The notes under the pieces are model-generated. The model was not told the origin of the DNA. It made no database searches and was given only the letters and a program-made list of their open reading frames with translations. From NCBI GenBank assembly GCA_965197455.1, contig OZ240208.1, positions 1,842,153 through 1,906,152 on the forward strand: DNA of 64,000 nucleotides. The letters run 5' to 3'. This document shows positions 1 through 64,000 of this stretch, one piece after another. The translations under genes and the position numbers were made by a program. The stretch is from Phototrophicaceae bacterium (GTDB lineage Bacteria > Chloroflexota > Anaerolineae > Aggregatilineales > Phototrophicaceae). Position 1 is the stretch's first letter. The number at the start of each line of letters is the position of its first letter.

Positions 1-7
1 AGCACCG

Positions 8-3000
8 GTGCCAGAGCCCGCCGCAGATGAGCGCGCTGCCCGTTTTCGCGCCACTGCAGCCGAGGTGCACAGTCTGCGCCAGCGCCAGCGCGCCGGCCTG
101 ATCACGCCGGCACAGCTGCAGGCCGAGCTGCGCCGCCACATGATCGAGGATGAGGGCATCTGGTGGATGCTGGGCGTCGAGACCGACACCTGGTATCGCT
201 ACGACGAGCTCGCCGGAGGCTGGGTCATCGCGCAACCACCGGCCGGAGCGGGCATCCCCGCCGCCCCTGGCGTCGGCATCAGCGAGACGCTGGCGACGCC
301 GGAAGAGAGTCTGTCCCAAACCCTGCCGCCCGGCTTCACGCTCGACGAGGACGAATTGCCGCGCACCGACACGCCGCTTTACGACCAGGACGCGACCATC
401 CCCGGCATGGCGGCCATCAACCAGGCTACCCTGCGCCTGAGCGAAGAAGACGAGCCAGCCGGCGTGGGCGCGACAGTGACGGCCCCGCACCTGGGCGCGC
501 GCCTGGCAGCCCCCGCGAATGTACCGCCGCCGCTTCGGGGCACTGCGCGCGCTATCGCCCGCAACCTCATCCCGCAGCGCCTGTTGCTGGTGGCTATACT
601 GCTCGGCGCGGCCTTTCTGCTGCTCTTCGCGCTGACGACGCTGGTCGTCCTGTTGCGCTACAACAACATCGTCGGACGCTACGGCGCGGAGATCGACGCG
701 CTGGCGCAGGCGCAACCCGGCTTGCAGAGCCTGCGCATCCTCGACGCCGGTGGTGAGCTGCTGGCCGAGATCGACAGTGAAGACGGCCGCCGCGAGCCAC
801 GCCCGCTCGCCGACATCTCGCCCTGGCTGATCGCTGCCGTCGTCAGCGCGCAGGAGCCGCACTTCTACGGCAGTTCTGATTTCAACCTGCCACGTCTCGT
901 CAGCGACCTCTTTGGCAGCGCTCCAGGCGAGCCTGAAACGATTGCGCAGCGCCTGGCCGCGCTGACCATCAACAACGAGGGCGTCGGCGCCGATGCCCAG
1001 GCACGCCACCGCAACATCGTCGCCGCGGAGCTCGCCCGCCGCCACGACCGCAACACCATACTCGAACGCTACCTGACCGAGGTCAGCTTTGGCCCGCGCG
1101 TCTTCGGCGTGCAGGCAGCCGCGGACTTCTGGTTTGGCGTGGACGCGGCTGAGTTGCAGCCGGTGGACGCGGCGCTGCTGGCCAGCATCCTGGTCAACCC
1201 GGAAGTGACGCCGCTGGACAGCAATGCCCGTGATGCGGCCTTCGCCAACGCGGATACCCTGTTGCGCGAACTGGCGAAGCGCAACTGCCTGAACATGCAA
1301 CATCAGTCCGCCCACCCCGATTTCGCGACGCCCTTCTGCGCGCACCGTGAGCAAATCCTCGATGGACAGGGAGGCTTCAGCCCGGCCGTCAACCTGCAGC
1401 GCGCCATGCTCGGCACGCGCAGCTATGCCGCCACGGCGAGCGTATCGCGTTGGCCACACTTCACGGCCTACGTGGTCGAACAGCTGCGCGCGGAGTACGG
1501 CGAGGAGGCCTTCCGCAGCGGCGCAACCGTGCTCACCACGCTCGATCCCTTCGTCCAGCAGACCGCCGCAGACGCCCTGCGCGAGCAGCTGTTCAGCAGC
1601 GGCATCGGCCGCAATGTGCTGACCGGCGCCGTCAGCGTGGTAGACCCGGCCAGCGGCGACCTGCTCGCGCTGGCAGGCGGCGACGGCGACCCGGCTGTAA
1701 CGCTCGGCTTCCAGGCGCCGGGCGCAGCCATCATGCCCCTGCTCTACGCCGCCGCGCTGGAGGGCGTGGGCGACCGCAACAGCAATGGTCAGCTGGACTA
1801 CAACGAATATCTGACCGCGGCTTCCATCCTGTGGGACGTGTCGGGCCAGGCGCCCAACCCCTTCTTCCCGCCCCTGCCCCATGGCAATCTGACGCGCGGC
1901 CCCGTCTCCGTGCGCAGCGCGCTGGCTAACGCGCTCAACATCCCCGCCGCCAGGGTGTGGGACTTCGTGACGCAGGAGCGCTTCCTCGAAACCGCCGACC
2001 GCCTCGGCCTGCGCAGTTTCCGCAGCAGTAGCGGCGCCGGGCCGGGCGTCAGCGCCGGTGAGACCGGCGTGCGTTTAATGGAGCTGATGCAGGCCTACAG
2101 CACCCTCGCCAATTTCGGACGCTTCCAGCCCCTGCGCGCCATCCACGCGGTGACGGCGGCGGATGGCAGCGAACTGCCGCGCAAGACAGTGCCTGGCGCG
2201 GGGGACGTGCTGCAGCCGGGCGTGGCCCTGCTGCTCGGCAACCTCATGGCGGAAGACAGCGCACGCAACATCATCGGCGCGGGCAGCCCCCTCACCCTGC
2301 CGGGCCTGGAGGGCGCCATCGCCGCCATCGCGAACACCAACATTGGCGCGCGTGACCTGTGGGCCATGGGCTACAGCAACAATGCGGTGGTGGGCGTTTG
2401 GCTGGGCCGCGAGGACGACCAGCCCACCAACTCCAGCGGCCTGCAGGAGGCCGCGCCGGTCTTCAGACGCGTCATGCAGAACGTATTAATGGGGCGGCCA
2501 CAACCGACTCGCTTCGCCGGCCCGCAGGCCACGCTGGCCGCAGCGCCGGTCTGTAGTTTCACCGGCGCGGGGCCGGGCCCGGTCTGCCCCGGCGGCGCGC
2601 GCAGCGAGCTCTTCGTGCCGGGCTATCCGCCGCCACCGCCTGAGCTGGGCGTCATCCTCACCCGCACTGTCGACAGCTGGAGCGGCCTGCTGGCCAACGA
2701 GTTCTGCCTGGACAACCGACGCGACCAGACCTACCTGCGCCTGGAACCGGAGGATCCACAGGTGCTCGCCTGGCTGGGCTCACCGGCGGGCCAGGGCTTC
2801 ATGAAAGCGGCCGGGTTGACGGGACTGCCGAACAAAACCGTGCCGACCGTCTCCTGCGATGTATCCACGCGCCAGCCCGCCCTGACGCTGCTGAACCCGC
2901 CGCACAACTCCGTCGTGCAGGGCAGCATCCTCGTCACCGGCAGCGTCGCCGCGCAAAACCTGGAACGCTTCGATCTCACGCTCTTCACGCCCCAGGGCAC

Positions 3001-3187
3001 GCTCATCCAGCAGCTGGGCAGCTGGGAACAGCAACGCCCCAACCTCGAAACCCTGGTGCAGTGGAACACGGCCGTGGTGCCGGACGGCCAATACACGCTG
3101 CGCCTGACCGCCCTTGCCGTCGGCGGCGGTTACGCGCAGCGTGAAGCCTTCATCGTCATCAGCAACAGCGCGGTGGCCGGCGGCTGA
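8..3187 (+). CDS. Class A penicillin-binding-protein-like protein (GT51-like plus transpeptidase-like folds) with an N-terminal cytoplasmic extension of about 190 aa and a long C-terminal extension; catalytic motifs look degenerate
   Basis: 1059-aa ORF starting at GTG 8. The frame is open to the window edge, so the true start may lie upstream. One TM segment (LLLVAILLGAAFLLLFALTTLVVLL). GT51-like stretch: ETIAQRLA, RNTILERYLTEVSFGPRVFGVQAAADFWFG, AALLASILVNP. Transpeptidase-like stretch: VVDPASGDLLALAGG, GFQAPGAAIMPLLYAAALE, SVRSALANALNIPA, DLWAMGYSNNAVVGVWLG. Confidence 0.8.
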   Translation: MPEPAADERAARFRATAAEVHSLRQRQRAGLITPAQLQAELRRHMIEDEGIWWMLGVETDTWYRYDELAGGWVIAQPPAGAGIPAAPGVGISETLATPEESLSQTLPPGFTLDEDELPRTDTPLYDQDATIPGMAAINQATLRLSEEDEPAGVGATVTAPHLGARLAAPANVPPPLRGTARAIARNLIPQRLLLVAILLGAAFLLLFALTTLVVLLRYNNIVGRYGAEIDALAQAQPGLQSLRILDAGGELLAEIDSEDGRREPRPLADISPWLIAAVVSAQEPHFYGSSDFNLPRLVSDLFGSAPGEPETIAQRLAALTINNEGVGADAQARHRNIVAAELARRHDRNTILERYLTEVSFGPRVFGVQAAADFWFGVDAAELQPVDAALLASILVNPEVTPLDSNARDAAFANADTLLRELAKRNCLNMQHQSAHPDFATPFCAHREQILDGQGGFSPAVNLQRAMLGTRSYAATASVSRWPHFTAYVVEQLRAEYGEEAFRSGATVLTTLDPFVQQTAADALREQLFSSGIGRNVLTGAVSVVDPASGDLLALAGGDGDPAVTLGFQAPGAAIMPLLYAAALEGVGDRNSNGQLDYNEYLTAASILWDVSGQAPNPFFPPLPHGNLTRGPVSVRSALANALNIPAARVWDFVTQERFLETADRLGLRSFRSSSGAGPGVSAGETGVRLMELMQAYSTLANFGRFQPLRAIHAVTAADGSELPRKTVPGAGDVLQPGVALLLGNLMAEDSARNIIGAGSPLTLPGLEGAIAAIANTNIGARDLWAMGYSNNAVVGVWLGREDDQPTNSSGLQEAAPVFRRVMQNVLMGRPQPTRFAGPQATLAAAPVCSFTGAGPGPVCPGGARSELFVPGYPPPPPELGVILTRTVDSWSGLLANEFCLDNRRDQTYLRLEPEDPQVLAWLGSPAGQGFMKAAGLTGLPNKTVPTVSCDVSTRQPALTLLNPPHNSVVQGSILVTGSVAAQNLERFDLTLFTPQGTLIQQLGSWEQQRPNLETLVQWNTAVVPDGQYTLRLTALAVGGGYAQREAFIVISNSAVAGG

Positions 3188-3190
3188 TTT

Positions 3191-4060
3191 CTAGCAACCG
3201 GTCAGGAAGCGGGCGCCCTGCAACACGCCCAGCTGCGTGGCCTCGTCCGTGACGTTGAAGAAGTGGTCCTCAAGCTCGACGCAGATCGCGCCTTCATAGT
3301 TGTTGTCGCGCAGAATGGAGCAGACCTCGATCCAGTCGGTCACGCCGTGGCCGGGGATCGTGTAGCGCCAGTGATAGTGGCCGTAGGCGTAGGGGTCGGC
3401 GAAGGTCGCGTCCTGCTCGTGGCCGAAACGATACAGGTTCTCGGCCATGATCATGCAGTCCTTGCCATGCACGTGATACACGCGCCCGACGAACTCGCGC
3501 AGGAAGCGCAGCGGGTCAATGCCCATGCGCAGCAGATGCGAGGGGTCGTAGTTGACGCCCATGGCGGGTGAAGGAACCTCACGGAACATGGCCCCGAATG
3601 TCTCCGGCGTGCAGACCACCGAGCCCGGCCCCGGCCAGCCTTCGATGACGATATGTGAGCCGCATTCCTCAAGAGTCGGCGCCAGTTCGTTGAAGCTTTC
3701 GACTGCGTAGCCGAAGTTTTCGCTCCGCGGCAGCGAGGGGTCTTTTGGCAGCACCACGATGAAGTAATTCTTCGCGCCGTATTGGGACAGATTGCGAATG
3801 GTGTCTGCGCAGAGGGCAACGGCATCCGCGCGCTCGCCGCGGTCGGCCGAGACCAGCGGCTGGAAGACGGGCAGATCCACCGAACCGATCCTGAAGCCAG
3901 CTTCGTGCAGCGTAGCCGTGTCATCCAGGTTATAGGGTGCCAGATCGATGACGTTCAGATCGTTGGCCCTGGCCCAGGCGATCATGCCTTCCAGGTCCCG
4001 CTCCCAGGCGAATCTGACCCGCCGCCAGCCGATGGGGAAATTGCCAGTGCGTGTATTCAT
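3191..4060 (-). CDS. Sugar phosphate isomerase/epimerase (xylose-isomerase-like TIM barrel)
   Basis: 289-aa ORF. Typical family pattern: IVIEGWPG, GVNYDPSHLLRMG, VYHVHGKD, GAICVELED. Ends 3 nt from the convergent PBP-like gene. Confidence 0.75.
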   Translation of the reverse strand: MNTRTGNFPIGWRRVRFAWERDLEGMIAWARANDLNVIDLAPYNLDDTATLHEAGFRIGSVDLPVFQPLVSADRGERADAVALCADTIRNLSQYGAKNYFIVVLPKDPSLPRSENFGYAVESFNELAPTLEECGSHIVIEGWPGPGSVVCTPETFGAMFREVPSPAMGVNYDPSHLLRMGIDPLRFLREFVGRVYHVHGKDCMIMAENLYRFGHEQDATFADPYAYGHYHWRYTIPGHGVTDWIEVCSILRDNNYEGAICVELEDHFFNVTDEATQLGVLQGARFLTGC

Positions 4061-4137
4061 GGTGCTTCCTGTCCCTTCTGCACAATACAGAAATTGAATT
4101 GAGGTCGTCCACAGCCGCCGCAGTATAGCGCGTCCGC

Positions 4138-5964
4138 TCAGTCCAGGGCCTTGACGATGACCAGATAATTTAGCGGTAGCTCGCCGGCGTGGCCGCGCGC
4201 CCGGTTGCCGCCCAGCACATGCTCGCCGGGTTCACAAACCTTGCTGTAGAGTTTCAGCGCGCGCGGACTGCGCCACTCGTCGCGCAGCTCGATGCGCTCC
4301 CGGTCCAGTTGCCAGCTGCGCAGCCAGCGCGGCCGCTCCAGCACTCCGCTGTCACTGGCAACGTAGAGGCGAGCGCGCCGGGTGATGCGCAGGCGCAGAT
4401 AGTCTTCGTCGCGATTGTCGCGGTCGGCGGCGGACAGGCGCAGGGCGGGCAGTCCGCTCAGTTCGGCCGGCATGCGGTCGATGGCGAAACTGTCCTCGAG
4501 GTAGGCTGGCTCGCCTGCGCGCAGTGCATAGCGTTCACAGGTGTTGCCGCTGCTGACCGATGCGCTTTCCAGGATGACGGTGCCCGGCGTTTCATAGCGG
4601 ATGGCGCAGGGCGGCAGCGGACGCTCGGCCGTGCTGGCAATGACGGCCATGCCGCCCACCACCGAAACCAGCGGCTCCAGCTCGGTCAGGCGTTCCGCGC
4701 CGAAGCGCCGCTCCAGCATCTCCACGAAGGCCGGCACCGCCGAGGAACCGCCGGTGCGTAGCACGACGTCAATGTCCGCGGGCTGCAGGCCGGCATCCGC
4801 CACCACCTGCTGCAGACCCTCGTCCACGGCGGCCAGCTCGCGCGCGATCATACGCTCGAAACGCTCGCGCGTGATGTGCTCGCGGATCTGGATCGGCCCG
4901 TGCTCAAAGACCAGGGTGGCGTCCGGCTCGTCGGAAAGCTGGCGCTTGGTCTGCTCAATGGTGCGGAAGAGCTGGTAGCCCAGGTTGCGTGTGACCAGAG
5001 CTTCCAGCGCCTTCAGCGCCTGGGGGTTGCTGCTGCCATGCTGAAACTCGCGGATGCGCTCCAGGTTGTGTGGCCGCGAGAGGTCCGACATCGTTTGCCA
5101 GCTGGTCAGCATCTCCAGCCAGTCCGGGGGAAACAGGCGCCCGTCGCGGTCGCTTGCGCCGCGTCCGAAATGGCGGGTCAGGAAGCGCATGAGGGCGCGG
5201 TCGAGGTCATCGCCGCCGACCAGCACGCCACGGTTGGCGAGGATTTCCGGCGGCTGTGCGCCGCCCACGCGCGCCAGGGTGAGGTCCAGCGTGCCGCCGC
5301 CGAAATCGAAGACCAGGCTGGTATTGCGTGTTTCACTGCGGACATGGTGCAGCCAGGTGACGGCCAACGGCTCGGTCGCGAATCGAATGTCATTAAAGCC
5401 GGCCATCCAGGCGGCCGTGTACAGGATCTCCTCCGCCCGGGCGTCAACGCGCTCATCTTCCGCGAAGCGCACCGGACGCCCGATCACCACTTCCTCGCAG
5501 TCCGCGTCGAAGTGCTCGCGCGCGCAGTCGCGCAAGGCGCTCAGCAGCAGACAGATGAGCTGGTCGATGGTGTGGTAGCGTTCGAAGATGCGCGTGCCCG
5601 CGTACTCCGGGTTGCGCAGAATAGTCTTGATGGACTGCAGCAGGCGACCGTGCGCGGCCACATCGACCAGCGCCGCCAACTCCTGATCGTAGCGGATGGC
5701 ATCCGCGTCGCGCCCGGCCACGATGATTTCGGTCGAGCCGACGACCCGGCGCCGCCAGCGCACCGGGCGCCCGGTGTCATGTTCCAGGTAGGCGAAGGCG
5801 GCCTCGATGCCGACGGTGCTGGTTTGCTGGCGGTCGATGTAAATCAGCGAGGGCAGCACCCAGGGGTTCTCGTTGCCCGGATTGGTGCGCACGGTGATGA
5901 AGCGTCCGTCTTCGTAGAAGGCGATGGCCGAGTTGGTGGTGCCGAAGTCAATTCCCAGGCGCAT
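4138..5964 (-). CDS. Hsp70-family (YegD-like) actin-fold ATPase with a non-canonical C-terminal domain of about 160 aa
   Basis: Start set at ATG 5964 (MRLGIDFGTTNS), preceded by AGGGAG. Hsp70 nucleotide-binding motifs are present: DFGTTNS, DFGGGTLD, GGSSAVP. The C-terminal part does not resemble the DnaK substrate-binding or lid domains. Confidence 0.8.
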   Translation of the reverse strand: MRLGIDFGTTNSAIAFYEDGRFITVRTNPGNENPWVLPSLIYIDRQQTSTVGIEAAFAYLEHDTGRPVRWRRRVVGSTEIIVAGRDADAIRYDQELAALVDVAAHGRLLQSIKTILRNPEYAGTRIFERYHTIDQLICLLLSALRDCAREHFDADCEEVVIGRPVRFAEDERVDARAEEILYTAAWMAGFNDIRFATEPLAVTWLHHVRSETRNTSLVFDFGGGTLDLTLARVGGAQPPEILANRGVLVGGDDLDRALMRFLTRHFGRGASDRDGRLFPPDWLEMLTSWQTMSDLSRPHNLERIREFQHGSSNPQALKALEALVTRNLGYQLFRTIEQTKRQLSDEPDATLVFEHGPIQIREHITRERFERMIARELAAVDEGLQQVVADAGLQPADIDVVLRTGGSSAVPAFVEMLERRFGAERLTELEPLVSVVGGMAVIASTAERPLPPCAIRYETPGTVILESASVSSGNTCERYALRAGEPAYLEDSFAIDRMPAELSGLPALRLSAADRDNRDEDYLRLRITRRARLYVASDSGVLERPRWLRSWQLDRERIELRDEWRSPRALKLYSKVCEPGEHVLGGNRARGHAGELPLNYLVIVKALD

Positions 5965-6103
5965 GATGCTCCCTGATCGCGGACACGGGGCGGGCAATAC
6001 TAGCAGCGCAGGCAGGAACCTGATAGCGTGATCCCCGCTCTTCACCTGGACAATCCGGCAGTATCCGTTACTATGAAAGCATTCGCGAATTCACGACGGT
6101 CTG

Positions 6104-6358
6104 ATGGAGGTGCGCGTTGTGAGCGAGGCCGACAAGCGGGCGGAACTACGCCGAATCGTGAATGAAGCACTGCGACTCTATCACAAGGGGCAACTGAGTG
6201 AAGTGGAACTGCGTGACATCGTGGCTTACGCAATTTCACTCGAGATGTCTGAATTCATGGACCAATCCATGTCCCGGCTGGAGCAAAGCATTACTCATCT
6301 GCTTGAGCAGGGTTCGGACAGCATATTTGCGTCTCATCTTGAAGGGGTTGGTTCATGA
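6104..6358 (+). CDS. Hypothetical small protein (84 aa) inside a low-GC islet
   Basis: ORF with reduced G+C. Its stop overlaps the next start (ATGA at 6355-6358). No recognisable motif and no obvious Shine-Dalgarno sequence. Confidence 0.4.
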   Translation: MEVRVVSEADKRAELRRIVNEALRLYHKGQLSEVELRDIVAYAISLEMSEFMDQSMSRLEQSITHLLEQGSDSIFASHLEGVGS

Positions 6359-6808
6359 GCGCAAATGTAGATCCGCGTGACAATAATGACCATGAAGAAT
6401 TGTCAGACTCAGATGAAGGAGAATCGACGGCCCTCCCTGATGAAGTGTTCGGGGAGCTAATCGAGGATTTACCACCCAAGGCTCGCCGGGAGTTGGTAGC
6501 CTCAGTCCTTTCTATCCAGCAACGCTTTGGGCCTCCAACAAATCCTGTTTTCTCTAAACTCAATGAGTCGCATATTGACAAGGCGCTGGATATTGTCCAG
6601 CACGATTCAGAAAGAACTCACGAATTACGAAAGAGTAATCGTAACTATCAACTTGTATATTTTTTTTGGTGTGATCATCGTTTTGGGTGCAGCAGTGGTC
6701 TGGTTGCTGCCGAGCTATCCTGAATTTCTGGATACCATCCTGAAGATTCTACTGGGTTTTGCTGGCGGCTTCGGCGCAGGCTATGGCCTGAAATCCAAAA
6801 CAGGTTGA
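6355..6808 (+). pseudogene. DUF2335-like membrane protein split by a frameshift at a T8 homopolymer
   Basis: The frame-1 ORF 6355..6723 encodes an acidic N-terminus plus RFGPPTNPVFSKL...ERTHELRKS. The two hydrophobic helices (GVIIVLGAAVVWLL, ILLGFAGGFGAGYGL) continue in frame 2 (ORF 6527..6808). The frames switch at the T8 run 6660..6667. Confidence 0.45.
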
Positions 6809-6844
6809 GGATAGTGAGCAGGTTACATAAGCGGGGAGGCCAGC

Positions 6845-7333
6845 GTGTCGCGCGAATTCCAAAACATGGTCGCAGTATTGCTGCTGACCCTGGCCGGATT
6901 TATCGTCATCCGGCAAATCATCACGTCCGACGCCGTCGCACTCGACTGGCCGCTGCCCCTTGTTCTCACCCTGGCGGGTCTGGCGCTGGCGCTGTTTCCC
7001 GAGCGTAGCGCTACCGGGCTCAGCCCCGTACCGGCAGCGAACGGGATGTCCCGCATGCCGCAACCAGTCGGCGATGACCTGACGCTCATCAAGGGCATTG
7101 GTCCGCAGCGGGCCCGCACTCTGGCACAGGCGGGCTGCGCCAACTTCAGCGATCTGGCGCGCGTCAGTGAATCGGAGTTGGCCCACATGCTGGCGGACGT
7201 CGGAGCAGTTGCGCCCACGTCAGCCGCGCTGCGCTCCTGGATCAAACAGGCCCAAATTGCCGGCGGCGGCAACATGGCCTGGCTGCGCGAGTATCAAGCG
7301 TCCCTGACCCCTCACGGCGAGGAGTCTGCCTGA
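6845..7333 (+). CDS. Membrane protein with a helix-hairpin-helix motif
   Basis: 162-aa ORF with a GTG start. Two N-terminal hydrophobic segments, then an HhH-like DDLTLIKGIGPQRARTLAQAGCANFSDLA. Confidence 0.6.
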   Translation: MSREFQNMVAVLLLTLAGFIVIRQIITSDAVALDWPLPLVLTLAGLALALFPERSATGLSPVPAANGMSRMPQPVGDDLTLIKGIGPQRARTLAQAGCANFSDLARVSESELAHMLADVGAVAPTSAALRSWIKQAQIAGGGNMAWLREYQASLTPHGEESA

Positions 7334-7451
7334 GTTCAGGCGGACTCGTACCAGTTCCTTCGTAACTTCAACCCCATCAGGCAACAATTTACTGTCTGGA
7401 CTCCTGCCAGTGCGCTGGACGCCGGTCACTGTCTGCGGCTTGCAGTGGCTC

Positions 7452-7850
7452 TCAGCCTTGTGCGCCGGGTTCGCAGAACTTGTAGAGGTTGCCGTCCGCA
7501 TCCAGCACGGCGAACTCCAGGCCCCAGGGCTGTTGCGCCAGCGGGCCGTTGGGGTGGATCACGCCCTGCGCCTGATACTCGGCATATAGCGTCCGCACAT
7601 CGCTGACGTAGACATAGCAGCTGGTGTTCTGCGCGATGTAGCGGTCGTTACACAGCCAGTAGTGTACGCTGATATCGTCGCGACTGAAGATAACGTAGTC
7701 GTCATGTTGAGTGTTGGTGGTTAAGCCCAGGCGTCGCTCGCAAAAGGCGACGGTGCGCTCAATATCCAGCGACGCGAGCACTGCGGCAACCTTGTTCAGG
7801 CGGGTGGTCAAACTATCTCCTGACACCGGGACACAAGACATTGCGGTCAA
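7452..7850 (-). CDS. Bleomycin-resistance/glyoxalase (VOC) family protein
   Basis: 132-aa ORF. Layout resembles bleomycin-binding proteins: FCERRLGL, DISVHYW, NTSCYVYVSDV, PWGLEFAVLDADGNLYKF. Start codon uncertain. Confidence 0.7.
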   Translation of the reverse strand: MTAMSCVPVSGDSLTTRLNKVAAVLASLDIERTVAFCERRLGLTTNTQHDDYVIFSRDDISVHYWLCNDRYIAQNTSCYVYVSDVRTLYAEYQAQGVIHPNGPLAQQPWGLEFAVLDADGNLYKFCEPGAQG

Positions 7851-7880
7851 CCCGGGAGCCGTGGTGTGTCAGGCGGGTGC

Positions 7881-10388
7881 TCAGGCTGGCCCGGCCGGCT
7901 CCTGCTCTTCCTCGACGGCCTCAAGAAGCAGGCGGCCATCCTCATCTGCGTCAACCAGCACGATGCTGGCCAGCTGGAAGCGGCCGGAGAGGATGCCGTC
8001 GGAAAGCACGTCCTCGACCTCGTTTTGAATCAGGCGCCGCAGCGGGCGGGCGCCAAACTCGGGATCGTAGCCATGGTCGGCCAGCCAGGTGCGCGCCTCG
8101 CTCGTCGCCTCCAGCGTGATGGCGTGCTCCAGCAAACGCGCGCGCACTTTCTCCAGCTCGAGCTCGACGATGTCGCGGATCTCGTCACGCGTCAGGGAGC
8201 GGAAGACGACCGTGGCGTCGACGCGGTTGAGGAACTCCGGGCGGAAAGCGCGGCGCAACTGCTCCATCACGTTGCGGCGCATGTCGGTGTAGGCTTCCTG
8301 TTCGGTGACGGCCTCGTCGCGGCTCAGGTCAAAGCCCAGACTGGTATTGCGCTTGATGGTGTCGGCGCCGACGTTGCTGGTCATGACGATGATGGCGTTG
8401 CGGAAATTGATGTTGCGGCCACGCGCGTCGCTCAGCTGCCCCTCTTCCATCACCTGCAGCAGCATGTTGAAGGCTTCCGGGTGCGCCTTCTCGATTTCGT
8501 CGAAGACGACGATGCTGTAGGGCCGGCGCCGGATGGCCTCGGTCAACTGGCCGGCGTCCTCGTAGCCCACGTAGCCTGGCGGGGCGCCCACCAGGCGCGC
8601 CACCGAATGCCGCTCCATGAACTCCGACATGTCCAGCTGCACCAGGGCATCCTCGCTGCCGAAGAGAAATTCGGCCAGGGCCTTGGTCAGCTCGGTCTTG
8701 CCGACCCCGGTGGGGCCAAGGAACATGAAAGAGCCGATCGGGCGGCGCGGGTCTTTCAGCCCGGCGCGGGCGCGACGCACGGCCTTGCTGATGGCGTCGA
8801 TGGCCTCGTTCTGGCCGACGATGCGCTGGTGCAGGGCTTCTTCCATCTGCATCAGGCGCTCACTTTCCTCACCGGCGATGCGCATCACCGGGATGCCGGT
8901 CCACATGGACACGACCTCGGCGATGTCCTCGCCCGTCAGGCGCGGCTGGTTGTTCTCCTCATTCCAGTTGGCCTTTAACCCGGCCAGCGCCTCCTGCAGC
9001 GTTTCCTGCTGCTGCTGCAGATGCCCCAGGCGCTCCTCCCGGGCTTCGTCCGGCCCCTGGTGCACCTCGGCATCCAGCAGCGCAATGTCCTCGCGGACGC
9101 GGCGCAGTTCCTTTTCCATGTTGCGCACACGGGCCGCTTCCGGGCTTTTGTACATGCGCAGGCGCGCGGCGGCCTCGTCGATCAGGTCGATGGCCTTGTC
9201 CGGCAGAAAACGATCGGGCACGTAGCGCGCCGAAAGATGGGCGGCCTGCTCGATGGCGTCGTTGGTGATTTCCACATTGTGGTGTTCCTGGTAGGGGCCG
9301 CGGATTCCCTGCAGAATCTCGATCGTCTCCTCGATGCCGGGCTCTTCCACCTGAATCTGCTGGAAGCGACGTTCCAGCGCGGCATCGTTCTCGATGTGCT
9401 TGCGATACTCGTCCAGCGTGGTCGCACCGATGCACTGCAGTTCGCCGCGGGACAGTGCTGGTTTGAGAATATTGGCCGCGTCTACGCTGCTACCGGCCGA
9501 GCCGGCGCCCACCAGCATGTGCACCTCATCAATAAAGAGAATGCTGTCCGAGGATTTCAGTTCCTCGATGACGCGCTTGAGCCGTTCCTCGAACTGGCCA
9601 CGGTACATGGTGCCCGCCACCAGCGAGCCGACGTCCAGCTGCAGCACACGCTTGTTCAGCAGCGGCCGCGGCGTGTCGCCACTGACGATGCGCTGCGCCA
9701 GGCCCTCGACGATGGCCGTCTTGCCCACGCCCGGCTCACCGATCAGCGCAGGGTTATTCTTGCGCCGCCGGCTGAGCACCTGAATGACTCTCTCGATTTC
9801 AATTTCGCGCCCCACGACCGGGTCCAGCTTGCCTTCCTGCGCGGCGGCGGTCAGGTCCGTCGCCAGCTGGTCGACCAGCTGCGTCTTGCCTTCACGCGTG
9901 CGCGTGCGTCGTTCTTCCTGTGGTGCCTGGCGGGGCTGCAGGGGACTTTCCTGCAACACGCGCCGCGTCTGGCGCCGCACTTCCTCCGGGCTGACACCCA
10001 GGCGCTTCAGCACCTCGATGGCCACGCCCTCGGTCTGGCGCACCAGACCCAGCAGGAGATGCTCTGTGCCGATGTAGTGATGTCCCAGGCGGCGCGCTTC
10101 ATCGACGGCCAGCTCGAGCACGCGTTTGGTGCCCGGCGACAGGTCGATCTGGCCGCCAGTGCCGCGCGAACTGGCGCGCGTCAACCGCTCGACCAGTTCC
10201 TCGATGCGACGTTGTTCCAGGCCAAGGTCGCGCAGGACGCGCCCGGCCACGCCGCCTTCCTCACGCATCAGGCCCAGCAGCAGATGTTCGGTGCCGATGG
10301 TGTTGTGCCGGAAGCGCTCCGCCTCTTCCTGCGCCAGGCTGAGCACACGCCGCGCCCGCTGGGTGAAGCGTTCCATTTTGTTCGGCAC
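7881..10388 (-). CDS. clpC: ATP-dependent Clp protease ATP-binding subunit ClpC
   Basis: 835 aa. Two Clp_N repeats ([10 protein letters not shown] appears twice). Two AAA modules with Walker A motifs GEPGVGKT and [12 protein letters not shown]-like linker. GTG start preceded by GGAGGGAGG. Confidence 0.95.
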
Positions 10389-10548
10389 TTCGGCCTCCCT
10401 CCGCCAGTTCCGGTCGGACGTTCACGCCAGCCGCTGCAACGTTGCCGCCCGCAAGCACTTCGGGGCGGCATCATCCAGTATACCACCGCCGACGCGTGGA
10501 CAAGGCCGGATTTATGAGTGGTGCGGGAGGACCGTCAGCTGCTTGCGA

Positions 10549-12468
10549 TCAGGAAAGCCAGTCCTGGTCAAGGTACTCGGCCGAGTTGACAGCCTTGAGA
10601 CTGAGGCCCAGGCGGCGGGCAGCCACGTCCATTTTGACCACGCGCAGGGTCAACGTTTCGCCCTCGCTGACGATTTCGCGCGGATGGGTGACCCGCTGCT
10701 CGGCCAGCTCGGAGATGTGGATCAGGCCCTCGATCTCGGGCGCAGCCACCAGACGCGCGAAGGCGCCAAAGTTCGTCATCTTGGTGATCAGCCCCTGCAC
10801 CAGCTGGCCAACCTTGTAATCGATGGCTACCGTGTCCCATGGATCTGCTGCCTGGCGTCGGATGCTGAGGCCGATGCGCTTGCGCTGCGGGTCCACGCTG
10901 ATGACCTCGACGCGCACTTCTGCGCCAAGCTTCAGCGCGTCACGCGGATGCGTGACGTGCTGCCACGAAATCTCGGTCAGATGCACGAGGCCCTCGGCGC
11001 CGCCGATGTCGACGAAAGCGCCAAAGTCCACCAGGCTGACGACGCGCCCCTGGCGCACCTCACCCACGCGCAGTTCGCTGATGAGGTCCACCTTGCGCGC
11101 CTCACGCTGCTCGCGTGCAGCGGCCCGTTCGGAAAGGATGAGCCGGTTGCGGCTGCGGTCAACTTCAATGACCTTGACGGAAATGGGCTGGTTGACCATC
11201 CCGCTCCAGCGCTCTTCCGGCGTCGCCCCGCTCGCGCTGCGGCGCGCGCCGCCGATCTGGCTCTGCGGCACGAAGCCGCGCACGCGCCCGAAACGCACGA
11301 TCAGGCCGCCCTTGTTGTAGCCGGCAATCATGCTTTCGAAGACTTCCTGGCTCTTCTGGCAGGCTTCCGCCTTGCGCCAGTCCAGCTCTTCCTGGGCGTG
11401 CGTGACCGACAGGCGAATATTGCCTTCGTGATCCTGCGGATTGATGACGTAAACCGGGATGACCGCGCCGGGCTGCAGCTGCTCGATCTGCTCGCGCGGC
11501 ATGCGCTCCAACTCGCGCCCGGGGATGACGCCCACATGGTCGTCGCCCAGGTCCATGCGCACCTCGGTCGGCGCGGTCGTCAGCACCGTGCCATCGACGA
11601 CCTGGCCACGACTGAAGGGCGTGGCGGGCTGCGCCGGCACAGCTTCCGCTGCAGGAGCCACCTTTTCTTCCGTCGGCTTGTCTTCGTCCATTGCGGCCAC
11701 ATCGGTAGCAGCAGCCGTTTCTGCGACTGCTTCGTCTGCCGGGGACTCACCCTCGTCGGCAGGTATCGCTTCTGCCTCGGCTGCAACGTCTTCAGCAACC
11801 GCCGCGTCCGTTGGGGTCTCTTCCCCGTCAGAAGGCATCGCTTCTGCCTCGGCTGCAGGAGCCGCAGCGCTTGCTGCCGGCTCTGTAGTCGTGGCCTCTG
11901 CCGCAACTGCAGCAACAGCGTTCTCGGCAGCCGCTTCATCCGCCGGGGACTCACCCTCGTCGGCAGGTATCGCTTCTGCCTCGACTGCAACGTCTTCAGC
12001 AACCGCCTCGTCCGTTGGGGTCTCTTGCCCATCAGAAGGCATCGCTTCTGCTTCGGCTGCAGGAGCCGCTTCGTCCGCCGCGGACTCTGCCCCGCCAGCG
12101 GCCGTTGCTTCTGCCGCAGGAGCGGGCTCTGCGGCAAGCGCTTCCTCTGCCACGGCTGCAGGAGCCGCTTCGTCCGCTGCGGACTCTGCCCCATCAGAAG
12201 GCATCGCTTCTGCTTCGGCTGCAGGAGCTGCGTCCTCCGCTGCGGATTCTGCCCCTTCAGCGGCCGCTGCTTCTGGCATGGCCGCCTCAGATGCTACTGC
12301 CTCTGCTTCAGCTACAGGAGCCGACGCCTCCGGGGCTGCTTCCTCTACAACAGTTTCAGTCCCGTTTGCGGGAGCAGCAACTGCCTCCGCCGGAACTTCG
12401 TCGGGCTGTGGCTGCGCTTCCGGCTGTGCCATCGGCTCCGCCTCAACCCCTGATTCTCTTGAGTCCAT
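10549..12468 (-). CDS. rpsA: 30S ribosomal protein S1-like (four S1 domains) with an N-terminal acidic Ala/Glu/Pro repeat extension of about 290 aa
   Basis: C-terminal half contains four S1 OB-fold units, e.g. GEVRQGRVVSLVDFGAFVDIGGAEGLVHLTEIS and GQLVQGLITKMTNFGAFARL. The ORF opens at TTG 12483. ATG 12468 (MDSRES) is taken as the likely start. Confidence 0.85.
   Translation of the reverse strand: MDSRESGVEAEPMAQPEAQPQPDEVPAEAVAAPANGTETVVEEAAPEASAPVAEAEAVASEAAMPEAAAAEGAESAAEDAAPAAEAEAMPSDGAESAADEAAPAAVAEEALAAEPAPAAEATAAGGAESAADEAAPAAEAEAMPSDGQETPTDEAVAEDVAVEAEAIPADEGESPADEAAAENAVAAVAAEATTTEPAASAAAPAAEAEAMPSDGEETPTDAAVAEDVAAEAEAIPADEGESPADEAVAETAAATDVAAMDEDKPTEEKVAPAAEAVPAQPATPFSRGQVVDGTVLTTAPTEVRMDLGDDHVGVIPGRELERMPREQIEQLQPGAVIPVYVINPQDHEGNIRLSVTHAQEELDWRKAEACQKSQEVFESMIAGYNKGGLIVRFGRVRGFVPQSQIGGARRSASGATPEERWSGMVNQPISVKVIEVDRSRNRLILSERAAAREQREARKVDLISELRVGEVRQGRVVSLVDFGAFVDIGGAEGLVHLTEISWQHVTHPRDALKLGAEVRVEVISVDPQRKRIGLSIRRQAADPWDTVAIDYKVGQLVQGLITKMTNFGAFARLVAAPEIEGLIHISELAEQRVTHPREIVSEGETLTLRVVKMDVAARRLGLSLKAVNSAEYLDQDWLS
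11735..12260 (-). repeat. In-frame tandem repeats within the S1 N-terminal extension (about 204-nt unit plus shorter nested repeats)
   Basis: The block ggtatcgcttctgcctcg(g/a)ctgcaacgtcttcagcaaccgcc...gttggggtctctt...cagaaggcatcgcttctgc occurs at about 11762 and again at about 11966. Partial copies start at 12031 and 12192. Protein repeats: APAAEAEAMPSDG.ETPTD.AVAEDVA.EAEAIPADEGESPADEA. Confidence 0.8.
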
Positions 12469-12506
12469 ACCAACCCTGTTCAAGTTGCCTGTTGTGCTTC
12501 GCGGCG

Positions 12507-12534
12507 ATTATACCTGTGGGCCTCATAAAAACAA
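12507..12534 (-). promoter_or_regulatory. Candidate sigma70-type promoter for the S1-like gene
   Basis: Minus strand reads TTGTTT, a 16-nt spacer, then TATAAT (plus-strand aaacaa 12529-12534 and attata 12507-12512). It lies about 40 nt upstream of ATG 12468. Confidence 0.45.
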
Positions 12535-12554
12535 GCACACCAGTCGCGCGTCTC

Positions 12555-12583
12555 TTGCCCACGTATGTGCCTCACGCTAGAGT
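12555..12583 (+). promoter_or_regulatory. Candidate promoter for the DUF488-like gene
   Basis: TTGCCC (12555-12560), a 17-nt spacer, then TAGAGT (12578-12583). Confidence 0.4.
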
Positions 12584-12640
12584 AGCATACTGCCGTTGCG
12601 TGGTCGCAGCCTCCCGCGACGTGGGAAAGGTGGGGGAAGC

Positions 12641-13330
12641 GTGAAGACGGCGAGCTACACCAGCTACAAGGGCCAGGGACGGATCAGGATTTCCATCGGC
12701 CGGCCATGGGGGATCAAGTGGGCGGAGTACGAATCCTACCTGTCGCTGGCGCCGGATCGCAGCTGGCTGGGCCTGCCCTATGACGAGTACCGCCCGCTGT
12801 TTGTCGAGCGTCTGCAGGCCTTGAACGCGCAGCAGGTGTGGGACGAGCTGCACGCCCTGGTGCCCGGACAGGAACCGGTGTTGCTGTGCTTCGAGAAGCC
12901 ACCGCTGTCGGCGGACAACTGGTGTCACCGGCAGATGGTGGCGGAGTGGTTTCTGGAAGAACCGGGGCAGGAAGTGGTGGAGCTCGCTGTTGACGCGACC
13001 CCACTGCCGGTTGTTAAGTCAGAGAACGGAAAAGAGTCGTGCAAGCGGCTGATGGACCTCGAAGGCTACGTTTCGCCCAGTTCCCGGCTGCTTGATGAGC
13101 CGGTCACGCTCGAAGAGTTTCAGGAGCAAGTCGAGCGCCACTACGGCGCGCTGGAAGCCTTGTGGCAGGCGCAACGCAAGGACGACGAGGAGGAAATCGT
13201 GGAGGCTGGCAACGAAGTCGGGCTGGCGCGGATGCAGGTGCGCGCCGGCTGGAAGCGCATGAGTGATATTGAACGCGCGCTGGCCTTACATCGCTGGATG
13301 ATCCCTGATAGCGTAGTTCAGGACTTGTAA
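12641..13330 (+). CDS. DUF488-like protein with an acidic helical C-terminal extension
   Basis: GTG 12641 is preceded by GGTGGGGGA. The N-terminal ~125 aa show the DUF488-type pattern: KTASYTSY...ISIGRP...LAPDRSWL...EYRPLFVERL...VLLCFEKPP...CHRQMVAEWF. The C-terminal ~100 aa are unassigned. Confidence 0.55.
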   Translation: MKTASYTSYKGQGRIRISIGRPWGIKWAEYESYLSLAPDRSWLGLPYDEYRPLFVERLQALNAQQVWDELHALVPGQEPVLLCFEKPPLSADNWCHRQMVAEWFLEEPGQEVVELAVDATPLPVVKSENGKESCKRLMDLEGYVSPSSRLLDEPVTLEEFQEQVERHYGALEALWQAQRKDDEEEIVEAGNEVGLARMQVRAGWKRMSDIERALALHRWMIPDSVVQDL

Positions 13331-13345
13331 ACAAAGGAGAGACTC

Positions 13346-13780
13346 ATGGCGGTACGCAAGGCAGACGCAACCTGGAGTGGCAGCCTGGGCGAGGGCAGCG
13401 GGGTCATGAACATGGCCAGCGGCGCCTACTCGGGCACGTATTCGGTCGGCTCGCGTTTCGGCGAGGACACGGGCACCAACCCCGAGGAACTCATCGCCGC
13501 TGCGCACGCCGGCTGCTACTCGATGGCGCTCAGCGCCGGGCTCGGCCGGGCCGGCTTCGAGCCGCTGCGCGTGAGCACCAGCGCCAGCGTGCACATCAAC
13601 AGCGTGCCCGGCGGCTTCGCCATCAACAAAATCGAACTGGAATGCGAGGCCGTCGTGCCTGGTATTGATGATGCGCAGTTCCAGGAACTGGCCAACGCCA
13701 CCAAGACCGGCTGCCCGGTCTCCGGCGCGCTGGCCGCAGTGGAAGAAATCACGCTCGTCGCCCGCCTGGCGGAGGCCTGA
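13346..13780 (+). CDS. osmC: OsmC family peroxiredoxin
   Basis: 144 aa. Motifs TNPEELIAAAHAGCYSMAL and TKTGCPVSGAL contain the two conserved OsmC cysteines. AAGGAGAG RBS at 13333-13340. Confidence 0.85.
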   Translation: MAVRKADATWSGSLGEGSGVMNMASGAYSGTYSVGSRFGEDTGTNPEELIAAAHAGCYSMALSAGLGRAGFEPLRVSTSASVHINSVPGGFAINKIELECEAVVPGIDDAQFQELANATKTGCPVSGALAAVEEITLVARLAEA

Positions 13781-13804
13781 GACCGGACGTCATTCCTTGC
13801 AAGC

Positions 13805-13835
13805 AGGGCGCTTCGACGGTGAAGCGCCCTTTTTG
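13805..13835 (+). terminator. Intrinsic terminator downstream of osmC
   Basis: Perfect 10-bp stem: agggcgcttc (13805-13814) pairs with gaagcgccct (13821-13830). Loop is gacggt, followed by a T run (tttttg). Confidence 0.85.
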
Positions 13836-13863
13836 CAGCGTCTGATGCGCCGGAACGCGGAAG

Positions 13864-15267
13864 ATGACGCACACTCTCGCCCTCGACATCGGCTCCTCGT
13901 CGCTGCGCGCCATGCTCTTCGATGCGCGCGGCGAGGCCGTGCCGGCAGTCTTTGTGCGCAAGGCCTGCAGCGCGGCCACCACGCCTGACGGCGGCGTCAC
14001 GCTTGACCCGGAGCAGCTGACCCGGCTGACCTTCGCCTGCATTGACGAGGCGCTGCAACAGGCCGGTTCGCGCAAAATCACGCGCGTGGCCATGGACACG
14101 CTTGTGGCCAACCTGCTCGGCATCGACGCCGACGGTCAGCCCGTCACGCCGCTCTACACCTGGGCTGATACGCGCGGCGCCGAACTGGCCGAGCACCTCG
14201 ACGCGCGCGACTATGCGCGGCGCACTGGCTGCCGCCTGCACACCAGCTACTGGCCGCTGCGCATCCTGTGGCTGCAGACGGAGCGGCCAGAGCTGTTTCG
14301 ACGCGTGCGTCACTGGCTGTCGCTGGGCGAATACCTGCTCTTGCGCCTCTTCGGCGAGCGTCGCATCAGCCACAGCGTCGCTTCGTGGAGCGGCTTGCTC
14401 GACCGCCACAGCCTGACCTGGGACGAACCCATGCTGCGTCAGTTGCCGCTGGAACCGGCGCAGCTCTCCGCAATCAGTAACGAGCCACTGCAGGGACTCG
14501 CTGCGCCCTGGGCTGCGCGCTGGCCCGCGCTGAAGGACGCACAGTGGTCGCCCACTGTCAGCGATGGTGCAGCCGCCAACATCGGCGCCGGCTGCACCCG
14601 ACCAGATCATGTGGCGCTGAGCCTGGGCACCAGCGGCGCCATGCGCGTCGTAGTGCCGGGTACGCCGGCACAGACGCCGGCCGGCCTTTTCGTCTATCGC
14701 ATCGACGCTGCGCGTTCGCTGGTGGGCGGCGCGCTCAGCAACGCCGGCAACCTCTACGCCTGGCTGCGCCGCGTACTGGCTGATATCGACGAGGACGCGC
14801 TGGCCGCCCTGGCGCCGGACAGCCATGGCCTGACCGTGCTGCCCTTCCTCGCCGGCGAGCGCGCGCCTGGCTGGCGTGACGAGGCGCGCGCAGTCTTCGC
14901 GGGCATGAGCTACGACACGACACAGGAGCATTTGCTGCGCGCCGCGCTGGAGGCTGTCGCCTGTCGCTTCGCACAGATCCTGCAGCGCCTGCGTCCGCTG
15001 CTGCCAGCGGATGCGCGCTTCATCGCCACCGGCGCCGCCCTGCGCAATTCACGTTTGTGGCTGCAGATCATGGCCGACGTGCTGAACGCGCCCGTGCATC
15101 TTTGCGCGCAGCGTGAGGCGACCATCCGCGGCGCTGCCCTGCTGGCCATGCAGCAGGAACCAGAGCCTGCAACTGGCCCCGGTTGCCAGCCGCGACCAGA
15201 GTATCATTGTATCTATCAGGGGGCTATCGAACGCCAGCAGCAATTGTACGCCAGGCTGCTTGGCTGA
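13864..15267 (+). CDS. FGGY-family carbohydrate kinase (gluconokinase/xylulokinase-like)
   Basis: 467 aa. N-terminal LALDIGSSSLRAMLFD, and later LSLGTSGAMRVV and GGALSNAGNLY, are typical of FGGY kinases. Confidence 0.85.
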   Translation: MTHTLALDIGSSSLRAMLFDARGEAVPAVFVRKACSAATTPDGGVTLDPEQLTRLTFACIDEALQQAGSRKITRVAMDTLVANLLGIDADGQPVTPLYTWADTRGAELAEHLDARDYARRTGCRLHTSYWPLRILWLQTERPELFRRVRHWLSLGEYLLLRLFGERRISHSVASWSGLLDRHSLTWDEPMLRQLPLEPAQLSAISNEPLQGLAAPWAARWPALKDAQWSPTVSDGAAANIGAGCTRPDHVALSLGTSGAMRVVVPGTPAQTPAGLFVYRIDAARSLVGGALSNAGNLYAWLRRVLADIDEDALAALAPDSHGLTVLPFLAGERAPGWRDEARAVFAGMSYDTTQEHLLRAALEAVACRFAQILQRLRPLLPADARFIATGAALRNSRLWLQIMADVLNAPVHLCAQREATIRGAALLAMQQEPEPATGPGCQPRPEYHCIYQGAIERQQQLYARLLG

Positions 15268-15317
15268 GCCCAGGCGCGCCGGGGCAAGATTCTGGCCGGA
15301 CAACAGGGAGAAACACC

Positions 15318-16412
15318 ATGAAAGCCGCCATCTGCTACGAAACGGATCAGCCCCTCGTCATCGAGGAAGTGTCGCTCGCGCCACCCGAGCAGGGTGAGGT
15401 GAAAGTGTGCCTCGCCGCCACCGCCATCTGTCATTCCGACGTGCATTACCTGCGCGGCGAGTGGACCATCCCGCGACCCTTCATCGCCGGCCACGAGTCC
15501 GCCGGCGTGGTCGTCGAGACCGGCCCAGGAGTGAACCTGGTGCAGCCGGGCGACCGCGTCGTGGTCTCGCTGCTGCGCTCCTGTGGCCGCTGCGATTTCT
15601 GCCTCTCCGGCACCCCCAACCATTGCTCCGCCGAGTGGCCGCTGGATACGGAGAGCCGCATCCGCAACGCCGCCGGCGAGCCGGTGCGCCATGGCGTGCG
15701 CGTGGGCGGCTTCGCGGAGTACGCCATCGTCGACCAGTCGCAGCTGGCGCGCGTGCCGGATTCGATGAGCCTGCAGGCGGCCTCGCTGCTGGCCTGCGGC
15801 GTGATTACCGGCTTCGGCGCGGTCGTCAACACGGCGCAGGTCACCGCGGGCAGCACCGTGGTCGTCATTGGCACGGGCGGCGTGGGCCTGAACAGCGTAC
15901 AGGGCGCGGCGCTCTCCGGCGCCGGCCAGTTGATCGCAGTCGATCTCCTGCCGAACAAACTGGCCGCCGCGCTTCGGTTCGGCGCCAGCGACCAGGTCAA
16001 CGCCGCCGAGGTCGACCCCGTGGCAGCGGTGAGCGAACTGACCGACGGGCGCATGGCCGACTACGTCTTCGTCACCGTCGGCAGCGAACGCGCCATGTTG
16101 CAGGGCCTGCAGATGACGCGCAAGTCCGGCACGATCGTGCTGGTGGGCATGCCGCCGGAAAACCTGACCGTCAACCTGTCCGCGCGCGACCTCGCCTTTC
16201 GCGGCCTGCACATGATGGGCAGCTTCATGGGCTCCACGCGCCTGCAGGTCGACATCCCGCGTTTAATCGCACACTACGAGCGCGGCAACCTGCAGCTGGA
16301 GGAACTCATCACCAAAACCTGGCCGCTGGAGCAGATCAACGAGGCCATCGAATCGATGGAGCGCGGCGAGGCGCTGCGCAACGTGATCGTCTTTGATACA
16401 AGTCTCGCCTGA
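15318..16412 (+). CDS. Zinc-dependent alcohol dehydrogenase (class III-like)
   Basis: ATG 15318 is preceded by AGGGAG. Motifs: MKAAICYE, CHSDVH, GHESAGVVVE, the structural-zinc cysteine cluster CGRCDFCLSGTPNHC, and the Rossmann motif VIGTGGVGL. Confidence 0.9.
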   Translation: MKAAICYETDQPLVIEEVSLAPPEQGEVKVCLAATAICHSDVHYLRGEWTIPRPFIAGHESAGVVVETGPGVNLVQPGDRVVVSLLRSCGRCDFCLSGTPNHCSAEWPLDTESRIRNAAGEPVRHGVRVGGFAEYAIVDQSQLARVPDSMSLQAASLLACGVITGFGAVVNTAQVTAGSTVVVIGTGGVGLNSVQGAALSGAGQLIAVDLLPNKLAAALRFGASDQVNAAEVDPVAAVSELTDGRMADYVFVTVGSERAMLQGLQMTRKSGTIVLVGMPPENLTVNLSARDLAFRGLHMMGSFMGSTRLQVDIPRLIAHYERGNLQLEELITKTWPLEQINEAIESMERGEALRNVIVFDTSLA

Positions 16413-16426
16413 TTTCGCGGACGCGC

Positions 16427-18034
16427 ATGCCCGCCCGCAGCGTCCTGCTGCTCACGCTCTGCCTGTTGCTGCCGGGCCCCTTCGTCCAGGCCCAGGCTGA
16501 CGCGCCCTGTGGCGTCGTCGATACCATCGGCTATCCCGTCGACGGGCTGGCAGCGGGTTACGACGACTTCGGCCGGTACCGGTCGCGCTTCGGTGGCAAC
16601 CACGTCGGCATTGACCTCGCCTTTGACCGTCGGGGCGAAGCGGTGCGCGCCGCCATGCGTGGCATCGTCACCTACTCCGATGTGGCAGGCTGGGACAGCG
16701 AAAAGGGCGTGGTGATCGTCGCCCACCGCATGCCGGACGACAGCCTGGTCTATACGCTCTACGGCCACATGGAGCAGTTTGACGAGCTGCGCTTTCCGGC
16801 CGTCGGCGATTGCGTCCTGACCGGAACGGTGCTCGGCGGCGTCGGCTGGCCTTTACGCGGGCGCCCGCATTTGCATTACGAAATCCGCGACTTCCTGCCG
16901 GACGAAGGCGGCCCCGGTTATGTCGATGGCGATCCACTGGCCACCGGCTGGTACCATCCGCTCGCCTTCACGTCCCTGTGGCAATTGCGCCTGGGGCCAG
17001 GCCACCTCGCCTCAACGAGCTTCGACACCGTCCCTACCTTGCCAGCCCTGATGACAGGCACGGGTGGCTACGTCATGGCCAGTGGCGAGCGCATCCTGGC
17101 CGTTGCTGCGGGGCAGGACAGCGCGCAGTGGCAGGTGGAGACCGGCAGCATTGTGCAGGGTCTCGCCTCCCTGCCCGATGGCCGCGTCGTGGCGCATACG
17201 CGCGATGGCCAGGCCATGACCCTGGCGCACGGACGCTTTGAGGCCCTGTGGCAGGCTCCCGGCCCGGACGCCCCCTTTCACATACTGGGAGAGACGCTCG
17301 TCTTCGCCCTGCACGGCGGTGCGCTGGATGCCTTCAACGCGGCCGGTGAGCGCCTTTGGCAGCTGCCACCCTTCCCCGCCACAGCACGTCTGAGCGGCTT
17401 CGCGAGCGACGGGAAGTTGCTGGCGATCGGGCTGCGCGATGCGGAAGACGGAATCTTCTGGCGCCTGATCGATGAAGAGGGCACGGTCCGTTACCAGGCG
17501 CGTCTGGCGCGGCAGTCGCTGCTGACGCCCGCGAACGACGGCAGTTGGCTCGGCCTCGACGGCCAGCATATCATCCGCATCATGGAAGGGCAGCGTCAGG
17601 AACTGGCGACGCTTGACAGACGTCCCGGCAGCGCTGCCGCCATCACCATGGACCTGGCAGGCAACAGTTACCTGTACCTCGGCGGCAGCGCGAACAGTCT
17701 GCTTTCACTGGACGCCCGGGGGGAGCTGCGCTGGCGCGTCGACTGGCCCGGCGCACGTTCGGCCCTGCCACCCCTGCTGGACACGGGCAGTGGCTGTCTG
17801 CTTTACGCGCTGGATGCGCAGGGCGGCCTCAGCCTGATTGACAGCAATGCTGGCACCCTGCTGCAGCGCATCGAACTCTACGCCGGCGGAGACCGCAACA
17901 GTAACCCGCGCGCGCGTCTGCTCCAGGTGGACGTTGACGAACGTATCCATGTCAGCAGCGGCTTCCTCGCGCTGGTCACACTGGACGGCTGGGTGCTCGG
18001 CGGCGACGCGATGCAGGGCTGCCTGCTGGGCTAG
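16427..18034 (+). CDS. Secreted M23 metallopeptidase fused to a PQQ/BamB-like beta-propeller repeat region
   Basis: Signal-peptide-like N-terminus (LLLTLCLLLPGPFVQAQA). M23 motifs HVGIDLAF, YGHM and PHLHYEIR. The C-terminal ~330 aa carry repeated G..LW/W..-type propeller strands. Confidence 0.8.
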   Translation: MPARSVLLLTLCLLLPGPFVQAQADAPCGVVDTIGYPVDGLAAGYDDFGRYRSRFGGNHVGIDLAFDRRGEAVRAAMRGIVTYSDVAGWDSEKGVVIVAHRMPDDSLVYTLYGHMEQFDELRFPAVGDCVLTGTVLGGVGWPLRGRPHLHYEIRDFLPDEGGPGYVDGDPLATGWYHPLAFTSLWQLRLGPGHLASTSFDTVPTLPALMTGTGGYVMASGERILAVAAGQDSAQWQVETGSIVQGLASLPDGRVVAHTRDGQAMTLAHGRFEALWQAPGPDAPFHILGETLVFALHGGALDAFNAAGERLWQLPPFPATARLSGFASDGKLLAIGLRDAEDGIFWRLIDEEGTVRYQARLARQSLLTPANDGSWLGLDGQHIIRIMEGQRQELATLDRRPGSAAAITMDLAGNSYLYLGGSANSLLSLDARGELRWRVDWPGARSALPPLLDTGSGCLLYALDAQGGLSLIDSNAGTLLQRIELYAGGDRNSNPRARLLQVDVDERIHVSSGFLALVTLDGWVLGGDAMQGCLLG

Positions 18035-18098
18035 TTCGTGCCAGACTTAAATAGCCTGAACCAGGTTACGATTTGGGCAGACAAATGGAATTGGGCAC

Positions 18099-18674
18099 AT
18101 GATTCCGCCCGCGCTCGAACAAATCCGAATGACAGCAGAAGAATTCGACGTGTTTGTTGAACGTTTTCCCGGCGACGGAATTTACGAGCTCGTCGACGGT
18201 AAATTTACAGAAAAGTTCCCAGGTCACCCATGGGCAACAGAATTAGCCGGATACTTGTACGCCAGTATCTGGTTGCATCTGCGCCAGTCAGGTTCAGGTG
18301 GAAATGTCTCGTCATCTTATCGTGGATATCTGATGAATGGAGATCGTCTCCTTCCTGCGGTCGTCTACCACGCACCGGACAAACATTTTGACTTCTATGC
18401 TGACCCGCCCGACCCGCCCGACCTCGCCGTCGAGGTCGTTTCAGACGAGAGTGAGCGCAGCGAGCTGGACGGGCTGGCGAAGAAGCTGTGCCACTATCGC
18501 GCGGCCGGCGTCACCGTCTGGGTCGTGCTGCCCAGGGCGCAGCGCGTAGAAGTGCATGCACCTGATAATGACCCGGCGCAGGGCCCCCTCACACTGGGCC
18601 CCGACGACACGCTCACCTGCCCGGCGCTGCTGCCCGATTTCCGCCTGCCCCTGCACGAACTGTTCAGCGAGTAA
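18099..18674 (+). CDS. Uma2 family (DUF820) endonuclease, copy 1
   Basis: 191 aa. Motifs YELVDGK, PDLAVEVVSDES and GVTVWVVLPRAQRVEVH. The N-terminal half is visibly lower in GC than the C-terminal half. Confidence 0.85.
   Translation: MIPPALEQIRMTAEEFDVFVERFPGDGIYELVDGKFTEKFPGHPWATELAGYLYASIWLHLRQSGSGGNVSSSYRGYLMNGDRLLPAVVYHAPDKHFDFYADPPDPPDLAVEVVSDESERSELDGLAKKLCHYRAAGVTVWVVLPRAQRVEVHAPDNDPAQGPLTLGPDDTLTCPALLPDFRLPLHELFSE
18411..18674 (+). repeat. 264-bp direct repeat, copy 1 (3' end of Uma2 gene)
   Basis: Aligns without gaps to 30584..30847 at roughly 80% identity by eye. Exact runs include gacccgcccgacctcgccgtcgaggtcgt (29 nt) and ggcgtcaccgtctgggtcgtg (21 nt). Confidence 0.85.
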
Positions 18675-18682
18675 CAGCCGCG

Positions 18683-19726
18683 TCAGTCAAACACGCCCGC
18701 CAGTGTGAGCTCTTCCGCCAGATGACAACTCACCTGGCGCCCGTCCCCCAGCGTACGCAACTGTGGGCGCTCTTCGCGGCAGATGTCGCGGGCATGGGGA
18801 CAGCGGGGATGGAACACACAGCCGGTCGGCAGCGTCAGCAGATCCGGGGGTTCGCCGGCGGTCACGTCCTGCAAGCGCGCGCCCTGGCGACGCGTAACCC
18901 GCGGCACCGCCTTGAGCAGCATCTCGGTGTAGGGGTGCAGCGGCTGCTGCAACAGCTCGTCGCGCAGGCCGGTTTCGACGACCTTGCCAGCATACATGAC
19001 CAGGATGCGGTCGCTCATGTAGCGGATGACGCTCATGCTGTGCGAGATGAACAGATAGGACAGACCGAACTCCTGCTGCAGGTCCTTGAGCAGATTGAGC
19101 GTTTGCGCCTGAATCGAGACATCCAGCGCCGAAACCGGCTCGTCGGCGACGACCAGCTGAGGATTAATCACGAGGGCCCGCGCAATGGAGATTCGTTGGC
19201 GCTGCCCGCCGCTGAAGCTGTGCGGGAAGCGCTGTAAATGACCGACATCCAGGCCCACCCGCTGCAGGATGGCTGCCACGCGCTCCTCAAGTTCGCGGCC
19301 GCTGGCAAGCTTGTTGACGCGCAAGGGTTCGCCCACACTGCGCAGCACGCTCATGCGCGGGTTCAGGGACGAAAACGGGTCCTGAAAGATCACCTGCACA
19401 ATCTTGCGAAATTCGCTGTTGTCTTCCCGGTCAATGTGGCCAGGACGAAATTCACGGTCGCCGCTGCGCACCACGATTTCGCCGCCGTCGGGTTCGTAAA
19501 GCCAGGAGACGCAGCGGCCGAGGGTCGTCTTGCCGCAGCCGCTCTCGCCAATGACGCCCAGCGTTTCGCCCTTTCTCATCACGAAGCTGACGTCGTCGAC
19601 CGCCCGGATATAGCCGATGGTGCGGCGCAGAAAGCCCTTGCTGCGCAGGGGGAAGTATTTTTTGAGCCCGCGCACCTCGAGGATGTTCTCCGGCTGTGCT
19701 GCCATCAACGTCTCCTGTTGACTCAC
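18683..19726 (-). CDS. Oligopeptide/dipeptide-type ABC transporter ATP-binding protein (OppF-like)
   Basis: Walker A GESGCGKTT, signature FSGGQRQRI, Walker B LVVADEP, and the C-terminal oligopeptide-type Cys/His region. Its ATG overlaps the upstream stop (ATGA). Confidence 0.9.
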   Translation of the reverse strand: MSQQETLMAAQPENILEVRGLKKYFPLRSKGFLRRTIGYIRAVDDVSFVMRKGETLGVIGESGCGKTTLGRCVSWLYEPDGGEIVVRSGDREFRPGHIDREDNSEFRKIVQVIFQDPFSSLNPRMSVLRSVGEPLRVNKLASGRELEERVAAILQRVGLDVGHLQRFPHSFSGGQRQRISIARALVINPQLVVADEPVSALDVSIQAQTLNLLKDLQQEFGLSYLFISHSMSVIRYMSDRILVMYAGKVVETGLRDELLQQPLHPYTEMLLKAVPRVTRRQGARLQDVTAGEPPDLLTLPTGCVFHPRCPHARDICREERPQLRTLGDGRQVSCHLAEELTLAGVFD

Positions 19727-20823
19727 GACCCGCCCGCCTCTTCCTCATACAGTACGCAGCGCACCTCGTGTCCGGGCTCAACCTCGATCAGCGGCGGCAG
19801 CGCCTGATCGCAAACGCCGGCAATGCGCAGGCCACAACGCGAGAAAAACGGGCAGCCCGCGCGCGCGGCGTAGGGGTCCGGCAGCACGCCGGCTATGGAC
19901 TCCAGCCGCACCAGCTCGCCATCCACGGTGGGGATGGAATGCCACAGGGCGCGGGTGTAGGGATGCAGGGGCGCCTCGAAGATGCGCTCCACCGGGCCGC
20001 GCTCCATCACCAGGCCCAGATACATCACCACTACCTCGTCCGACATTTCGCCGATGACGGCCAGGTCGTGGGTGATGAACATGACCGCCATGTTGAAGTC
20101 GGCCTGCAGCTCTTTGATGAGGGCCAGAATTTGCGCCTCAATGGTGACGTCCAGCGCCGTCGTCGGCTCGTCGGCGATTAAGAGCTGCGGGTTGCAGGCC
20201 AGCGCCATGGCGATCATCGCCCGCTGCCGCATGCCGCCGCTTAGCTGAAAGGACCAGGTATCGACGAGGTTTTCTGCATTCGGGATGCCCACGCGAGTGA
20301 GCAGCGCCACGGCCTGGCGGCGCGCCTCCGCCTGGCTGGTGCCCTCGAAGTGCAACAGGATGGCTTCGGTAATCTGGTCGCCGATGGTGTGCACCGGGCT
20401 GAACGAGGTCATCGGTTCCTGGAAGATCATGCTGATGTCATTCCAGCGAACAGCGCGAATCTCCGGGCCGGTGGGGGCAACCTGCGCCAGATCAACGACT
20501 TCCTGCTGCATGCCGGCAGCGCCATGCAGCAGAATCTCGCCATCCGTGATGACGCCTGGCTGCGGGGTCAGGCGTAACATCGCCTGCGCCATCACCGATT
20601 TGCCGCTGCCGCTCTCGCCAATCACCCCCAGGGTGCGGCCCCGGCGCACCTGCAGGCTGACGCCGTCCACGGCCCGGATGGTTCCCTCACGCAGCGGGAA
20701 GTTGACCTTCAGGTTGCGAAGCTCCAGCAGCGTGTCATCCGCCGCCTCGCGCAGCTCGCGTGGCGGGCGCTGTCCTTCACCCTGCATGTCGCTCCGCTGC
20801 TGCCTTGCGTCGCCGTCAGACAT
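19723..20823 (-). CDS. Oligopeptide/dipeptide-type ABC transporter ATP-binding protein (OppD-like)
   Basis: Walker A GESGSGKS, signature LSGGMRQR, Walker [13 protein letters not shown]. The ORF opens at 20856. ATG 20823 (MSDGD) gives an 8-nt overlap with the permease stop and is taken as the likely start. Confidence 0.9.
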
Positions 20824-22033
20824 TTGAATAGGGATCCGCCGCATCCCGCAGGCCATCGCCGATGAAGTTAAACAACAATACCGTGACCAGCACGCAGACG
20901 GCCGGCCACAGCAACCAGGGGATGTGAAAAATTGCCAGGATGTCGCGGAAGTCCTGCAACAGCACGCCCCAGCTGACCGCCGGCGGTTGCATCCCCAGGC
21001 CGAGGAAGCTCAGCGCGGTTTCGTAGAGAATCATTTGCGGGATCATCAGCGTCACGGACAGAATCAGGTGGCTGGTGAAGCCGGGCAGCAAATGCGTGAA
21101 AATGATGCGCAGGTCGCCGGCGCCGGAGGCGCGCGCGGCCAGCGCGTAATCTTCCTCGCGCAGGGAAAGCAAGCGCCCGCGGACGACGCGCGCCAGACCG
21201 ACCCAGTTCAAGAGCGCCAGAATCAGCGTGATGGCGAAGTAGACATTCAGCGGGGGCCAGTTCTTCGGCACCGCCGCCGCCAGGGTCATCCACAGGGGCA
21301 GTTGCGGAATCGCCCGCAGGAACTCGATCACGCGCTGGATGACGTAATCCACAACCCCGCCAAAATAGCCGGACATGCCCCCCAGCAGCGCCCCCAGGAA
21401 AAAGGTCAGGGCCACGCTCACCAGGCCGATCGTGAGCGAAATGCGGGCGCCATGCACCGTGCGCGAAAAGACGTCGCGCGCCAGCGAATCCAGCCCGAAG
21501 AGCCAGATGCCGATGCGGGCCTGGTCTCCGGCCGCGCCGAGGCCAAACAGCCGGTGCCGTATTTCCACGAGGCCCGCCAGTTTGTAGGGTTCCGTCTCGA
21601 CGAAAAACTGCAAGGGCAGGATGACTTCACGGTCTTCCACGAAGGACAGGCGCAAGGTTACGGGATGGCGTTCCTGGTCCAGGCCGTAGACGTAGGGGCC
21701 GCGCAGGCCGTTTTCATCAGACCAGTAGATAGTGGAGGGCGGTGCCTGCTGGTAGCGGCGAAATCGCTGGCGCGACTCGTAGGGGGCGACGAAATCCGCC
21801 AGCGCGGCAATTAGATAGAGCAGGATGAGAAGGAAGGCGGAGATCAGGGCCATGCGGTGGCGGCGAAAACGCCACCACATCAGGCGCCACTGCCCCGCAT
21901 AATAATGCCGCGCCTCCGCCTCTGCCTCCGGCAGCGCGTCCGGCATCAGGTCGATGACTTCTTCCGGCCCCGTGAGGCCGTGGCGGGCCCGGATTCGTTC
22001 GCGCCTTGCCTGCAGATCAGGGTAACTGACCAT
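20816..22033 (-). CDS. ABC transporter permease (OppC/DppC-like)
   Basis: 405 aa, multi-TM, with the EAA-type loop YALAARASGAGDLRIIFTHLLPG. Confidence 0.9.
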   Translation of the reverse strand: MVSYPDLQARRERIRARHGLTGPEEVIDLMPDALPEAEAEARHYYAGQWRLMWWRFRRHRMALISAFLLILLYLIAALADFVAPYESRQRFRRYQQAPPSTIYWSDENGLRGPYVYGLDQERHPVTLRLSFVEDREVILPLQFFVETEPYKLAGLVEIRHRLFGLGAAGDQARIGIWLFGLDSLARDVFSRTVHGARISLTIGLVSVALTFFLGALLGGMSGYFGGVVDYVIQRVIEFLRAIPQLPLWMTLAAAVPKNWPPLNVYFAITLILALLNWVGLARVVRGRLLSLREEDYALAARASGAGDLRIIFTHLLPGFTSHLILSVTLMIPQMILYETALSFLGLGMQPPAVSWGVLLQDFRDILAIFHIPWLLWPAVCVLVTVLLFNFIGDGLRDAADPYSNV

Positions 22034-23025
22034 CAGGAACGCGCCTCAAAGCGGATCCGGGGATCGAACCATGCCAGCAGCACATCGGAGGCCAGGGTAC
22101 TCAACCAGATAATGGAAGCATAAATCAAGAGTATCGTGCCCGCCAAAATCATGTCCTGCGCCACCAGGGAGTTGAGCAGCAGCGGCCCGAGGGTCGGCAA
22201 CCCCAGTACGATGCCAATCAGCCCCTGCCCGGCCACGATACCATAGACCAGTTGACCCAGGTCGCTGACCAGGGGATTGAGGGCGATGCGCACCGGATAC
22301 TTGCGCACCAGGCGGCGCTCGCTGAGCCCCTTGGCGCGCGCCGTAACGACGTATTGCTGACCGAGCTGGTCCAGCAAATTGTTGCGCACGACGCGAATGA
22401 TGCCGCCTATCGACGGCAGGGCTGTCAGCAGAATGGGCGCCCAGAGGTGCTTGGCCGTATCGATGATTTTCGCCTGGCTCCAGGGCGCATGCAGAAACTC
22501 CAGTGAATTGATGCCCAGCGGCACAAAATCAAAAAAGTAAAGACTGGCCCAGGCCACCACAATCGCCAGCAGCCAGCCCGGCGCGCCCAGACCGATAAAG
22601 GCCAGGAAGGTCGTGACGTAATCGACGGATGAATACTGGTGTGTCGCCGAGTAGATCCCCAGCGGAATGGCGACTCCCATCGAAAGGACAAAGGCCGACA
22701 CACCAATAATCAGCGTGTAGGGGATGGTCTCCAGCAGCACATCCAGGTTGTCGCGGCCATCGACCGTGCTGCCCATGTCGCCGCGCAACACGATGTTTTC
22801 CAGCCAGCGCGAATAGCGGGATATGAACGGAGCGTCCAGGCGCCAGCGGGCCCGCATGCGGGCGATCGCCGCATCATCTATTTCAATATTTTGCGCCCGC
22901 AGCGCGATGACTTCATTGGTCACGATGTCACCGGGTGGCAGCTCGATCAGAAAGAAGGTGATCAGCGACAACATTAACCATAGCGGAATCATGGTCAGAA
23001 GCCGCTTAAGAATAAAAACTTCCAA
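22033..23025 (-). CDS. ABC transporter permease (OppB/DppB-like)
   Basis: 330 aa, multi-TM. Motifs YVVTARAKGLSERRLVRKYPVR and C-terminal DPRIRF. Its stop overlaps the next start by 1 nt. Confidence 0.9.
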   Translation of the reverse strand: MEVFILKRLLTMIPLWLMLSLITFFLIELPPGDIVTNEVIALRAQNIEIDDAAIARMRARWRLDAPFISRYSRWLENIVLRGDMGSTVDGRDNLDVLLETIPYTLIIGVSAFVLSMGVAIPLGIYSATHQYSSVDYVTTFLAFIGLGAPGWLLAIVVAWASLYFFDFVPLGINSLEFLHAPWSQAKIIDTAKHLWAPILLTALPSIGGIIRVVRNNLLDQLGQQYVVTARAKGLSERRLVRKYPVRIALNPLVSDLGQLVYGIVAGQGLIGIVLGLPTLGPLLLNSLVAQDMILAGTILLIYASIIWLSTLASDVLLAWFDPRIRFEARS

Positions 23026-23132
23026 CAGTCTGTCTCCGGATTAACGTCCGGCGCCGGCGCATCGCTGCGCGCGGCAGGAGACGGGTCGCTGCCCTGCCAT
23101 CAGAGCAGCGACCCGCCAGCTTAATCTGTTAC

Positions 23133-25022
23133 CTATTGCGCCGAACGATAGAAGAACTGCTCGCCAGCGCGCGAGGCGCCCATCTGGGTGCCGCCGGTCG
23201 CAATGTTGCCAAAGTCGGCGTTGAAGATCGTTGGCCGCAGCACATTCTCGATCATCGGCAGAATCCACACGTTGTCGTAGTGCAGCTGGAACAGCTCGTC
23301 AACCAGAGCCAGATCCTCGGCCGAGTACGGAATGGTCGCCTTGCGCGCCACCAGAATCTCGTTGAGGCGCTTGACTTCCGCCGGCGGTTCATCGCCGGAG
23401 GCTCCGTCGGTATTCAGCCAGTTGCGCCAGGAGGAGCACCACTGACTGCTGCCCGCATATTCCGGGTTCATGCCCGGCCGCCACTGATAAGTCTGAATCC
23501 AGAAGATGGAAGCCTGGGTTTGGTTGTTGCGGATGCGCTCGTTCTTGACGTTGGGGTCTTCCTGGCGCAGCTCGGCGCGAACATCGGCAAAGGTCGCCAG
23601 GTGGTCGATCATCAACTCGCCGACCGGGATCATGTCCGGCCGCACGGGTGAGACCTCGATGAAGAAGCCGAATTCACTGCCATCCGGGGCCATGCGCATG
23701 CCAGCACCATCGCGCTGGTCCATACCCATCTCGTCCAGCAGCGCGTTGGCCGTGTCAGGGTCGAACGCCGCCGGTACCCAGGTGGGCACGCTGCCCAGAC
23801 CCAGATAGACGACGTCGATGATCTCCTCGCGGTCGATGGCGTGGCTCAGGGCCTGACGGAAACGCACGTCACTGGCGACCGAATGCCATGCCGGGTCTGT
23901 GTTGCAGGTCTGTATGTAGAGGGCAGTCGGGTCGGCGTGCAGGATCAAGGGAATGGTCACGAAATTTCCGGCCGCCTCGTTTTCCTTGTAGAGCGGATAG
24001 TTACTGTACTGCGTGCCGTAGAGGAAGTCGATGTCGCCCGCGATGGCGCCCAGGTTGACCATCTCGCCGTCACCAAACACCTGCGCCACCAGACGGTCCA
24101 GATAGGGCAGCTGTTTGCCCTCGGTGTCCACCTTCCAGTAGTAGGGGTTGCGCTCCATGACGGTTCCGGATTCAGAGAGTTGCGAGACCAGCCAGGGAGT
24201 CAGCTGCGGGAAGCCAATGCACTTCTCGCGCATCATATGGTTGCGCGGGCAGTCCACATTATTGAACAGGATGGGCCACTCCCCGGCCCCCAGGCCCTCG
24301 GCATCCAGTTTGGCCTGCAGCGCGTCAGCGTCCGCGTAGGCCGGATGAGAGTCCGCCAGGTAGTGCTGTGGCTTGATCATGTCGTTGTAGGAGGTCCAGC
24401 CGGTGATCGCCAGGTCGCGCAGGATACCGCCGGAAGGCGTGTCGAAGGTCAGGCTAAAGGTGAGATCGTCAATAACCTCCAGTTGCGCCGGCGTGCCGCT
24501 GGCCGACTTGAACTTGTTGGGGAAGGCACCGTACTCCTCGTTGTTGTAGAGGTCGTTGAAGACGAAGGCCACGTCGGCGGTCGAGACCGGTTCGCCATCC
24601 GACCAGCGCAGCCCCTCACGCAGGGTGAAGGTGAAGACGGTGGCGTCCTCGTTCACCGCGAAACTCTCGGCCAGATTGCCGTAGAAGCCCTCCACATCAA
24701 TGCCAGGCGCGGCAATGATGGGCTCCAGATTCATGACGTACATCTCGCCGGAAAAACCGAAGGCGCTGGTGAAGGCGGTACGCAGGGTACCGCCATGCAC
24801 GCCCGGCTCCCAGTCCGGCTGGTCTGCCGTAGAGACGAGCATGCCGGGGCCGATGACCAGCGGGTTGGCCGGCAGCCGTTCCGCCAGCGGCGGCAGTTCC
24901 CCGGCGTCAACCTGCGCCTGGAGGGGATCCAGCCCGGCGTCCTGCGCCAGCGCTGCGCCGCCGGAAATGGCAAAGGCCAGCGTCAATACCAGTAACACGA
25001 TCAGATTACGAGACATGTTCAT
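23133..25022 (-). CDS. ABC transporter substrate-binding protein, family 5 (Opp/Dpp type)
   Basis: 629 aa. Signal peptide MNMSRNLIVLLVLTLAFAISGGAALAQ. Size and composition are typical of SBP_bac_5 proteins. Confidence 0.85.
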   Translation of the reverse strand: MNMSRNLIVLLVLTLAFAISGGAALAQDAGLDPLQAQVDAGELPPLAERLPANPLVIGPGMLVSTADQPDWEPGVHGGTLRTAFTSAFGFSGEMYVMNLEPIIAAPGIDVEGFYGNLAESFAVNEDATVFTFTLREGLRWSDGEPVSTADVAFVFNDLYNNEEYGAFPNKFKSASGTPAQLEVIDDLTFSLTFDTPSGGILRDLAITGWTSYNDMIKPQHYLADSHPAYADADALQAKLDAEGLGAGEWPILFNNVDCPRNHMMREKCIGFPQLTPWLVSQLSESGTVMERNPYYWKVDTEGKQLPYLDRLVAQVFGDGEMVNLGAIAGDIDFLYGTQYSNYPLYKENEAAGNFVTIPLILHADPTALYIQTCNTDPAWHSVASDVRFRQALSHAIDREEIIDVVYLGLGSVPTWVPAAFDPDTANALLDEMGMDQRDGAGMRMAPDGSEFGFFIEVSPVRPDMIPVGELMIDHLATFADVRAELRQEDPNVKNERIRNNQTQASIFWIQTYQWRPGMNPEYAGSSQWCSSWRNWLNTDGASGDEPPAEVKRLNEILVARKATIPYSAEDLALVDELFQLHYDNVWILPMIENVLRPTIFNADFGNIATGGTQMGASRAGEQFFYRSAQ

Positions 25023-25082
25023 TACCTATCCCTTGTCTTAGACAGATACAAAATGGTGCTGCGGTCTCAATCAGTCCACCTT

Positions 25083-26429
25083 TCATTTCCCGGCAAATAC
25101 CTCCTCCAGCATGACGCGCATGCGCGCCAGCACCTCCCTGTTTTGCGGATCAGCAGCTGCGTTTCGCATTTCGCCCGGGTCGGCCAGCAGGTCGATGAGT
25201 TGTTCGCCCTGCGCCCCTTCATCATACTGCATGTACTTGTAGCGCCCGCCCGTCACCATGCGCCCCAACTCACTTTCCACCGGCAGCAGCTCGCGCCATG
25301 CCACAGCCTGCTGCCCCTCCAGCAGCGGGCGCAGGCTTGAACCCGGCAACCCTGGCGCTGGCGCCGCGCCGGCAAAATCGCAGAGCGTCGGCAGCAGGTC
25401 CAGGCCATTGGAGACTGGGCGGGAGTCTACCGCGCCGCGCCGCTCAACGCCCGCGCCCGCGATCAGCAGGGGCACGCGCGTAGCCTCCTCGTAAAACGCC
25501 GACTTGTGCTCCATGCGGTGGCTGGCATCCATGTCGCCGTGGTCGCTGGTGAAGAGGACCAGGGTGTTGTCCGCCGCGCCGCTGGCCTCCAGCGCGTCCA
25601 GGATGCGGCCGACCTGCCCGTCCACCCGCTCCGTCAGGCGGGCATAGGCCCATCGATGCAGACGCCAGCGCTCCTCGTCGTACTGTTCGCGCGCCATGCG
25701 CTTGAAGGGGCTGCGGGCCTGCATCCGGCGGATGGCTTCCGGCTCGTCCGCCTGGATGTCAAAGTTGGTTGGCAGCGGCGGACAATGCCATGCGAAGAAG
25801 GCGTCCCGCCCCACGCCCGGCGGCAGTTGCAGGGCCGCATCCAGCTCGCGCAGTTCATCCGCGTTGCGCAGTTCGAGCTGCCGGCGTCGCTCCTCATCCG
25901 CATAATCGCGGATGGCCATGAAGCAGATGTCGTGGGGGTTGATAAACGAGGCCATCAGGAAAAACGGCCGCTCCCGCTTGCGGCCCACAAAGTCCGCGCA
26001 GACAGCGGCCAGGCCGTCGCGCTCGTCCCTGGTGATGGTCTCAAAGCCCAGTGCCGCCGGCGTCCAGCCCGCCGGCAAATGCACCTTGCCGCCCCAGGCC
26101 GTCTCGTAGCCGGCGCGGCGCAGCAGCCAGCCCGCTGCTGACTGCCTTACTGCGGCGGGGATGTCTGCGCGCTGCCCGTCATCGTTGTGGCGGATGCCGA
26201 AGTCGCTGCCGAGGCGGCCCGTCACCAGGCTGAAGCGCGACGGCAGGCACATCGGGTTGCTGCACCAGGCGCGCGCAAAGCGCACGCCGCGCGCTGCAAT
26301 CCGGTCCATGGCCGGCGTGCGGACATGGCGATTGCCCGCACAGCCCAACATGAAAGCGCTCTGCTGGTCCGTCACAATGAGCAGGATGTTGGGCCGCCGG
26401 TCGGTCAATGGGCCCGTCCCATGCGCCAC
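25083..26429 (-). CDS. Sulfatase (Cys-type, formylglycine-dependent)
   Basis: N-terminal PNILLIVTDQQ and the signature CLPSRFSLVTGR (CxPxR), then FTSDHGD. No signal peptide is apparent. The start (GTG 26429 or TTG 26408) overlaps the upstream gene. Confidence 0.85.
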   Translation of the reverse strand: MAHGTGPLTDRRPNILLIVTDQQSAFMLGCAGNRHVRTPAMDRIAARGVRFARAWCSNPMCLPSRFSLVTGRLGSDFGIRHNDDGQRADIPAAVRQSAAGWLLRRAGYETAWGGKVHLPAGWTPAALGFETITRDERDGLAAVCADFVGRKRERPFFLMASFINPHDICFMAIRDYADEERRRQLELRNADELRELDAALQLPPGVGRDAFFAWHCPPLPTNFDIQADEPEAIRRMQARSPFKRMAREQYDEERWRLHRWAYARLTERVDGQVGRILDALEASGAADNTLVLFTSDHGDMDASHRMEHKSAFYEEATRVPLLIAGAGVERRGAVDSRPVSNGLDLLPTLCDFAGAAPAPGLPGSSLRPLLEGQQAVAWRELLPVESELGRMVTGGRYKYMQYDEGAQGEQLIDLLADPGEMRNAAADPQNREVLARMRVMLEEVFAGK

Positions 26430-27949
26430 GCTCTTAAACGCCGGACAGACGTGCTGCCACCCCGGCTGAAAAGTCTCACACCCGTCGCATCCGGGCCGGG
26501 GTAGATCCGCTGCGCCAGATAGCGCTGGCGACCGGCAAACACCTCCATCACGGAACGGTCGAGGAACACCCTCAGGCGCAGCGGCGTCTCCAGATCCTGG
26601 CGGAATGGCGCCTCCTGGACGGCCCGCCCCTGCAGGTAGTCCAGATCGCTGCGCCTGCTGGAGCTGCCAAAGTCAATCCGGACGCTGGACGGGTTACGGG
26701 TGAAAGAGACGCGGGTCTGCTCCGCGCCGTCGGGCGAGCGACGCAGGATCAACCCGAACTCCGTAGCATTTGTCGCCTGGAACTCAAGGTCGAGCTCGAG
26801 ACAATCGCCACGAATCTCCGGCAACTCGAGCTCCGTGTCCGCTGCCACGAGAAGTGAACTCCGCTCCCGGGCTTCGTGACGCAGGGCTTCCAGTTCCACC
26901 GCCGGCTCAAAGTGGATGGCATCTTTATTCGGGGCGAGTGAGATGACCACCGGCAGACTCAGCGCACCGGACCAGCCCGACTGCTCGCAAGCGGTCTGAC
27001 TGCGCCCTTCGTTCAGGTTGGCAAAGAGAATGCGTCGCCCGTCGTCGTCGAGCAGGGTTCGTGGCGCGTGCAGGTTTCCGCCCGGCCAGTTGATTTGATC
27101 AAATGCCTCCGGATAGAAATGATGGTCCCGGTATTGCCCTAGATAGTAGCGGCAGCCCGCCGGTCTCATGCTTCCCTGTGGCTTTCGGTGGCAGAAGTGC
27201 AGCAGCATCCACCTGTCACCGAGCTCGTATAGCTGGGGACAGGCGCCGTCGTCGCCCTCATCGGTCCAGCGCCGCTCCGACTTGTAGAACCTGCCCATGA
27301 ACTCCCAGCTTTTCAGGTCGCGCGACCTGAAGAGATACTGGGTGTCGCCCCCTTCCGTGAGGTCCCGCTGACCGGTCAGCGCATAACACCAATCGCCCTC
27401 CTGCCAGGCTGTCACGTCGTTGTACGGGGTATACAGCCCGTCGCCCTGGACGGGGTGTCGGAGAACGGGAGCTTTGGGGTCAAAGCGCCACGACATGAGA
27501 TCGCCTGCGGGATTGGTGGCGATGCAGCAGGCCCCGCCTCCGTCTGGATGGGGGAAGATGATGGTCGGAGTGTCGTTGAAGACAAACAGGCCACCCGTCT
27601 GTCCCCGCTGGATCGCGTCGGGATGCCGCTCCCAGTGAATCAGGTCGGGTGACGAGATGTGCGCCCAGGCCTTGTAGACGTATCCATCGGAGCGGCGGGG
27701 TGGTCCCGCTCCCTCCCAGGAACTGTGGAGGAAGAACAGATGGTAGCGCCCCTGCCACTTGACGGCCGCACAGGGATCCCAGAGCAGACCCTCCGCCGGC
27801 AGATAGTGAAAGGTTGGCCGATCATAATCACGCAAGGGCGTCGTCAGAGGACTGGCGTTGCGGGCGCGCCGCTCATTAAACACTTCTGCCACAGTCAAGA
27901 CTCCTTTGCCAGCTTTGCTACTGGCAGAACGCCTGGAAGCTTGCGCCAC
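26405..27949 (-). CDS. Glycoside hydrolase family 32-like protein (five-bladed propeller plus GH32 C-terminal beta-sandwich), with divergent catalytic motifs
   Basis: GH32-like blocks: FHYLPAEGLLWDPCAAVKWQGRYHLFF, WAHISSPDLIHW, FRSRDLKSW, and the C-terminal LRVFLDRSVMEVFAG...RIYPG. The start (GTG 27949) is uncertain. Confidence 0.65.
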   Translation of the reverse strand: MAQASRRSASSKAGKGVLTVAEVFNERRARNASPLTTPLRDYDRPTFHYLPAEGLLWDPCAAVKWQGRYHLFFLHSSWEGAGPPRRSDGYVYKAWAHISSPDLIHWERHPDAIQRGQTGGLFVFNDTPTIIFPHPDGGGACCIATNPAGDLMSWRFDPKAPVLRHPVQGDGLYTPYNDVTAWQEGDWCYALTGQRDLTEGGDTQYLFRSRDLKSWEFMGRFYKSERRWTDEGDDGACPQLYELGDRWMLLHFCHRKPQGSMRPAGCRYYLGQYRDHHFYPEAFDQINWPGGNLHAPRTLLDDDGRRILFANLNEGRSQTACEQSGWSGALSLPVVISLAPNKDAIHFEPAVELEALRHEARERSSLLVAADTELELPEIRGDCLELDLEFQATNATEFGLILRRSPDGAEQTRVSFTRNPSSVRIDFGSSSRRSDLDYLQGRAVQEAPFRQDLETPLRLRVFLDRSVMEVFAGRQRYLAQRIYPGPDATGVRLFSRGGSTSVRRLRAWRMGRAH

Positions 27950-28010
27950 GTACCGCGCTGTTGCGTCCTGTGGCGCCCTGGCGCCGGGGGCATAATGCTC
28001 GCGCGGTCAC
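27941..28010 (+). repeat. 70-nt GC-rich structured repeat, copy 1
   Basis: ttgcgccacgtaccgcgctgttgcgtcctgtggcgccctggcgccgggggcataatgctcgcgcggtcac. About 80% identical to 28656..28724. Contains GCGCCAC (27943-49), GTGGCGC (27970-76) and GCGCC (27981-85). Confidence 0.7.
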
Positions 28011-28164
28011 GCGCCAGATGTTACCGTATACTTGAGCATTGTCCCGCTCCGCGCTCGCCAACTGCAGCGCGCAATCCGGATAACACAAACTCGCCAGGTC
28101 ATGACCGAAATCTGACAATTCCAGGTTCAGCAGACATCAGGCAAACACAGAAAGGGTACGGCCA

Positions 28165-28560
28165 ATGATCATCAGCGTCTCGAGTGTTTTTGTCGAAGAT
28201 CAAAACAAGGCGCTTGATTTCTACACCAGAGTACTTGGCTTTCAACTGAAGCATGAAATCCCGCTGGGCGGAGAAGACCGTTGGCTGACGGTCGTTTCGC
28301 CGGAACACCCTGACGGCGTCGAGCTGTTGCTGGAACCCAACGGCAATCCCGCTGCCAGCGCCTTTCAACAATCGATCTTCTCACAAGGAATTTCAGCAAC
28401 ACAGTTTGACGTGAGCGATATTCAGGCGGAATACAATCGCCTGCTGGCGCTTGGCGTCGAATTCACGATGCCGCCGACCGATATGGGGGTGGAGACCGTG
28501 GCGGTCTTCAACGATACCTGCGGCAACCTGATCAGTCTCACACAGGCACAGGCCAGGTGA
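28165..28560 (+). CDS. VOC (glyoxalase/bleomycin-resistance/dioxygenase) family protein
   Basis: 131 aa. VFVEDQNKALDFYTRVLGF, then a second beta-alpha-beta-beta-beta half (FDVSDIQAEYNRLLALGVEF...FNDTCGNLISL). Lower GC than its neighbours. Confidence 0.8.
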   Translation: MIISVSSVFVEDQNKALDFYTRVLGFQLKHEIPLGGEDRWLTVVSPEHPDGVELLLEPNGNPAASAFQQSIFSQGISATQFDVSDIQAEYNRLLALGVEFTMPPTDMGVETVAVFNDTCGNLISLTQAQAR

Positions 28561-28655
28561 GCGTGTCAGCCGCTGCGCTGGCGTAGCCTGCGAAGCGCGT
28601 GTTCCGCCAGGACGCCGACGCCATGCTGTGGCTGGCGACAGCACACAAAACGGAG

Positions 28656-28724
28656 CTGCGCCACGCTCCGCGCAACTGCGTCCGTGGCGCTCTTGCGCCG
28701 GGGGCGTTATGCTCGCACACGGTC
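28656..28724 (+). repeat. 70-nt GC-rich structured repeat, copy 2
   Basis: ctgcgccacgctccgcgcaactgcgtccgtggcgctcttgcgccgggggcgttatgctcgcacacggtc. The same three complementary segments occur at 28658-64, 28684-90 and 28695-99. It ends about 35 nt upstream of ATG 28762. Confidence 0.7.
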
Positions 28725-28761
28725 ATTCCTCCGCGACTAGCGTGCACGGGAGTCACTGTCG

Positions 28762-29826
28762 ATGAACATGCTTGTTGACACCGACGTCCACTGTGGCGCC
28801 AGTCGCCAGCGGATAATGGACTTCCTGCCCGAACCCTGGCGTACGCGCGTCGCCGATGGCAGCGACGGACCTGGCCACCTGGGCTACTGGAATCCCAACG
28901 GTGTCAACCGGCGTGACGCGGTTACACCCGACGGACGCAGCATTGCCGGCGATCCGGCCGCGCTGGCGCACTACCATTTCGACCACAACAATATTGACTT
29001 CGGCATCCTCAACGCCGGCGGTGTCCATGTCGGCCTGTCGCCCGAGCCAGACTTTGCCGCCGCCTATTGCAGCGCGATGAACGACGTCTTCGTCACCGAC
29101 TGGCTGACAGCGGACGAACGCTTTCGCTATTCCCTGATTGTTTCGCCCGCAGACCCCCTGCTGGCCGCTGAAGAAATCCATCGCCTCGGCGATCATCCTG
29201 GTGTGGTGCAGGTGCTCATGCCCAGCGGCGCCCAGTATGGCTACGGCCATCGCTTCTATCACCCCATCTATCAGGCGGCGGAAGCACAAGGTTTGCCGGT
29301 GGCCATCCATCCAGGCTCGGAAGGTCGGGGGGTGTCCGGCGCGCCGTCCTCGGCCGGTTATCCAGGCAGCTATTTCGAATGGCACACCAACCTGGTAGGC
29401 AGCTACATCGCCCATCTCATCAGCCTGGTTTCCGAAGGCGTCTTTCGCAAGTTCCCCGCCCTGAAGTTCGTCCTCATTGAGGGCGGTGTGTCCTGGCTAC
29501 CGCCCATCCTGTGGCGCTTTGACAAGAACTGGAAGTCCCTGCGCATGACCGTGCCCTGGCTGGACCGGCCGCCCAGCCAGATCGCGACCGAGCACATCCT
29601 GCTCACCACCCAGCCAATCGAGGAGCCGGAAAACACGGCCCACCTGCACGACATGCTCACCATGTTTCCGGCCGAGCAGATGCTGATGTTCTCCAGCGAC
29701 TACCCGCACTGGGATGGCGATACGCCGGATTTCGCCCTGCGCATGCTGCCGGCAGCGCTGCGCGAGCGCGTCATGTGGCAAAACGCCTGCCAGCTTTACA
29801 AACTGCCGGTGCCCCAACATGGCTAG
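28762..29826 (+). CDS. Amidohydrolase family 2 (ACMSD/decarboxylase-hydratase-like) protein
   Basis: 354 aa. Motifs MLVDTDVH, VAIHPG and the characteristic C-terminal FSSDYPHWDGD. Confidence 0.8.
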   Translation: MNMLVDTDVHCGASRQRIMDFLPEPWRTRVADGSDGPGHLGYWNPNGVNRRDAVTPDGRSIAGDPAALAHYHFDHNNIDFGILNAGGVHVGLSPEPDFAAAYCSAMNDVFVTDWLTADERFRYSLIVSPADPLLAAEEIHRLGDHPGVVQVLMPSGAQYGYGHRFYHPIYQAAEAQGLPVAIHPGSEGRGVSGAPSSAGYPGSYFEWHTNLVGSYIAHLISLVSEGVFRKFPALKFVLIEGGVSWLPPILWRFDKNWKSLRMTVPWLDRPPSQIATEHILLTTQPIEEPENTAHLHDMLTMFPAEQMLMFSSDYPHWDGDTPDFALRMLPAALRERVMWQNACQLYKLPVPQHG

Positions 29827-30199
29827 CCGCCGTCACGCCGCAGCGCGTACCAGTGATCTGCCCCCCGGCGCACGCAGAATCGTCACGCTGGGCAATCGCT
29901 CGGTCGGCCTGTTCAACGTGCATGGCGAGTTCATCGCCGTGCTGAATGTCTGCCCCCACGAAATGGCGCCCGTCTGCAAGGGACGGCTGGGCGGCACGAC
30001 CGCCCCTTCCCTGCCCGGCCAGTTGAAATGGGAGCGCGAGGGGGAAATTCTGTATTGTCCCTGGCACGGCTGGGAATTTGACCTGCTGACCGGCGCCTGC
30101 CTGACAGACCGCCGCCGGCTGCGCCGCTTCCCGACGAGCGTGGAAGACGGCATGGTCTACGTGGACCTCAGCCCGGGAGCCACACGCAAACAGGATTAA
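29819..30199 (+). CDS. Rieske [2Fe-2S] domain protein
   Basis: ATG 29819 overlaps the amidohydrolase stop (ATGGCTAG). Rieske ligand motifs CPH (NVCPHEMAP) and CPWH (YCPWHGWEF). Confidence 0.8.
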   Translation: MASRRHAAARTSDLPPGARRIVTLGNRSVGLFNVHGEFIAVLNVCPHEMAPVCKGRLGGTTAPSLPGQLKWEREGEILYCPWHGWEFDLLTGACLTDRRRLRRFPTSVEDGMVYVDLSPGATRKQD

Positions 30200-30235
30200 C
30201 CCCGGCCGCGCCCGCGGCTGATCGATCGCCCCGTC

Positions 30236-30847
30236 ATGAGCGTGCTATACTCGAAGCGCAAGGGGTGGAGACCCGAACACATGGCCGTCAGGCATCCAGC
30301 GCTGTTCACCGCAGCCGACTTTGACAACTTCATCGCAGACCACGAGGGCGACGAAATCTTCGAGTTCGTCGACGGAGAGGTGGTACAGGTGCCGAGTAAC
30401 CCCTGGGTGAGCAACATTGCCGGGATCATTCTTTCCTTTATCTGGTGGTATCTGAGACAAAACGGACTGCCTGGAAAAATTACAGGCGCCGACGGTGGCT
30501 TCATGGTTGACGGCCAACGCTTCGCGCCAGATGTGGCCTACATCGGGCCAGACAAGCGCTTCGTCAAGCGCGGCTACAACCCCGACCCGCCCGACCTCGC
30601 CGTCGAGGTCGTCTCCGACGAGAGCAACCGCAAGGAATTGACCGATCTGAAAGCCAAACTGCGCCACTACCGCTCGGCTGGCGTCACCGTCTGGGTCGTG
30701 TTGCCCAGGGCACAGCGCGTCGAAGTACATGCGCCGGACGCCGACCCGGCCCAGGCTCCCCTCACGCTGGGCCCCGACGGCACGCTTGAGGGGCCGGCGC
30801 TGCTGCCCGACTTTCGCCTGCCCCTGCGCGAACTCTTCAACGAATAG
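30236..30847 (+). CDS. Uma2 family (DUF820) endonuclease, copy 2
   Basis: 203 aa. Motifs FEFVDGE, PDLAVEVVSDES and GVTVWVVLPRAQRVEVH. The C-terminal ~85 aa closely match copy 1. Confidence 0.85.
   Translation: MSVLYSKRKGWRPEHMAVRHPALFTAADFDNFIADHEGDEIFEFVDGEVVQVPSNPWVSNIAGIILSFIWWYLRQNGLPGKITGADGGFMVDGQRFAPDVAYIGPDKRFVKRGYNPDPPDLAVEVVSDESNRKELTDLKAKLRHYRSAGVTVWVVLPRAQRVEVHAPDADPAQAPLTLGPDGTLEGPALLPDFRLPLRELFNE
30584..30847 (+). repeat. 264-bp direct repeat, copy 2 (3' end of Uma2 gene)
   Basis: Gap-free alignment to 18411..18674 in the same orientation. Confidence 0.85.
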
Positions 30848-30861
30848 CGGCTGCCAGTTGC

Positions 30862-32052
30862 TCAGCCACCCTTGACCGAACCGGCCAGCAGGCCGCGCAC
30901 GAAGTAGCGCTGCAGCGCGAAGAACACCAGCAAGGGCACCAGGATCGACACGAAGGCGCTGCTGGTCAGGATTTCCCAGTTGTCACCGCGCGACCCCAGC
31001 AACTCACGCAGCAGCGAGGTCATCACGATCTGGTCCGGGTCCTTGCTGAGAAACACCAGCGCCACCAGCAGGTCGTTCCACACCCACAGGAACTGGAAGA
31101 TGGCGAAAGACGCCAGCGCCGGCATCGAGAGCGGCAGGATCAGCCGCGTGAAGGTCTGGAAATGTGAGGCGCCGTCGATGCGGGCGGATTCGATGATCTC
31201 CTTCGGCAGGCCGGCGATGTAGTTACGCAACAGGAAAATCGCCAGCGGCAGACCAAAGCCGGTGTGCGCCAGCCAGATGCCGGCGTAGGACTTGGCCTCG
31301 AAAAAGGGCAGTACGTTCGACACCTGGTTGTACATGCGCAGCAGCGGAATCAGCGACATCTGCAGCGGCACGACCAGCAGCCCCACCACGAGCGCGAACA
31401 GGAGCTGGCGCCCGGGGAATTCAATCCACGAGAAGGCGTAGGCGGCGAAGGCCGCGATGGCGATCGGGATGATGGTCGCCGGGATGGTTACCGTGAAGGT
31501 GTTGATAAAGGCCTGGTCAACGCCCTCGGTGCCCAGAATCTCTTCGTAATTGGCCAGCGAGAACTTCGGCGGCACGGCGGCACGGAAGTAGATGCGCCGG
31601 CCCCGGCTGATGTCGAAGGCTACCGGCGAGCGCATTTCGTAGCGCCCCTCTGCGTCGACCGTCAGCGTCACGCCGTCACCCAGGTCCACGATCTCGCCCG
31701 GCTCAAAGGCTTCTGATTCGGTCGAGCGGATGCCAAAGGCCAGCAATTCCTTTTCGCCGGCGGCGAAGACCTCGCCGCGAATGACCCAGGCACCATCGTC
31801 CTCAACCTGGTCTTCAGCCGAGCCGGTGCGCGCCGCCTCGCCGCGCTCGGTCACGCTCAACGCGGTCCACCAGCCGGAGACGGCCAGCAGGTCCTTGTCG
31901 CGGAAGGAACTGACGAGAAGGCTGAAGGTCGGCACCGTCCAGGCGATCACGATCAACAACAGCGCCAGGCGCGCCAGCAGGGCGCCAGGCGACATGTTGA
32001 CCAGTGGCAGCTGCATCCCGGCAGGCCCAACCCTTTCCATGCGGATGCTCAT
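30862..32052 (-). CDS. Carbohydrate ABC transporter permease (MalG-like) with an extracytoplasmic insertion of about 120 aa after TM1
   Basis: 396 aa. EAA loop ESARIDGASHFQTFTRLILP. There is a long non-hydrophobic segment between the first and second TM helices. Confidence 0.85.
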   Translation of the reverse strand: MSIRMERVGPAGMQLPLVNMSPGALLARLALLLIVIAWTVPTFSLLVSSFRDKDLLAVSGWWTALSVTERGEAARTGSAEDQVEDDGAWVIRGEVFAAGEKELLAFGIRSTESEAFEPGEIVDLGDGVTLTVDAEGRYEMRSPVAFDISRGRRIYFRAAVPPKFSLANYEEILGTEGVDQAFINTFTVTIPATIIPIAIAAFAAYAFSWIEFPGRQLLFALVVGLLVVPLQMSLIPLLRMYNQVSNVLPFFEAKSYAGIWLAHTGFGLPLAIFLLRNYIAGLPKEIIESARIDGASHFQTFTRLILPLSMPALASFAIFQFLWVWNDLLVALVFLSKDPDQIVMTSLLRELLGSRGDNWEILTSSAFVSILVPLLVFFALQRYFVRGLLAGSVKGG

Positions 32053-33044
32053 CGCAGGGCCTCCTCACGGTTCATGCGCCGGATGTTGACGACCATGATG
32101 GGAATCACGGCCACCATAATCACCAGCGCCAGGAAACTGGCGTAGCCGGTATCGAAGGCGCGGAACATCTGGTCGAACATGAAGTTGGCCATGACCTGGG
32201 TGTTCCAGTTGCCGTTGGTCATCGCCAGCACGATGTCGAACACCTTGAGCACGGTGATGACGATCGTCGTCCAGACCACGAAGATGGTGCCCATGATCTG
32301 CGGCACCATGATCTGGAAGAAGGTCTGCACCTCGTTGGCGCCGTCAATGCGGGCGGCTTCCAGCGTTTCCTCCGGCACCCCGCGCAGCGCCGCCGAAAGC
32401 AGCACCATCGCGAAGCCGGTCTGAATCCAGACGAGGATGATCATCAGGAAGAAGCTGTTCCAGAAGGGGATCTGCAGGACATCGATCGGCTCGTTGCCGA
32501 CGCCGGTATACAGCGCGTTGAGCAGGCCGATATCCGGGTTGATGGCGTAAACAAATTTCCAGATGACGCTGGCGCCAACGAAGGAGATGGCCATCGGCAT
32601 GAAAATGAGCGACTTGGCGATGTTGCCCCAGCTCACGCGGTCCGCCAGCACGGCAATTATCAGGCCGAAGACCACACTGAAGGTCGGCACGAACACGAGC
32701 CACAGGATGTTGTTGCCTACGGATTCCAGAAAACGGCTGTCACCGAATGCCCGCGCATAGTTTTTCAGGCCAACGAATTCGTCGCCGTGGCTGTCGTAAA
32801 AGCTCAGAATCAGGGTCTGCACTGCCGGGTACACGAGATACAGGCCAAGAATCACCAGTGCCGGCGCGATAAACAGCCAGGGACGGATGCGCTCGCGCTT
32901 TTTTTCGCGACTGACGAAGACGCCCTCGACAAGACCGCGATCCGGCAACAAGGTGTCCAGCAGCCAGTTGGAGCCGTAAAAGTAAAGCGCCATCACACCG
33001 ACGCCAACGACGATGGCCACGATTGCGTTCAATACTCTTTCCAC
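32049..33044 (-). CDS. Carbohydrate ABC transporter permease (MalF-like)
   Basis: 331 aa. EAA loop EAARIDGANEVQTFFQIMVP. Six hydrophobic segments. 4-nt overlap with the downstream permease gene. Confidence 0.9.
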   Translation of the reverse strand: MERVLNAIVAIVVGVGVMALYFYGSNWLLDTLLPDRGLVEGVFVSREKKRERIRPWLFIAPALVILGLYLVYPAVQTLILSFYDSHGDEFVGLKNYARAFGDSRFLESVGNNILWLVFVPTFSVVFGLIIAVLADRVSWGNIAKSLIFMPMAISFVGASVIWKFVYAINPDIGLLNALYTGVGNEPIDVLQIPFWNSFFLMIILVWIQTGFAMVLLSAALRGVPEETLEAARIDGANEVQTFFQIMVPQIMGTIFVVWTTIVITVLKVFDIVLAMTNGNWNTQVMANFMFDQMFRAFDTGYASFLALVIMVAVIPIMVVNIRRMNREEALR

Positions 33045-33153
33045 AGGGAAGCCCTCCGTGGTCTGGAGGCGGGATTCATTGATGGAGACCGGGGCGACGC
33101 GCAGTCACCCCGGCCCAAGTTTTCGCGCCCGCGTGCTGCGGGTCGCTTGTGCC

Positions 33154-34521
33154 TTACTTGATGGCGTCCCAGGCCGCCTGAATCTCCGCAGCGACATCTT
33201 CAGCTGAAGCGCCGCTGACGAAGTCCACCATGCCCGTCCAGAAGGCGCCGGCGCCGATCGCGCCAGGCATCAGGTCGGAGCCGTCGAAGCGGAAGGTGGT
33301 CGCTGCCAGCAGAATTTCGCCCTGGCCGCGCAGCGTGTCGTTGGCGTAGGCTTCGACGTTCACGCCCAGGTGCGGGGTCAGGAAGCCACTCTGCGCCATC
33401 CAGATCTCACTGGCCAGCGCTGTCGTCAGGAAGTCCAGCAGCACACGCGTGCCAGCGCTGTCCCCGGTGATGGCCCAGAGCGTGCCGGCGCCCAGCACCG
33501 GGTTGCCAAGGTCCTCACCGGCGAAGGGCGGGAAGTAGAAGAAGTCCGCGTCCAGCCCCAGCTCCGTGCCCTCCGGGAAGAAGACTGGGATGAAGCTGGC
33601 CTGGCGGTGCATGTAGCACTTCGGCGGCACGGTGAACATGCCGGCCGGGCTCTCGCGGAAGTCGGTGCCGGCCACGGCCGAAGCGCCACCTTCCACCCAG
33701 GCGTCGTTCTTCGCAAACATGCCGAAGACCTCAAGGGCGTTGACGATGCGCTCGTCAGTGAAGGGGATCTCGTTGGTCACCCAGCCGTCGTAGACCTCGG
33801 GCGGCTGCGTGCGCAACATGATGTCCTCGATCCAGTCGGTCGCCGGCCAGCCGGTGGCGGAGCCGCTGCCAAGGCCGATGCACCAGGGGGTGCCACCATC
33901 AGCAACGATCTGGTCGCTGAGCGCGATCAGCTCTTCCATCGTGGCCGGGATGTCGTAGCCGCCCTCGTCAAAGGCGTCCGGCGAGTACCACACCAGACTC
34001 TTGAGATCGACCTTGTAGAAGAAGCCGTAGTACTGCGGGTCACCCATCGGGTCAGCGTAGGTGCCCAGATCCACCCAGGACTGGCCGGCAGCGTAGTTCT
34101 CCAGCACGGCATTACGCAGGTCGTCACCCAGGGGCACCAGTCCACCCTGGCTGGCCACGTTGGCGGCAAGACCAGGCTGCGGGAAGACCGCGATGTTGGG
34201 CGGGCTGCCCGCCTCGATATCGACGATGATTTGCTGCTCAAAGGCATCCGAGCCGGCGTAAACAACATCGGCGCCGGTAGCATCCTCAAAATAGGCAAAT
34301 ACGGATTCGACCAGGTCGCGGTCGCCGCCCAGCCAGGGGCCAAAGACACGGATTTCCTCACCGCTCAGGTCCATGGCCGAAAAGGCGTCCAGGTCCTCCC
34401 AGTGGAAGGGCCCCTCTCCGACAGGGAACAGGAGGTCGTCCTGCGCGCTGACCAGGCTGCCGGCCAGCAGGCCGGTGACCAGGATCAGGGCAAGACCGAA
34501 AGTCAGGTTCTTGCGGTTCAT
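33154..34521 (-). CDS. Carbohydrate ABC transporter substrate-binding protein (family 1)
   Basis: 455 aa. N-terminal signal/anchor LTFGLALILVTGLLAGSLVSAQ. Size and composition are typical of SBP_bac_1. First gene of the three-gene sugar ABC operon. Confidence 0.85.
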   Translation of the reverse strand: MNRKNLTFGLALILVTGLLAGSLVSAQDDLLFPVGEGPFHWEDLDAFSAMDLSGEEIRVFGPWLGGDRDLVESVFAYFEDATGADVVYAGSDAFEQQIIVDIEAGSPPNIAVFPQPGLAANVASQGGLVPLGDDLRNAVLENYAAGQSWVDLGTYADPMGDPQYYGFFYKVDLKSLVWYSPDAFDEGGYDIPATMEELIALSDQIVADGGTPWCIGLGSGSATGWPATDWIEDIMLRTQPPEVYDGWVTNEIPFTDERIVNALEVFGMFAKNDAWVEGGASAVAGTDFRESPAGMFTVPPKCYMHRQASFIPVFFPEGTELGLDADFFYFPPFAGEDLGNPVLGAGTLWAITGDSAGTRVLLDFLTTALASEIWMAQSGFLTPHLGVNVEAYANDTLRGQGEILLAATTFRFDGSDLMPGAIGAGAFWTGMVDFVSGASAEDVAAEIQAAWDAIK

Positions 34522-34754
34522 CTATGTTCTCCTTGTAACTCTTCTGCTGCTTGCAAGAAAGGCAGGACTCGTCTGACGGACATCCAGGCGAAACGCCTGG
34601 CGCGCGCCGACGCCACAACCGGTTGGTTCACAAAGGGAGAAGTCCCAGCTTGTAGCCACCGGCCGGGATGTCGAAGACTGCCGGGGTCAGTGTAACACCC
34701 ACATATTTAGGGCGGTAGTGCGGATTGCGGGTGAAGCCTGTACAGAATGCACAT

Positions 34755-34781
34755 AAAAGGAGCGCCCGGTCTGGACGCCCC
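34755..34781 (-). terminator. Intrinsic terminator downstream of glnA
   Basis: Minus-strand RNA forms GGGGCGUCC-AGACC-GGGCGCUCC (9 bp including 2 G-U pairs), followed by UUUUAU. It starts about 22 nt after the glnA stop. Confidence 0.6.
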
Positions 34782-34803
34782 TCTCGTGTGCGCTGAATGG
34801 GTC

Positions 34804-36234
34804 TCAGCAGCCGAGGTAAAGCTCGAATTCGTAGGGATGCGGGCGCATGGAGACCGCGTCGGCCTCGTTGACGCGCTTGTAGTCAATGTAGGACTCGATG
34901 ATGTCCCCGGTGAAGACGCCGCCCTGCAGCAGGAAGTCGTGGTCGGCTTCAAGCGCATCCAGCACCGCGTGGAGGTTGCCCGGTACCACCGGGGTTTCCA
35001 CGTCCTCTTCGTAGAGATCGACATCAACCGGGTCGCCCGGATCGATCTTGTTGGCAATGCCGTCGAGCCCGGCCAGCAGCAACGCCGGCAAGGTGTAGTA
35101 GCAGTTGGCGGCCGGGTCCGGGAAGCGCACCTCGACGCGCTTGGCCCTGGGGTTGTTGCTGTAGACCGGAATGCGAATGGCGGCCGAGCGGTTACGGTTG
35201 GAATAGACGAGGTTCACCGGCGCTTCGTAGCCCGGCACCAGACGACGGTAGCTGTTGGTGATGGGGTTGGTGAAGGCCAGCAGCGCCGCGGCATGCTTCA
35301 GGATGCCGCCCATATACCACAGCGCCGTCTGGCTGAGGTTGGCGTAACCATCGCCGAAGAAGAGCGGCACGCCATCTTTCCACAGGCTCTGGTGCACGTG
35401 CATGCCGGAGCCATTCTCCTCGAAGAGCGGTTTGGGCATGAAGGTGGCGATCAGGTTGTGCTGCTGTGCGACGTTCTTGACGACGTACTTGTAGACGCCC
35501 ACCGCGTCGCACATCTCAAGCAGCGGCTTGTATTTCAGGTCAATCTCCGCCTGGGCACCACCGCCCACCTCATGATGATGCACCTCGACATCAATGCCCA
35601 GCGCCAGCATGGTCGCAACCATGTCCGCGCGCACATCCTGGGTCTTGTCCAGCGGCGGCAATGGGAAGTAGCCCTGCTTGATAGGGTTCAGGTAGCTCAT
35701 GTCGGGATCTGATTTGGCGCTGTTCCAGAAGCCCTCGTGCGAGTCAACTTCGTAGTAGCTTTTGTACTCGTTGATCTCATAGCGCACATTGCTGAACATG
35801 AAGAATTCCAGCTCGGGGCCGAAGTAGGCCGTGTCCGCGAGATCCATGCCCGCGAGATATGCCTCGGCGCGACGGGCGACGCCACGTGGGTCACGGCCGT
35901 AGGGCTCGCCCTGCACAGGATCGTAGACGTCGCAGACGAAGGAAAGCGTCTTGCGCGCGAAGAAGGGATCGACCAGGGCCGTGTTCAGATCCGCTCTCAA
36001 AATGAGGTCGGACTGTTCGATGCTCTGGAAGCCGCGCACAGAGGAGCCGTCAAAGCCGAAGCCATCCGCAAACAGGCCAGCGTCAGCACTCCCCAGGGGC
36101 ATGCTGAAATGCTGGGTCATACCGCGAATGTCAGTGAAGCGGATGTCAAGGGCCTCCACTCCGTTCGCACTGGCCCAGCCCAGTAGCTCCTCGGGTGAAG
36201 CCTTGGCCTCTTCGGGCACTGTATAATCCATCAT
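34804..36234 (-). CDS. glnA: Glutamine synthetase, type I
   Basis: 476 aa. Motifs FDGSSVRGF, GSGMHVHQSLW, NSYRRLVPGYEAP and RIPVYSNNPRAKRVEVRFPD. AGGGAG RBS. Confidence 0.95.
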   Translation of the reverse strand: MMDYTVPEEAKASPEELLGWASANGVEALDIRFTDIRGMTQHFSMPLGSADAGLFADGFGFDGSSVRGFQSIEQSDLILRADLNTALVDPFFARKTLSFVCDVYDPVQGEPYGRDPRGVARRAEAYLAGMDLADTAYFGPELEFFMFSNVRYEINEYKSYYEVDSHEGFWNSAKSDPDMSYLNPIKQGYFPLPPLDKTQDVRADMVATMLALGIDVEVHHHEVGGGAQAEIDLKYKPLLEMCDAVGVYKYVVKNVAQQHNLIATFMPKPLFEENGSGMHVHQSLWKDGVPLFFGDGYANLSQTALWYMGGILKHAAALLAFTNPITNSYRRLVPGYEAPVNLVYSNRNRSAAIRIPVYSNNPRAKRVEVRFPDPAANCYYTLPALLLAGLDGIANKIDPGDPVDVDLYEEDVETPVVPGNLHAVLDALEADHDFLLQGGVFTGDIIESYIDYKRVNEADAVSMRPHPYEFELYLGC

Positions 36235-36512
36235 CGCTCTGCTCCCTGTTGGCTAATGTGCATAGACTTTACGGCACTGTGCGATTATAGACAAGAGTCT
36301 GCGCATCGTTAGCCAAAACTCTGACAAAAAGTTTACGGTCACTCTGTTAACTTTACCCAATTTGCGGAATTGGCTTTCCCGGCGCAGCGCGGCGCGAATC
36401 GTGGTAGACTTTCGCGGCGGTGCATATAATTAAGGGGCAATGCCCTTTGCGCGGCACACACAAGCGATTGCGGGCCTGATTGCAGGCCTTGCAGGGAAAA
36501 CCAGGAGGAAGT

Positions 36513-38126
36513 ATGCGACGTATTCTGTTTTTGGCCATCGCACTGGCCCTGCTGTTGCCGGTCGCGGCTGCGTCCGCGCAAACCGTCCACACGGTCCAGC
36601 GCGGTCAGACTCTTTATTCCATTGGCATGCGTTACGGGGTGACTGTCGCAGAGATTCTCGCGGCCAACCCCTCACTGGGAACAGTCATCCACGCTGGCAA
36701 TCAGCTGATCATCCCGGTTCCCGGCCAGCCGGCGGCCCCCGTCCCCACGGCCCCACAACCCGGGCAGCCAACCACTGAAGTTCGACACACAGTCGCAGTC
36801 GGCGAGTATCTGGGCCTGATTGCCGAGCGTTATGACGTGCTCGTCGCTGATATCCTCCGTCACAACAATGTCGCCAATCCGGATCTCGTCTACCCCGGCA
36901 CCGTGCTCATCATTCCGGGCGTGGTGGTCGAAGCTGCACCGGCCCCGGTCACAACTACAACTGAGACGCAGCCGACCGGCGAGGTTCAGCATATCGTCGC
37001 AGTCGGCGAATATCTGGGCCTGATTGCCGAACGCTACGATGTACTTGTTGCTGACATTCTCCGACGCAACAACATCGCCAACCCGGATCTTGTCTACCCC
37101 GGCACCGTGCTCATCATCCCGGGCGTGGCGCCTGAAACGCCGGCGCCAGCGCCAGCGCCTGATACACCAGCGCCCATCGTCGCACCCGCTGTCGGCGGTG
37201 GCTTTGCGCTTGGCGGACAGGCGCTCAGCTTCGCCTGGCCACACCATATGCACGCAGCGCGCATGACCTGGGTCAAGCGCCAGGTGCGCTATCACCAGGG
37301 CGACAACGCCGGTAACGTGCGCGGCGTGATCGACCAGGCGCATGGCGCAGGCTTCCGCGTGCTGCTCAGCATCGTCGGTGAGCCGGGCCAGATGGCGCCC
37401 AATCCCGCTGGCTACACCCAGGAATTTGTCAACTTCCTGGGCGGTGTGGCATCGCTGGGCCCGGATGCCATCGAGGTCTGGAACGAGCAAAACATCGATC
37501 GAGAATGGCCCAACGGGCAGATTAGCCCGCAGGCCTACACCTCCATGCTCAGTGCCGCCTACAACGCCATCAAGGGCGCCAACGCCAACGTGATGGTCAT
37601 CAGCGGCGCGCCGGCACCCACCGGCTTCTTCGGTGGCGGCTGTCAGGGGTCCGGTTGTGACGACCTGCCCTTCATTCAGGGTATGGCCGCAGCCGGCGCC
37701 GCCAACTACATGGACTGTGTCGGTGTGCACTACAACGAAGGCATTCTCGGCCCCGACGCCCGTAGTGGTGACCCGCGCGGCAGCGGCGGACACTATACGC
37801 GCTACTACTCACGGATGTTCGAAACCTACGCCGCCACCTTCCCCGGCAAACCGCTCTGCTTCACCGAGCTTGGCTACCTGAGCAGAGAGGGCTACGGCCC
37901 GCTGCCGGGCGCCTTCGGCTGGGCGGCCAACGTCACCGTCGCCAACCAGGCGGAATGGCTCGGGCGCGCGGTCACCCTGGCGCGCAACAGCGGTCGTGTG
38001 CGTTTGTTCATCGTCTGGAACGTCGACGCCACGCGCTTCGACTCGGATCCGCAGGCCGGCTACGCCATCGTGCGGCCCGGCGGGAACTGTCCCGCCTGTG
38101 GCCCGCTGGCAGCAGCCATGTCCTGA
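36513..38126 (+). CDS. Secreted protein with three LysM domains plus a clan GH-A (GH5-like) TIM-barrel glycosidase domain
   Basis: ATG 36513 follows AGGAGG. Signal peptide MRRILFLAIALALLLPVAAASA. Three LysM units (HTVQRGQTLYSIGMRYGV..., and VAVGEYLGLIAERYDV... twice). Catalytic-type motifs EVWNEQN and CFTELGY. Confidence 0.85.
   Translation: MRRILFLAIALALLLPVAAASAQTVHTVQRGQTLYSIGMRYGVTVAEILAANPSLGTVIHAGNQLIIPVPGQPAAPVPTAPQPGQPTTEVRHTVAVGEYLGLIAERYDVLVADILRHNNVANPDLVYPGTVLIIPGVVVEAAPAPVTTTTETQPTGEVQHIVAVGEYLGLIAERYDVLVADILRRNNIANPDLVYPGTVLIIPGVAPETPAPAPAPDTPAPIVAPAVGGGFALGGQALSFAWPHHMHAARMTWVKRQVRYHQGDNAGNVRGVIDQAHGAGFRVLLSIVGEPGQMAPNPAGYTQEFVNFLGGVASLGPDAIEVWNEQNIDREWPNGQISPQAYTSMLSAAYNAIKGANANVMVISGAPAPTGFFGGGCQGSGCDDLPFIQGMAAAGAANYMDCVGVHYNEGILGPDARSGDPRGSGGHYTRYYSRMFETYAATFPGKPLCFTELGYLSREGYGPLPGAFGWAANVTVANQAEWLGRAVTLARNSGRVRLFIVWNVDATRFDSDPQAGYAIVRPGGNCPACGPLAAAMS
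36777..37128 (+). repeat. Tandem duplication of a LysM-encoding unit (two units of about 148 nt, spaced 204 nt apart)
   Basis: Unit A 36777..36924 and unit B 36981..37128 are near-identical in protein (EV.H.VAVGEYLGLIAERYDVLVADILR.NN.ANPDLVYPGTVLIIPGV). The DNA differs mainly at synonymous positions. Confidence 0.85.
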
Positions 38127-38136
38127 GGCAACACAA

Positions 38137-38199
38137 CCCGGGCTGCGGCCCGGGCCTGCAATCTGGCAGGGCGCTCCGTGCGGGGCGCCCTGTTCGTTT
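38137..38199 (+). terminator. Two tandem hairpins downstream of the LysM-glycosidase gene
   Basis: Hairpin 1: cccgggc-tgcg-gcccggg (38137-38154). Hairpin 2: cagggcgc...gcgccctg (38167-38192), followed by ttcgttta. Confidence 0.6.
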
Positions 38200-38218
38200 A
38201 TCCGGCCGGCGGGAGGAG

Positions 38219-38404
38219 TCAGCGCAACCTGGCCAGCAGCGCGAACAGGATGACGAGGGCCAGCAGGATGGTGGCAACGGCGCGCCAGCTGCGCGCGCCC
38301 CGAATCATGCCGATGACTACATGTCCGGCGGCAAACACGATGATGAGCGAACACAGGTACAGCTGTTTACCGTTGGCGGAGAGGTCGGACTGGATCGGAT
38401 TCAT
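38219..38404 (-). CDS. Small hydrophobic protein (about 61 aa, two predicted TM segments)
   Basis: ORF 38219..38419. ATG 38404 (MNPIQSD) is the likely start. Hydrophobic segments LYLCSLIIVFAAGHVVIGMI and AVATILLALVILFALLA. Weak RBS. Lies 64 nt downstream of the preceding gene. Confidence 0.4.
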   Translation of the reverse strand: MNPIQSDLSANGKQLYLCSLIIVFAAGHVVIGMIRGARSWRAVATILLALVILFALLARLR

Positions 38405-38468
38405 CTGACAGCGTCTCACTCAAGCAGGAAAGTGGCCGGCCTTCCGCCCGGGCGCATGGCCCGAAGTG

Positions 38469-39146
38469 TCAGCCGGGGGCGGGCGTCGTGGGGGCCAGCA
38501 GGGTCAGCGCCTGGCTCACCAGAAAGCCGAGACGTTCGCTGAAAATGGTCAGGCTGGTCAGGATGGCCGCCGCGTAGATCGCGCCCAGCGTGATGACGAT
38601 GATGCCCTGCCCCAGCACCGCCAGCAGCTGGACGTGCGGCCGGCGTCGCCCTGGCCCCTCCGGCTGGCGCCGCGCCTGATACTGAAAGTAGGCGAGGGTG
38701 CAGATCACGCCGACGGGCAGCAGGATACTGCTGATGTTGCCCGGAACGACCCCTGCGCCGGTGTCGCGCAGTAGCGGCAACAAAGTGCCGTTGATGGCGC
38801 CGTCCAGCGCCACCGCCGTCCCCACCCCGATGAGAAAGGCCAGCGCCAGCCGGCTCAATCCCGCACCGCGCGGCGACCCGGACCTGGCCAGCAACAGCAG
38901 GCCCAACAGCACAGGCGTCATCCCCAGGGTCAGCTGATCCACAGGCGCGTTCGTTTGCAACACTGTGTCTTGCAACCAGGGCAGAATGACCCCGTCCCAG
39001 ACCACGATGGCGCTGTAGCCGGCGGCCAGTCCTGCAAAGACATACACCGCCAGTCTGTACAGCAGATTGTCGCCCAGCAGGTAACTGAAAATCATCAGCG
39101 TAAGGATGAAGGACGCCCAAAGGCCAATCATCTCGGTGCTAATCAT
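38469..39146 (-). CDS. Polytopic integral membrane protein, unknown function
   Basis: 225 aa with about 6 hydrophobic segments. 8-nt overlap with the upstream gene. Chosen over the alternative-frame ORF 38416..39120, which is Arg/Gly-rich. Confidence 0.7.
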   Translation of the reverse strand: MISTEMIGLWASFILTLMIFSYLLGDNLLYRLAVYVFAGLAAGYSAIVVWDGVILPWLQDTVLQTNAPVDQLTLGMTPVLLGLLLLARSGSPRGAGLSRLALAFLIGVGTAVALDGAINGTLLPLLRDTGAGVVPGNISSILLPVGVICTLAYFQYQARRQPEGPGRRRPHVQLLAVLGQGIIVITLGAIYAAAILTSLTIFSERLGFLVSQALTLLAPTTPAPG

Positions 39147-41295
39147 CCCGGCGCGCCCTCCTCCTGCGCCTTACAGCGCCGCCCATATTGCCGAGCGCGC
39201 CCAGCGCGATCAACGCAATGCTGAGCGCCAGGCCGATGTGGATAGAGGCTTCCCGTTCCACAGCCTGCGGGATCGTCCCTGATGCGGCCGCATCCGCTGG
39301 CGCCTGGGCCGCCTCCACGCTTTCAGGTTGCGGCGCCGCAATCGTCGGCGTTGGCAGCGGCGTCGTGGTTGGCAATGGCGTGGGGGAGACAGGCGTCTCC
39401 TGCCGCGGCACGTCCTCAATGCTGTACGCGCCCAGGTCCAGACTGGCGCCCGGCAGCCAGCCACGCAGGCCGCCGTTGGTCTGAACGAAGAGCCAGTCGC
39501 CCGCCCCGTTGCGCAGCAGCACCAGCACGGTGTCCCCCGGGTTCACCGCGCCGACCGCCGGCGAGCTCAAATCTGCAGCGCTAAAGAGCGAGAGCACAGC
39601 GGCCAGCGGCGACACGGTGCCGGGGACGATGCCCGCTGTCGCCGCCGCTGCTGACGCTGCCGCGGACTGCTGGCTGGCTGCCTGCGCCTGCGCGCCGGCC
39701 ACCGGCACGACCGTCTCCGCAGCGCTCCAGTTGCCGTCGCCGGCGAGATTGCGGGCGCGCACCTGGAATTCGTAGGTCTCGTCATTGCTGAGTCCCGTCG
39801 CCGTGTAGGTCGTCGTGGTCGTGTCTGCGAAGCGCCAGTCCTCTGTGCCGGTGCGCCAACGCAGCCGGTAGCCGGTGACGGCCGAGCCGCCGTCGTCGGA
39901 GGGCTCGCGCCAGCTGGCCGTCGCGCGCTCGTCGCCAACGCTCAGGTCAAGCGAGCGAGGCCGCGACGGGACAGTCCGCGGCGCGTCAGTAATCTCTTCA
40001 CTCCAGCCACTGTCGCCCTCGCTGTTGCTGGCGCGCACCTGGATATCGTAAGGTGTGCCGTTATCAAGACCCGCCAGGGTGAAACTTGTGTCCGTGCTGG
40101 CTATAGCAACTTCCACCCATACCTGGTGCGGGGTAGACAGGTGACGAATGGTGTAGCCGGTGATTGGAGCGCCTCCGTCAGACAGGGGCGGATCCCAGGT
40201 CAGGTCGATGCTGTCATCGAGACTTGTCGCCCCCAGGTTTCTGGGCGCCGAGGGCGGACCGACGATTACCTCAAGCTCCAGCAGCTGCTTGTCATAGGTC
40301 AGCGCATCGCGGAAGCCGCTCATCATGCCCGCCAGCGCCACATTCAGCCAGGGTCGGGTCAGCGGCGCGGCAGACTGCCCCACCGCGCCCAGCAGCTCGC
40401 TGTCGGCGAGGGGCCCGATCTGCTCGGCCCACTGCCGCATGTCGCCGGGCCGCTCGACGATGACGAGCACGCGCGCGAAATCCGCCAGTTCGTTTACTTC
40501 CAGGTCGATGGCCGTGCCGCGCAGGTCCGTGGCCAGCTGTTTTTCCAGGTTCAGGGTCAGCGCGCGCAGGCCCGCCATGTCGCCGGCGAGGAAGCGCGTC
40601 ACAAACCAGTCCGCATTGGCCAGCAGCGCCCCGTCGCGCTCCAGCCGCTGCGCCAGCGATGAATCCGCCGCGCCCGCTTCCGTCAGCATGAGCTCTGTTC
40701 GCAACAGCGTGACCGGGTAGCGACTGACCACGACCGGCACGGCGCGCCGCAGCAGAATGTGACGCAGCAACACCGAGGCGACCGTGTCCAGCTCGCCGGC
40801 GGCGGTCGGGCCATATTCCATGCCGACCAGCACCAGTTCACCAGGTGCCAGCGCATCAAGCGCCTCGTAGAGCGTTTGTTGCGGGCTGTCGGCGGGAAAT
40901 GCAGCCGGGGCGCTTTCGCCCAGGCGCGTCTCCGCGCTGTAGAAGGGCAGCAGCATACCGGTAGCCAGCACCAGCGAGACGAGGATACGGTCGCCGCTCA
41001 GGCGCAGGCGGGGGCGCCGGCGCCGGCCAGGCGCAGCGCTGGCGACGGCCCCGACAGCGGGCGCAAAAACGTTGGGCACAGACGAGGGGTCGCGCCGGCC
41101 CAACTGTTCGCTGCGCGCGCGCAGCCGGCGCATCCTGCGGGTCAGGCGGTTAAGCGGACGATCACGCAACTGGCCGAGCAAGGCATGCAGGGGAGAGGTA
41201 GTGGAAGGGTCTCCGGCCCAGGCCGCAGGGTTCTGGCCGCTGTCACCAGGCGACCAGGGGTCGTCGCCGCTGCCCTGCCCGTAGGCGTCAGTCAT
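39139..41295 (-). CDS. Bitopic/doubly anchored envelope protein: Arg-rich N-terminus, TM, unassigned domain of about 270 aa, two FN3 domains, Ala-rich linker, SH3b-like domain, Pro/Thr linker, C-terminal TM plus basic tail
   Basis: 718 aa. FN3 signatures PRNLGATSLDDSIDLTWDPPLSDGGAPITGYTIR and PRSLDLSVGDERATASWREPSDDGGSAVTGYRLRW. SH3b-like GDTVLVLLRNGAGDWLFVQTNGGLRGWLP. C-terminal IHIGLALSIALIALGALGNMGGAVRRRRRARRDD. Confidence 0.8.
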   Translation of the reverse strand: MTDAYGQGSGDDPWSPGDSGQNPAAWAGDPSTTSPLHALLGQLRDRPLNRLTRRMRRLRARSEQLGRRDPSSVPNVFAPAVGAVASAAPGRRRRPRLRLSGDRILVSLVLATGMLLPFYSAETRLGESAPAAFPADSPQQTLYEALDALAPGELVLVGMEYGPTAAGELDTVASVLLRHILLRRAVPVVVSRYPVTLLRTELMLTEAGAADSSLAQRLERDGALLANADWFVTRFLAGDMAGLRALTLNLEKQLATDLRGTAIDLEVNELADFARVLVIVERPGDMRQWAEQIGPLADSELLGAVGQSAAPLTRPWLNVALAGMMSGFRDALTYDKQLLELEVIVGPPSAPRNLGATSLDDSIDLTWDPPLSDGGAPITGYTIRHLSTPHQVWVEVAIASTDTSFTLAGLDNGTPYDIQVRASNSEGDSGWSEEITDAPRTVPSRPRSLDLSVGDERATASWREPSDDGGSAVTGYRLRWRTGTEDWRFADTTTTTYTATGLSNDETYEFQVRARNLAGDGNWSAAETVVPVAGAQAQAASQQSAAASAAAATAGIVPGTVSPLAAVLSLFSAADLSSPAVGAVNPGDTVLVLLRNGAGDWLFVQTNGGLRGWLPGASLDLGAYSIEDVPRQETPVSPTPLPTTTPLPTPTIAAPQPESVEAAQAPADAAASGTIPQAVEREASIHIGLALSIALIALGALGNMGGAVRRRRRARRDD

Positions 41296-41974
41296 CGCGC
41301 TCGCTCCGCAGGCTACGGTCCTGCCCGGTGAGGACGCGGGCGCCGGCGATGATGGTGGCCAGCGCGATGCCCAGCAGGATGCCGCGGGCGCCGGCGTTGA
41401 CCGGCACCGCCAGCAGCCAGTCGCGCAAGGGAATCAGCGGCGCCAAAACCGGCAGGGGCAGCGCAGCCGCCAGCACGATGAGCACGGTGAAGACGAAGAG
41501 CGAGCCCCAGCCACTGACGCGAACGGCCATCACGCGCCAGGCGCCATACACCAGCGCGAACAGCAGCAGCCCGGCCAGCGAGGATTCGACCGTGACCTGC
41601 ACCTGTTCCAGCAGCAGGTCGCGCCATACCGCACCGCCGGTAATCAGATTCTCGCGCTCCAGGTAGGTCAGCGCAATGACCGTCGCGGCGCTGAGGAAGA
41701 GCAGGAAGCTGTAACCGCAGCCGGTTTCGCGCCGGCCGGCGCGCCGCAGATGTACCAGCAACAGGTTGGAGATACCGACCAGAATGGTCACGGCAATGCT
41801 GATCGAGAACAACTGCAGCAGCGAGGCCGTCCACTCCAGAATACGCGGCTCCCAGGCCGCCAGCAAGCCGCCCAGCACCACTACCTGCTGCTCCAGCAAC
41901 AGGCCGGTCAGCGTCACCAGCGCGGTGGCCAGCGCAACGAGCACTGCGACCAGCGTGAAGAAACTGCCCATCAT
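41288..41974 (-). CDS. Polytopic integral membrane protein, unknown function
   Basis: 228 aa with about 6 hydrophobic segments. 4-nt overlap upstream and 8-nt overlap downstream. Preferred over the alternative-frame ORF 41313..41993, which is Arg/Gly/Ala-rich. Confidence 0.7.
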   Translation of the reverse strand: MMGSFFTLVAVLVALATALVTLTGLLLEQQVVVLGGLLAAWEPRILEWTASLLQLFSISIAVTILVGISNLLLVHLRRAGRRETGCGYSFLLFLSAATVIALTYLERENLITGGAVWRDLLLEQVQVTVESSLAGLLLFALVYGAWRVMAVRVSGWGSLFVFTVLIVLAAALPLPVLAPLIPLRDWLLAVPVNAGARGILLGIALATIIAGARVLTGQDRSLRSERDD

Positions 41975-42753
41975 GCCGTGGAGGCTCCGCCACTGTAAGC
42001 CAGGAGCACCAGCGCGACCAGCGCAGCGATCAGCAGCCAGCGCAGCGTATCCTGCAACAGCACGGCCGAATGGTTGCCGGAAGTCGGGTTCAGCCAGGCG
42101 CCGGCGTAGAAGAGCTCCTCGCCGATCAGGGGCTCAGCACCGGTCGCCCAGGCCACTGCCTGCCCGTCCAGCTGGTCGCTGACGGCCAGCAAGGCCTGGC
42201 CGTGCCGCGCCGCCGCCAGGCTGACCAGCGCCAGTTCCGGCCCGAAACTGCCGACCAGCAGGTTGGCGCCGACGTCTTCATTGCCCATCAGCGCGCTCGT
42301 CGCGCCGGCCCAGGCCAGCGAACGCGGCCCGTCCGGGAACCAGCGCAGCGTGCCGGGCAACATGCTACCGGCAAAGCCGCGCGCCCGTTGCGCCCGTCGC
42401 AATGTATCGTAGCCAAGCGGAATCATCGTGGTGGCGCTGGTGGTCAGGATGACCGGGCCCTGCGCCTGGCGCGCCGCCTGATAAACGACCTCCGCGCCCG
42501 CCAGCGCCACCAGCGTGTCGCTGCCCTGCAGGCCGGCGCTGCCCGTGGATAGATGCACGGGGCGTCCCTGGTTGGCGCTGCGCTCAAGCATTCGCGGCAG
42601 TGCCTCCCAGGCGGCAACGCGTCGCAGACTGCGCGCGCTGCGGCGTGTGACGGCCACAGAAGACATGCCGAGGCCCAGCGCGACCAGCAAGGGCAGCACC
42701 AAGCTGGCGTTTTGCTCAAGCAGGGTCAGAAGTGGTTCGAGCGACGCCATCAA
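41971..42753 (-). CDS. Membrane-anchored protein of unknown function (N- and C-terminal TM segments flanking a domain of about 200 aa)
   Basis: 260 aa. N-terminal SLVLPLLVALGLGMSSVAV and C-terminal WLLIAALVALVLLAY flank a soluble-looking core. ATGA overlaps at both ends. Confidence 0.7.
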   Translation of the reverse strand: MMASLEPLLTLLEQNASLVLPLLVALGLGMSSVAVTRRSARSLRRVAAWEALPRMLERSANQGRPVHLSTGSAGLQGSDTLVALAGAEVVYQAARQAQGPVILTTSATTMIPLGYDTLRRAQRARGFAGSMLPGTLRWFPDGPRSLAWAGATSALMGNEDVGANLLVGSFGPELALVSLAAARHGQALLAVSDQLDGQAVAWATGAEPLIGEELFYAGAWLNPTSGNHSAVLLQDTLRWLLIAALVALVLLAYSGGASTA

Positions 42754-42983
42754 CGGTCGCTTTCCAGCATAGTACGCAGGCGCTCAACGCCGTCCGGCTC
42801 CTGCAGAATCTCGGCCAGACGCCCGGTGACCGCCGCTGCGCCGAACAGGCCACAGAGTGGCTGTGCGACCCACAGGAGCTGTGCGCCTGGCACGCCCAGC
42901 GGCTCGATTACGTCCAGCAGAAGCCGCAGCGGGCCGCCCAGACCGCGCGCCTGCAACTCGCGTATCCAGTCCTGCTCGGTCAT
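42750..42983 (-). CDS. Small protein (77 aa), unknown function; first gene of the membrane operon
   Basis: ATG 42983. The stop overlaps the next start (ATGA). No Shine-Dalgarno sequence. A TATACT box ends 7 nt upstream of the ATG. Confidence 0.55.
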   Translation of the reverse strand: MTEQDWIRELQARGLGGPLRLLLDVIEPLGVPGAQLLWVAQPLCGLFGAAAVTGRLAEILQEPDGVERLRTMLESDR

Positions 42984-42990
42984 GGGCGCA

Positions 42991-43018
42991 AGTATAGCAC
43001 AGGCACATACGCCGCAAA
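42991..43018 (-). promoter_or_regulatory. Candidate promoter giving a leaderless or near-leaderless transcript for the 42983 operon
   Basis: Minus strand reads TTTGCG, a 16-nt spacer, then TATACT (plus-strand agtata 42991-42996). The -10 box ends 7 nt before ATG 42983. Confidence 0.35.
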
Positions 43019-43084
43019 ATCAGACGCCCTCTCGCATTCCGCGTGGCCAGCCCGCCCGGCGACCCCACCACCCTGGCGGCGCGC

Positions 43085-43114
43085 TTGACAGCTCGCGCGA
43101 CTCTCCCCTATCAT
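43085..43114 (+). promoter_or_regulatory. Candidate sigma70-type promoter for yceD-like gene
   Basis: TTGACA (43085-43090), an 18-nt spacer, then TATCAT (43109-43114). It lies about 30 nt upstream of ATG 43146. Confidence 0.5.
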
Positions 43115-43145
43115 TTCGGCACAGTCATTTCTGCGATGAACGAAT

Positions 43146-43700
43146 ATGAGCGCAGCGTCACATCCCCTCAGCCAGCGCATGTTACGACTCAACGTCGGCG
43201 ACATCACCGGCGCCGGGCCCGGTTACAGCCAAGACGCCAGCTTCGATCTGCCTGCCCTGCATGTCGCCGGGGACCTGGCGCTGGAATTCCTGCGCGGCCC
43301 CTTTCGCCTCAGCCGCACACGCGAGGGCGTGCTGCTACAGGGACAGCTGCTGGCAGGTCTGCGCGGCGATTGCAGCCGCTGCCTGACGCCAACGCTGGCG
43401 CAGCTTCCCTTGCAGCTGGAAGAGCTCTACAGCTATCCCGTGGCGTCGGGCGTGGAGTTCAGCGTCGGCGAGGATGGCATGCTCGACCTGGCGCCGCTGC
43501 TGCGCGCCGAAGTGCTCATCGCCAGCGTGCACGGCCTGCTCTGCATGGCAGAATGCCGCGGCCTTTGCCCCCTGTGCGGCGCCAACCGCAACCAGACGGA
43601 CTGCGACTGCGACCGCGATGAGCTGGACCCGCGCATGGCCGCCCTGCGACAGTTGCTGGACGACGCCCCCGTCGCGCAGGGGCCGGATCGCGAAGCATGA
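43146..43700 (+). CDS. yceD: YceD/DUF177 family protein
   Basis: 184 aa. Characteristic Cys motifs CSRCL and CRGLCPLCGANRNQTDCDC near the C-terminus. Confidence 0.85.
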   Translation: MSAASHPLSQRMLRLNVGDITGAGPGYSQDASFDLPALHVAGDLALEFLRGPFRLSRTREGVLLQGQLLAGLRGDCSRCLTPTLAQLPLQLEELYSYPVASGVEFSVGEDGMLDLAPLLRAEVLIASVHGLLCMAECRGLCPLCGANRNQTDCDCDRDELDPRMAALRQLLDDAPVAQGPDREA

Positions 43701-43747
43701 CCCCCGCAGGCCCCGACACCTTTTTCGCTGTTCGGCCCTGAACGCCC

Positions 43748-45346
43748 GTGCTCACCGTTGCGGACGCATTGCGGCTGCCGGCCTTAAGCGGCGCCCGCCT
43801 GGTCGCCGGCGCGGCGGGCAGCTGCCGGTCCATCAGCCAGGTACACCCGGTCAGCGGGCCGGATGCCGCCCGTTGGCTCAACGGCGGCGAATTCATCCTG
43901 ACCACCGTCAACAACCTGCCGGCAGATGCCGCTGGCCAGCGCGCCTGGTTGCAGGCCCTCGTCGACAAGAATGTGGCCGGCATGGGACTGGCCGTCGGCA
44001 ACGCCATCGAGTGCGCGCCCGCGGCGTTGTGCGAGGCTGCCGAGCGCCATCAGTTCCCGCTCATCGAGCTGCCCTCGCGCCTGCGCTTCGTCGATGTCGC
44101 CCGCAGCGCCAACGAGCTCATCGCCCAAGAACACCTGGTGCTGCTGGAACGCGCGCTCAACATCCAGCGTGTGCTGACGCAACTGGTGCTGGATGGCGGC
44201 GACCTGCAGCAGCTGGCCAACACGCTCGCTGATCTCATCGGCCAGTCGGTCAGCATCGAGGATGGTCGCTTTGAGGCGTTGGCCAGCGCCAACATCAGCG
44301 TCTTCGATGAGGCGCGCCGCTACACCCTGCGCGAGGGCCGCACCGATCCGCGCCTCGTGCGCGTGCTGCGTGACCGCGGCTACCTCGACACCATTAGCAG
44401 CACGCTGCGCCCGCTGGCGCTGCCGGCGCTGCCCGAGGTCGGCCTTGAGATGGAGCGCATCCTGGCGCCCGTCGTCGTCCACGGCGACATCTACGGCTAC
44501 GTCTGGATCATCGCCGACGACCGCCCGTTGACCGACATTGACCACATGGCCATCGAAAGCGGCGCGACCATCGCCGCCCTGATGATGTTGCACCAGGAAG
44601 CCGTGCAGAGCGCCGAGATGTCGTTGAAAGGCAGCTTCTTTGCGCGCCTGATTGAGGGCGATGAAAGCCAGGGCGCCCTTCTGGCCGACCAGGCCCTGCG
44701 CTACGGCATCGACCTCGGCATGCCCTTCCGCCTGTTGCTCGTCGCGCCGCCGGAACGGCAGCAACCCTTGCGCGTTCAGCGCCGCATCCACCAGCTGGCC
44801 GCGCGCGAGGCCTGGCAGGCGATTGTGGGCCAGTTCGCCGGCCAGGTGTTGCTGCTGCTGCCGGCAGACACAGCGCCTGATCACATCAGTGCGAAGTTGC
44901 GACGTCTGCGCGTGGGCAAGAGCCTGCGCATCTGCGTCAGTCCGCCACAGCGCGACGCCGCCAGGGTGCCGCTCGCCTACAGTCAGTGCCAGCAGGCATT
45001 GCAAATCGCGCGCCGCCTGGAGCTGCCTCCCGTGACGAAGTACGCGCAGCTCGGCTACCTGCTCACCCTGTGGCAGGCAGGACCGCAGGAACTGGAGTCG
45101 AACCCGCATTTGCCGGCGTTGCGCCAGTTGCAGCAGGAGGAGCAGGCGGACCTGTTTCGCACGCTCGAAACCTGGCTGGATGCCGGCGGCAATGGCGCCC
45201 GCACCGCCCGCGCGTTGCACATCCACCGCAGCACGCTCAACTACCGCCTGCAGCGCATCCGCAACATCTGCGACAACCCGCTCAGCGAGCCCGCCGCCCG
45301 GCTCGACCTGCAGTTCGCGCTCAAACAGCTGCGCCTCTTCGGTTGA
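43748..45346 (+). CDS. PucR family transcriptional regulator
   Basis: 532 aa with a GTG start. N-terminal purine-catabolism-regulator-like region (LTVADALRLPALSGARLVAG). C-terminal PucR HTH (TLETWLDAGGNGARTARALHIHRSTLNYRLQRI). Confidence 0.85.
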   Translation: MLTVADALRLPALSGARLVAGAAGSCRSISQVHPVSGPDAARWLNGGEFILTTVNNLPADAAGQRAWLQALVDKNVAGMGLAVGNAIECAPAALCEAAERHQFPLIELPSRLRFVDVARSANELIAQEHLVLLERALNIQRVLTQLVLDGGDLQQLANTLADLIGQSVSIEDGRFEALASANISVFDEARRYTLREGRTDPRLVRVLRDRGYLDTISSTLRPLALPALPEVGLEMERILAPVVVHGDIYGYVWIIADDRPLTDIDHMAIESGATIAALMMLHQEAVQSAEMSLKGSFFARLIEGDESQGALLADQALRYGIDLGMPFRLLLVAPPERQQPLRVQRRIHQLAAREAWQAIVGQFAGQVLLLLPADTAPDHISAKLRRLRVGKSLRICVSPPQRDAARVPLAYSQCQQALQIARRLELPPVTKYAQLGYLLTLWQAGPQELESNPHLPALRQLQQEEQADLFRTLETWLDAGGNGARTARALHIHRSTLNYRLQRIRNICDNPLSEPAARLDLQFALKQLRLFG

Positions 45347-45783
45347 CGCCACCCCAATCCCGTTTCACAGCATTGAGACAACCTCGCCACTACCTGGAGA
45401 TGCTGTTGTCCTTTGCTTGACTCACAACTTAATAATGACTTTTTGTCCCGTTTTTGTTCGCATTCCTGAACGCCCGCCTGCCACGACTGTCAGGCTTGGC
45501 ATCCGTCACACTGCCACAAGTTTGAACCTGTACTCCAGGTAGCGGAAACCGGGACTCGCTGATTCCACGCGCGCGCATCAAAGCTGCTGCACCGCGCTGC
45601 CAGTGCCGTTGTCACGTTTCGAAACCATAGAACATAACCTTGCCATACACTGAACCCGCGCCTTGACCTTGTCTTTACCTTTCATTAAGGTTGCGCTCGC
45701 GGGACCTGGTTTCTCCATGGCTGCCTCTCTGCACCCGACGCCACGTTCCAACGGTGCATTCCCCCGCAACGAGGAGGCAGTCT

Positions 45784-47094
45784 GTGAAACGCTTGCTGTA
45801 CGTCGCGCTGCTGGTCGTCCTGACAGCCGCTGCCCTGTACGCCGCTGGCGCGCAGAACACGTCACAGGCCCAGGAGCAATGGCGCGGCCTGCGCGTCGCT
45901 GTCGAAAACCGTTGCGCGCCCTATGACCGCGATGATTATCCCTATTCCCAGTCCGTCGAGCTGAACATCATCGCGCGCGAGGGCGGGGCCATCTGCAGCC
46001 CCTACACCAACGAGTGCTTTGAAACGCGCTTCGAAACCGACATTGAGCACATCGTCGCCGTGTCCGAAGCGCACGACAGCGGCCTCTGCGCTGCCAGCAA
46101 TGCCACCAAACGACAGTTTTCCTCCGACCTGCGCAACCTGACCCTGGCCTCGCCCGCACTGAACCGCAACCAGAAGCGCGCGAAGGACGCCGCTGACTGG
46201 CGGCCGACACAAAATCGCTGCTGGTTCGCCAACCAGATCATCACGGTGCGCCGCGCCTATGACCTGAGCATCGACCGGCGTGAGGCGAATGCGCTGGACA
46301 GGATTCTGGAAGGCTGCGGCACGACCGGGACAGTGGCGCCGGACGCAGGCTACGTCGTCACCCACAGCAGCACGGTGAATGCGCGCTCCTGCGCGGACAC
46401 GGCCTGCGCCATCGTCACCACCTTCCGCAGCGGTCAGGCGCTGGACGTGATCGAGCAGGTGACCGGTGTGGCCTGGCGCGACGACACGCGCTGGCTGAAA
46501 GTCCGCCATGCGGACACTGAGGTCTACGTGCACGCTTCCCTGGCCGGGAGGGCTACCGCCACGCCGGCAGCCATAGTGACGTCCACACCGAGGCCGACCA
46601 GCGCAGCGCCCTCCGTCAACGTGAACCAGGCGACCACCCGTTACTACGTCGTCGCGTCAGTCAGTGTCAACGCGCGCAGTTGCCCGCGAACCAGTTGCAA
46701 TGTCATCACCAGCTTCGCGCGCGGCGCTGCGGTCAACGTTCTGCAGCGCGTCTCCGGCGAGTCCGTCAGCGGCAATGCGAGCTGGCAGGCGGTACGACAC
46801 AACAATGCGGTGGCCTACATCCACGCCCCCCTGCTGTCGCAGACCCGGCCGAGCGCGGTCAGCGCTCCCGCGCCACAACCGGTTTCGCGGTCAGTACAAC
46901 CGGCGTCTGCGCCGCAGCAGCAGGTGCAGCCGACCACCGTGCCGGGCTCGCAATTCAGCTGCAACTGCTCAAAGACCTGCGGCGCCATGGCCTCCTGTCA
47001 GGAAGCCTACTTCCAGCTGAACCAGTGCGGCTGTTCGCGCCGTGACTCGGACAGTGACAGCGTGCCCTGCGAGAGCATCTGCCCAGGAGGCTAA
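45784..47094 (+). CDS. Secreted DUF1524/HNH-type nuclease fused to two SH3b-like domains and a C-terminal Excalibur Ca-binding domain
   Basis: GTG 45784 follows GAGGAGG. Signal peptide KRLLYVALLVVLTAAALYAAGA. Nuclease block YDRDDY...DIEHIVAVSEAHDSG...NLTLASPALNRNQK. Two units of the type NARSC..T.C.(V/I)(I/V)T.F.(R/S)G.A..V...V. C-terminal CSRRDSDSDSVPCESIC. Confidence 0.75.
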   Translation: MKRLLYVALLVVLTAAALYAAGAQNTSQAQEQWRGLRVAVENRCAPYDRDDYPYSQSVELNIIAREGGAICSPYTNECFETRFETDIEHIVAVSEAHDSGLCAASNATKRQFSSDLRNLTLASPALNRNQKRAKDAADWRPTQNRCWFANQIITVRRAYDLSIDRREANALDRILEGCGTTGTVAPDAGYVVTHSSTVNARSCADTACAIVTTFRSGQALDVIEQVTGVAWRDDTRWLKVRHADTEVYVHASLAGRATATPAAIVTSTPRPTSAAPSVNVNQATTRYYVVASVSVNARSCPRTSCNVITSFARGAAVNVLQRVSGESVSGNASWQAVRHNNAVAYIHAPLLSQTRPSAVSAPAPQPVSRSVQPASAPQQQVQPTTVPGSQFSCNCSKTCGAMASCQEAYFQLNQCGCSRRDSDSDSVPCESICPGG

Positions 47095-47212
47095 ATTTGC
47101 TGCCAAGTTTAGGGGAGAGGCTCCTTCCTTCCCCAACTAGCGAGGACGTCACGGGGGCACTGGCGCGCGCCGTGCTACAATCCGGCCAGGAGCCAGTTGC
47201 CGGAGGCCGCCC

Positions 47213-47716
47213 ATGCCCGCCAATGACGAACTGAACCAGCGCATCGGCGTGCTCACGCGCCGCGAGACCGAGGCGCGCATCCTCGCGCCGCTGCTTGAGG
47301 CGCTGGGTGAAGAGTTCGGGCGCGAGCGCGTATTCGCTGTCCTGCGTGAGACGATCATCAGAATTGCGCATGAACAGGGCGCGGCCATGCGTGAACAACA
47401 AGGCAGCGATGACCTCGGCGCCTTCGCTGACACGCTACCGGCCTGGCAGCAGGATGACGCGCTACGCATCGAGACGCTGCGCCAGGACGACAACGCCTTC
47501 CACTTCAACGTCACGCGCTGCCGCTACGCCGAGTTGTATCACGCGCTGGGCATCCCGGAGCTGGGCGCGCTGCTCTCCTGCAACCGCGACTTCGCGCTCA
47601 TCGAGGGCTTCAACGCGGACGTCCAGCTGGAGCGCACGCAGACCATCATGCAGGGCGCAAGTCACTGCGACTTCCGCTACACGCTGCCGGCATCTGAAGA
47701 ACAAACGGACCCGTGA
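47213..47716 (+). CDS. L-2-amino-thiazoline-4-carboxylic acid hydrolase-like (ATC_hydrolase family) protein
   Basis: 167 aa. Pattern [33 protein letters not shown]...[15 protein letters not shown] recalls the ATC_hydrolase family. Assigned from memory of the family pattern only. Confidence 0.5.
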
Positions 47717-48921
47717 AACTGCTCGTCGTACCGGCTTCGCTTGACCTGCGGCAACCCTTCAGCGCGACGCCGGCCTGGTGGCAGCTGCTCAAGGCGCTGC
47801 ACGAGGAAGGCGCCGAGCTCATCGCCAGCCCCTGGCAGGGGCCGCCCATCGAGTCGCTGTGGTGGCGCGCCGCGGCCAACCCCGCGCAGTGGCAGGGCGA
47901 CGCCTGGCTGGCTGCGCGCAGCCTGTGGCGCCGCGTGCTCGGCACGCCAAAGCCTGTGCAACTGGAAGATAACGATGTGCCGCCATCGCGCCTGGCGCGC
48001 GAGCTCTGGTCATCGCGGCTGCTGCGCAAGTTCGCGCACGCAGCGATCGCGCCGCTGTGGCACGCGCATCTGTCGCGCATCCTGAGCAAGCAGCCGGACA
48101 TCGACGCCCTGCTTTTCCTGACTGTGCCGCTCAACCAGCTGACCGGCGTGCCGCGTGCGCTGTCGGAGAAATTCGATGTGCCGGTCTTCTACTACGACGG
48201 CGACGTACCGGCCAGCCTGCCGCAGATGGGCGGCTTCGCCAGCGGCTTCCGCATCTACCAGGGCGCGCAGCCGGAGGAATATACGGCCTTCATCAGCAAC
48301 AGCCTGGGCGGCGCGGTCGAACTGCGCAAGCTCGGCGCGCGCGCGGCCTACACCGTCTACTATGGCGTGGACGAGACGGTCTTCAGTCCGATGCGCGCCC
48401 CGACGCAGGACATCGACTTCTTCTTCTACGGCCACGGCCGTGAATATCGCTCGCTCTGGATCGACGACATGATCGCGCGGCCGGCGGCGGCCATGCCCGA
48501 CGCGAGCTTCGCCGTGCGCGGCACAAACCTCGGCGACCTGGGCCCGACGCAACAGTTACCCTACCTCAGCTTCAACAAGCTACGCGAATACGTGGGGCGC
48601 AGTCGCGTCAACCTGTGCATCACGCGCCGCGCGCACGCCAGCCTCTACGGTTCCTCCAGTTCTCGGCCCTTCGAGCTGGGCGGCATGGGCGCGTGCATCG
48701 TGGCCAGCCCCTACGCCGGCCTGGAACTGTGGTTCGAGCCGGAGCAGGAAATCCTAGTGGTGCACTCGTATGAGGAAGCGCTGGAGCGTTATCACTGGTT
48801 GCTTGCGCATGATACGGAACGGCAGCGCATGGGCGCAGCGGCGCGGGCGCGCGTGCTGTCCGAGCACACCATGCGCCACCGCGCGCGCCAACTGCTGGGC
48901 ATCATGCGCGGGCATTTGTAG
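47713..48921 (+). CDS. CgeB-like glycosyltransferase (Glyco_trans_1_2-type C-terminal domain)
   Basis: GTG 47713 overlaps the upstream stop (GTGA). C-terminal [33 protein letters not shown]...EILVV...[33 protein letters not shown]. Confidence 0.6.
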
Positions 48922-49057
48922 GTGGAGAAAACCAAATCAGACGTAATCAACTTTAGAAAATATATATCTTCAAGCTGATTAGAACGTTTGGAAATTTCTG
49001 ACAGAATTCTTGCACTTTGGGCACCGGACGAAGACTCACCTTCATCGCCAGCCCCTT

Positions 49058-49104
49058 GAATCAAAGGCCCGCGCTGCCAGAGCGGTTGGCTCGGCAGCGC
49101 GGGC
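49058..49104 (-). terminator. Intrinsic terminator for the 70-aa ORF
   Basis: 12-bp perfect stem: gcccgcgctgcc (49067-78) pairs with ggcagcgcgggc (49093-104). On the minus strand it is followed by CUUUGAUU. Confidence 0.6.
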
Positions 49105-49122
49105 GTTCCAGATGTTCAGATT

Positions 49123-49335
49123 CTACACCCGCGCGCCCATCCACTTCGCGTCCATCAGCTGGCCAAACTCCAGCCCGCGGCGCGCTTCCACCAGCGTCTG
49201 GTAGCCCGCGTTGCGGCCACGCCCCTCGCTCAGCACCGCGCGCAGGGCTTCCACCAGCGAAGGCCGCTCCACCCGCTCGCTCAGCCAGTCCCGCTCGACC
49301 TGCTGCAGCCGCATCATTCCCGTCATCGTCGCCAT
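49123..49335 (-). CDS. Small hypothetical protein (70 aa)
   Basis: ATG 49335 is preceded by GGAGGA with a 6-nt spacing. A strong hairpin terminator lies 19 nt after the stop. No recognisable motif. Confidence 0.55.
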   Translation of the reverse strand: MATMTGMMRLQQVERDWLSERVERPSLVEALRAVLSEGRGRNAGYQTLVEARRGLEFGQLMDAKWMGARV

Positions 49336-49491
49336 CGTTTGTTCCTCCGTTTCTTTTTCGTCTTACCTCCATTACGCGACAAATCGCGCGCCGGTTCAAG
49401 AGTCCATGCAGTCCATCCACGGCGTTTTTACAGCGTTCTTACGGCGTTCCAACACTTGCCGCGTCCACGCTGGTCCAGTAGGCTGGGCGCC

Positions 49492-50652
49492 ATGATTAAC
49501 CGCCCACAACCCATTCTGACCGACGCCAGCAATCCCTTCGCCAACCGCACCCTGTGCGAGCGCCTGCCCGCCATCCTGCGCGAGACGCGGGCGCTCAACC
49601 CCGACTACTCGCCGCAGATTCACGACGCCATCCAGCGCCTGCACGACGAGCTGGTCAACGACGCAGCGATTCGCCTGATCGAGACGCCGGCGCCCGATTA
49701 CGACGACTGGCACGTGGCCTGGTTCCCCTTCCGCGAAACCAGCTGGCAGCGCTGCCAGTGGTTCTTCGCCGAGGTCTATCACTACCGGCTGCTCATCGAG
49801 GCTGTGCGCTGGTGGGAAACGGGGCGCGACCCCTTCGCGCCGAAGAAGGCGGAGGAATACGCCAGCGCGGCGCATCGGGAGTTGCTGACGCGCGCCCTGG
49901 CGGCGGAGGGCTCACGCGAGGAACGGCTGGCGACGCTGCTGGAACTGGCCGTCTGGGGCAACCGCATCGACCTCAGCTACGCCGTCTCATCCGCGCATGG
50001 CAGCCAGGCCCGCGCCGAAGACCTGCTCGTCGATGAGCGCGCGCGCGTCATCGCGCATCTGCTGCGCGAGCCGGGTGAGGTGCACATCATCGCCGACAAC
50101 GCCGGCAGCGAACTGAGCATGGACCTGGCGCTGGCAGCGCTGCTGCTGACTGAAGACCTGGCGCCGCGAGTCGTGCTGCACCTCAAGCTGCACCCCACCT
50201 TCGTCAGCGACGCCACCGTCACTGACGTGCTGGGCTTCCTTGCCATGTTGCGCGCAGGGACACAGGAGCGCGACGCCCGCCAGTTCGGCGAGCAGCTGCA
50301 AACGCTGCTGGAACAGGGGCGACTGCGCCTGGCACCGGACTCCTGGTGGAACAGCACGGCCTTCCTCTACGCGCTGCCGCCGCGCTTGCAACAACAGTTC
50401 GCACAGGCGCGTCTGGCCATCATCAAGGGCGACGCCAACTACCGGCGCATGGTCTACGACACCATCTGGCCGGCCGACACCCCGCTGCGCAGCGTCGCCG
50501 GCCACTTCCCCTGCCCCTTGCTGGCCCTGCGCGCACTGAAGAGCGACCCGGTCGTGGGCCTGGCGCCGGGACTGGCAGAGCAGCTGGACGCGGTCGACGC
50601 GGACTGGCGCGTCAACGGCAAACGCGCCCTGCTACAGGGCACGCTACCGTAA
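49492..50652 (+). CDS. DUF89 / ARMT1-like damage-control phosphatase family protein
   Basis: ATG 49492 (MINRPQPIL). Motifs IADNAGSELSMDLALAALLL, VLHLKLHPTFVSD and AIIKGDANYRRMV. The upstream part of ORF 49339.. is not protein-like. Confidence 0.8.
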   Translation: MINRPQPILTDASNPFANRTLCERLPAILRETRALNPDYSPQIHDAIQRLHDELVNDAAIRLIETPAPDYDDWHVAWFPFRETSWQRCQWFFAEVYHYRLLIEAVRWWETGRDPFAPKKAEEYASAAHRELLTRALAAEGSREERLATLLELAVWGNRIDLSYAVSSAHGSQARAEDLLVDERARVIAHLLREPGEVHIIADNAGSELSMDLALAALLLTEDLAPRVVLHLKLHPTFVSDATVTDVLGFLAMLRAGTQERDARQFGEQLQTLLEQGRLRLAPDSWWNSTAFLYALPPRLQQQFAQARLAIIKGDANYRRMVYDTIWPADTPLRSVAGHFPCPLLALRALKSDPVVGLAPGLAEQLDAVDADWRVNGKRALLQGTLP

Positions 50653-50661
50653 CGCGCGAAC

Positions 50662-51222
50662 TCAGCCTTCCTCGTACTCGCGCCAGGGAATGAAGCGCTC
50701 GCGATAGACGAGGTCCTGCCAGTAGCGACGCTTGCCTGGCTTCATCACGAAGGACGGGTTCGGCTGTGGATGCCCCACGCAGAGCACCATCCAGGGCGTG
50801 AAACGGTCCGGCAGGTTGAGGATCTTGCGCAGGGCGGGCACGTTGAAGGAGGTCACCGGCCCGGACGCCAGGCCCAGCGAATGCGCCGCCAGCGCCATGG
50901 TCTGCGCCGCCTGGCCCACGTCCATCAGGAAGACGGGGTCATCCGCCTCCTCGTCGATATAGGTCGGGAAGTTGCGCCGGTCGACGCATGCGAAAATATA
51001 CGTGGGCGCATTCGAATAGATGCCTGGCGAGACGCGGCGAATTAACTCGATCAGTTCCGGGTCCTGCACCACCAGAAAGCGGTTGGGCAGGTGGTTGCTG
51101 CCGGTCGGCGACCAGCGGGCAGCCTCAAGGATGATTTCCAGGTCCGCCTCCGAGACCTGCTCGTCGGTCATTTCGCGCACGACGCGACGCGTTTTGATGT
51201 TGTCCAGCACCGGGTTGCTCAT
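50662..51222 (-). CDS. Nitroreductase family protein
   Basis: 186 aa. N-terminal IKTRRVVREMTDEQV, plus ILEAARWSPTGSNHLPNRFLVV. Its start overlaps the upstream stop. Confidence 0.85.
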   Translation of the reverse strand: MSNPVLDNIKTRRVVREMTDEQVSEADLEIILEAARWSPTGSNHLPNRFLVVQDPELIELIRRVSPGIYSNAPTYIFACVDRRNFPTYIDEEADDPVFLMDVGQAAQTMALAAHSLGLASGPVTSFNVPALRKILNLPDRFTPWMVLCVGHPQPNPSFVMKPGKRRYWQDLVYRERFIPWREYEEG

Positions 51223-51548
51223 GCCTCACCTCCCGTCGTCAGGCCGGCGCGCGCGACCAGGCATTCGCCCAGCGCCTCATTCAGCTCGACCACAATCGCC
51301 TTGTACTGCTCCGGCATGCCGGTGATCGTATGCGAGACCGGAATGCGCTCCAGGGCCACCTCCAGCAGCTTGCGCACCTCCGGCGACACATCATCAATCA
51401 CCATGGCCGCCAGGCGCTCGGCAGCGGTCAACTGCCGCAGCGGCCCGTAGCGCGCCGGCTCGCGCAGCAAGAGCAGCGCGCAACTGAAGAACAGGGCCAT
51501 CAATTCAACAACTTCGTCTTCCGTCAAAAACTTGCGTTCCGCATCCAT
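51219..51548 (-). CDS. Hypothetical protein (110 aa), translationally coupled to the nitroreductase gene
   Basis: ATG 51548 (MDAERKF) is preceded by GGAGGAGG. The stop overlaps the nitroreductase start (ATGA). No recognisable motif. Confidence 0.6.
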   Translation of the reverse strand: MDAERKFLTEDEVVELMALFFSCALLLLREPARYGPLRQLTAAERLAAMVIDDVSPEVRKLLEVALERIPVSHTITGMPEQYKAIVVELNEALGECLVARAGLTTGGEA

Positions 51549-51760
51549 GGGCACCTCCTCCACTGCGCGAAGTATGACACGCCACATGAATTCAGACGAC
51601 AATATTTCTGTTCAAGATGTGAAAATTTGAGAACCTTTCAGACGATTACTCATTTACTACTATTTCGTTTTTGGCACCTGGAAACTCGTCAGTCAGCTAA
51701 AATGTGTCTCTAGCCATTCTGTAGCATATGTCTCATCAAAGTTAGCTGCGTATAAGATTT

Positions 51761-52291
51761 TCAAGCACGTATAAATTCCACTGAAGTATCAAATTCAAAA
51801 TCCAAAACAAAATAAGGATTGAAAACATGAGATATTTCGTACCTCAAAATCCGCATTACTATTCCGTTGTTTTGACTGTCGTAGAAAAGAGGAGGTAATT
51901 CCAAACCGATTATGAAAAGTCCAGGTGGTTCAAATCTCTTTGAAGGCCTTACACTGTTTACCCAACGTTCTATGAAGGCTCTTGACCTTTGCGCTTCCAG
52001 GTTTCTTCTCCGAATATGATCTAAAGGATAATTCTTGGGGAATTGGTATTCTCTTTGGACGAATTCTTGCTTCAAGGCACGCAGTATTCCGGGCTTCGCA
52101 CTCTCCCAAATTTTATTCAAATTTGCGCTTTCATAGTTTTTGCGATGAGCACGCTTCATTCTGACTTTCCTTACAAATCTAACAAGATTCCTAGGGATGT
52201 AAAAGACAGCTTTGATGGTGTGTATGACCAGCCATCGCAGATCACGATAGATATCTCTTAGCAATCCTTCAGTTCCGAGCTTGACAGTCAT
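51761..52291 (-). CDS. Orphan hypothetical protein (176 aa) in a low-GC islet
   Basis: The only long ORF in the AT-rich block 51603..52466. Lys/Arg/Phe/Tyr-rich composition, unlike neighbouring proteins. No recognisable motif. Confidence 0.5.
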   Translation of the reverse strand: MTVKLGTEGLLRDIYRDLRWLVIHTIKAVFYIPRNLVRFVRKVRMKRAHRKNYESANLNKIWESAKPGILRALKQEFVQREYQFPKNYPLDHIRRRNLEAQRSRAFIERWVNSVRPSKRFEPPGLFIIGLELPPLFYDSQNNGIVMRILRYEISHVFNPYFVLDFEFDTSVEFIRA

Positions 52292-52484
52292 TGCTGGTAC
52301 GTCCCCAACATTTCCATTACATCAAGTATCCATGGCATATCAAAGCGCTTGTGCCAAAGAGGGTTCAAAGATGAATTGATTTCATTGGAATATACACAAA
52401 GTCTAACTTTGATATGCGTGTGGAACAAGGACAAAAAGCTGAAACTTCAAGGTTGTTGAGCCTCATATGGTACACTGCCGCGCC

Positions 52485-53933
52485 ATGAACGACTGGACAC
52501 CCGTCATCGGCCTTGAGGTGCACGCCGAGCTGCAGACCGCCAGCAAGATGTTCAGCGATTGCCCGGTGGTTGACAGCGTCGAGGCCGCGCCCAACAGCGC
52601 CGTGGACGCCGTCTCGCTGGGCCTGCCGGGCACGCTGCCGGTCATCAACCGCCGCGCCATGGAGTACGGCATGATGGTCGGCCTTGCGCTCAACTGCGAG
52701 ATTCCGCCTGTCAATCGCTTCGACCGCAAAAGCTACTTCTACCCCGACCTGCCCAAGGGTTACCAGATCAGCCAGTACGAACTTCCGCTGGCCGTCAACG
52801 GCCACGTTGATATCGAACTGGCAGATGGCCGCAGCAAGCGCATTCGCGTACGCCGCGCGCACATGGAAGAGGACACCGGCAAGCTGACGCACGTCGCCGG
52901 TGGTTTCAGCCTGGTCGATTACAACCGCGCCGGCGTGCCCCTGCTGGAAATCGTGACCGAGCCCGACCTGGCCAACGCCGCCGAGGCGGAGGCCTTCGCG
53001 CGCAGCCTGCGCGGCATCCTGCGCTGGCTGCGCGTCAACAGCGGCGACATGTCGAAGGGCGTGCTGCGCTTCGAGGCCAACGTCAGTTTGCGCCGGCCCA
53101 ACGACGCCGATCTGCGTACGCGCACCGAAATCAAGAACCTCAACAGCATTCGCCACATGACGCGCGCCATCGAAAGCGAGCTGCGGCGTCAGCAGCGACT
53201 CTACGAAAGCGGCGACACAGTGCGCCAGGCCACGCTCGGCTGGGACGAAGACGCGCAGCGCATCGTCGTGCAGCGCTACAAGGAGCGCGCCGATGAGTAT
53301 CGCTACTTCCCGGAGCCGGACCTGCCCGTCGTGGAGGTCAGCGCGGCCTGGGTCAACGAGATACGCGCGCGCATTCCCGAACTGCCAGAAGCGCGCGCGC
53401 AACGCTTCGTGGCGCAGCACGCTCTCACTTCCGCCGACGCGCAGCAGCTGGTGACGGAGCGGGCAGTCGCGGACTTCTACGAGGCGACCTTGCAGGACGG
53501 CGTCGAGCCGCAGACCTGCGCGAAGTGGATTTGCGGCGCGCTCTTCGCGCTGATGAACGCCCGCGAGACCGCGCGCGAAGACATCGGGCAACTGCGCTTC
53601 AGCGCCGCGCAGTTCTCAGCCCTGCTGCGCATGGTGAGCGATAATACGCTCAACCGCGGCACGGCGACGGCGGTGCTGGAAGCCATGTGGGAGAGCGGCG
53701 CAGCGCCGGAGCAGATCGTGCGCGAACGCGGCCTGGCGCAAATCTCTGACAGCAACGTTATAGAAGAGACCGTCGACCAGGTGCTGGCGCAGCAGACGCA
53801 GCTGGTAGCCCGCTATCAGGCCGGCGAAACGAAGTTACTGGGCGCCTTAATGGGCCAGGCGATGAAAGCCCTGCGCGGCCAGGGCAATCCGGCCGCCGTG
53901 CGCGCGGCGCTGCTGCAGCGTCTGGACGTGTAG
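52485..53933 (+). CDS. gatB: Asp-tRNA(Asn)/Glu-tRNA(Gln) amidotransferase subunit B
   Basis: Motifs MNDWTPVIGLEVHAEL, SKMF, YFYPDLPKGYQISQ, RAHMEEDTGK and DYNRAGVPLLEIVTEPD, plus a C-terminal GatB/YqeY domain. Confidence 0.95.
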   Translation: MNDWTPVIGLEVHAELQTASKMFSDCPVVDSVEAAPNSAVDAVSLGLPGTLPVINRRAMEYGMMVGLALNCEIPPVNRFDRKSYFYPDLPKGYQISQYELPLAVNGHVDIELADGRSKRIRVRRAHMEEDTGKLTHVAGGFSLVDYNRAGVPLLEIVTEPDLANAAEAEAFARSLRGILRWLRVNSGDMSKGVLRFEANVSLRRPNDADLRTRTEIKNLNSIRHMTRAIESELRRQQRLYESGDTVRQATLGWDEDAQRIVVQRYKERADEYRYFPEPDLPVVEVSAAWVNEIRARIPELPEARAQRFVAQHALTSADAQQLVTERAVADFYEATLQDGVEPQTCAKWICGALFALMNARETAREDIGQLRFSAAQFSALLRMVSDNTLNRGTATAVLEAMWESGAAPEQIVRERGLAQISDSNVIEETVDQVLAQQTQLVARYQAGETKLLGALMGQAMKALRGQGNPAAVRAALLQRLDV

Positions 53934-53937
53934 CCGC

Positions 53938-55500
53938 TCAGTAGCCGGCGCGCAGTAGCAGCCAGGCGACCGCCGTCATCCCCGCCAGCAATACAGCACC
54001 GTAGAGCAGCAGACTGCGCAGGACGCGCCCCTCGTCGCCGCGCCCGATGCCAACCGTGCTGGCGCCCACCAGAATCTTGGCCGGCGCCATCATGCTGGCG
54101 ATGGCCGCGGACGCGGTCTGCAACGCCAGCACCAGCGACACGCTCAGCCCCATCAACTGCGCACTGTCCAGCTGCAGACCGGCGAAGACTGCGTTCGAGT
54201 TGGTGTTGCTGCCGGTCATGAAGGAGCCCAGCGTGCCGATCAGCGTGGCGACCACGGCGTACCAGTCTGGCGCGACCGCGCGGCTCAGCCACTCGGCCAG
54301 GGTGCGCGTCATGCCGGCGTTCTGCATCACGGTCGCCATGGCCACCATCGCGAGGATGCCGATCGCCGGGCGCAGGCCCTTCTGCCGCACGCCCTGCAGC
54401 ACGTCGCGTGCAGCACCGCCCCTCAACCATCCGCGCCTGCGGAAGAGCCAGAAGGCCAGCAGCGTGCTGTAGAGCAGCACCGAGCCCGTATGCACCAGCA
54501 GCGGGATGCCGACGCCCGGCGCCGCCGGCGTCACCCAGCCCAGCGACGTCTCCAGCTGCGGGATGTGGATGGCCGGGCGCACTTGACCGAAGAAGGCCTT
54601 CACCGGCTGCACGCCGATCAACCCGACGGCCAGCACGATCAGGATGACGTAGGGCGCAATCGCCAGGCGCAGCGGTGGCCCTTCTGCCTGGCCGGCCGCA
54701 ACGGCATCGCCCGCGCCGCGCCAGCGACGCCAGCGCGTGACCCACAGCCCGGTCAGCAGGCCCGCCAGACCGGCGCAGGCCGAGGCGATGTTCCACAGGC
54801 CGGCGACGGCGACCAGATATTGCACCACGGCCATCACCACGCCGATGACCAGCACCGCCGGCAGCGCGCGCCACAGCCCACGCAAGCCGCCCGCCGCGTG
54901 TGCCGCCAGCGCGCCGCAACCAGGCGCGGCCAGGCCCAGCAGTATCGCCGTGGGCGGTGCCAGCAGCGCCGAGGGCTGCCCCGTGACGCCGATCAGCGCG
55001 ATGAAGGAGGAGCCCAGCGAGCCGAAGGTCACCGCCCACGCGTGGCCGATGAAGGGCACGATGACGGCCGTCAGCGGCGAAAGACCGAGGCCGACCAGCA
55101 GCGGCGCGGTCACCGCGATGGGCACGCCGAAGCCGCCCACGCCCTGCAGGAAGGAGGCGAAGACCCAGCCCGTCAGCAGCACGCGCAGCACGCTGTCGCC
55201 GGTCAGTCCACCGAACCAGCGCGCGATCACGGCCAGCGCGCCGGCCGCGCTCACCACCTGGTAGAGCGCCAGCGCCGCCCATACGATGAGCACCACGTCG
55301 ATTGTCAGCACCAGGGCGCGCAGATGCGCGTAGAGCAGCAACTCAGTGCCGGCGCCGAAACGCAGCACGGCTATCAGCAGCGCCACCAGCCAGCCAGCCG
55401 GGCCAGCCTTTGCGCCGCCCATGCGCAGGCCGGTCATCAGCAGCAGCACGGTCAGGGGCGGGGCCGCAGCCAGCGCGACGCTCAGGGGGTCGGAGGGCAT
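53938..55500 (-). CDS. L-lactate permease (LctP family)
   Basis: Highly hydrophobic, about 520 aa. LctP-like GVGGFGVPIAVTAPLLVGLG. ATG 55500 is taken as the start. The alternative TTG 55536 would overlap the upstream stop. Confidence 0.8.
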   Translation of the reverse strand: MPSDPLSVALAAAPPLTVLLLMTGLRMGGAKAGPAGWLVALLIAVLRFGAGTELLLYAHLRALVLTIDVVLIVWAALALYQVVSAAGALAVIARWFGGLTGDSVLRVLLTGWVFASFLQGVGGFGVPIAVTAPLLVGLGLSPLTAVIVPFIGHAWAVTFGSLGSSFIALIGVTGQPSALLAPPTAILLGLAAPGCGALAAHAAGGLRGLWRALPAVLVIGVVMAVVQYLVAVAGLWNIASACAGLAGLLTGLWVTRWRRWRGAGDAVAAGQAEGPPLRLAIAPYVILIVLAVGLIGVQPVKAFFGQVRPAIHIPQLETSLGWVTPAAPGVGIPLLVHTGSVLLYSTLLAFWLFRRRGWLRGGAARDVLQGVRQKGLRPAIGILAMVAMATVMQNAGMTRTLAEWLSRAVAPDWYAVVATLIGTLGSFMTGSNTNSNAVFAGLQLDSAQLMGLSVSLVLALQTASAAIASMMAPAKILVGASTVGIGRGDEGRVLRSLLLYGAVLLAGMTAVAWLLLRAGY

Positions 55501-55532
55501 GGCAGGGAATATCGCCGCGCGCCAGACTCCTG

Positions 55533-56144
55533 TCAAGCGCTGCCTGGTTTGCGCGCGCGCAGAAAGGCCACCTGAGCCCCGGACCCGGCCTGGCCACGCG
55601 GGTCGGCGGGGTCGCTGAACATGTCGGGGATGCTGCGCCCTTCGGCCACCTCAATCTTCAGCTCCGGCAAGGCCGCCGCCAGCTCCGCCGCTGTGGTGAG
55701 CTCCGCAGCGGCAATGCCCCAGACCGCGCTCATCGAACGGTCCCATTCGGCGACGAGCAGGGTGCCACCCGGACGCAGCGCCTGGGCGGCCGTCTGCAAC
55801 GTGCGCTGAGCCGCGGCGCCGGCGGGCAGGGCGTAGGTGCTGATGACCAGATCGTAGTGCGCATCCGACTGCCAGGCGCTGAAATCGGCGCAGCAGAAAC
55901 GGGCGTCAAGGCCGCGAGCGAGCGCCGCTGCCCTGGCCAGTTCGATGGCGCTCGCGGCGCAGTCGATGCCGGTGACCTGCCAGCCGGCCGCGGCCAACAT
56001 TAGCGCGTTGGCGCCATTGCCGCAGCCCAGATCCAGCGCGCGCCCTGGTGTCAGCGTCGCCAGTTCACGCTGCAGCACGCACTCCACCACCATCACCTGG
56101 TCAGCCTCACTGCGCCAGGCTTCTTCCCAGAATGCTGCGTCCAT
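55533..56144 (-). CDS. Class I SAM-dependent methyltransferase
   Basis: ATG 56144 (MDAAFWEEAW). SAM-binding motif ALDLGCGNGANALMLA. Confidence 0.8.
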   Translation of the reverse strand: MDAAFWEEAWRSEADQVMVVECVLQRELATLTPGRALDLGCGNGANALMLAAAGWQVTGIDCAASAIELARAAALARGLDARFCCADFSAWQSDAHYDLVISTYALPAGAAAQRTLQTAAQALRPGGTLLVAEWDRSMSAVWGIAAAELTTAAELAAALPELKIEVAEGRSIPDMFSDPADPRGQAGSGAQVAFLRARKPGSA

Positions 56145-56232
56145 GCGAGTCGCTCCCTGTTCTGCCGCAGGTATAGCGCGCATGGGCCTGCCAGGGCAAG
56201 ATGATGGGCGCTCGAATATCGGGGAGCAGCGC

Positions 56233-57177
56233 ATGAGCCTGGAAGCCCTGGCGCGACAACTCAGGCGAGCGAAAGACAGCGCTGAACGGCGGACCCTGGC
56301 GCTCGAACTGCTGGCAAGCAGCCAGCGGCGTGAGCTGGTCGACGAGGCCCTGCGCGCGCTGGAGGGCAGCGACCCCGGTGACGAGGCGCGTCCACTGTTG
56401 CGCGCCCGCGCCTTGCATTACTTCGACGAGCCGCAGCGCGACCATGGCGCGCTCATCCGCGAACAGCTGTTGCGCCTGTTGCTGCATATCGGTCACCCTG
56501 AGGAGCGCGATCTCTGGCTGCGCGCGCTGGACACCTACGAAATCGAACCCATGATGGGCGAGGTCACGCAGAACCTGCGCGCCATCGGTCTCGTCGGCCT
56601 GGCCGGGCACGTGCCCGAGATGGCACAGCGGCACGCAGTACGCCTGCTGCACGAACTGGAGTCCACCTCACGCTTCAACAGCGAGCCGGCGTTGACCGCG
56701 CTCAACCTGCTGGCGCAGCAGGAACAGCCGCTGGTGATCTATGGCTGGCTGCTGGCCAGCGCCGCCGAGGCTCTTGACCTCGGGCTGGATGAACTGGTGG
56801 GCCGGGCGCTGGAATCGCTGGGCGCGGACTTGCCGCCCAGGCTTTATCGTCCGCTGCTGGAGCAGTTCGCCGGGCGCGACCGCGCGTTGGTGAACATGGG
56901 CCTGGCGACGCACATCGTCGAGAGTCGCGCGCAGCCGCTCTACGATGCGCTGGAGTCAATCCTGACGCAGACGCGCCACGACGAGTTGCACAACTACATC
57001 GTGGTGTTGCTGGCCGGCGCGCGTGAACCAGAGCTGGAGCGACGCCTGCTGGCGCTGGCCCGGCTGAGCCCGCCGCAGCGCTGCAATAACTTCCTGGCGG
57101 CGCTGGAGCTGCTGCCCGGCAAGCCGGACGCGGAACTGCAGGCCTGGCTGCGTCAGCGGCAGCGGCAACGCGCCTGA
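56233..57177 (+). CDS. Helical-repeat (HEAT-like) hypothetical protein
   Basis: ATG 56233 (MSLEALARQL). 314 aa, Leu/Ala/Arg-rich with repetitive helical character. No catalytic motif. Confidence 0.55.
   Translation: MSLEALARQLRRAKDSAERRTLALELLASSQRRELVDEALRALEGSDPGDEARPLLRARALHYFDEPQRDHGALIREQLLRLLLHIGHPEERDLWLRALDTYEIEPMMGEVTQNLRAIGLVGLAGHVPEMAQRHAVRLLHELESTSRFNSEPALTALNLLAQQEQPLVIYGWLLASAAEALDLGLDELVGRALESLGADLPPRLYRPLLEQFAGRDRALVNMGLATHIVESRAQPLYDALESILTQTRHDELHNYIVVLLAGAREPELERRLLALARLSPPQRCNNFLAALELLPGKPDAELQAWLRQRQRQRA
56961..57017 (+). repeat. 57-nt imperfect direct repeat, copy A (inside the helical-repeat gene)
   Basis: cctgacgcagacgcgccacgacgagttgcacaactacatcgtggtgttgctggccgg. 52 of 57 nt are identical to 57983..58039. 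Confidence 0.8.
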
Positions 57178-57185
57178 GACCTGAA

Positions 57186-57614
57186 TTAAAGAGGTTGTGA
57201 AGCGATGTTGACCAGACTGAGACCTTCCGCGCTCGCGGCGCGCAACTGCCTGCGGTCCAGGCTGACGAGCGAGTAGCCAAAGTCTACTGCCATTGCAAGG
57301 TAGCAACTGTCGTAGACGGTCAGGTTATGCGTTAAGGTGAGTTTCAAGGTTTCCTTGAGAAATTCTCCCGATTCCACGCACTGCAACCCCAGACCCTGCA
57401 AGGTCTCCATGGTTGACATCGCGTCGTTCGTTGACCAACCGTGGAAACGGGCCTGCTTCCAGATGGTGTTGGTGCACTCCAGCAGGCAGAAGTCTGGTAC
57501 AACTCTCGCCTCTTCTTCCTCGATCAGTCTCAGAAACTCGAGAGTTCTCTCATGCAACGGGCCAGCGATGAGCAACTCCATAATCTCGCTGGCGTCCAGA
57601 ACATATCCGGTCAT
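57186..57614 (-). CDS. vapC: PIN-domain toxin VapC
   Basis: 142 aa. Acidic PIN residues occur in YVLDAS, LLECTN, VYDSCYL and SLDRR. ATGA overlap with the upstream small gene. Confidence 0.85.
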   Translation of the reverse strand: MTGYVLDASEIMELLIAGPLHERTLEFLRLIEEEEARVVPDFCLLECTNTIWKQARFHGWSTNDAMSTMETLQGLGLQCVESGEFLKETLKLTLTHNLTVYDSCYLAMAVDFGYSLVSLDRRQLRAASAEGLSLVNIASQPL

Positions 57615-57937
57615 TCAGAACTGCCGTGGAGTTTGCGCTCCACGGTGATCCACTCGCTGCCGGTGAGCTTCCGCGATGGCTTCCAGTTGCGGATCGCTTC
57701 CCGTTCCTCAATGATCAGCTGCGAGCCGGATTTGGCGCCTGGCTTCTGTACAAAACGATTGCGTTCAACCTCGTCGAGTCTCTGCTGCCAGGTACGCCCA
57801 TCCCTTGCAGCGGAATTTGGTCTGCGCACAAAACCATTCTCGCACAAAAGCCTCGCGACCCGCTCATCGACTATCCTGGCAACCAACTGCTTCAATTCCG
57901 CGCGCGTCATCTCGCCAACGCGTTCCATCATCCGCAT
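57611..57937 (-). CDS. Putative cognate antitoxin (108 aa, family not recognised)
   Basis: Small ORF immediately upstream of vapC with a 4-nt overlap. Reduced GC, like vapC. Start codon uncertain because several Met residues lie near the N-terminus. Confidence 0.55.
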   Translation of the reverse strand: MRMMERVGEMTRAELKQLVARIVDERVARLLCENGFVRRPNSAARDGRTWQQRLDEVERNRFVQKPGAKSGSQLIIEEREAIRNWKPSRKLTGSEWITVERKLHGSSE

Positions 57938-57982
57938 CCTGACTCACCTGACAAGATGATTGTAGCACAGCAGGGAGCCAGG

Positions 57983-58039
57983 CCTGACGCAGACGCGCCA
58001 GGACGAGCTGCTCAACTACATCGTGGTGCTGCTGGTCGG
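57983..58039 (+). repeat. 57-nt imperfect direct repeat, copy B (relic gene tail)
   Basis: Translates in frame as LTQTRQDELLNYIVVLLVGLL followed by stop 58047-58049. This compares with LTQTRHDELHNYIVVLLAGA in the intact gene. Confidence 0.8.
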
Positions 58040-58045
58040 GCTGCT

Positions 58046-59296
58046 TTAGCCACAGGACTTCTGGGGGCAGGCGCTGGCCCAGTCTATCTCGTCAGCGGGC
58101 CCGTAGACCTGCAGCATCTCCACAGTGCCTGCCTCAATGCGGTAGATGCCCGTCTGCGCCGTCAGGCATTCGCCGTCTGCCGCGCAGGTGATGTCGCCGG
58201 ACACGCCTGCATAGCCGTCCAGAGCGTCCACGTAGTCGAGCAGCGCCGCGCGGTCGATGGCCAGCGCGCCATCTTCCGCCACCTCCGCGACCGCCTCAAT
58301 GGCGTCCAGCAGAATGTGGTAGGCGTCAAAGCCGCCAACATGGTAGGGCGCGGAGGGCGACTCGCCGAACATGTCCACGAAGCGACGGGTCATCGCGGCG
58401 GCGACCGCTGTGTCCGGCTCCAGCGGCGTCGCGCCATAGACGCCATCGGCCGCCGGCCCCAGCGTGTCAATCAGCCGGTGCGCCCAGTTCGACTCGTTGC
58501 CAAAGAATGGCGTCTCCGCCAGACCCGCCGCCTCGCGCCCGGCGAGCACGGCGACCGAGTGCAGCGTGTCGCAGGCGCAGTAGAGCCAGTCGATATCGGC
58601 CGCTGCAATCTCCTCAAGCAGGGCCGCCAACTGCGCCTCTTCCAGCTCGGTCGGCAGCAGGGCCTCCAGCACGATCTCTCCGCCCAGCCCTGTGAAGCGC
58701 GCGTCCAGCTCCCCAGCCAGGCCCTGGTAGAAGGCGTTGCTTTCGCTATGCAACACGGCGATGCGCCGCGCGTCGACCTGCTCATAGAGGTAGCGGGCGG
58801 CCCCTTCCATCACACCCGTGTCCGCGCCAACCAGGCGGTGGAAGCTGGTGAAGCCCTGCTCGCTCAGGGCCGGCAGCGAGCAACTGGGGGTGATACTGGT
58901 GTAGCCGGCCTCGTCGAGCACCGGCGCAACCGCCAGACAGGAGCTGGAGCAGTTGGGGCCGATGATCGCCGCCACGCGCCCCTGCGCGACATAGTCCGCC
59001 GCGAGCGCGGCAGCCTGGTCGAAATCGCAGCCTGAATCGCCATGAACCAGCTCGACGGGGATCGCGCGCCCGCCAATCGACAGGGTCGGTCGCTCCGATT
59101 GGGCCAGCAGTACGCCCAGCTTGCTGACATGGCCGAGGCTGTGCTCGATCGCGCCGCGCGTCATCACGCCCAGCGCCACGGGTGCGTCCGGCGCGACGGT
59201 GAGCACCCCTTCTTCAGCACCCAGTGGCGCGCAAATCACCAGCGCCAGACTGAGCGAAAGCAACCTGGCAACCCTGGGTAACGTCCCCCGCGTCAT
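58046..59296 (-). CDS. ABC transporter substrate-binding protein (LivJ/Peripla_BP_6-like)
   Basis: 416 aa. Signal peptide LLSLSLALVICAPLGA. Type I periplasmic-binding-protein pattern (AAIIGPNCSS, YQGLA). No cognate permease genes are adjacent. Confidence 0.75.
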   Translation of the reverse strand: MTRGTLPRVARLLSLSLALVICAPLGAEEGVLTVAPDAPVALGVMTRGAIEHSLGHVSKLGVLLAQSERPTLSIGGRAIPVELVHGDSGCDFDQAAALAADYVAQGRVAAIIGPNCSSSCLAVAPVLDEAGYTSITPSCSLPALSEQGFTSFHRLVGADTGVMEGAARYLYEQVDARRIAVLHSESNAFYQGLAGELDARFTGLGGEIVLEALLPTELEEAQLAALLEEIAAADIDWLYCACDTLHSVAVLAGREAAGLAETPFFGNESNWAHRLIDTLGPAADGVYGATPLEPDTAVAAAMTRRFVDMFGESPSAPYHVGGFDAYHILLDAIEAVAEVAEDGALAIDRAALLDYVDALDGYAGVSGDITCAADGECLTAQTGIYRIEAGTVEMLQVYGPADEIDWASACPQKSCG

Positions 59297-59340
59297 TATT
59301 TGCCTCCATTGGCCGCGTCTGTGACGGCCAATCCCCGGCT

Positions 59341-60312
59341 TTACTCCCCGCGTTCGGGCGACCCCGTGCGGCGGGCGTCAAGGTCTTGTTCCGCGCGCGC
59401 GGCAATGCCACTGGCAGAGCGAAGCAGGCGACGGCGGGCGCGCTGAAGGTCCTGCTCGTGCTTGAGCAGCACCGACAGCGTGCGCCCCAGCGTACGCCGG
59501 TCGAGCGTGTCGGCCTGCAGCGCCACCAGCGCCCTGGCCCAGTCGATGGTTTCGGAAATGCCCGGGTTCTTGCGCAGGTCCAGGTCACGCAGGCCCTGCA
59601 CCAGCGCGACGGCCTGGGCGGCCAGGCGCTCGTTCAGCTGCGGCACATGCAGGCGCAGAATCTCAAGCTCGGTCTCCTGCGCCGGATAGTCGATGAAGGT
59701 ATACAGGCAGCGGCGACGCAGGGCTTCGGAGAGCTCGCGGGTGTGGTTGCTGGTGAGCACGACGGCGGGGCGATGACGGGCGCGGATGGTGCCCAGCTCC
59801 GGCACGCTGACCTGAAACTCGCTCAGCACTTCCAGCAGGAAGGCCTCAAACTCGGCGTCGGCGCGGTCGATCTCGTCGATCAGCAGCAGCGCCGGCTCCT
59901 CGCTGGTGATGGCCTGCAACAGGGGCCGCGCGAGCAGGAAGCGCTCGGAGAAGAAGACCTCTTCCTGGCCGGCGAGCTGGTCAGCAGCTTCCGCCAGGCT
60001 GCCGGCCGTGGCCAGCATCTCGCCCAGCTTGTCGCGCAGCAGCTGGGTGTAGAGCATCTGCCGCGCGTACTCCCATTCGTAGAGCGCGCGGCTCTCGTCA
60101 AGGCCTTCGTAGCATTGCAGGCGAATTAGGCGGCGTCCGCTGGCGGCGGCCCAGGCGATGGCCAGCGCAGTCTTGCCCACGCCGGCGGGACCTTCAGCCA
60201 GCAGGGGGCGCTGCAGCTCTTGCGCGAGGAAGAGCACTGTCGCGAGTTCTTCACTGGCAATATAACCCTGCGCGCCCAGTGCCGTACCCAGGGCAGCGTA
60301 GTTGTCAGGCAT
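59341..60312 (-). CDS. MoxR/AAA_5-type AAA+ ATPase
   Basis: 323 aa. Walker A GPAGVGKT, Walker B LLLIDEIDRA, and LTSNHTRELSEALRRRCLY. 8-nt overlap with the uppS stop. Confidence 0.85.
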   Translation of the reverse strand: MPDNYAALGTALGAQGYIASEELATVLFLAQELQRPLLAEGPAGVGKTALAIAWAAASGRRLIRLQCYEGLDESRALYEWEYARQMLYTQLLRDKLGEMLATAGSLAEAADQLAGQEEVFFSERFLLARPLLQAITSEEPALLLIDEIDRADAEFEAFLLEVLSEFQVSVPELGTIRARHRPAVVLTSNHTRELSEALRRRCLYTFIDYPAQETELEILRLHVPQLNERLAAQAVALVQGLRDLDLRKNPGISETIDWARALVALQADTLDRRTLGRTLSVLLKHEQDLQRARRRLLRSASGIAARAEQDLDARRTGSPERGE

Positions 60313-61072
60313 GCGAGCCGGGAAGCTTCAGGCGCAGCTGCTCGTCGGTCTTGCCGAAGCGCCGCGTGCGCCGGCTGTATTCGTCCAGCGCTGCCCACAA
60401 ATGCTCGCGGCCAAAATCCGGCCAGTAGACCGGCGTAAAGTGGTATTCGGAGTAGCTGCCCTGCCACACGAGGAAGTTGCTCAGGCGCTGCTCGCCGCTG
60501 GTGCGGATGATGAGGTCGGGGTCCGGCAGCGGACTGGTGTACATGTAGCGGTCGATGAGCGCCTCGTCGATCGCTTCCGGCGGGATGCCGTCGGCGACGA
60601 TGCGGCGCAGGGCGCGCACGATTTCATCGCGTCCACCGTAGTTGAGGGCCACGTTGAGGATCATGCAGCGGTTGTGGCGCGTCAGCGCGACGGCCTTGCG
60701 AATCTTGCGCTGCAGCGAAGCGGGAATGCCCTCCAGCTCGCCAATGTGCCGGATCTGCACGCCCTGCTCGTCCAGCTCGCGCAGCTCGCGGTCGATGACC
60801 AGTTCGAGCGTGTCCATCAGCACGCGCACCTCGGTGCGCGGGCGCTTCCAGTTTTCGGTGGAGAAGGCGTAGAGCGTCAGCACCTCAATGCCGAACTCGA
60901 CCGAAGCGCGCAGAATCTCGCGCAGGTTCTCGGTCCCCTGGCGATGTCCCTCGGCGCGCGGCAGCCCCCTGGACCTGGCCCAGCGTCCATTGCCGTCCAT
61001 AATAATGGCCACGTGCCGTGGCACGTGCGCCGGGAGCCTGCCGTTGCGGGAAGTCGCGACCATGGTAGCCAT
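60305..61072 (-). CDS. uppS: Isoprenyl transferase (undecaprenyl-diphosphate synthase)
   Basis: Motifs HVAIIMDGNGRWA, LTLYAFSTENWKRP, RTSGEQRLSNFLVWQ and YSEYHFT. Confidence 0.95.
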   Translation of the reverse strand: MATMVATSRNGRLPAHVPRHVAIIMDGNGRWARSRGLPRAEGHRQGTENLREILRASVEFGIEVLTLYAFSTENWKRPRTEVRVLMDTLELVIDRELRELDEQGVQIRHIGELEGIPASLQRKIRKAVALTRHNRCMILNVALNYGGRDEIVRALRRIVADGIPPEAIDEALIDRYMYTSPLPDPDLIIRTSGEQRLSNFLVWQGSYSEYHFTPVYWPDFGREHLWAALDEYSRRTRRFGKTDEQLRLKLPGSHA

Positions 61073-61093
61073 CAGTGCCCGGCCCGCGAGGGC

Positions 61094-61651
61094 TCAGACC
61101 TCCAGGATTTCCGTCTCCTTGAGCTTGCCCAGCTCATCGATTTTGGCGATGCTGTCATCGGTGAGCTGCTGCACTTCCGTCTGGCCCTGCTTCATCTCGT
61201 CCTCGGAGATCAGCTTCTCGCGCTCGAACTCCTTCAGGTCGTCATTGGCCGAGCGGCGGATGTTGCGCACGGACACGCGCGCATCCTCGATGCGCCGGTT
61301 GAGCACCTTCACCAGCTCCTGGCGCCGCTCACGGGTGAGGGGCGGCATGTTCAGGCGGATGACGTCGCCATCCGTACCAGGTGTGGCGCCCACATTGGCT
61401 TGCATGATGGCGCGTTCGATGCCCTTGATGGCCGCCTTGTCGTAGGGGCGGATGAGAATCTGCAGGGCTTCCGGCGTCGAGATGTTGGCCAGCTGGCGCA
61501 GTTCCGATTCCTGTCCGTAGTACTCGACTTTCAGCCGGTCCACCAGCGCGGTACTCGCGCGCCCGCTGCGCAGACCCGCCAGGTCCTCGGTCAGGAAAGA
61601 GAGCGTGGAACGCATCTTCTCCCTGGCTTCGCCCATAATGTCGTCAATCAT
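61094..61651 (-). CDS. frr: Ribosome recycling factor
   Basis: ATG 61651 (MIDDIMGEAREKM). Motifs GRASTALVDRLKVEYYG, IRLNMPPLTRERRQELVK and RNIRRSANDDLK. Confidence 0.95.
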   Translation of the reverse strand: MIDDIMGEAREKMRSTLSFLTEDLAGLRSGRASTALVDRLKVEYYGQESELRQLANISTPEALQILIRPYDKAAIKGIERAIMQANVGATPGTDGDVIRLNMPPLTRERRQELVKVLNRRIEDARVSVRNIRRSANDDLKEFEREKLISEDEMKQGQTEVQQLTDDSIAKIDELGKLKETEILEV

Positions 61652-62435
61652 GCCGTCCCCCTGTCCTGCGGCCGGCCCCCTGCTCCTGCCCTTCCCAGCC
61701 ACGCGCCTGCCAGGCACTGTACAGCGCGATAGAGCCGACCGTGGCCACGTTCAGGCTCGCGACCTGGCCGCGCATCGGCAATGATAACAGCATATCACAG
61801 TTGTCGCGCACCAGCCGGCGCATGCCCTCGCCCTCGCTGCCCAGCACCAGCCCCAGCGCCATGTTCAGGTCCGTGTGACCCAGGGGCGGGATGTCCACCC
61901 CGATCTCCAGACCCACCAGCCACACATCCTGCGCCTTCAGCGCCTTCATCACGTTCACCAGGTTGGACACGCGGACGATGTTCAGATGCTCAATGGCGCC
62001 GGCCGAGGCGTTGACCACGGCGGGCGTGATGGTCACCGCGTTGCGCTGCGGCAAAAAGACGCCGTGTACGCCCACCGCGTCCGCCACGCGCAGCAGGCTG
62101 CCGACGTTTTGCGGGTCCTTGAGCAGGTCCAGCAGCAGGAAGAAGGGCCGCTCGCCGCGCTCCTGCGCCAGGGCGAAGGCGTCTTCGGTATCAGCGTAGG
62201 GGAAACTGCTGACGCGCATAATGACGTTCTGGTGATTGCCGCCAAACGCCAGGTCGTCCATGATGCGGCGTGGCACGCGGCGCAGGGGCAGGTTGCGTTC
62301 CTTCGCCAGCGCGATGATTTCACCGCTGCGGCCGCGCTCGTCGGCAGCATCGGTCAGCAACAGCTGCTCGCAGTGCCGCCGGTTGGCGCGCAGGGCTTCC
62401 ATCACAGCCCAGTGACCATAGAGAAAGTCGCTCAT
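61644..62435 (-). CDS. rlmB: 23S rRNA (guanosine-2'-O)-methyltransferase RlmB (TrmH/SpoU family)
   Basis: 263 aa. SpoU motifs LLDLLKDPQNVGSLLRVADAVG, LVLGSEGEGMR and LNVATVGSIALY. Confidence 0.85.
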   Translation of the reverse strand: MSDFLYGHWAVMEALRANRRHCEQLLLTDAADERGRSGEIIALAKERNLPLRRVPRRIMDDLAFGGNHQNVIMRVSSFPYADTEDAFALAQERGERPFFLLLDLLKDPQNVGSLLRVADAVGVHGVFLPQRNAVTITPAVVNASAGAIEHLNIVRVSNLVNVMKALKAQDVWLVGLEIGVDIPPLGHTDLNMALGLVLGSEGEGMRRLVRDNCDMLLSLPMRGQVASLNVATVGSIALYSAWQARGWEGQEQGAGRRTGGRHD

Positions 62436-63898
62436 CCGCTCTCCAGACGCCAGACGGTGCCGTTGGGACCGTCCTCGAGCAGCACACCCAGGCCCGCCAA
62501 CTCGTCGCGGATGCGATCGCTGGCGGCGTAATCGCGATTGGCGCGGGCCTCGGCGCGCAGGGCCAGCAGCAGCTCGATCAGGCCACCCTCGCGCCGGCCA
62601 TCGCCGCTGCCCTCCTGCTCCGCGGACGGAATGACGCCCAGCACCGAACCACCCAGGTCGCTGTAAACCTCGTTGATGGCCGCCAGCGCCGCCAGGCCAG
62701 GCTGCGTCGCCGAGTTGAGCAGGCTGTTGACCTCGCGCGTCAGCTCATGCAGCACGGCCAAAGCCCGCGGCGCGTTGAAGTCATCGTCCATCGCAGCGGC
62801 AAATTCATGGCGGGCGCGCTCCAGGCGTGGCAGGAAGCCGTTGCCCTCGGCGCTTTCCACCGCCGTGTTCATGCGCTGCCGCGTCTGCCGCGCTGCGCTG
62901 TGCAGCCGCTCCTGGCCCGCAGTCGCCGCCGCCAGCGCCTCCTCGCTCCAGGTGACCGGGTTACTGTAGTGTGCGCTGAGGGTGAAGGCGCGCATGGCCT
63001 CCGCGCGGGCACGCGTCAGCATCTCGCGGATCGTGATGAAATTGCCCAGGCTCTTGGACATCTTGACGGCGATGCCCTCTTCGTCGAGTACCATCAGGCT
63101 GCCCACCAGCAACCAGTAATTCGCGAAGGCAGCATCGTTGGCGCATTCACTCTGCGCAATCTCGTTCTCGTTGTGCGGATAGATGTTGTCGATGCCGCCG
63201 CCATGGATGTCGAAGGTCGGGCCCAGGTACTTGCGCGCCATTGCCGAGCACTCAATGTGCCAGCCGGGAAAGCCGACGCCCCAGGGACTCTGCCAGCGCA
63301 GGATATGCTCCGACATGGCCTGCTTCCACAGCGCGAAATCCGCCGGATTGCGTTTTTCGCCGCGCACGGCCTCGCGGCTGCCGGCCTCCTGTTCATCCAG
63401 CACGCGGTTGGAAAGCTTGCCGTAGCCAGCGTGAGTGCTGACGTCGAAGTAGACGTTGCCCTCTACAGCGTAGGCGTGGCCGTTGCCGATGAGCTCCTCG
63501 ATCATGGCGATCTGTTCGGGGATGTGGCCGCTGGCCCGCGGCGAAATGTCCGGCCGCATCACGCCCAGCGCGTCCATATCCGCGAAGTAGCTGCGCGTGT
63601 AGGTCTCGACAACCTGCATGGGGCCGGCCTGCAGCTGACGCGCCTTGCGCAGGATGCGGTCCTCGCCGCTGTCCAGCAGATGGCCGACGTCGGTCAGGTT
63701 CTGGACGTAGAGCACATCGTTGCCGCTGTGGCGCAGCCAGCGAATCATCACGTCGAAGGAAACGTAGGTGCGGGCGTGGCCGATGTGCGCGTCGTCGTAG
63801 ACGGTGGGGCCACAGACGTACATGTTGACCTGGCCCGGGGTCAGCGCTTCAAAGGGCTGTTTGCTGCGGCCGAGCACATTGAACAGCTGCAGTGCCAT
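62432..63898 (-). CDS. cysS: Cysteine--tRNA ligase
   Basis: ATG 63898 (MALQLFN). Motifs [18 protein letters not shown] (HIGH), [12 protein letters not shown] and KMSKSLGN (KMSKS). Confidence 0.95.
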
Positions 63899-64000
63899 GG
63901 AGCGCGCTCTCCTCACCTCGTCAACCAGGGGCCATTCTAGCGCAGACCGGGCGCGGCTGTCAGCGCCCGCTTCAGGCCACAGGTCGGCAGGCTGCATCCG

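Follow-up and report, generated by a model that had tools for sequence, protein, structure and literature searches.

Can a class A penicillin-binding protein (PBP) be kept by a bacterium for something other than its two enzymatic activities? Class A PBPs, which are classic targets of antibiotics, are as a rule considered solely for their catalysis. The question is raised by a gene at the left edge of a 64,000-nucleotide stretch of contig OZ240208.1 (positions 1,842,153 to 1,906,152 of the forward strand; hereafter the window) from a Phototrophicaceae bacterium that belongs to a genus of sponge-associated Chloroflexota. An initial annotation of this stretch described a class A PBP-like protein with altered motifs in both its glycosyltransferase (GT51) and transpeptidase (TP) domains, and proposed that it is a pseudo-PBP with a scaffolding or regulatory role.

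The reading frame of the gene is open at the left edge of the window and ends with a stop codon at positions 3185-3187. The GTG at position 8, which had been taken as the gene start, is an internal codon; the true start is an ATG at window position -244 (genome coordinate C1:1841908), 251 nt upstream of the window, and gives a full-length protein of 1143 aa with the same N-terminus as orthologues P0002 to P0012 (1143-1149 aa). The cytoplasmic N-terminal extension is thus approximately 275 aa long and not 190 aa as first estimated, with the transmembrane segment at 581-655, and the C-terminal extension, put at about 250 aa, is confirmed at approximately 240 aa. Arg-rich residues precede the hydrophobic segment and fit an N-terminus-in topology; from the sequence, we predict an N-terminal membrane anchor with the enzyme-derived body outside the cell. 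The features of the gene, in window coordinates, are as follows.

1..3187, + strand: coding sequence, of which residues 83-1143 lie within the window
17..250, + strand: cytoplasmic module specific to the family, with two helices ahead of a beta-meander of four strands (alignment, AF2)
251..580, + strand: cytoplasmic linker of low complexity, enriched in Pro, Ala, Glu and Asp (composition)
581..655, + strand: single transmembrane anchor of 25 hydrophobic residues (read from sequence)
728..1234, + strand: GT51-like domain in which both catalytic Glu residues and the Arg-Lys lipid II-binding pair are replaced (PF00912)
851..865, + strand: GT51 motif 1, EDxxF replaced by QEPHF (three alignments)
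998..1015, + strand: GT51 motif 3, RKxxE replaced by QARHRN (three alignments)
1523..2476, + strand: TP-like domain in which all three catalytic motifs are replaced (TIGR02074 alignment, conserved columns)
1724..1735, + strand: SxxK position, reading AAIM (A657, M660; three alignments)
1931..1939, + strand: SxN position, reading ALN (A726-L-N728), Ser lost and Asn kept (three alignments)
2327..2335, + strand: KTG position, reading IAN (I858-A-N860; three alignments)
2477..2881, + strand: Cys-containing C-terminal subdomain (four invariant Cys; AF2 mean pLDDT 87.3)
2882..3184, + strand: C-terminal Ig-like or FN3-like beta-sandwich (AF2 pLDDT 95-97)

The catalytic positions were located in three ways: a phmmer alignment to the solved chains of PBP1a, PBP1b, PBP2 and PBP4, a MAFFT alignment with 118 relatives, and an alignment to an HMM built solely from 70 fully active relatives, which covered HMM positions 2-579 of 579 with a score of 421 bits. 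The three alignments are independent of one another and identify the same replacements, and in the profile alignment that had been suggested as a check each of the five catalytic positions is occupied by a non-catalytic residue. The readings QEPHF for EDxxF (851-865), AAIM for SxxK (1724-1735) and IANTNIG across the KTG region (2327-2347), the last with IAN in the KTG column, were confirmed in this way, as was the missing glutamate of RKxxE; for SxN (1931-1939), the reading ALN was confirmed, with the correction that its Ser is lost but its Asn is kept. Both active sites therefore lack essential residues.

In the GT51 domain, PF00912 scores 77.6 bits against the Pfam cut-off of 27 (82.4 bits in the genome search), which identifies the fold expected of a class A PBP. 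The first catalytic Glu is Gln366 (full-length numbering) and the Asp that follows it is Glu367, a Q-E pair identical in 12 of 12 orthologues. The RKxxE block reads Q415-A-R-H-R-N420, with QARHR in 11 of the 12 orthologues and QLRHR in the other; the second Glu position corresponds to either Arg419 or Asn420, a choice that hinges on a one-residue gap (HMM posterior ~0.6), and the block holds no acidic residue. Thirty columns show conservation of 90% or more in the 70 active relatives; of these, 17 are kept and 13 are changed, including E to Q366, R to Q415, K to A416 and E to R419. The TP domain keeps 33 of 47 conserved columns, with the fold and the blocks lining the cleft retained, and its changed columns include S657A, K660M, S726A, K858I, T859A and G860N. 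PF00905 reaches only 15 bits, under the Pfam cut-off of 22.1, and TIGR02074 covers model positions 1-533 of 535 with 182.9 bits, far under its own cut-off of 508.75. Across both domains, the losses cluster on catalytic and substrate-binding columns, with the structural Gly, Pro and Trp columns kept.

The alignments have almost certainly not just shifted catalytic residues that the protein still has. Only the RKxxE region, with its lower posterior and single gap, gives such an artefact any room, and even there no acidic residue is available. At the other four of the five motifs (GT51 motif 1 and all three TP motifs) the HMM posterior is at its top level, the flanks match residue for residue (PG..I.P..Y, ALAN..N.PA and.RDLW..GY), and no Ser-x-x-Lys or Lys-Thr/Ser-Gly occurs near the motif positions. 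The protein differs from two other GT51 classes: TIGR02073, the model for PBP1C (PbpC), gives 177.8 bits where its cut-off is 494.2, with no match to PF06832 (BiPBP_C) even at E up to 10 using the C-terminal part alone, and TIGR02070, the model for MtgA, scores 47.1 bits against a cut-off of 182.65, with a TP-like domain present.

Glu367 or other residues might in principle have taken over, so that the protein still polymerises glycan or has acquired a new activity. Glu367 lies one position after the lost Glu and is conserved in 12 of 12 orthologues, and parts of GT51 motif 2 (T-I-x-Q) and motif 4 (ILExYL) remain. However, Escherichia coli PBP1b is routinely inactivated with E233Q and S510A, and the E233Q protein is inactive although its neighbouring Asp remains (PMC6456298). 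Here, RKxxE has in addition lost its Glu (the second catalytic one) and its Arg-Lys pair, the PF00912 score falls from approximately 190 bits in the intact paralogue of the same genome to 82 bits, and the TP site has neither nucleophile nor general base. We therefore consider residual or new catalysis distinctly unlikely. The two E. coli substitutions are of the same kinds (Glu to Gln in EDxxF and Ser to Ala in SxxK) as those found here, where the second Glu, the Lys of SxxK, the Ser of SxN and KTG are missing as well. The doubly inactive PBP1b is man-made and fails to complement, whereas the protein described here occurs naturally, is fixed across its genus and is subject to selection; UB2H, a domain of PBP1b, is absent from it, and the two share low sequence identity (E 5e-16).

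Evidence for this selection comes from the genus itself. The frame is open and without internal stops in 11 of 11 genomes (73-84% identity), and the replaced motifs are near-identical across the 12 orthologues, which bears out the orthologue comparison proposed in the initial annotation. Overall dN/dS is 0.14-0.31, with 0.13-0.28 for the GT domain, 0.09-0.30 for the TP domain and 0.08-0.29 for the N-terminal module; the linker at 251..580 is the least constrained part (0.23-0.63). As values of ~0.25 are moderate, and the synonymous rate may be underestimated at 68% G+C, we used the intact class A PBP from the same genome pairs as a control, for which dN/dS is 0.20-0.38. The gene is not decaying: purifying selection constrains it as strongly as it does the intact class A PBP, and does so along the whole protein, from the cytoplasmic module and the anchor through the two enzyme-derived folds to the Ig-like tail. 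Selection that matches that on the intact paralogue is what one would expect if a non-catalytic role had been retained; absence of the catalytic residues together with such selection is the pattern of a pseudoenzyme. There is also a weak hint of expression, namely two contigs from one sponge metatranscriptome run that match window positions 1725-1898 and 1931-2128 at 99-100% identity, although both are short, the library may also contain DNA, and this is the only RNA run with this stretch.

The same data bear on whether the gene is a relic en route to loss, a neutral leftover of symbiont genome reduction. Genomes of the genus are small (2.8-3.3 Mb, compared to 3.8-6 Mb in sister genera), the genus has lost a class A PBP of ~850 aa that is retained in every other genus of the order, and a long stem branch (0.94) leads to the clade. 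Yet with the frame intact in every genome, dN/dS well under 1 in each domain and equal to that of the intact paralogue, and the replaced motifs themselves fixed, we regard this explanation as highly improbable.

In its genus, the protein is the sole representative of a large and undescribed family of "long" class A PBPs from Anaerolineae, which is found as one copy per genome in the order. A literature search on dead or pseudo class A PBPs and on Chloroflexota PBPs, with incomplete coverage, found no published description. Active long class A PBPs (e.g. P0013, 1422 aa) share the whole architecture, comprising the cytoplasmic module, transmembrane segment, GT51 domain, Cys-containing linker, TP domain, Cys-rich subdomain and Ig-like tail, and are 34-41% identical to the protein over its entire length. 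They differ in retaining the catalytic Glu of motif 1, RKxxE, SxxK, SxN and KTG, and in having a longer cytoplasmic region (about 1400-1480 aa in total compared to 1143 aa). Database names for long class A PBPs include "transglycosylase domain-containing protein" and "membrane peptidoglycan carboxypeptidase".

In trees of the GT-TP core from which the motif columns had been removed, the clade of the present protein is nested inside the long family, with starred support in both FastTree and an IQ-TREE quick search. The TP site has been lost at least nine times within the family, and 12 members have a dead TP site with an intact GT site, compared to one opposite case. This is a pattern only: for loss of the TP site ahead of the catalytic Glu, an independent-pairs sign test, which had too few pairs, gave a median p of 0.25.

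The cytoplasmic module is 78 aa long (AF2 model, mean pLDDT 90.1) and has the signature WWM.G...W...W, with L, R, W, W, M, G, W and W invariant in the family alignment. It is 30-52% identical to that of family members from other genera, occurs on GT51 proteins only, is present as a single copy in this genome, and is carried by both active and dead long-family members. Foldseek with the module model gave no match at E <=0.001 and only single Kelch-blade-like rows at E >0.5, while the best hit of a wide VIA-align search (YkuJ, Z 5.5) fell inside the tool's stated noise range, so that no PDB fold could be assigned, and the best ESM Atlas score for the N-terminal 100 aa was 0.79, under the useful range. 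Separate Pfam searches of the N-terminal 200 aa and the C-terminal 235 aa gave no match at E up to 10. In the C-terminal part of the protein, the Cys-containing subdomain has four invariant cysteines (C30, C41, C81 and C131 in C-terminal alignment numbering), which fits an extracytoplasmic location, and the beta-sandwich matches Ig-like and CBM-like modules in Foldseek, including the Ig-like domains of LdtMt2 (E 1e-3 to 3e-5).

A strongly constrained cytoplasmic module joined to a TP cleft whose lining blocks persist except at the catalytic residues (33 of 47 columns kept), and in which the Asn of SxN persists, could also describe a receptor. On such a reading the nucleophile-free cleft would bind stem peptides or beta-lactam-like molecules non-covalently and signal to the module, making the protein a sensor of the wall or its precursors and not a scaffold. 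A kinase-like gene divergently transcribed from the same intergenic region would fit this idea, but the two genes are neighbours in just two genera, this one and one other, and elsewhere lie on different contigs or far apart, and we therefore dropped a functional link between them. Moreover, the module matches no known cytoplasmic signalling domain by Pfam or fold search, and its presence on active long-family enzymes indicates that it is not specific to sensing. A sensory role is in our view unlikely.

The remaining neighbours are unrelated and the neighbourhood is uninformative on role. Elsewhere, the 2.77 Mb genome encodes one class A PBP with all motifs intact, four class B PBPs, of which one is degenerate and three have SxxK and KTG, and three SEDS genes, which answers the earlier suggestion to look for other intact synthases and leaves enzymes available for the wall chemistry. 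A second class A PBP paralogue with dead sites lies at C1:2750869-2754096, so that just one of the three GT51 genes in the genome looks functional.

Taken together, the alignments, the orthologues, the intact PBPs elsewhere in the genome and the purifying selection support the pseudo-PBP reading. The interpretation that we favour, with some reservation, is that the genus-specific orthologue of a long class A PBP has become a pseudoenzyme that probably acts as a non-catalytic transmembrane scaffold or regulator in wall building; the role itself is suggested by conservation. The protein would span the membrane and need no catalysis of its own; its cytoplasmic module may still bind the partner of its active ancestors, and its extracellular body may still stand where a class A PBP would in the machinery that builds the wall. 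There, the body may contact the remaining synthases (the single intact class A PBP as well as the SEDS/class B PBP pairs) or alternatively un-cross-linked wall material via the preserved TP-like cleft, and would thereby position or tune synthesis by other enzymes. Against a scaffold, the loss of 13 of 30 conserved GT positions means that binding of lipid II or glycan may be gone too.

Partial precedents for such a role are available. Clostridioides difficile PBP3 promotes septum synthesis non-catalytically (PMC12154710), as is proposed here, but is a class B PBP that keeps its catalytic residues. Degenerate LytM factors such as EnvC and NlpD are likewise enzyme-derived wall proteins that act without catalysis of their own (PMC8416486); unlike the present protein they derive from hydrolases, and neither they nor PBP3 are class A PBPs with both sites dead.

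As both activities appear to be gone, selection persists, and loss recurs within the family, it can be argued that the body of the protein serves a structural or regulatory purpose in its own right. We tentatively suggest, with rather less confidence than for the scaffold or regulator reading, that nature has isolated here a function of the class A PBP body for which neither enzyme activity is needed. If so, the long family would supply at least nine independent natural separation-of-function alleles, usable to find roles of class A PBPs other than making wall, as well as the cytoplasmic partner that steers them. The family forms a graded natural series of members that are fully active, dead at the TP site only, or dead at both sites, and the family-exclusive cytoplasmic module offers a handle for finding that partner. 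Labels such as "transglycosylase domain-containing protein" and "penicillin-binding protein" overstate the wall-synthesis capacity of these genomes.

Finally, two upstream ORFs on the plus strand (L022, 10006-10527 and 10625-11680) looked conserved but proved to be wrong-frame readings, and were rejected; the genes behind them lie on the minus strand and are a MOSC-domain gene and the kinase-like gene.

The dead class A PBP gene lies on the forward strand at the left edge of the window, where its frame (2-3187) is open. The genome is a single 2.77 Mb contig (C1), of which the window covers C1:1842153-1906152, and in this whole genome the frame extends back to an ATG at window position -244, giving a protein of 1143 aa. 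Close orthologues in public data are 1143-1149 aa long and have the same N-terminal beginning. The GTG at position 8, taken as the start in the initial annotation, is therefore not the start codon, and the cytoplasmic N terminus comprises about 275 aa rather than the approximately 190 aa first proposed. A single hydrophobic anchor of 25 residues is encoded at 581-655.

Using Pfam, we detected the GT51 glycosyltransferase (GT) domain (PF00912) at 77.6 bits, and the transpeptidase (TP) domain (PF00905) at 15 bits, below the cut-off of 22.1. The PBP1A-family model TIGR02074 spans the protein at model positions 1-533 of 535 with a score one third of its cut-off, and this nearly end-to-end alignment at low score indicates a complete fold in which the signature alone is degraded. 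The catalytic positions were placed by phmmer against solved PBP1a, PBP1b, PBP2 and PBP4 chains, by MAFFT with 118 relatives, and by an HMM built only from 70 relatives that each have every motif intact. The latter matched the protein at 421 bits over the full model, four of the five motifs being aligned with top posterior probability. All three alignments concur on the residues listed below, and misplacement of the motifs by the alignment can be practically dismissed.

Residues at the catalytic motifs by all three alignments (numbering of the full-length protein)
EDxxF: Q366-E-P-H-F
RKxxE block: Q415-A-R-H-R-N, acidic residue absent
SxxK: A657-A-I-M660
SxN: A726-L-N728
KTG: I858-A-N860

The Glu of RKxxE pairs with Arg419 or Asn420, depending on the placement of a one-residue gap. 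The window coordinates of the replaced motifs in the initial annotation proved exact, and its proposal that both domains carry non-catalytic residues was borne out at all five motifs; the sole detail amended is the replacement of SxN by ALN, where the Ser is indeed lost but the Asn is retained. This class A PBP homologue is full-length but lacks the residues needed for either reaction. Its Glu to Gln and Ser to Ala replacements are of the same kind as those by which E. coli PBP1b was inactivated in the laboratory (E233Q, S510A; PMC6456298), and residual catalysis is improbable.

Among columns at least 90% conserved in the 70 active relatives, the subject clade retains 17/30 in the GT domain and 33/47 in the TP domain. 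The retained columns are mainly Gly, Pro, Ala and Trp together with motif-flanking blocks, and those lost include all catalytic residues, the Arg-Lys pair of RKxxE and parts of GxSTITQQ, a distribution which argues that both sites were dismantled while the folds stayed. The GT site is degraded further than the TP cleft.

The gene is found in all 11 other genomes of the genus at 73-84% identity and without internal stops, one copy being truncated by a contig end. Whether orthologues share the substitutions, a question raised with the initial annotation, is answered by the MAFFT alignment, in which the replaced motifs are near-identical in 12/12 orthologues. Pairwise dN/dS values among these orthologues are as follows.

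dN/dS of genus orthologues (pairwise, Nei-Gojobori)
Whole protein: 0.14-0.31
GT-like domain: 0.13-0.28
TP-like domain: 0.09-0.30
Cytoplasmic module: 0.08-0.29
Ig-like tail: 0.02-0.37
Low-complexity linker: 0.23-0.63

The intact class A PBP, fetched from the same genomes and compared over the same genome pairs, served as the control for selection. Its dN/dS is 0.20-0.38 for the whole protein; in the GT-TP core the range is 0.11-0.27, and since the dead core gives 0.11-0.28, the dead protein is constrained as tightly as its working paralogue. The gene is not dying, and there is scarcely any room left for a neutral relic.

Selection maintains it in a genome that also encodes SEDS/class B PBP pairs and the intact paralogue. 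Three GT51 genes are present, namely the subject, the intact gene and a PBP1C-like paralogue; SEDS genes number three and class B PBPs four. SxxK and KTG are intact in three of the four class B PBPs, so the other intact wall synthases that the initial annotation had suggested looking for are present in both classes.

Wall-synthesis genes elsewhere on C1
C1:2135397-2138471: intact class A PBP, every motif present
C1:2750869-2754096, minus: dead class A PBP paralogue, PBP1C-like on the tree
C1:1503792-1505609, minus: fourth class B PBP, degenerate, PF00905 220.9 bits
C1:1500109-1501158: SEDS gene, ~2.6 kb from the degenerate class B PBP

The PBP1C-like paralogue is TP-dead (PLLQ at SxxK, GLL at SxN, VSA at KTG), and its GT domain reads RADPDF at EDxxF, with Ala at the first Glu and the second Glu retained. 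Its PF00912 score is low throughout the subject's taxonomic family and one other such family and high elsewhere, suggesting that its decay is older. The degenerate class B PBP reads PGSLMQ at SxxK (S-L-M-Q; Lys to Gln) and AGMAGTA at KTG (M-A-G; Lys to Met, Thr to Ala), with SxN retained.

The subject is a member of a large family, the long class A PBPs of about 1200-1500 aa (~80 clusters at 50% identity with E below 1e-95), its orthologous loci coming from Phototrophicaceae or Anaerolineae MAGs. Members have in common a cytoplasmic module, anchor, GT51, Cys-containing linker, TP, Cys-rich subdomain and Ig-like tail, the last a generic Ig-like sandwich in the subject. The cytoplasmic module is modelled confidently as two helices and a four-stranded meander (pLDDT 90.1), for which structure searches and Pfam gave no convincing match; it occurs once in the genome and, in a search of longer proteins, is confined to GT51 proteins. 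Every sampled genome of the order has one long-family member. Of 20 loci fetched from other genera, 8 belong to other families of the order, and 8/8 are active; the 12 from the subject's own taxonomic family comprise 7 active and 5 TP-dead.

In a motif tally of 117 aligned members and outgroups, the SxxK Ser or Lys is missing from 46/117 and at least one GT glutamate from 35/117, 34/35 of the latter also being TP-dead; TP alone is dead in 12 and GT alone in one. Trees built after removal of the motif columns place at least 9 (FastTree) or 11 (IQ-TREE quick) changes of the TP state, and the AU test rejects all TP-dead members as a single clade (log-likelihood difference 646, p 6e-66). Class A transpeptidation depends on ongoing glycan synthesis (PMC6456298); a pattern of TP loss first and GT loss later is consistent with this dependence, the independent-pairs test being underpowered. 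Loss of all five positions is confined to the subject's genus. The stem of this clade is long (0.94), with other TP-dead members adjacent on the tree and active ones, for example P0013, a long class A PBP of 1422 aa, nearby.

We infer that the protein is a membrane-spanning scaffold or regulator without catalysis, as the initial annotation proposed, in which the family's cytoplasmic module and the enzyme-derived body would serve on opposite sides of the membrane. A sensor, a variant of the same non-catalytic idea, is rather unlikely. A precedent for a PBP acting in such a way is C. difficile PBP3, which contributes to septum synthesis non-catalytically (PMC12154710). In the literature searched, we found neither a naturally dead class A PBP nor the long class A PBP family described; new here are this family with its own cytoplasmic module, the evidence that losses within it occurred at least nine times independently, the genus-level substitution of a fully dead orthologue for an active one, and the selection control against an intact paralogue.

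Genomes of the genus (G000-G011) are 2.8-3.3 Mb versus 3.8-6 Mb in sister genera, with three GT51 genes versus four or five in all other genera; missing from them is the ~850-aa class A PBP found in all other genera sampled from the order. Sequencing runs holding near-identical sequence include sponge metagenomes, which suggests that the organism is sponge-associated, and the genus has the look of a sponge associate with a reduced genome. In a sponge metatranscriptome run, two short, near-identical contigs lie within the TP-like part and hint weakly at transcription.

We draw no functional link from the neighbours of the gene, whose order is conserved within the genus.

Genes around the dead class A PBP
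Beyond the kinase-like gene, upstream: MOSC-domain gene
C1:1840669-1841793, just upstream of the window, minus: kinase-like gene, 374 aa, Pkinase 32.7 bits
Downstream, minus: sugar-phosphate isomerase-like TIM-barrel gene
Window 4138-6045, downstream, minus: Hsp70-fold gene, PF00012 100.9 bits over residues 30-295

The Hsp70-fold protein has a weak MreB-like match and is without the usual DnaK substrate-binding part; the position of its gene is conserved across the genus. The kinase-like gene is divergent from the subject across a 114-bp intergenic region and has atypical motifs (catalytic loop DHKLEH, DFG region DFN). With 54-62% identity across the order it is better conserved than the PBP itself, and outside the genus it adjoins the long class A PBP in one of the five genera checked.

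Follow-up and report, generated by a model that had tools for sequence, protein, structure and literature searches.

Does the chain of overlapping minus-strand genes in the window (the whole 64-kb stretch of DNA analysed here) encode a known membrane machine, or one that has not been described? The initial annotation regarded these genes as a membrane and envelope operon with no recognisable function. This stands insofar as no characterised machine matches the products; it does not stand insofar as one product belongs to a named Pfam family, DUF6754, and an ATPase partner is found in other genomes.

Organization of the locus

All six ORFs lie where they were first placed (Table 1), and the four stop/start overlaps that chain genes 1–5 are confirmed, with lengths of 4, 4, 8 and 8 nt. 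Homologues of each of the five products occur in dozens of genomes; therefore, the five ORFs are genes and not chance ORFs of high-GC sequence. Within the window's clade, which lacks the adjacent ATPase gene described below, all five are under purifying selection (dN/dS 0.14–0.43). The homologues of gene 2 are 259 aa long and begin with MA or MT, so that the true start is probably the ATG one codon downstream (42750), giving a TGATG junction with gene 1. The gap of 64 nt reported before the sixth ORF is consistent with a conserved ATG at 38404.

The GC-rich hairpin downstream of the operon is likely a bidirectional terminator; it is kept in locus L006, and a terminator-like site lies at 38180–38193. 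The −10 element of the possible promoter ends 8 nt ahead of the gene 1 ATG, so that the transcript may have little or no leader. An Rfam scan of the whole window gave no match.

Table 1. Coordinates of genes, protein regions and putative regulatory elements of the locus.
Feature	Coordinates	Strand	Size or residues	Basis
Gene 1	42750..42983	minus	77 aa	ORF
Gene 2 (DUF6754 protein)	41971..42753	minus	260 aa	ORF
Gene 3 (polytopic A)	41288..41974	minus	228 aa	ORF
Gene 4 (large doubly anchored envelope protein)	39139..41295	minus	718 aa	ORF
Gene 4, cytoplasmic head	40987..41295	minus	residues 1–103	acidic Trp-containing N-terminus, RDRPLxxLxxRLxxLRxR, Arg cluster
Gene 4, first TM helix	40930..40986	minus	residues 104–122	hydropathy; preceded by RRRRPRLR, fits positive-inside rule
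Gene 4, Rossmann-like domain, presumably extracytoplasmic	40261..40929	minus	residues about 123–345	in 72/73 homologues
Gene 4, two fn3 domains	39712..40251	minus	residues 349–436 and about 443–528	PF00041, E 7e-31, 106.7 bits
Gene 4, SH3b domain	39439..39597	minus	residues 567–619	PF08239 (SH3_3), E 1.3e-6, 29.0 bits vs cut-off 27
Gene 4, C-terminal TM helix with RRRRRARRDD tail	39139..39249	minus	residues 683–718	hydropathy and conserved motif
Gene 5 (polytopic B)	38469..39146	minus	225 aa	ORF
Sixth ORF, from GTG	38219–38419	minus	66 aa	ORF
Sixth ORF, from conserved ATG, 2-TM peptide	38219..38404	minus	61 aa	homologues in close relatives
Putative bidirectional terminator	38170..38192	none		GC-rich hairpin GGGCGC...GCGCCC between the operon and a convergent LysM gene
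Possible promoter, TTGCGG, 15 nt, TGCTATACT	42984..43020	minus		consensus match read from sequence

Conservation of the cassette

Eighty-five related loci, all from MAGs of Anaerolineae, share one gene order: a small protein, a DUF6754 protein, 6-TM protein A, a large doubly anchored SH3b protein and 6-TM protein B, with median intergenic gaps of 3–12 nt. The five products of the window match their counterparts in identical order, and the earlier view of these genes as one unit is thus upheld. Sources, wherever identifiable, are Anaerolineae or Chloroflexota, and in every named source seen the cassette is confined to Anaerolineae. Of the genomes behind the best 80 loci listed, nearly all carry a single locus, and the flanking genes are not conserved along with the cassette.

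Two further genes (7 and 8) are added in 37 loci, and the variants form a series of eight genes, six genes, and five genes plus a small peptide. In some other loci, gene 7 gives a sub-threshold match to the NqrA_N barrel-sandwich domain (21.5 bits, cut-off 25); a PDB sequence and profile search with its family returned nothing meaningful. Gene 8 of the long cassettes has an SH3b, TM and basic-tail layout, as in the large protein.

The small protein and the DUF6754 protein

The cassette opens with a soluble, helical protein. Homologues of about 87 aa precede the DUF6754 gene in 77 loci and keep W6, D24, P28, AQ34–35 and P41; no Pfam or NCBIfam family matches.

The product of gene 2, first taken to be unrecognisable, is a member of PF20539 (DUF6754), a Pfam domain without assigned function. 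It aligns to model positions 13–247 of 257 with 50.3 bits (cut-off 27), and 29 of 29 aligned homologues match the same entry. The family contains at least 1300 clusters at 50% identity (a figure of 1832 is also given), and length is largely uniform among the best 150 listed. TM helices at both ends, as annotated, are borne out by hydropathy and flank a Rossmann-like domain of about 190 residues; this domain is set on the inner side by the charge distribution and would be cytoplasmic.

The AF2 model of the domain (pLDDT 86) has a predicted Rossmann-like fold that appears generic, with no specific structural relative, and is uninformative on activity. Foldseek against the PDB returned generic Rossmann, SLOG and RCK matches only (E ≥ 2.9e-3, TM about 0.3). 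Among many Rossmann folds, weak matches include the ThsA SLOG domain, the TRPM2 N-domain and the Moco carrier protein (E about 1e-2, TM 0.3–0.49). A SLOG/LOG Pfam search with 29 DUF6754 members gave no match, and sequence and profile searches of the family against the PDB gave nothing meaningful. Glycine-rich loops follow the first and fourth strands (HLSxGSAGLG and GSFGPELAL); the likeness of GSAGLG and GSFGPE to SLOG glycine-rich motifs is our own reading. In a literature search for DUF6754 or PF13941, the family of the ATPase described below, no paper mentioned either.

The large doubly anchored protein

Homologues of gene 4, ranging from 487 to 2025 aa, occupy the equivalent operon slot in 73 loci. 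Conservation is concentrated in the cytoplasmic motif, the ectodomain and the C-terminal TM helix with its tail; the head motif given in Table 1 and the juxtamembrane motif ERxxxxxLG...G.LxN (ERWxAMxLG) are each kept in 72 of the 73 homologues. In other lineages the head region is expanded to 500–1500 aa, with acidic PDWL/DDFF repeats. The annotated architecture of the window protein, an arginine-rich head and tail and two TM helices around two FN3 domains and an SH3b-like domain, agrees with our analysis: the first helix and the tail are visible in the sequence, hydropathy backs the C-terminal helix, and Pfam identifies both domain types. The charge distribution sets the central part of the protein outside, and this positive-inside pattern agrees with the proposed display of FN3 and SH3b modules outside the cell.

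The unassigned domain behind the first helix spans about 225–240 aa, not the 270 aa first estimated, and carries the motifs EYGPTAAGELD, DYY, ERxxDxRxWAEQ and GxxDAxTY. Its AF2 model, built on an 8-sequence alignment (pLDDT 79, core above 90), is likewise predicted to be a generic Rossmann-like fold uninformative on activity. Foldseek against the PDB yielded generic matches only (best E 1.2e-3, TMq ≤ 0.39), and the domain has no sequence relative in the PDB. A word-indexed protein search with the ectodomain returned 3 and then 6 matches despite the large family. Homology between the ectodomain and DUF6754 was rejected (hhalign probability 0.3%). Many acidic and aromatic positions of the ectodomain are invariant, a pattern compatible with an enzyme no less than with a scaffold.

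The fn3 pair, seen in the close relatives L086 and L087 only and absent from six distant homologues, is a clade-specific insertion. Four of the six distant homologues scanned do carry SH3_3, which is also recorded for L001, L002 and L004; by this sampling the SH3b domain belongs to most versions of the protein, not all. SH3b domains bind ligands besides peptidoglycan, and the window protein's score exceeds the cut-off by a small margin.

The ATPase gene and its absence from the window

Next after gene 5, in 66–67 of the 68 loci with enough flank, comes a gene of 590–650 aa for a PF13941 GlmL/MutL-type actin-fold (ASKHA) ATPase, translationally coupled to the fifth gene. The match to PF13941 is full-length (E 1e-45 to 1e-63), the phosphate motifs DxGxxxTR and GGTDxGA are kept, and an extra C-terminal beta-rich domain of 130–190 aa is present. 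No solved structure in the PDB matches the family by sequence. This canonical sixth gene is thus, with its intact nucleotide-binding motifs, a member of the branch that holds GlmL/MutL, EutA and the diol-dehydratase reactivases, but its cassette partners are membrane proteins and no mutase genes lie nearby. The GlmL/MutL relatives known so far are soluble and serve B12 enzymes in a chaperone- or reactivase-type role, and we know of none that acts as the motor of a membrane machine. A paper on the cyanobacterial actin FcmB concerns a ParM-derived family and is unrelated to the cassette ATPase.

No ATPase gene of this kind was detected in the 64-kb window (tblastn, two cassette ATPases as queries, E ≤ 1e-3), and its close relatives L006, L086 and L087 likewise have no adjacent copy. 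The initial statement that the operon has no ATPase is therefore correct for the window and its near relatives, and incorrect for the system. Association with an ATPase is a property of the system overall, of which the window copy is a reduced variant. Since the gene is not adjacent in this clade, the core either needs no ATP or relies on an ATPase whose gene lies at another site; for the window, an ATP-driven mechanism is an extrapolation from other genomes.

The ATPase slot is filled in this clade by the small 2-TM peptide of the sixth ORF. Homologous ORFs in L006, L086 and L087 share the core QRLYLCSLIxxFAAGxVxIGMIR, and dN/dS against L087 is 0.35. The peptide was not found in the other 80 loci and is a clade-specific addition outside the conserved cassette.

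Polytopic proteins and the question of transport

Hydropathy gives six hydrophobic segments for polytopic A and five to six for polytopic B, as expected for the two membrane proteins of about 225 aa and about six TM segments originally noted. Conserved motifs are NLLxVHxxR, LLExVQVxIES and PVSAGARGILLGIALAT...GQDRSYRE in A, and FSYxLGDNxLYRLAVY, GTLLPL, YFQY and ILTSLTIFSER in B. Neither has a relative among Pfam, NCBIfam or PDB sequence families, neither contains internal repeats, and neither family has an invariant cysteine. Paralogy of A and B was rejected, as both BLASTP and hhalign were negative.

A transporter would place these two proteins as a heterodimeric permease, the ectodomain as an external binding or auxiliary subunit (GldG-like, as in ABC-2 permeases) and DUF6754 as a cytoplasmic ligand-binding gate. 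The size of the two polytopic proteins, the Rossmann-like alpha/beta domain on either side of the membrane, the glycine-rich loops of DUF6754 and the ligand-binding SLOG and RCK domains in its Foldseek list are in keeping with this arrangement. We nevertheless consider it unlikely. No transporter family (ABC, MFS, ABC-2, ECF, Rnf/Nqr or other) recurs in Pfam or NCBIfam at E ≤ 1 among 49 members of each polytopic family; TMD0_ABC matches are limited to 5 of 49 members (best E 4.8e-5), the window protein not among them, and a single FtsX match (1 of 49, E 0.07) was dismissed as noise. The two proteins also have no internal repeat and no mutual homology, the Foldseek matches are weak (TM about 0.3), and the partner ATPase is ASKHA-type; to our knowledge, no transporter is energised by an ATPase of that type. 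An Rnf–Nqr model fares no better, with no Pfam match for A or B, which lack mutual homology.

One architectural parallel is GldF/GldG, in which a 6-TM protein of about 220–240 aa is paired with a large protein whose N- and C-terminal TM anchors enclose an external alpha/beta domain, as in the cassette. In contrast to that pair, the cassette has no ABC_transp_aux or ABC-2 match and no ABC ATPase gene, and no GldG-like structure is among the top 50 Foldseek matches listed for the ectodomain. Among the window proteins, Pfam and NCBIfam revealed neither an ABC ATPase (Walker/signature) nor a permease matching ABC-2, BPD_transp, FtsX or EcfT. Mechanotransmission complexes of the FtsEX–EnvC/PcsB type share the concept of an ATPase in the cytoplasm that reshapes a membrane protein and, with it, an external domain active at the cell wall. 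However, FtsE belongs to the ABC ATPases and FtsX has four TM segments, the cassette carries no ABC or FtsX signature, and no hydrolase partner is conserved beside it.

Cytoskeletal, sorting and defence alternatives

The MreB–RodZ–MreC–MreD system also resembles the cassette: an actin-fold ATPase, a bitopic adaptor and polytopic partners are kept together as genes, and the adaptor runs from a cytoplasmic binding motif through a TM helix and a Pro/Thr-rich linker to an external domain that faces the wall. The cassette could accordingly serve as the membrane receptor of an actin-like cytoskeleton, with the GlmL/MutL-type ATPase polymerising and the membrane proteins anchoring filaments to membrane and wall, as RodZ and MreCD do for MreB; the window's clade would have lost or relocated the filament protein. 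The Anaerolineae that host the cassette are filamentous bacteria, the large protein recalls RodZ in its cytoplasmic helical motif, TM helix, P/T-rich linker and wall-type domain, and in 66 of 68 loci the cassette is coupled to an ASKHA ATPase that retains its phosphate motifs. This role is quite unlikely all the same. No component matches MreB_Mbl, MreC, MreD or RodZ (HTH plus DUF4115) in Pfam or NCBIfam, the ATPase is of the GlmL/MutL type and not of that of MreB, two TM anchors hold the large protein, and in the window's clade the core is under purifying selection with no adjacent ATPase. Moreover, PF13941 relatives fall among the non-polymerising enzymes of the actin superfamily (PMC5597319).

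The C-terminus of the large protein could alternatively be read as a sorting signal (Pro/Thr linker, TM helix and Arg-rich end), with one polytopic protein as the processing enzyme, comparable to exosortase/PEP-CTERM or archaeosortase/PGF-CTERM. Such a sorting and anchoring system would account for the tripartite layout with its near-universal juxtamembrane motif, for the same layout in gene 8 and for the one-to-one co-occurrence of substrate and membrane proteins. It is very unlikely in view of the N-terminal TM anchor and long cytoplasmic head of the large protein, which has no signal peptide, and of polytopic families with no conserved cysteine and no exosortase, rhomboid, CPBP or sortase signature; sorting systems contain nothing comparable to the ATPase or the DUF6754 subunit, and we know of no described CTERM class that matches the C-terminal motif.

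An anti-phage defence or mobile accessory module, merely common in these MAGs, is barely credible: restriction-modification genes adjoin some loci (MmeI in L002, GmrSD in L086), but PADLOC models matched none of the five window proteins, the cassette ATPase or gene 7, flanking genes vary while nearly all genomes of the best 80 loci listed hold a single copy, and synteny with the housekeeping genes yceD, pucR and glnA is stable within the window's clade.

Proposed membrane complex

By sequence, none of the components matches a family of transport, secretion, division or defence proteins, and the check for profile matches of the membrane components to characterised families (Pfam, NCBIfam, PADLOC, PDB profiles) likewise came back empty, in line with the initial annotation. 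With slightly more doubt than conviction, we favour a membrane complex of a kind not yet described, which would link a module in the cytoplasm to the cell wall and be ATPase-driven in most lineages.

We infer the topology, complex formation, wall binding and function of the cassette as follows. The products would assemble as one cytoplasmic-membrane complex with two unrelated 6-TM subunits as its membrane body; the operon coupling speaks for such assembly indirectly. DUF6754 would hold its Rossmann-like domain at the inner face, clamped by a TM helix at either end. The large protein may loop through the membrane via its two TM helices, exposing outside the Rossmann-like ectodomain and the peptidoglycan-type SH3b domain (with FN3 in the window) and keeping inside the conserved helical motif with an acidic aromatic tail. 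The cytoplasmic module would then comprise the 77-aa protein, DUF6754, the large-protein tail and, in most lineages, the ATPase. Such a complex could serve these filamentous bacteria as a mechanotransmitter or as a scaffold across the membrane, with a part in wall-associated morphogenesis or in organising the cell surface.

A more far-reaching version, which we think rather doubtful, is a new type of trans-envelope machine, found in Anaerolineae only so far. In it a GlmL/MutL-type ATPase would drive or organise a four-subunit membrane complex that grips the wall through the doubly anchored SH3b protein, and would thereby control filament morphogenesis, cell–cell cohesion or surface movement. 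If this version holds, the membrane core can still work once the ATPase gene is gone from the operon, as it does in the window's clade.

Implications for Anaerolineae

Anaerolineae are abundant filamentous bacteria of wastewater sludge, sediments and the subsurface, and little is understood of their envelope and cell biology. The cassette, five to eight genes long, is retained throughout the class and has no detectable relation to the divisome, the elongasome, secretion systems or transporters; it is therefore a good candidate for a lineage-specific envelope machine. If the proposal is true, it would be the first case of a membrane context for the GlmL/MutL branch of actin-fold ATPases, and the natural variant series offers ready-made comparisons for which parts depend on the ATPase.

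Gene organization and sequence families

All six open reading frames (ORFs) of the initial annotation were found at their assigned sites on the minus strand (see table), and genes 1–5 are joined, as had been reported, by stop/start overlaps of 4, 4, 8 and 8 nt. Homologues of gene 2 contain 259 residues and begin with MA or MT; its true start is therefore probably the ATG of the following codon, which leaves an overlap with the preceding gene's stop (TGATG). The 64-nt gap reported before the sixth ORF holds with the ATG at 38404, the conserved start in relatives. The proposed TM segments are supported by hydropathy, and in the 718-residue protein Pfam detects fn3 twice and SH3_3 once, in agreement with the FN3 and SH3b modules assigned to it. 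The gene 1 ATG is preceded at a distance of 8 nt by an extended -10-like element, TGCTATACT. No Shine-Dalgarno sequence separates the two, which suggests that the operon transcript is leaderless or near-leaderless.

Features of the operon, related loci and surroundings
Feature	Length	Location	Strand	Also in
Gene 1 ORF	77 aa	42750-42983	-	
Gene 2 (DUF6754) ORF	260 aa	41971-42753	-	
Gene 3 (TM protein A) ORF	228 aa	41288-41974	-	
Gene 4 (large protein) ORF	718 aa	39139-41295	-	
Gene 5 (TM protein B) ORF	225 aa	38469-39146	-	
Small sixth ORF	66 aa	38219-38419	-	
Region with extended -10-like element		42984-43020	-	
Convergent LysM gene		36480-38126	+	
GmrSD_C/SH3b/Excalibur ORF		45691-47094	+	
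Gene 7, soluble protein; weak, sub-threshold NqrA_N/lipoyl-like barrel-sandwich match	358 aa	L008:18544-19620		36 other loci
Gene 8, acidic-head/TM/SH3b/TM protein		L008:19653-20729		24 other loci
GT4 glycosyltransferase gene		L086:7516-8658		
GT4 glycosyltransferase gene		L087:7508-8659		
Large-protein head, example		L013:11369-13840		
Large-protein head, example		L020:11396-16000		

The operon had been described as having no recognisable function; one subunit, the 260-residue protein, does belong to a named family, Pfam DUF6754 (PF20539; score 50 bits, cut-off 27). The 77-residue protein and the two polytopic proteins (TM proteins A and B) have no match in Pfam or NCBIfam, and no family recurred at E ≤ 1 among the 49 members of each polytopic family scanned. 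Sequence comparison rejected the polytopic proteins as paralogues of each other, and an internal repeat was found in neither. No component, the ATPase family described below included, has a solved relative by sequence. PADLOC matched no defence family, and no mention of DUF6754 or PF13941 was found in the papers searchable.

Conservation of the cassette

The order small protein, DUF6754, TM protein A, large protein, TM protein B is identical in all loci compared (three distant loci, the best 80 listed loci of species-representative genomes and two close relatives), with median intergenic gaps of 3–12 nt. The gene order, on which the initial annotation had made its proposed system depend, is thus strongly conserved across these loci. 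Their sources, where identifiable, are all Anaerolineae MAGs (Aggregatilineales, Phototrophicaceae, Anaerolineaceae, or records labelled only Chloroflexi/Chloroflexota). DUF6754 homologues are numerous: when 1.84 billion representative proteins were searched with a profile, 1832 clusters at 50% identity were obtained, 1344 of them with E ≤ 1e-10. Most of the best 150 of these 1832 matches contain 245–280 residues and align over nearly their full length, the shorter proteins among them aligning only partially; named sources among the matches listed are Anaerolineaceae or Chloroflexota. The cassette is widely conserved, and every named source falls within the Anaerolineae. One MAG (isolate d8f7b2d0-...) carries two different copies (L063 and L074), one chromosomal and the other on a 70-kb contig; this may reflect a genuine duplication, or a further strain binned with the first.

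ATPase gene and cassette grades

The cassette is normally coupled to a gene for a GlmL/MutL-type, actin-fold ATPase. This gene comes next after the fifth gene, with a median gap of 3 nt, in 66 of the 68 loci where 2 kb or more of sequence follows; a 67th locus, L037, also has it, with the start called differently. The ATPase (~590–650 residues) matches PF13941 (Pfam 'MutL', the GlmL/MutL protein encoded in glutamate mutase operons) end to end with E-values of 1e-45 to 1e-63, and the ASKHA phosphate-binding motifs DxGxxxTR and GGTDxGA are kept. It has an additional C-terminal region of 130–190 residues that is beta-rich and charged and contains no TM segment. In 37 loci two further coupled genes, 7 and 8, follow the ATPase gene; gene 8 was detected in 25 of the 37.

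No ATPase gene was found by tblastn anywhere in the 64-kb window, which also contains no homologue of gene 7 or 8. The cassette position likewise lacks the ATPase gene in three close relatives (L006, L086 and L087), whose DUF6754 proteins are 73–92% identical to that of the window and which share with it the synteny of the fifth gene, the small 2-TM ORF, the convergent LysM gene and glnA. With the ATPase present, with or without genes 7 and 8, or absent, there are therefore three cassette grades: eight genes, six genes, and the five genes plus peptide of the window. The initial view of an undescribed, tightly coupled membrane system is supported, but in almost all other genomes that system is associated with an ATPase. 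Within the reduced clade, dN/dS of the five core genes is 0.14–0.43; conservation of the small 2-TM peptide extends to all four genomes (dN/dS 0.35). Judged from these sequences, the reduced cassette is being maintained and is not in decay.

Neighbourhood of the operon

The product of the convergent neighbour is a secreted protein that has three LysM domains and a C-terminal region weakly matching glycoside hydrolases (GH113-like); the gene adjoins the cassette also in L006, L086 and L087, and not in other lineages. The GmrSD_C (HNH-type nuclease) ORF further encodes two SH3b domains together with an Excalibur calcium-binding domain, the unusual architecture of an apparently extracellular, wall-tethered nuclease; the equivalent region of L087 contains four SH3b-protein genes in succession. 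A GT4 glycosyltransferase gene lies between yceD and gene 1 in L086 and L087, and one also adjoins the cassette in L001. In the window this interval (42984–43145) measures just 163 nt, and the gene was therefore lost or never inserted. GC content is 0.58 at 6001–8000, compared with 0.60–0.72 in the rest of the window.

Anatomy of the large protein

The 73 large-protein homologues compared range from 487 to 2025 residues. Conserved among them are an acidic N-terminus containing aromatic residues (MSDDFxxxDLxWL; DDPWSPG...AAWAGD in the window), a cytoplasmic helical motif (SAAAxxRQxxDRPxEELxDRLxxLRxR; SPLHALLGQLRDRPLNRLTRRMRRLRAR in the window), an Arg cluster and TM helix, and a domain of ~230 residues with invariant positions in EYGPTAAGELD, DYY, ERxxDxRxWAEQ and GxxDAxTY. 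Usually an SH3b domain or a pair of them, with Pro/Thr linkers, is also present, and the conserved C-terminal TM helix has ERWxAMxLG before it and an Arg-rich tail after it. Records of an FN3 pair are confined to the window's clade; the FN3 modules and sixth ORF of the initial annotation, although present in the window, are clade-specific.

Length varies mostly in the cytoplasmic head, which has ~100 residues in the window versus 500–1500 in other lineages, where it is extremely acidic and apparently disordered, with PDWL/DDFF repeats. Two such N-terminal parts (L013 and L020) contain the short aromatic repeats LPDWL, DDFFA and FGQWD, and the long heads look like arrays of linear binding motifs. 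Basic residues adjoin the cytoplasmic ends of both TM helices; by the positive-inside rule, the central part of the protein would lie outside the cell and the DUF6754 domain inside.

Structure models

The DUF6754 model (29-sequence alignment, pLDDT 86) consists of a five- to six-stranded, Rossmann-like alpha/beta domain between two TM helices. Its Foldseek matches in the PDB are mixed (SRP GTPase, shikimate dehydrogenase, SLOG, RCK and other Rossmann folds), with a best E-value of 2.9e-3 and a TM-score of ~0.3. The ectodomain was likewise modelled as a six-stranded, Rossmann-like domain, from an 8-sequence alignment and with a pLDDT of 79 that rises above 90 in the core. Its best Foldseek matches are generic too (G6PD N-domain, CODH epsilon, transhydrogenase dIII; E ≥ 1.2e-3, TMq ≤ 0.39). 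Profile comparison rejected the two domains as relatives.

Possible role of the cassette

Most of the cassette products are membrane proteins, and no relationship of the products to known machines could be detected. Less probable readings of the cassette are a transporter, a dedicated C-terminal sorting system or a membrane anchor for a polymerising ATPase, and specific evidence counts against each of these. Judging by the sequences, we rate the cassette as lying outside the known kinds of system, although the two polytopic subunits may yet prove to have a known fold. For its function, we infer one membrane complex that connects the wall with a cytoplasmic module. In this module the small protein and DUF6754 would be combined with the head of the large protein and, in most lineages, with the ATPase; the ectodomain and SH3b domains of the large protein would provide the wall connection. 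The many invariant acidic and aromatic residues of the ectodomain would also be compatible with an enzymatic role. Although the membership features tested for RodZ/MreCD with MreB and for FtsEX-type mechanotransmission were all negative and the cassette belongs to neither family, the complex would work in a manner alike in concept to both.
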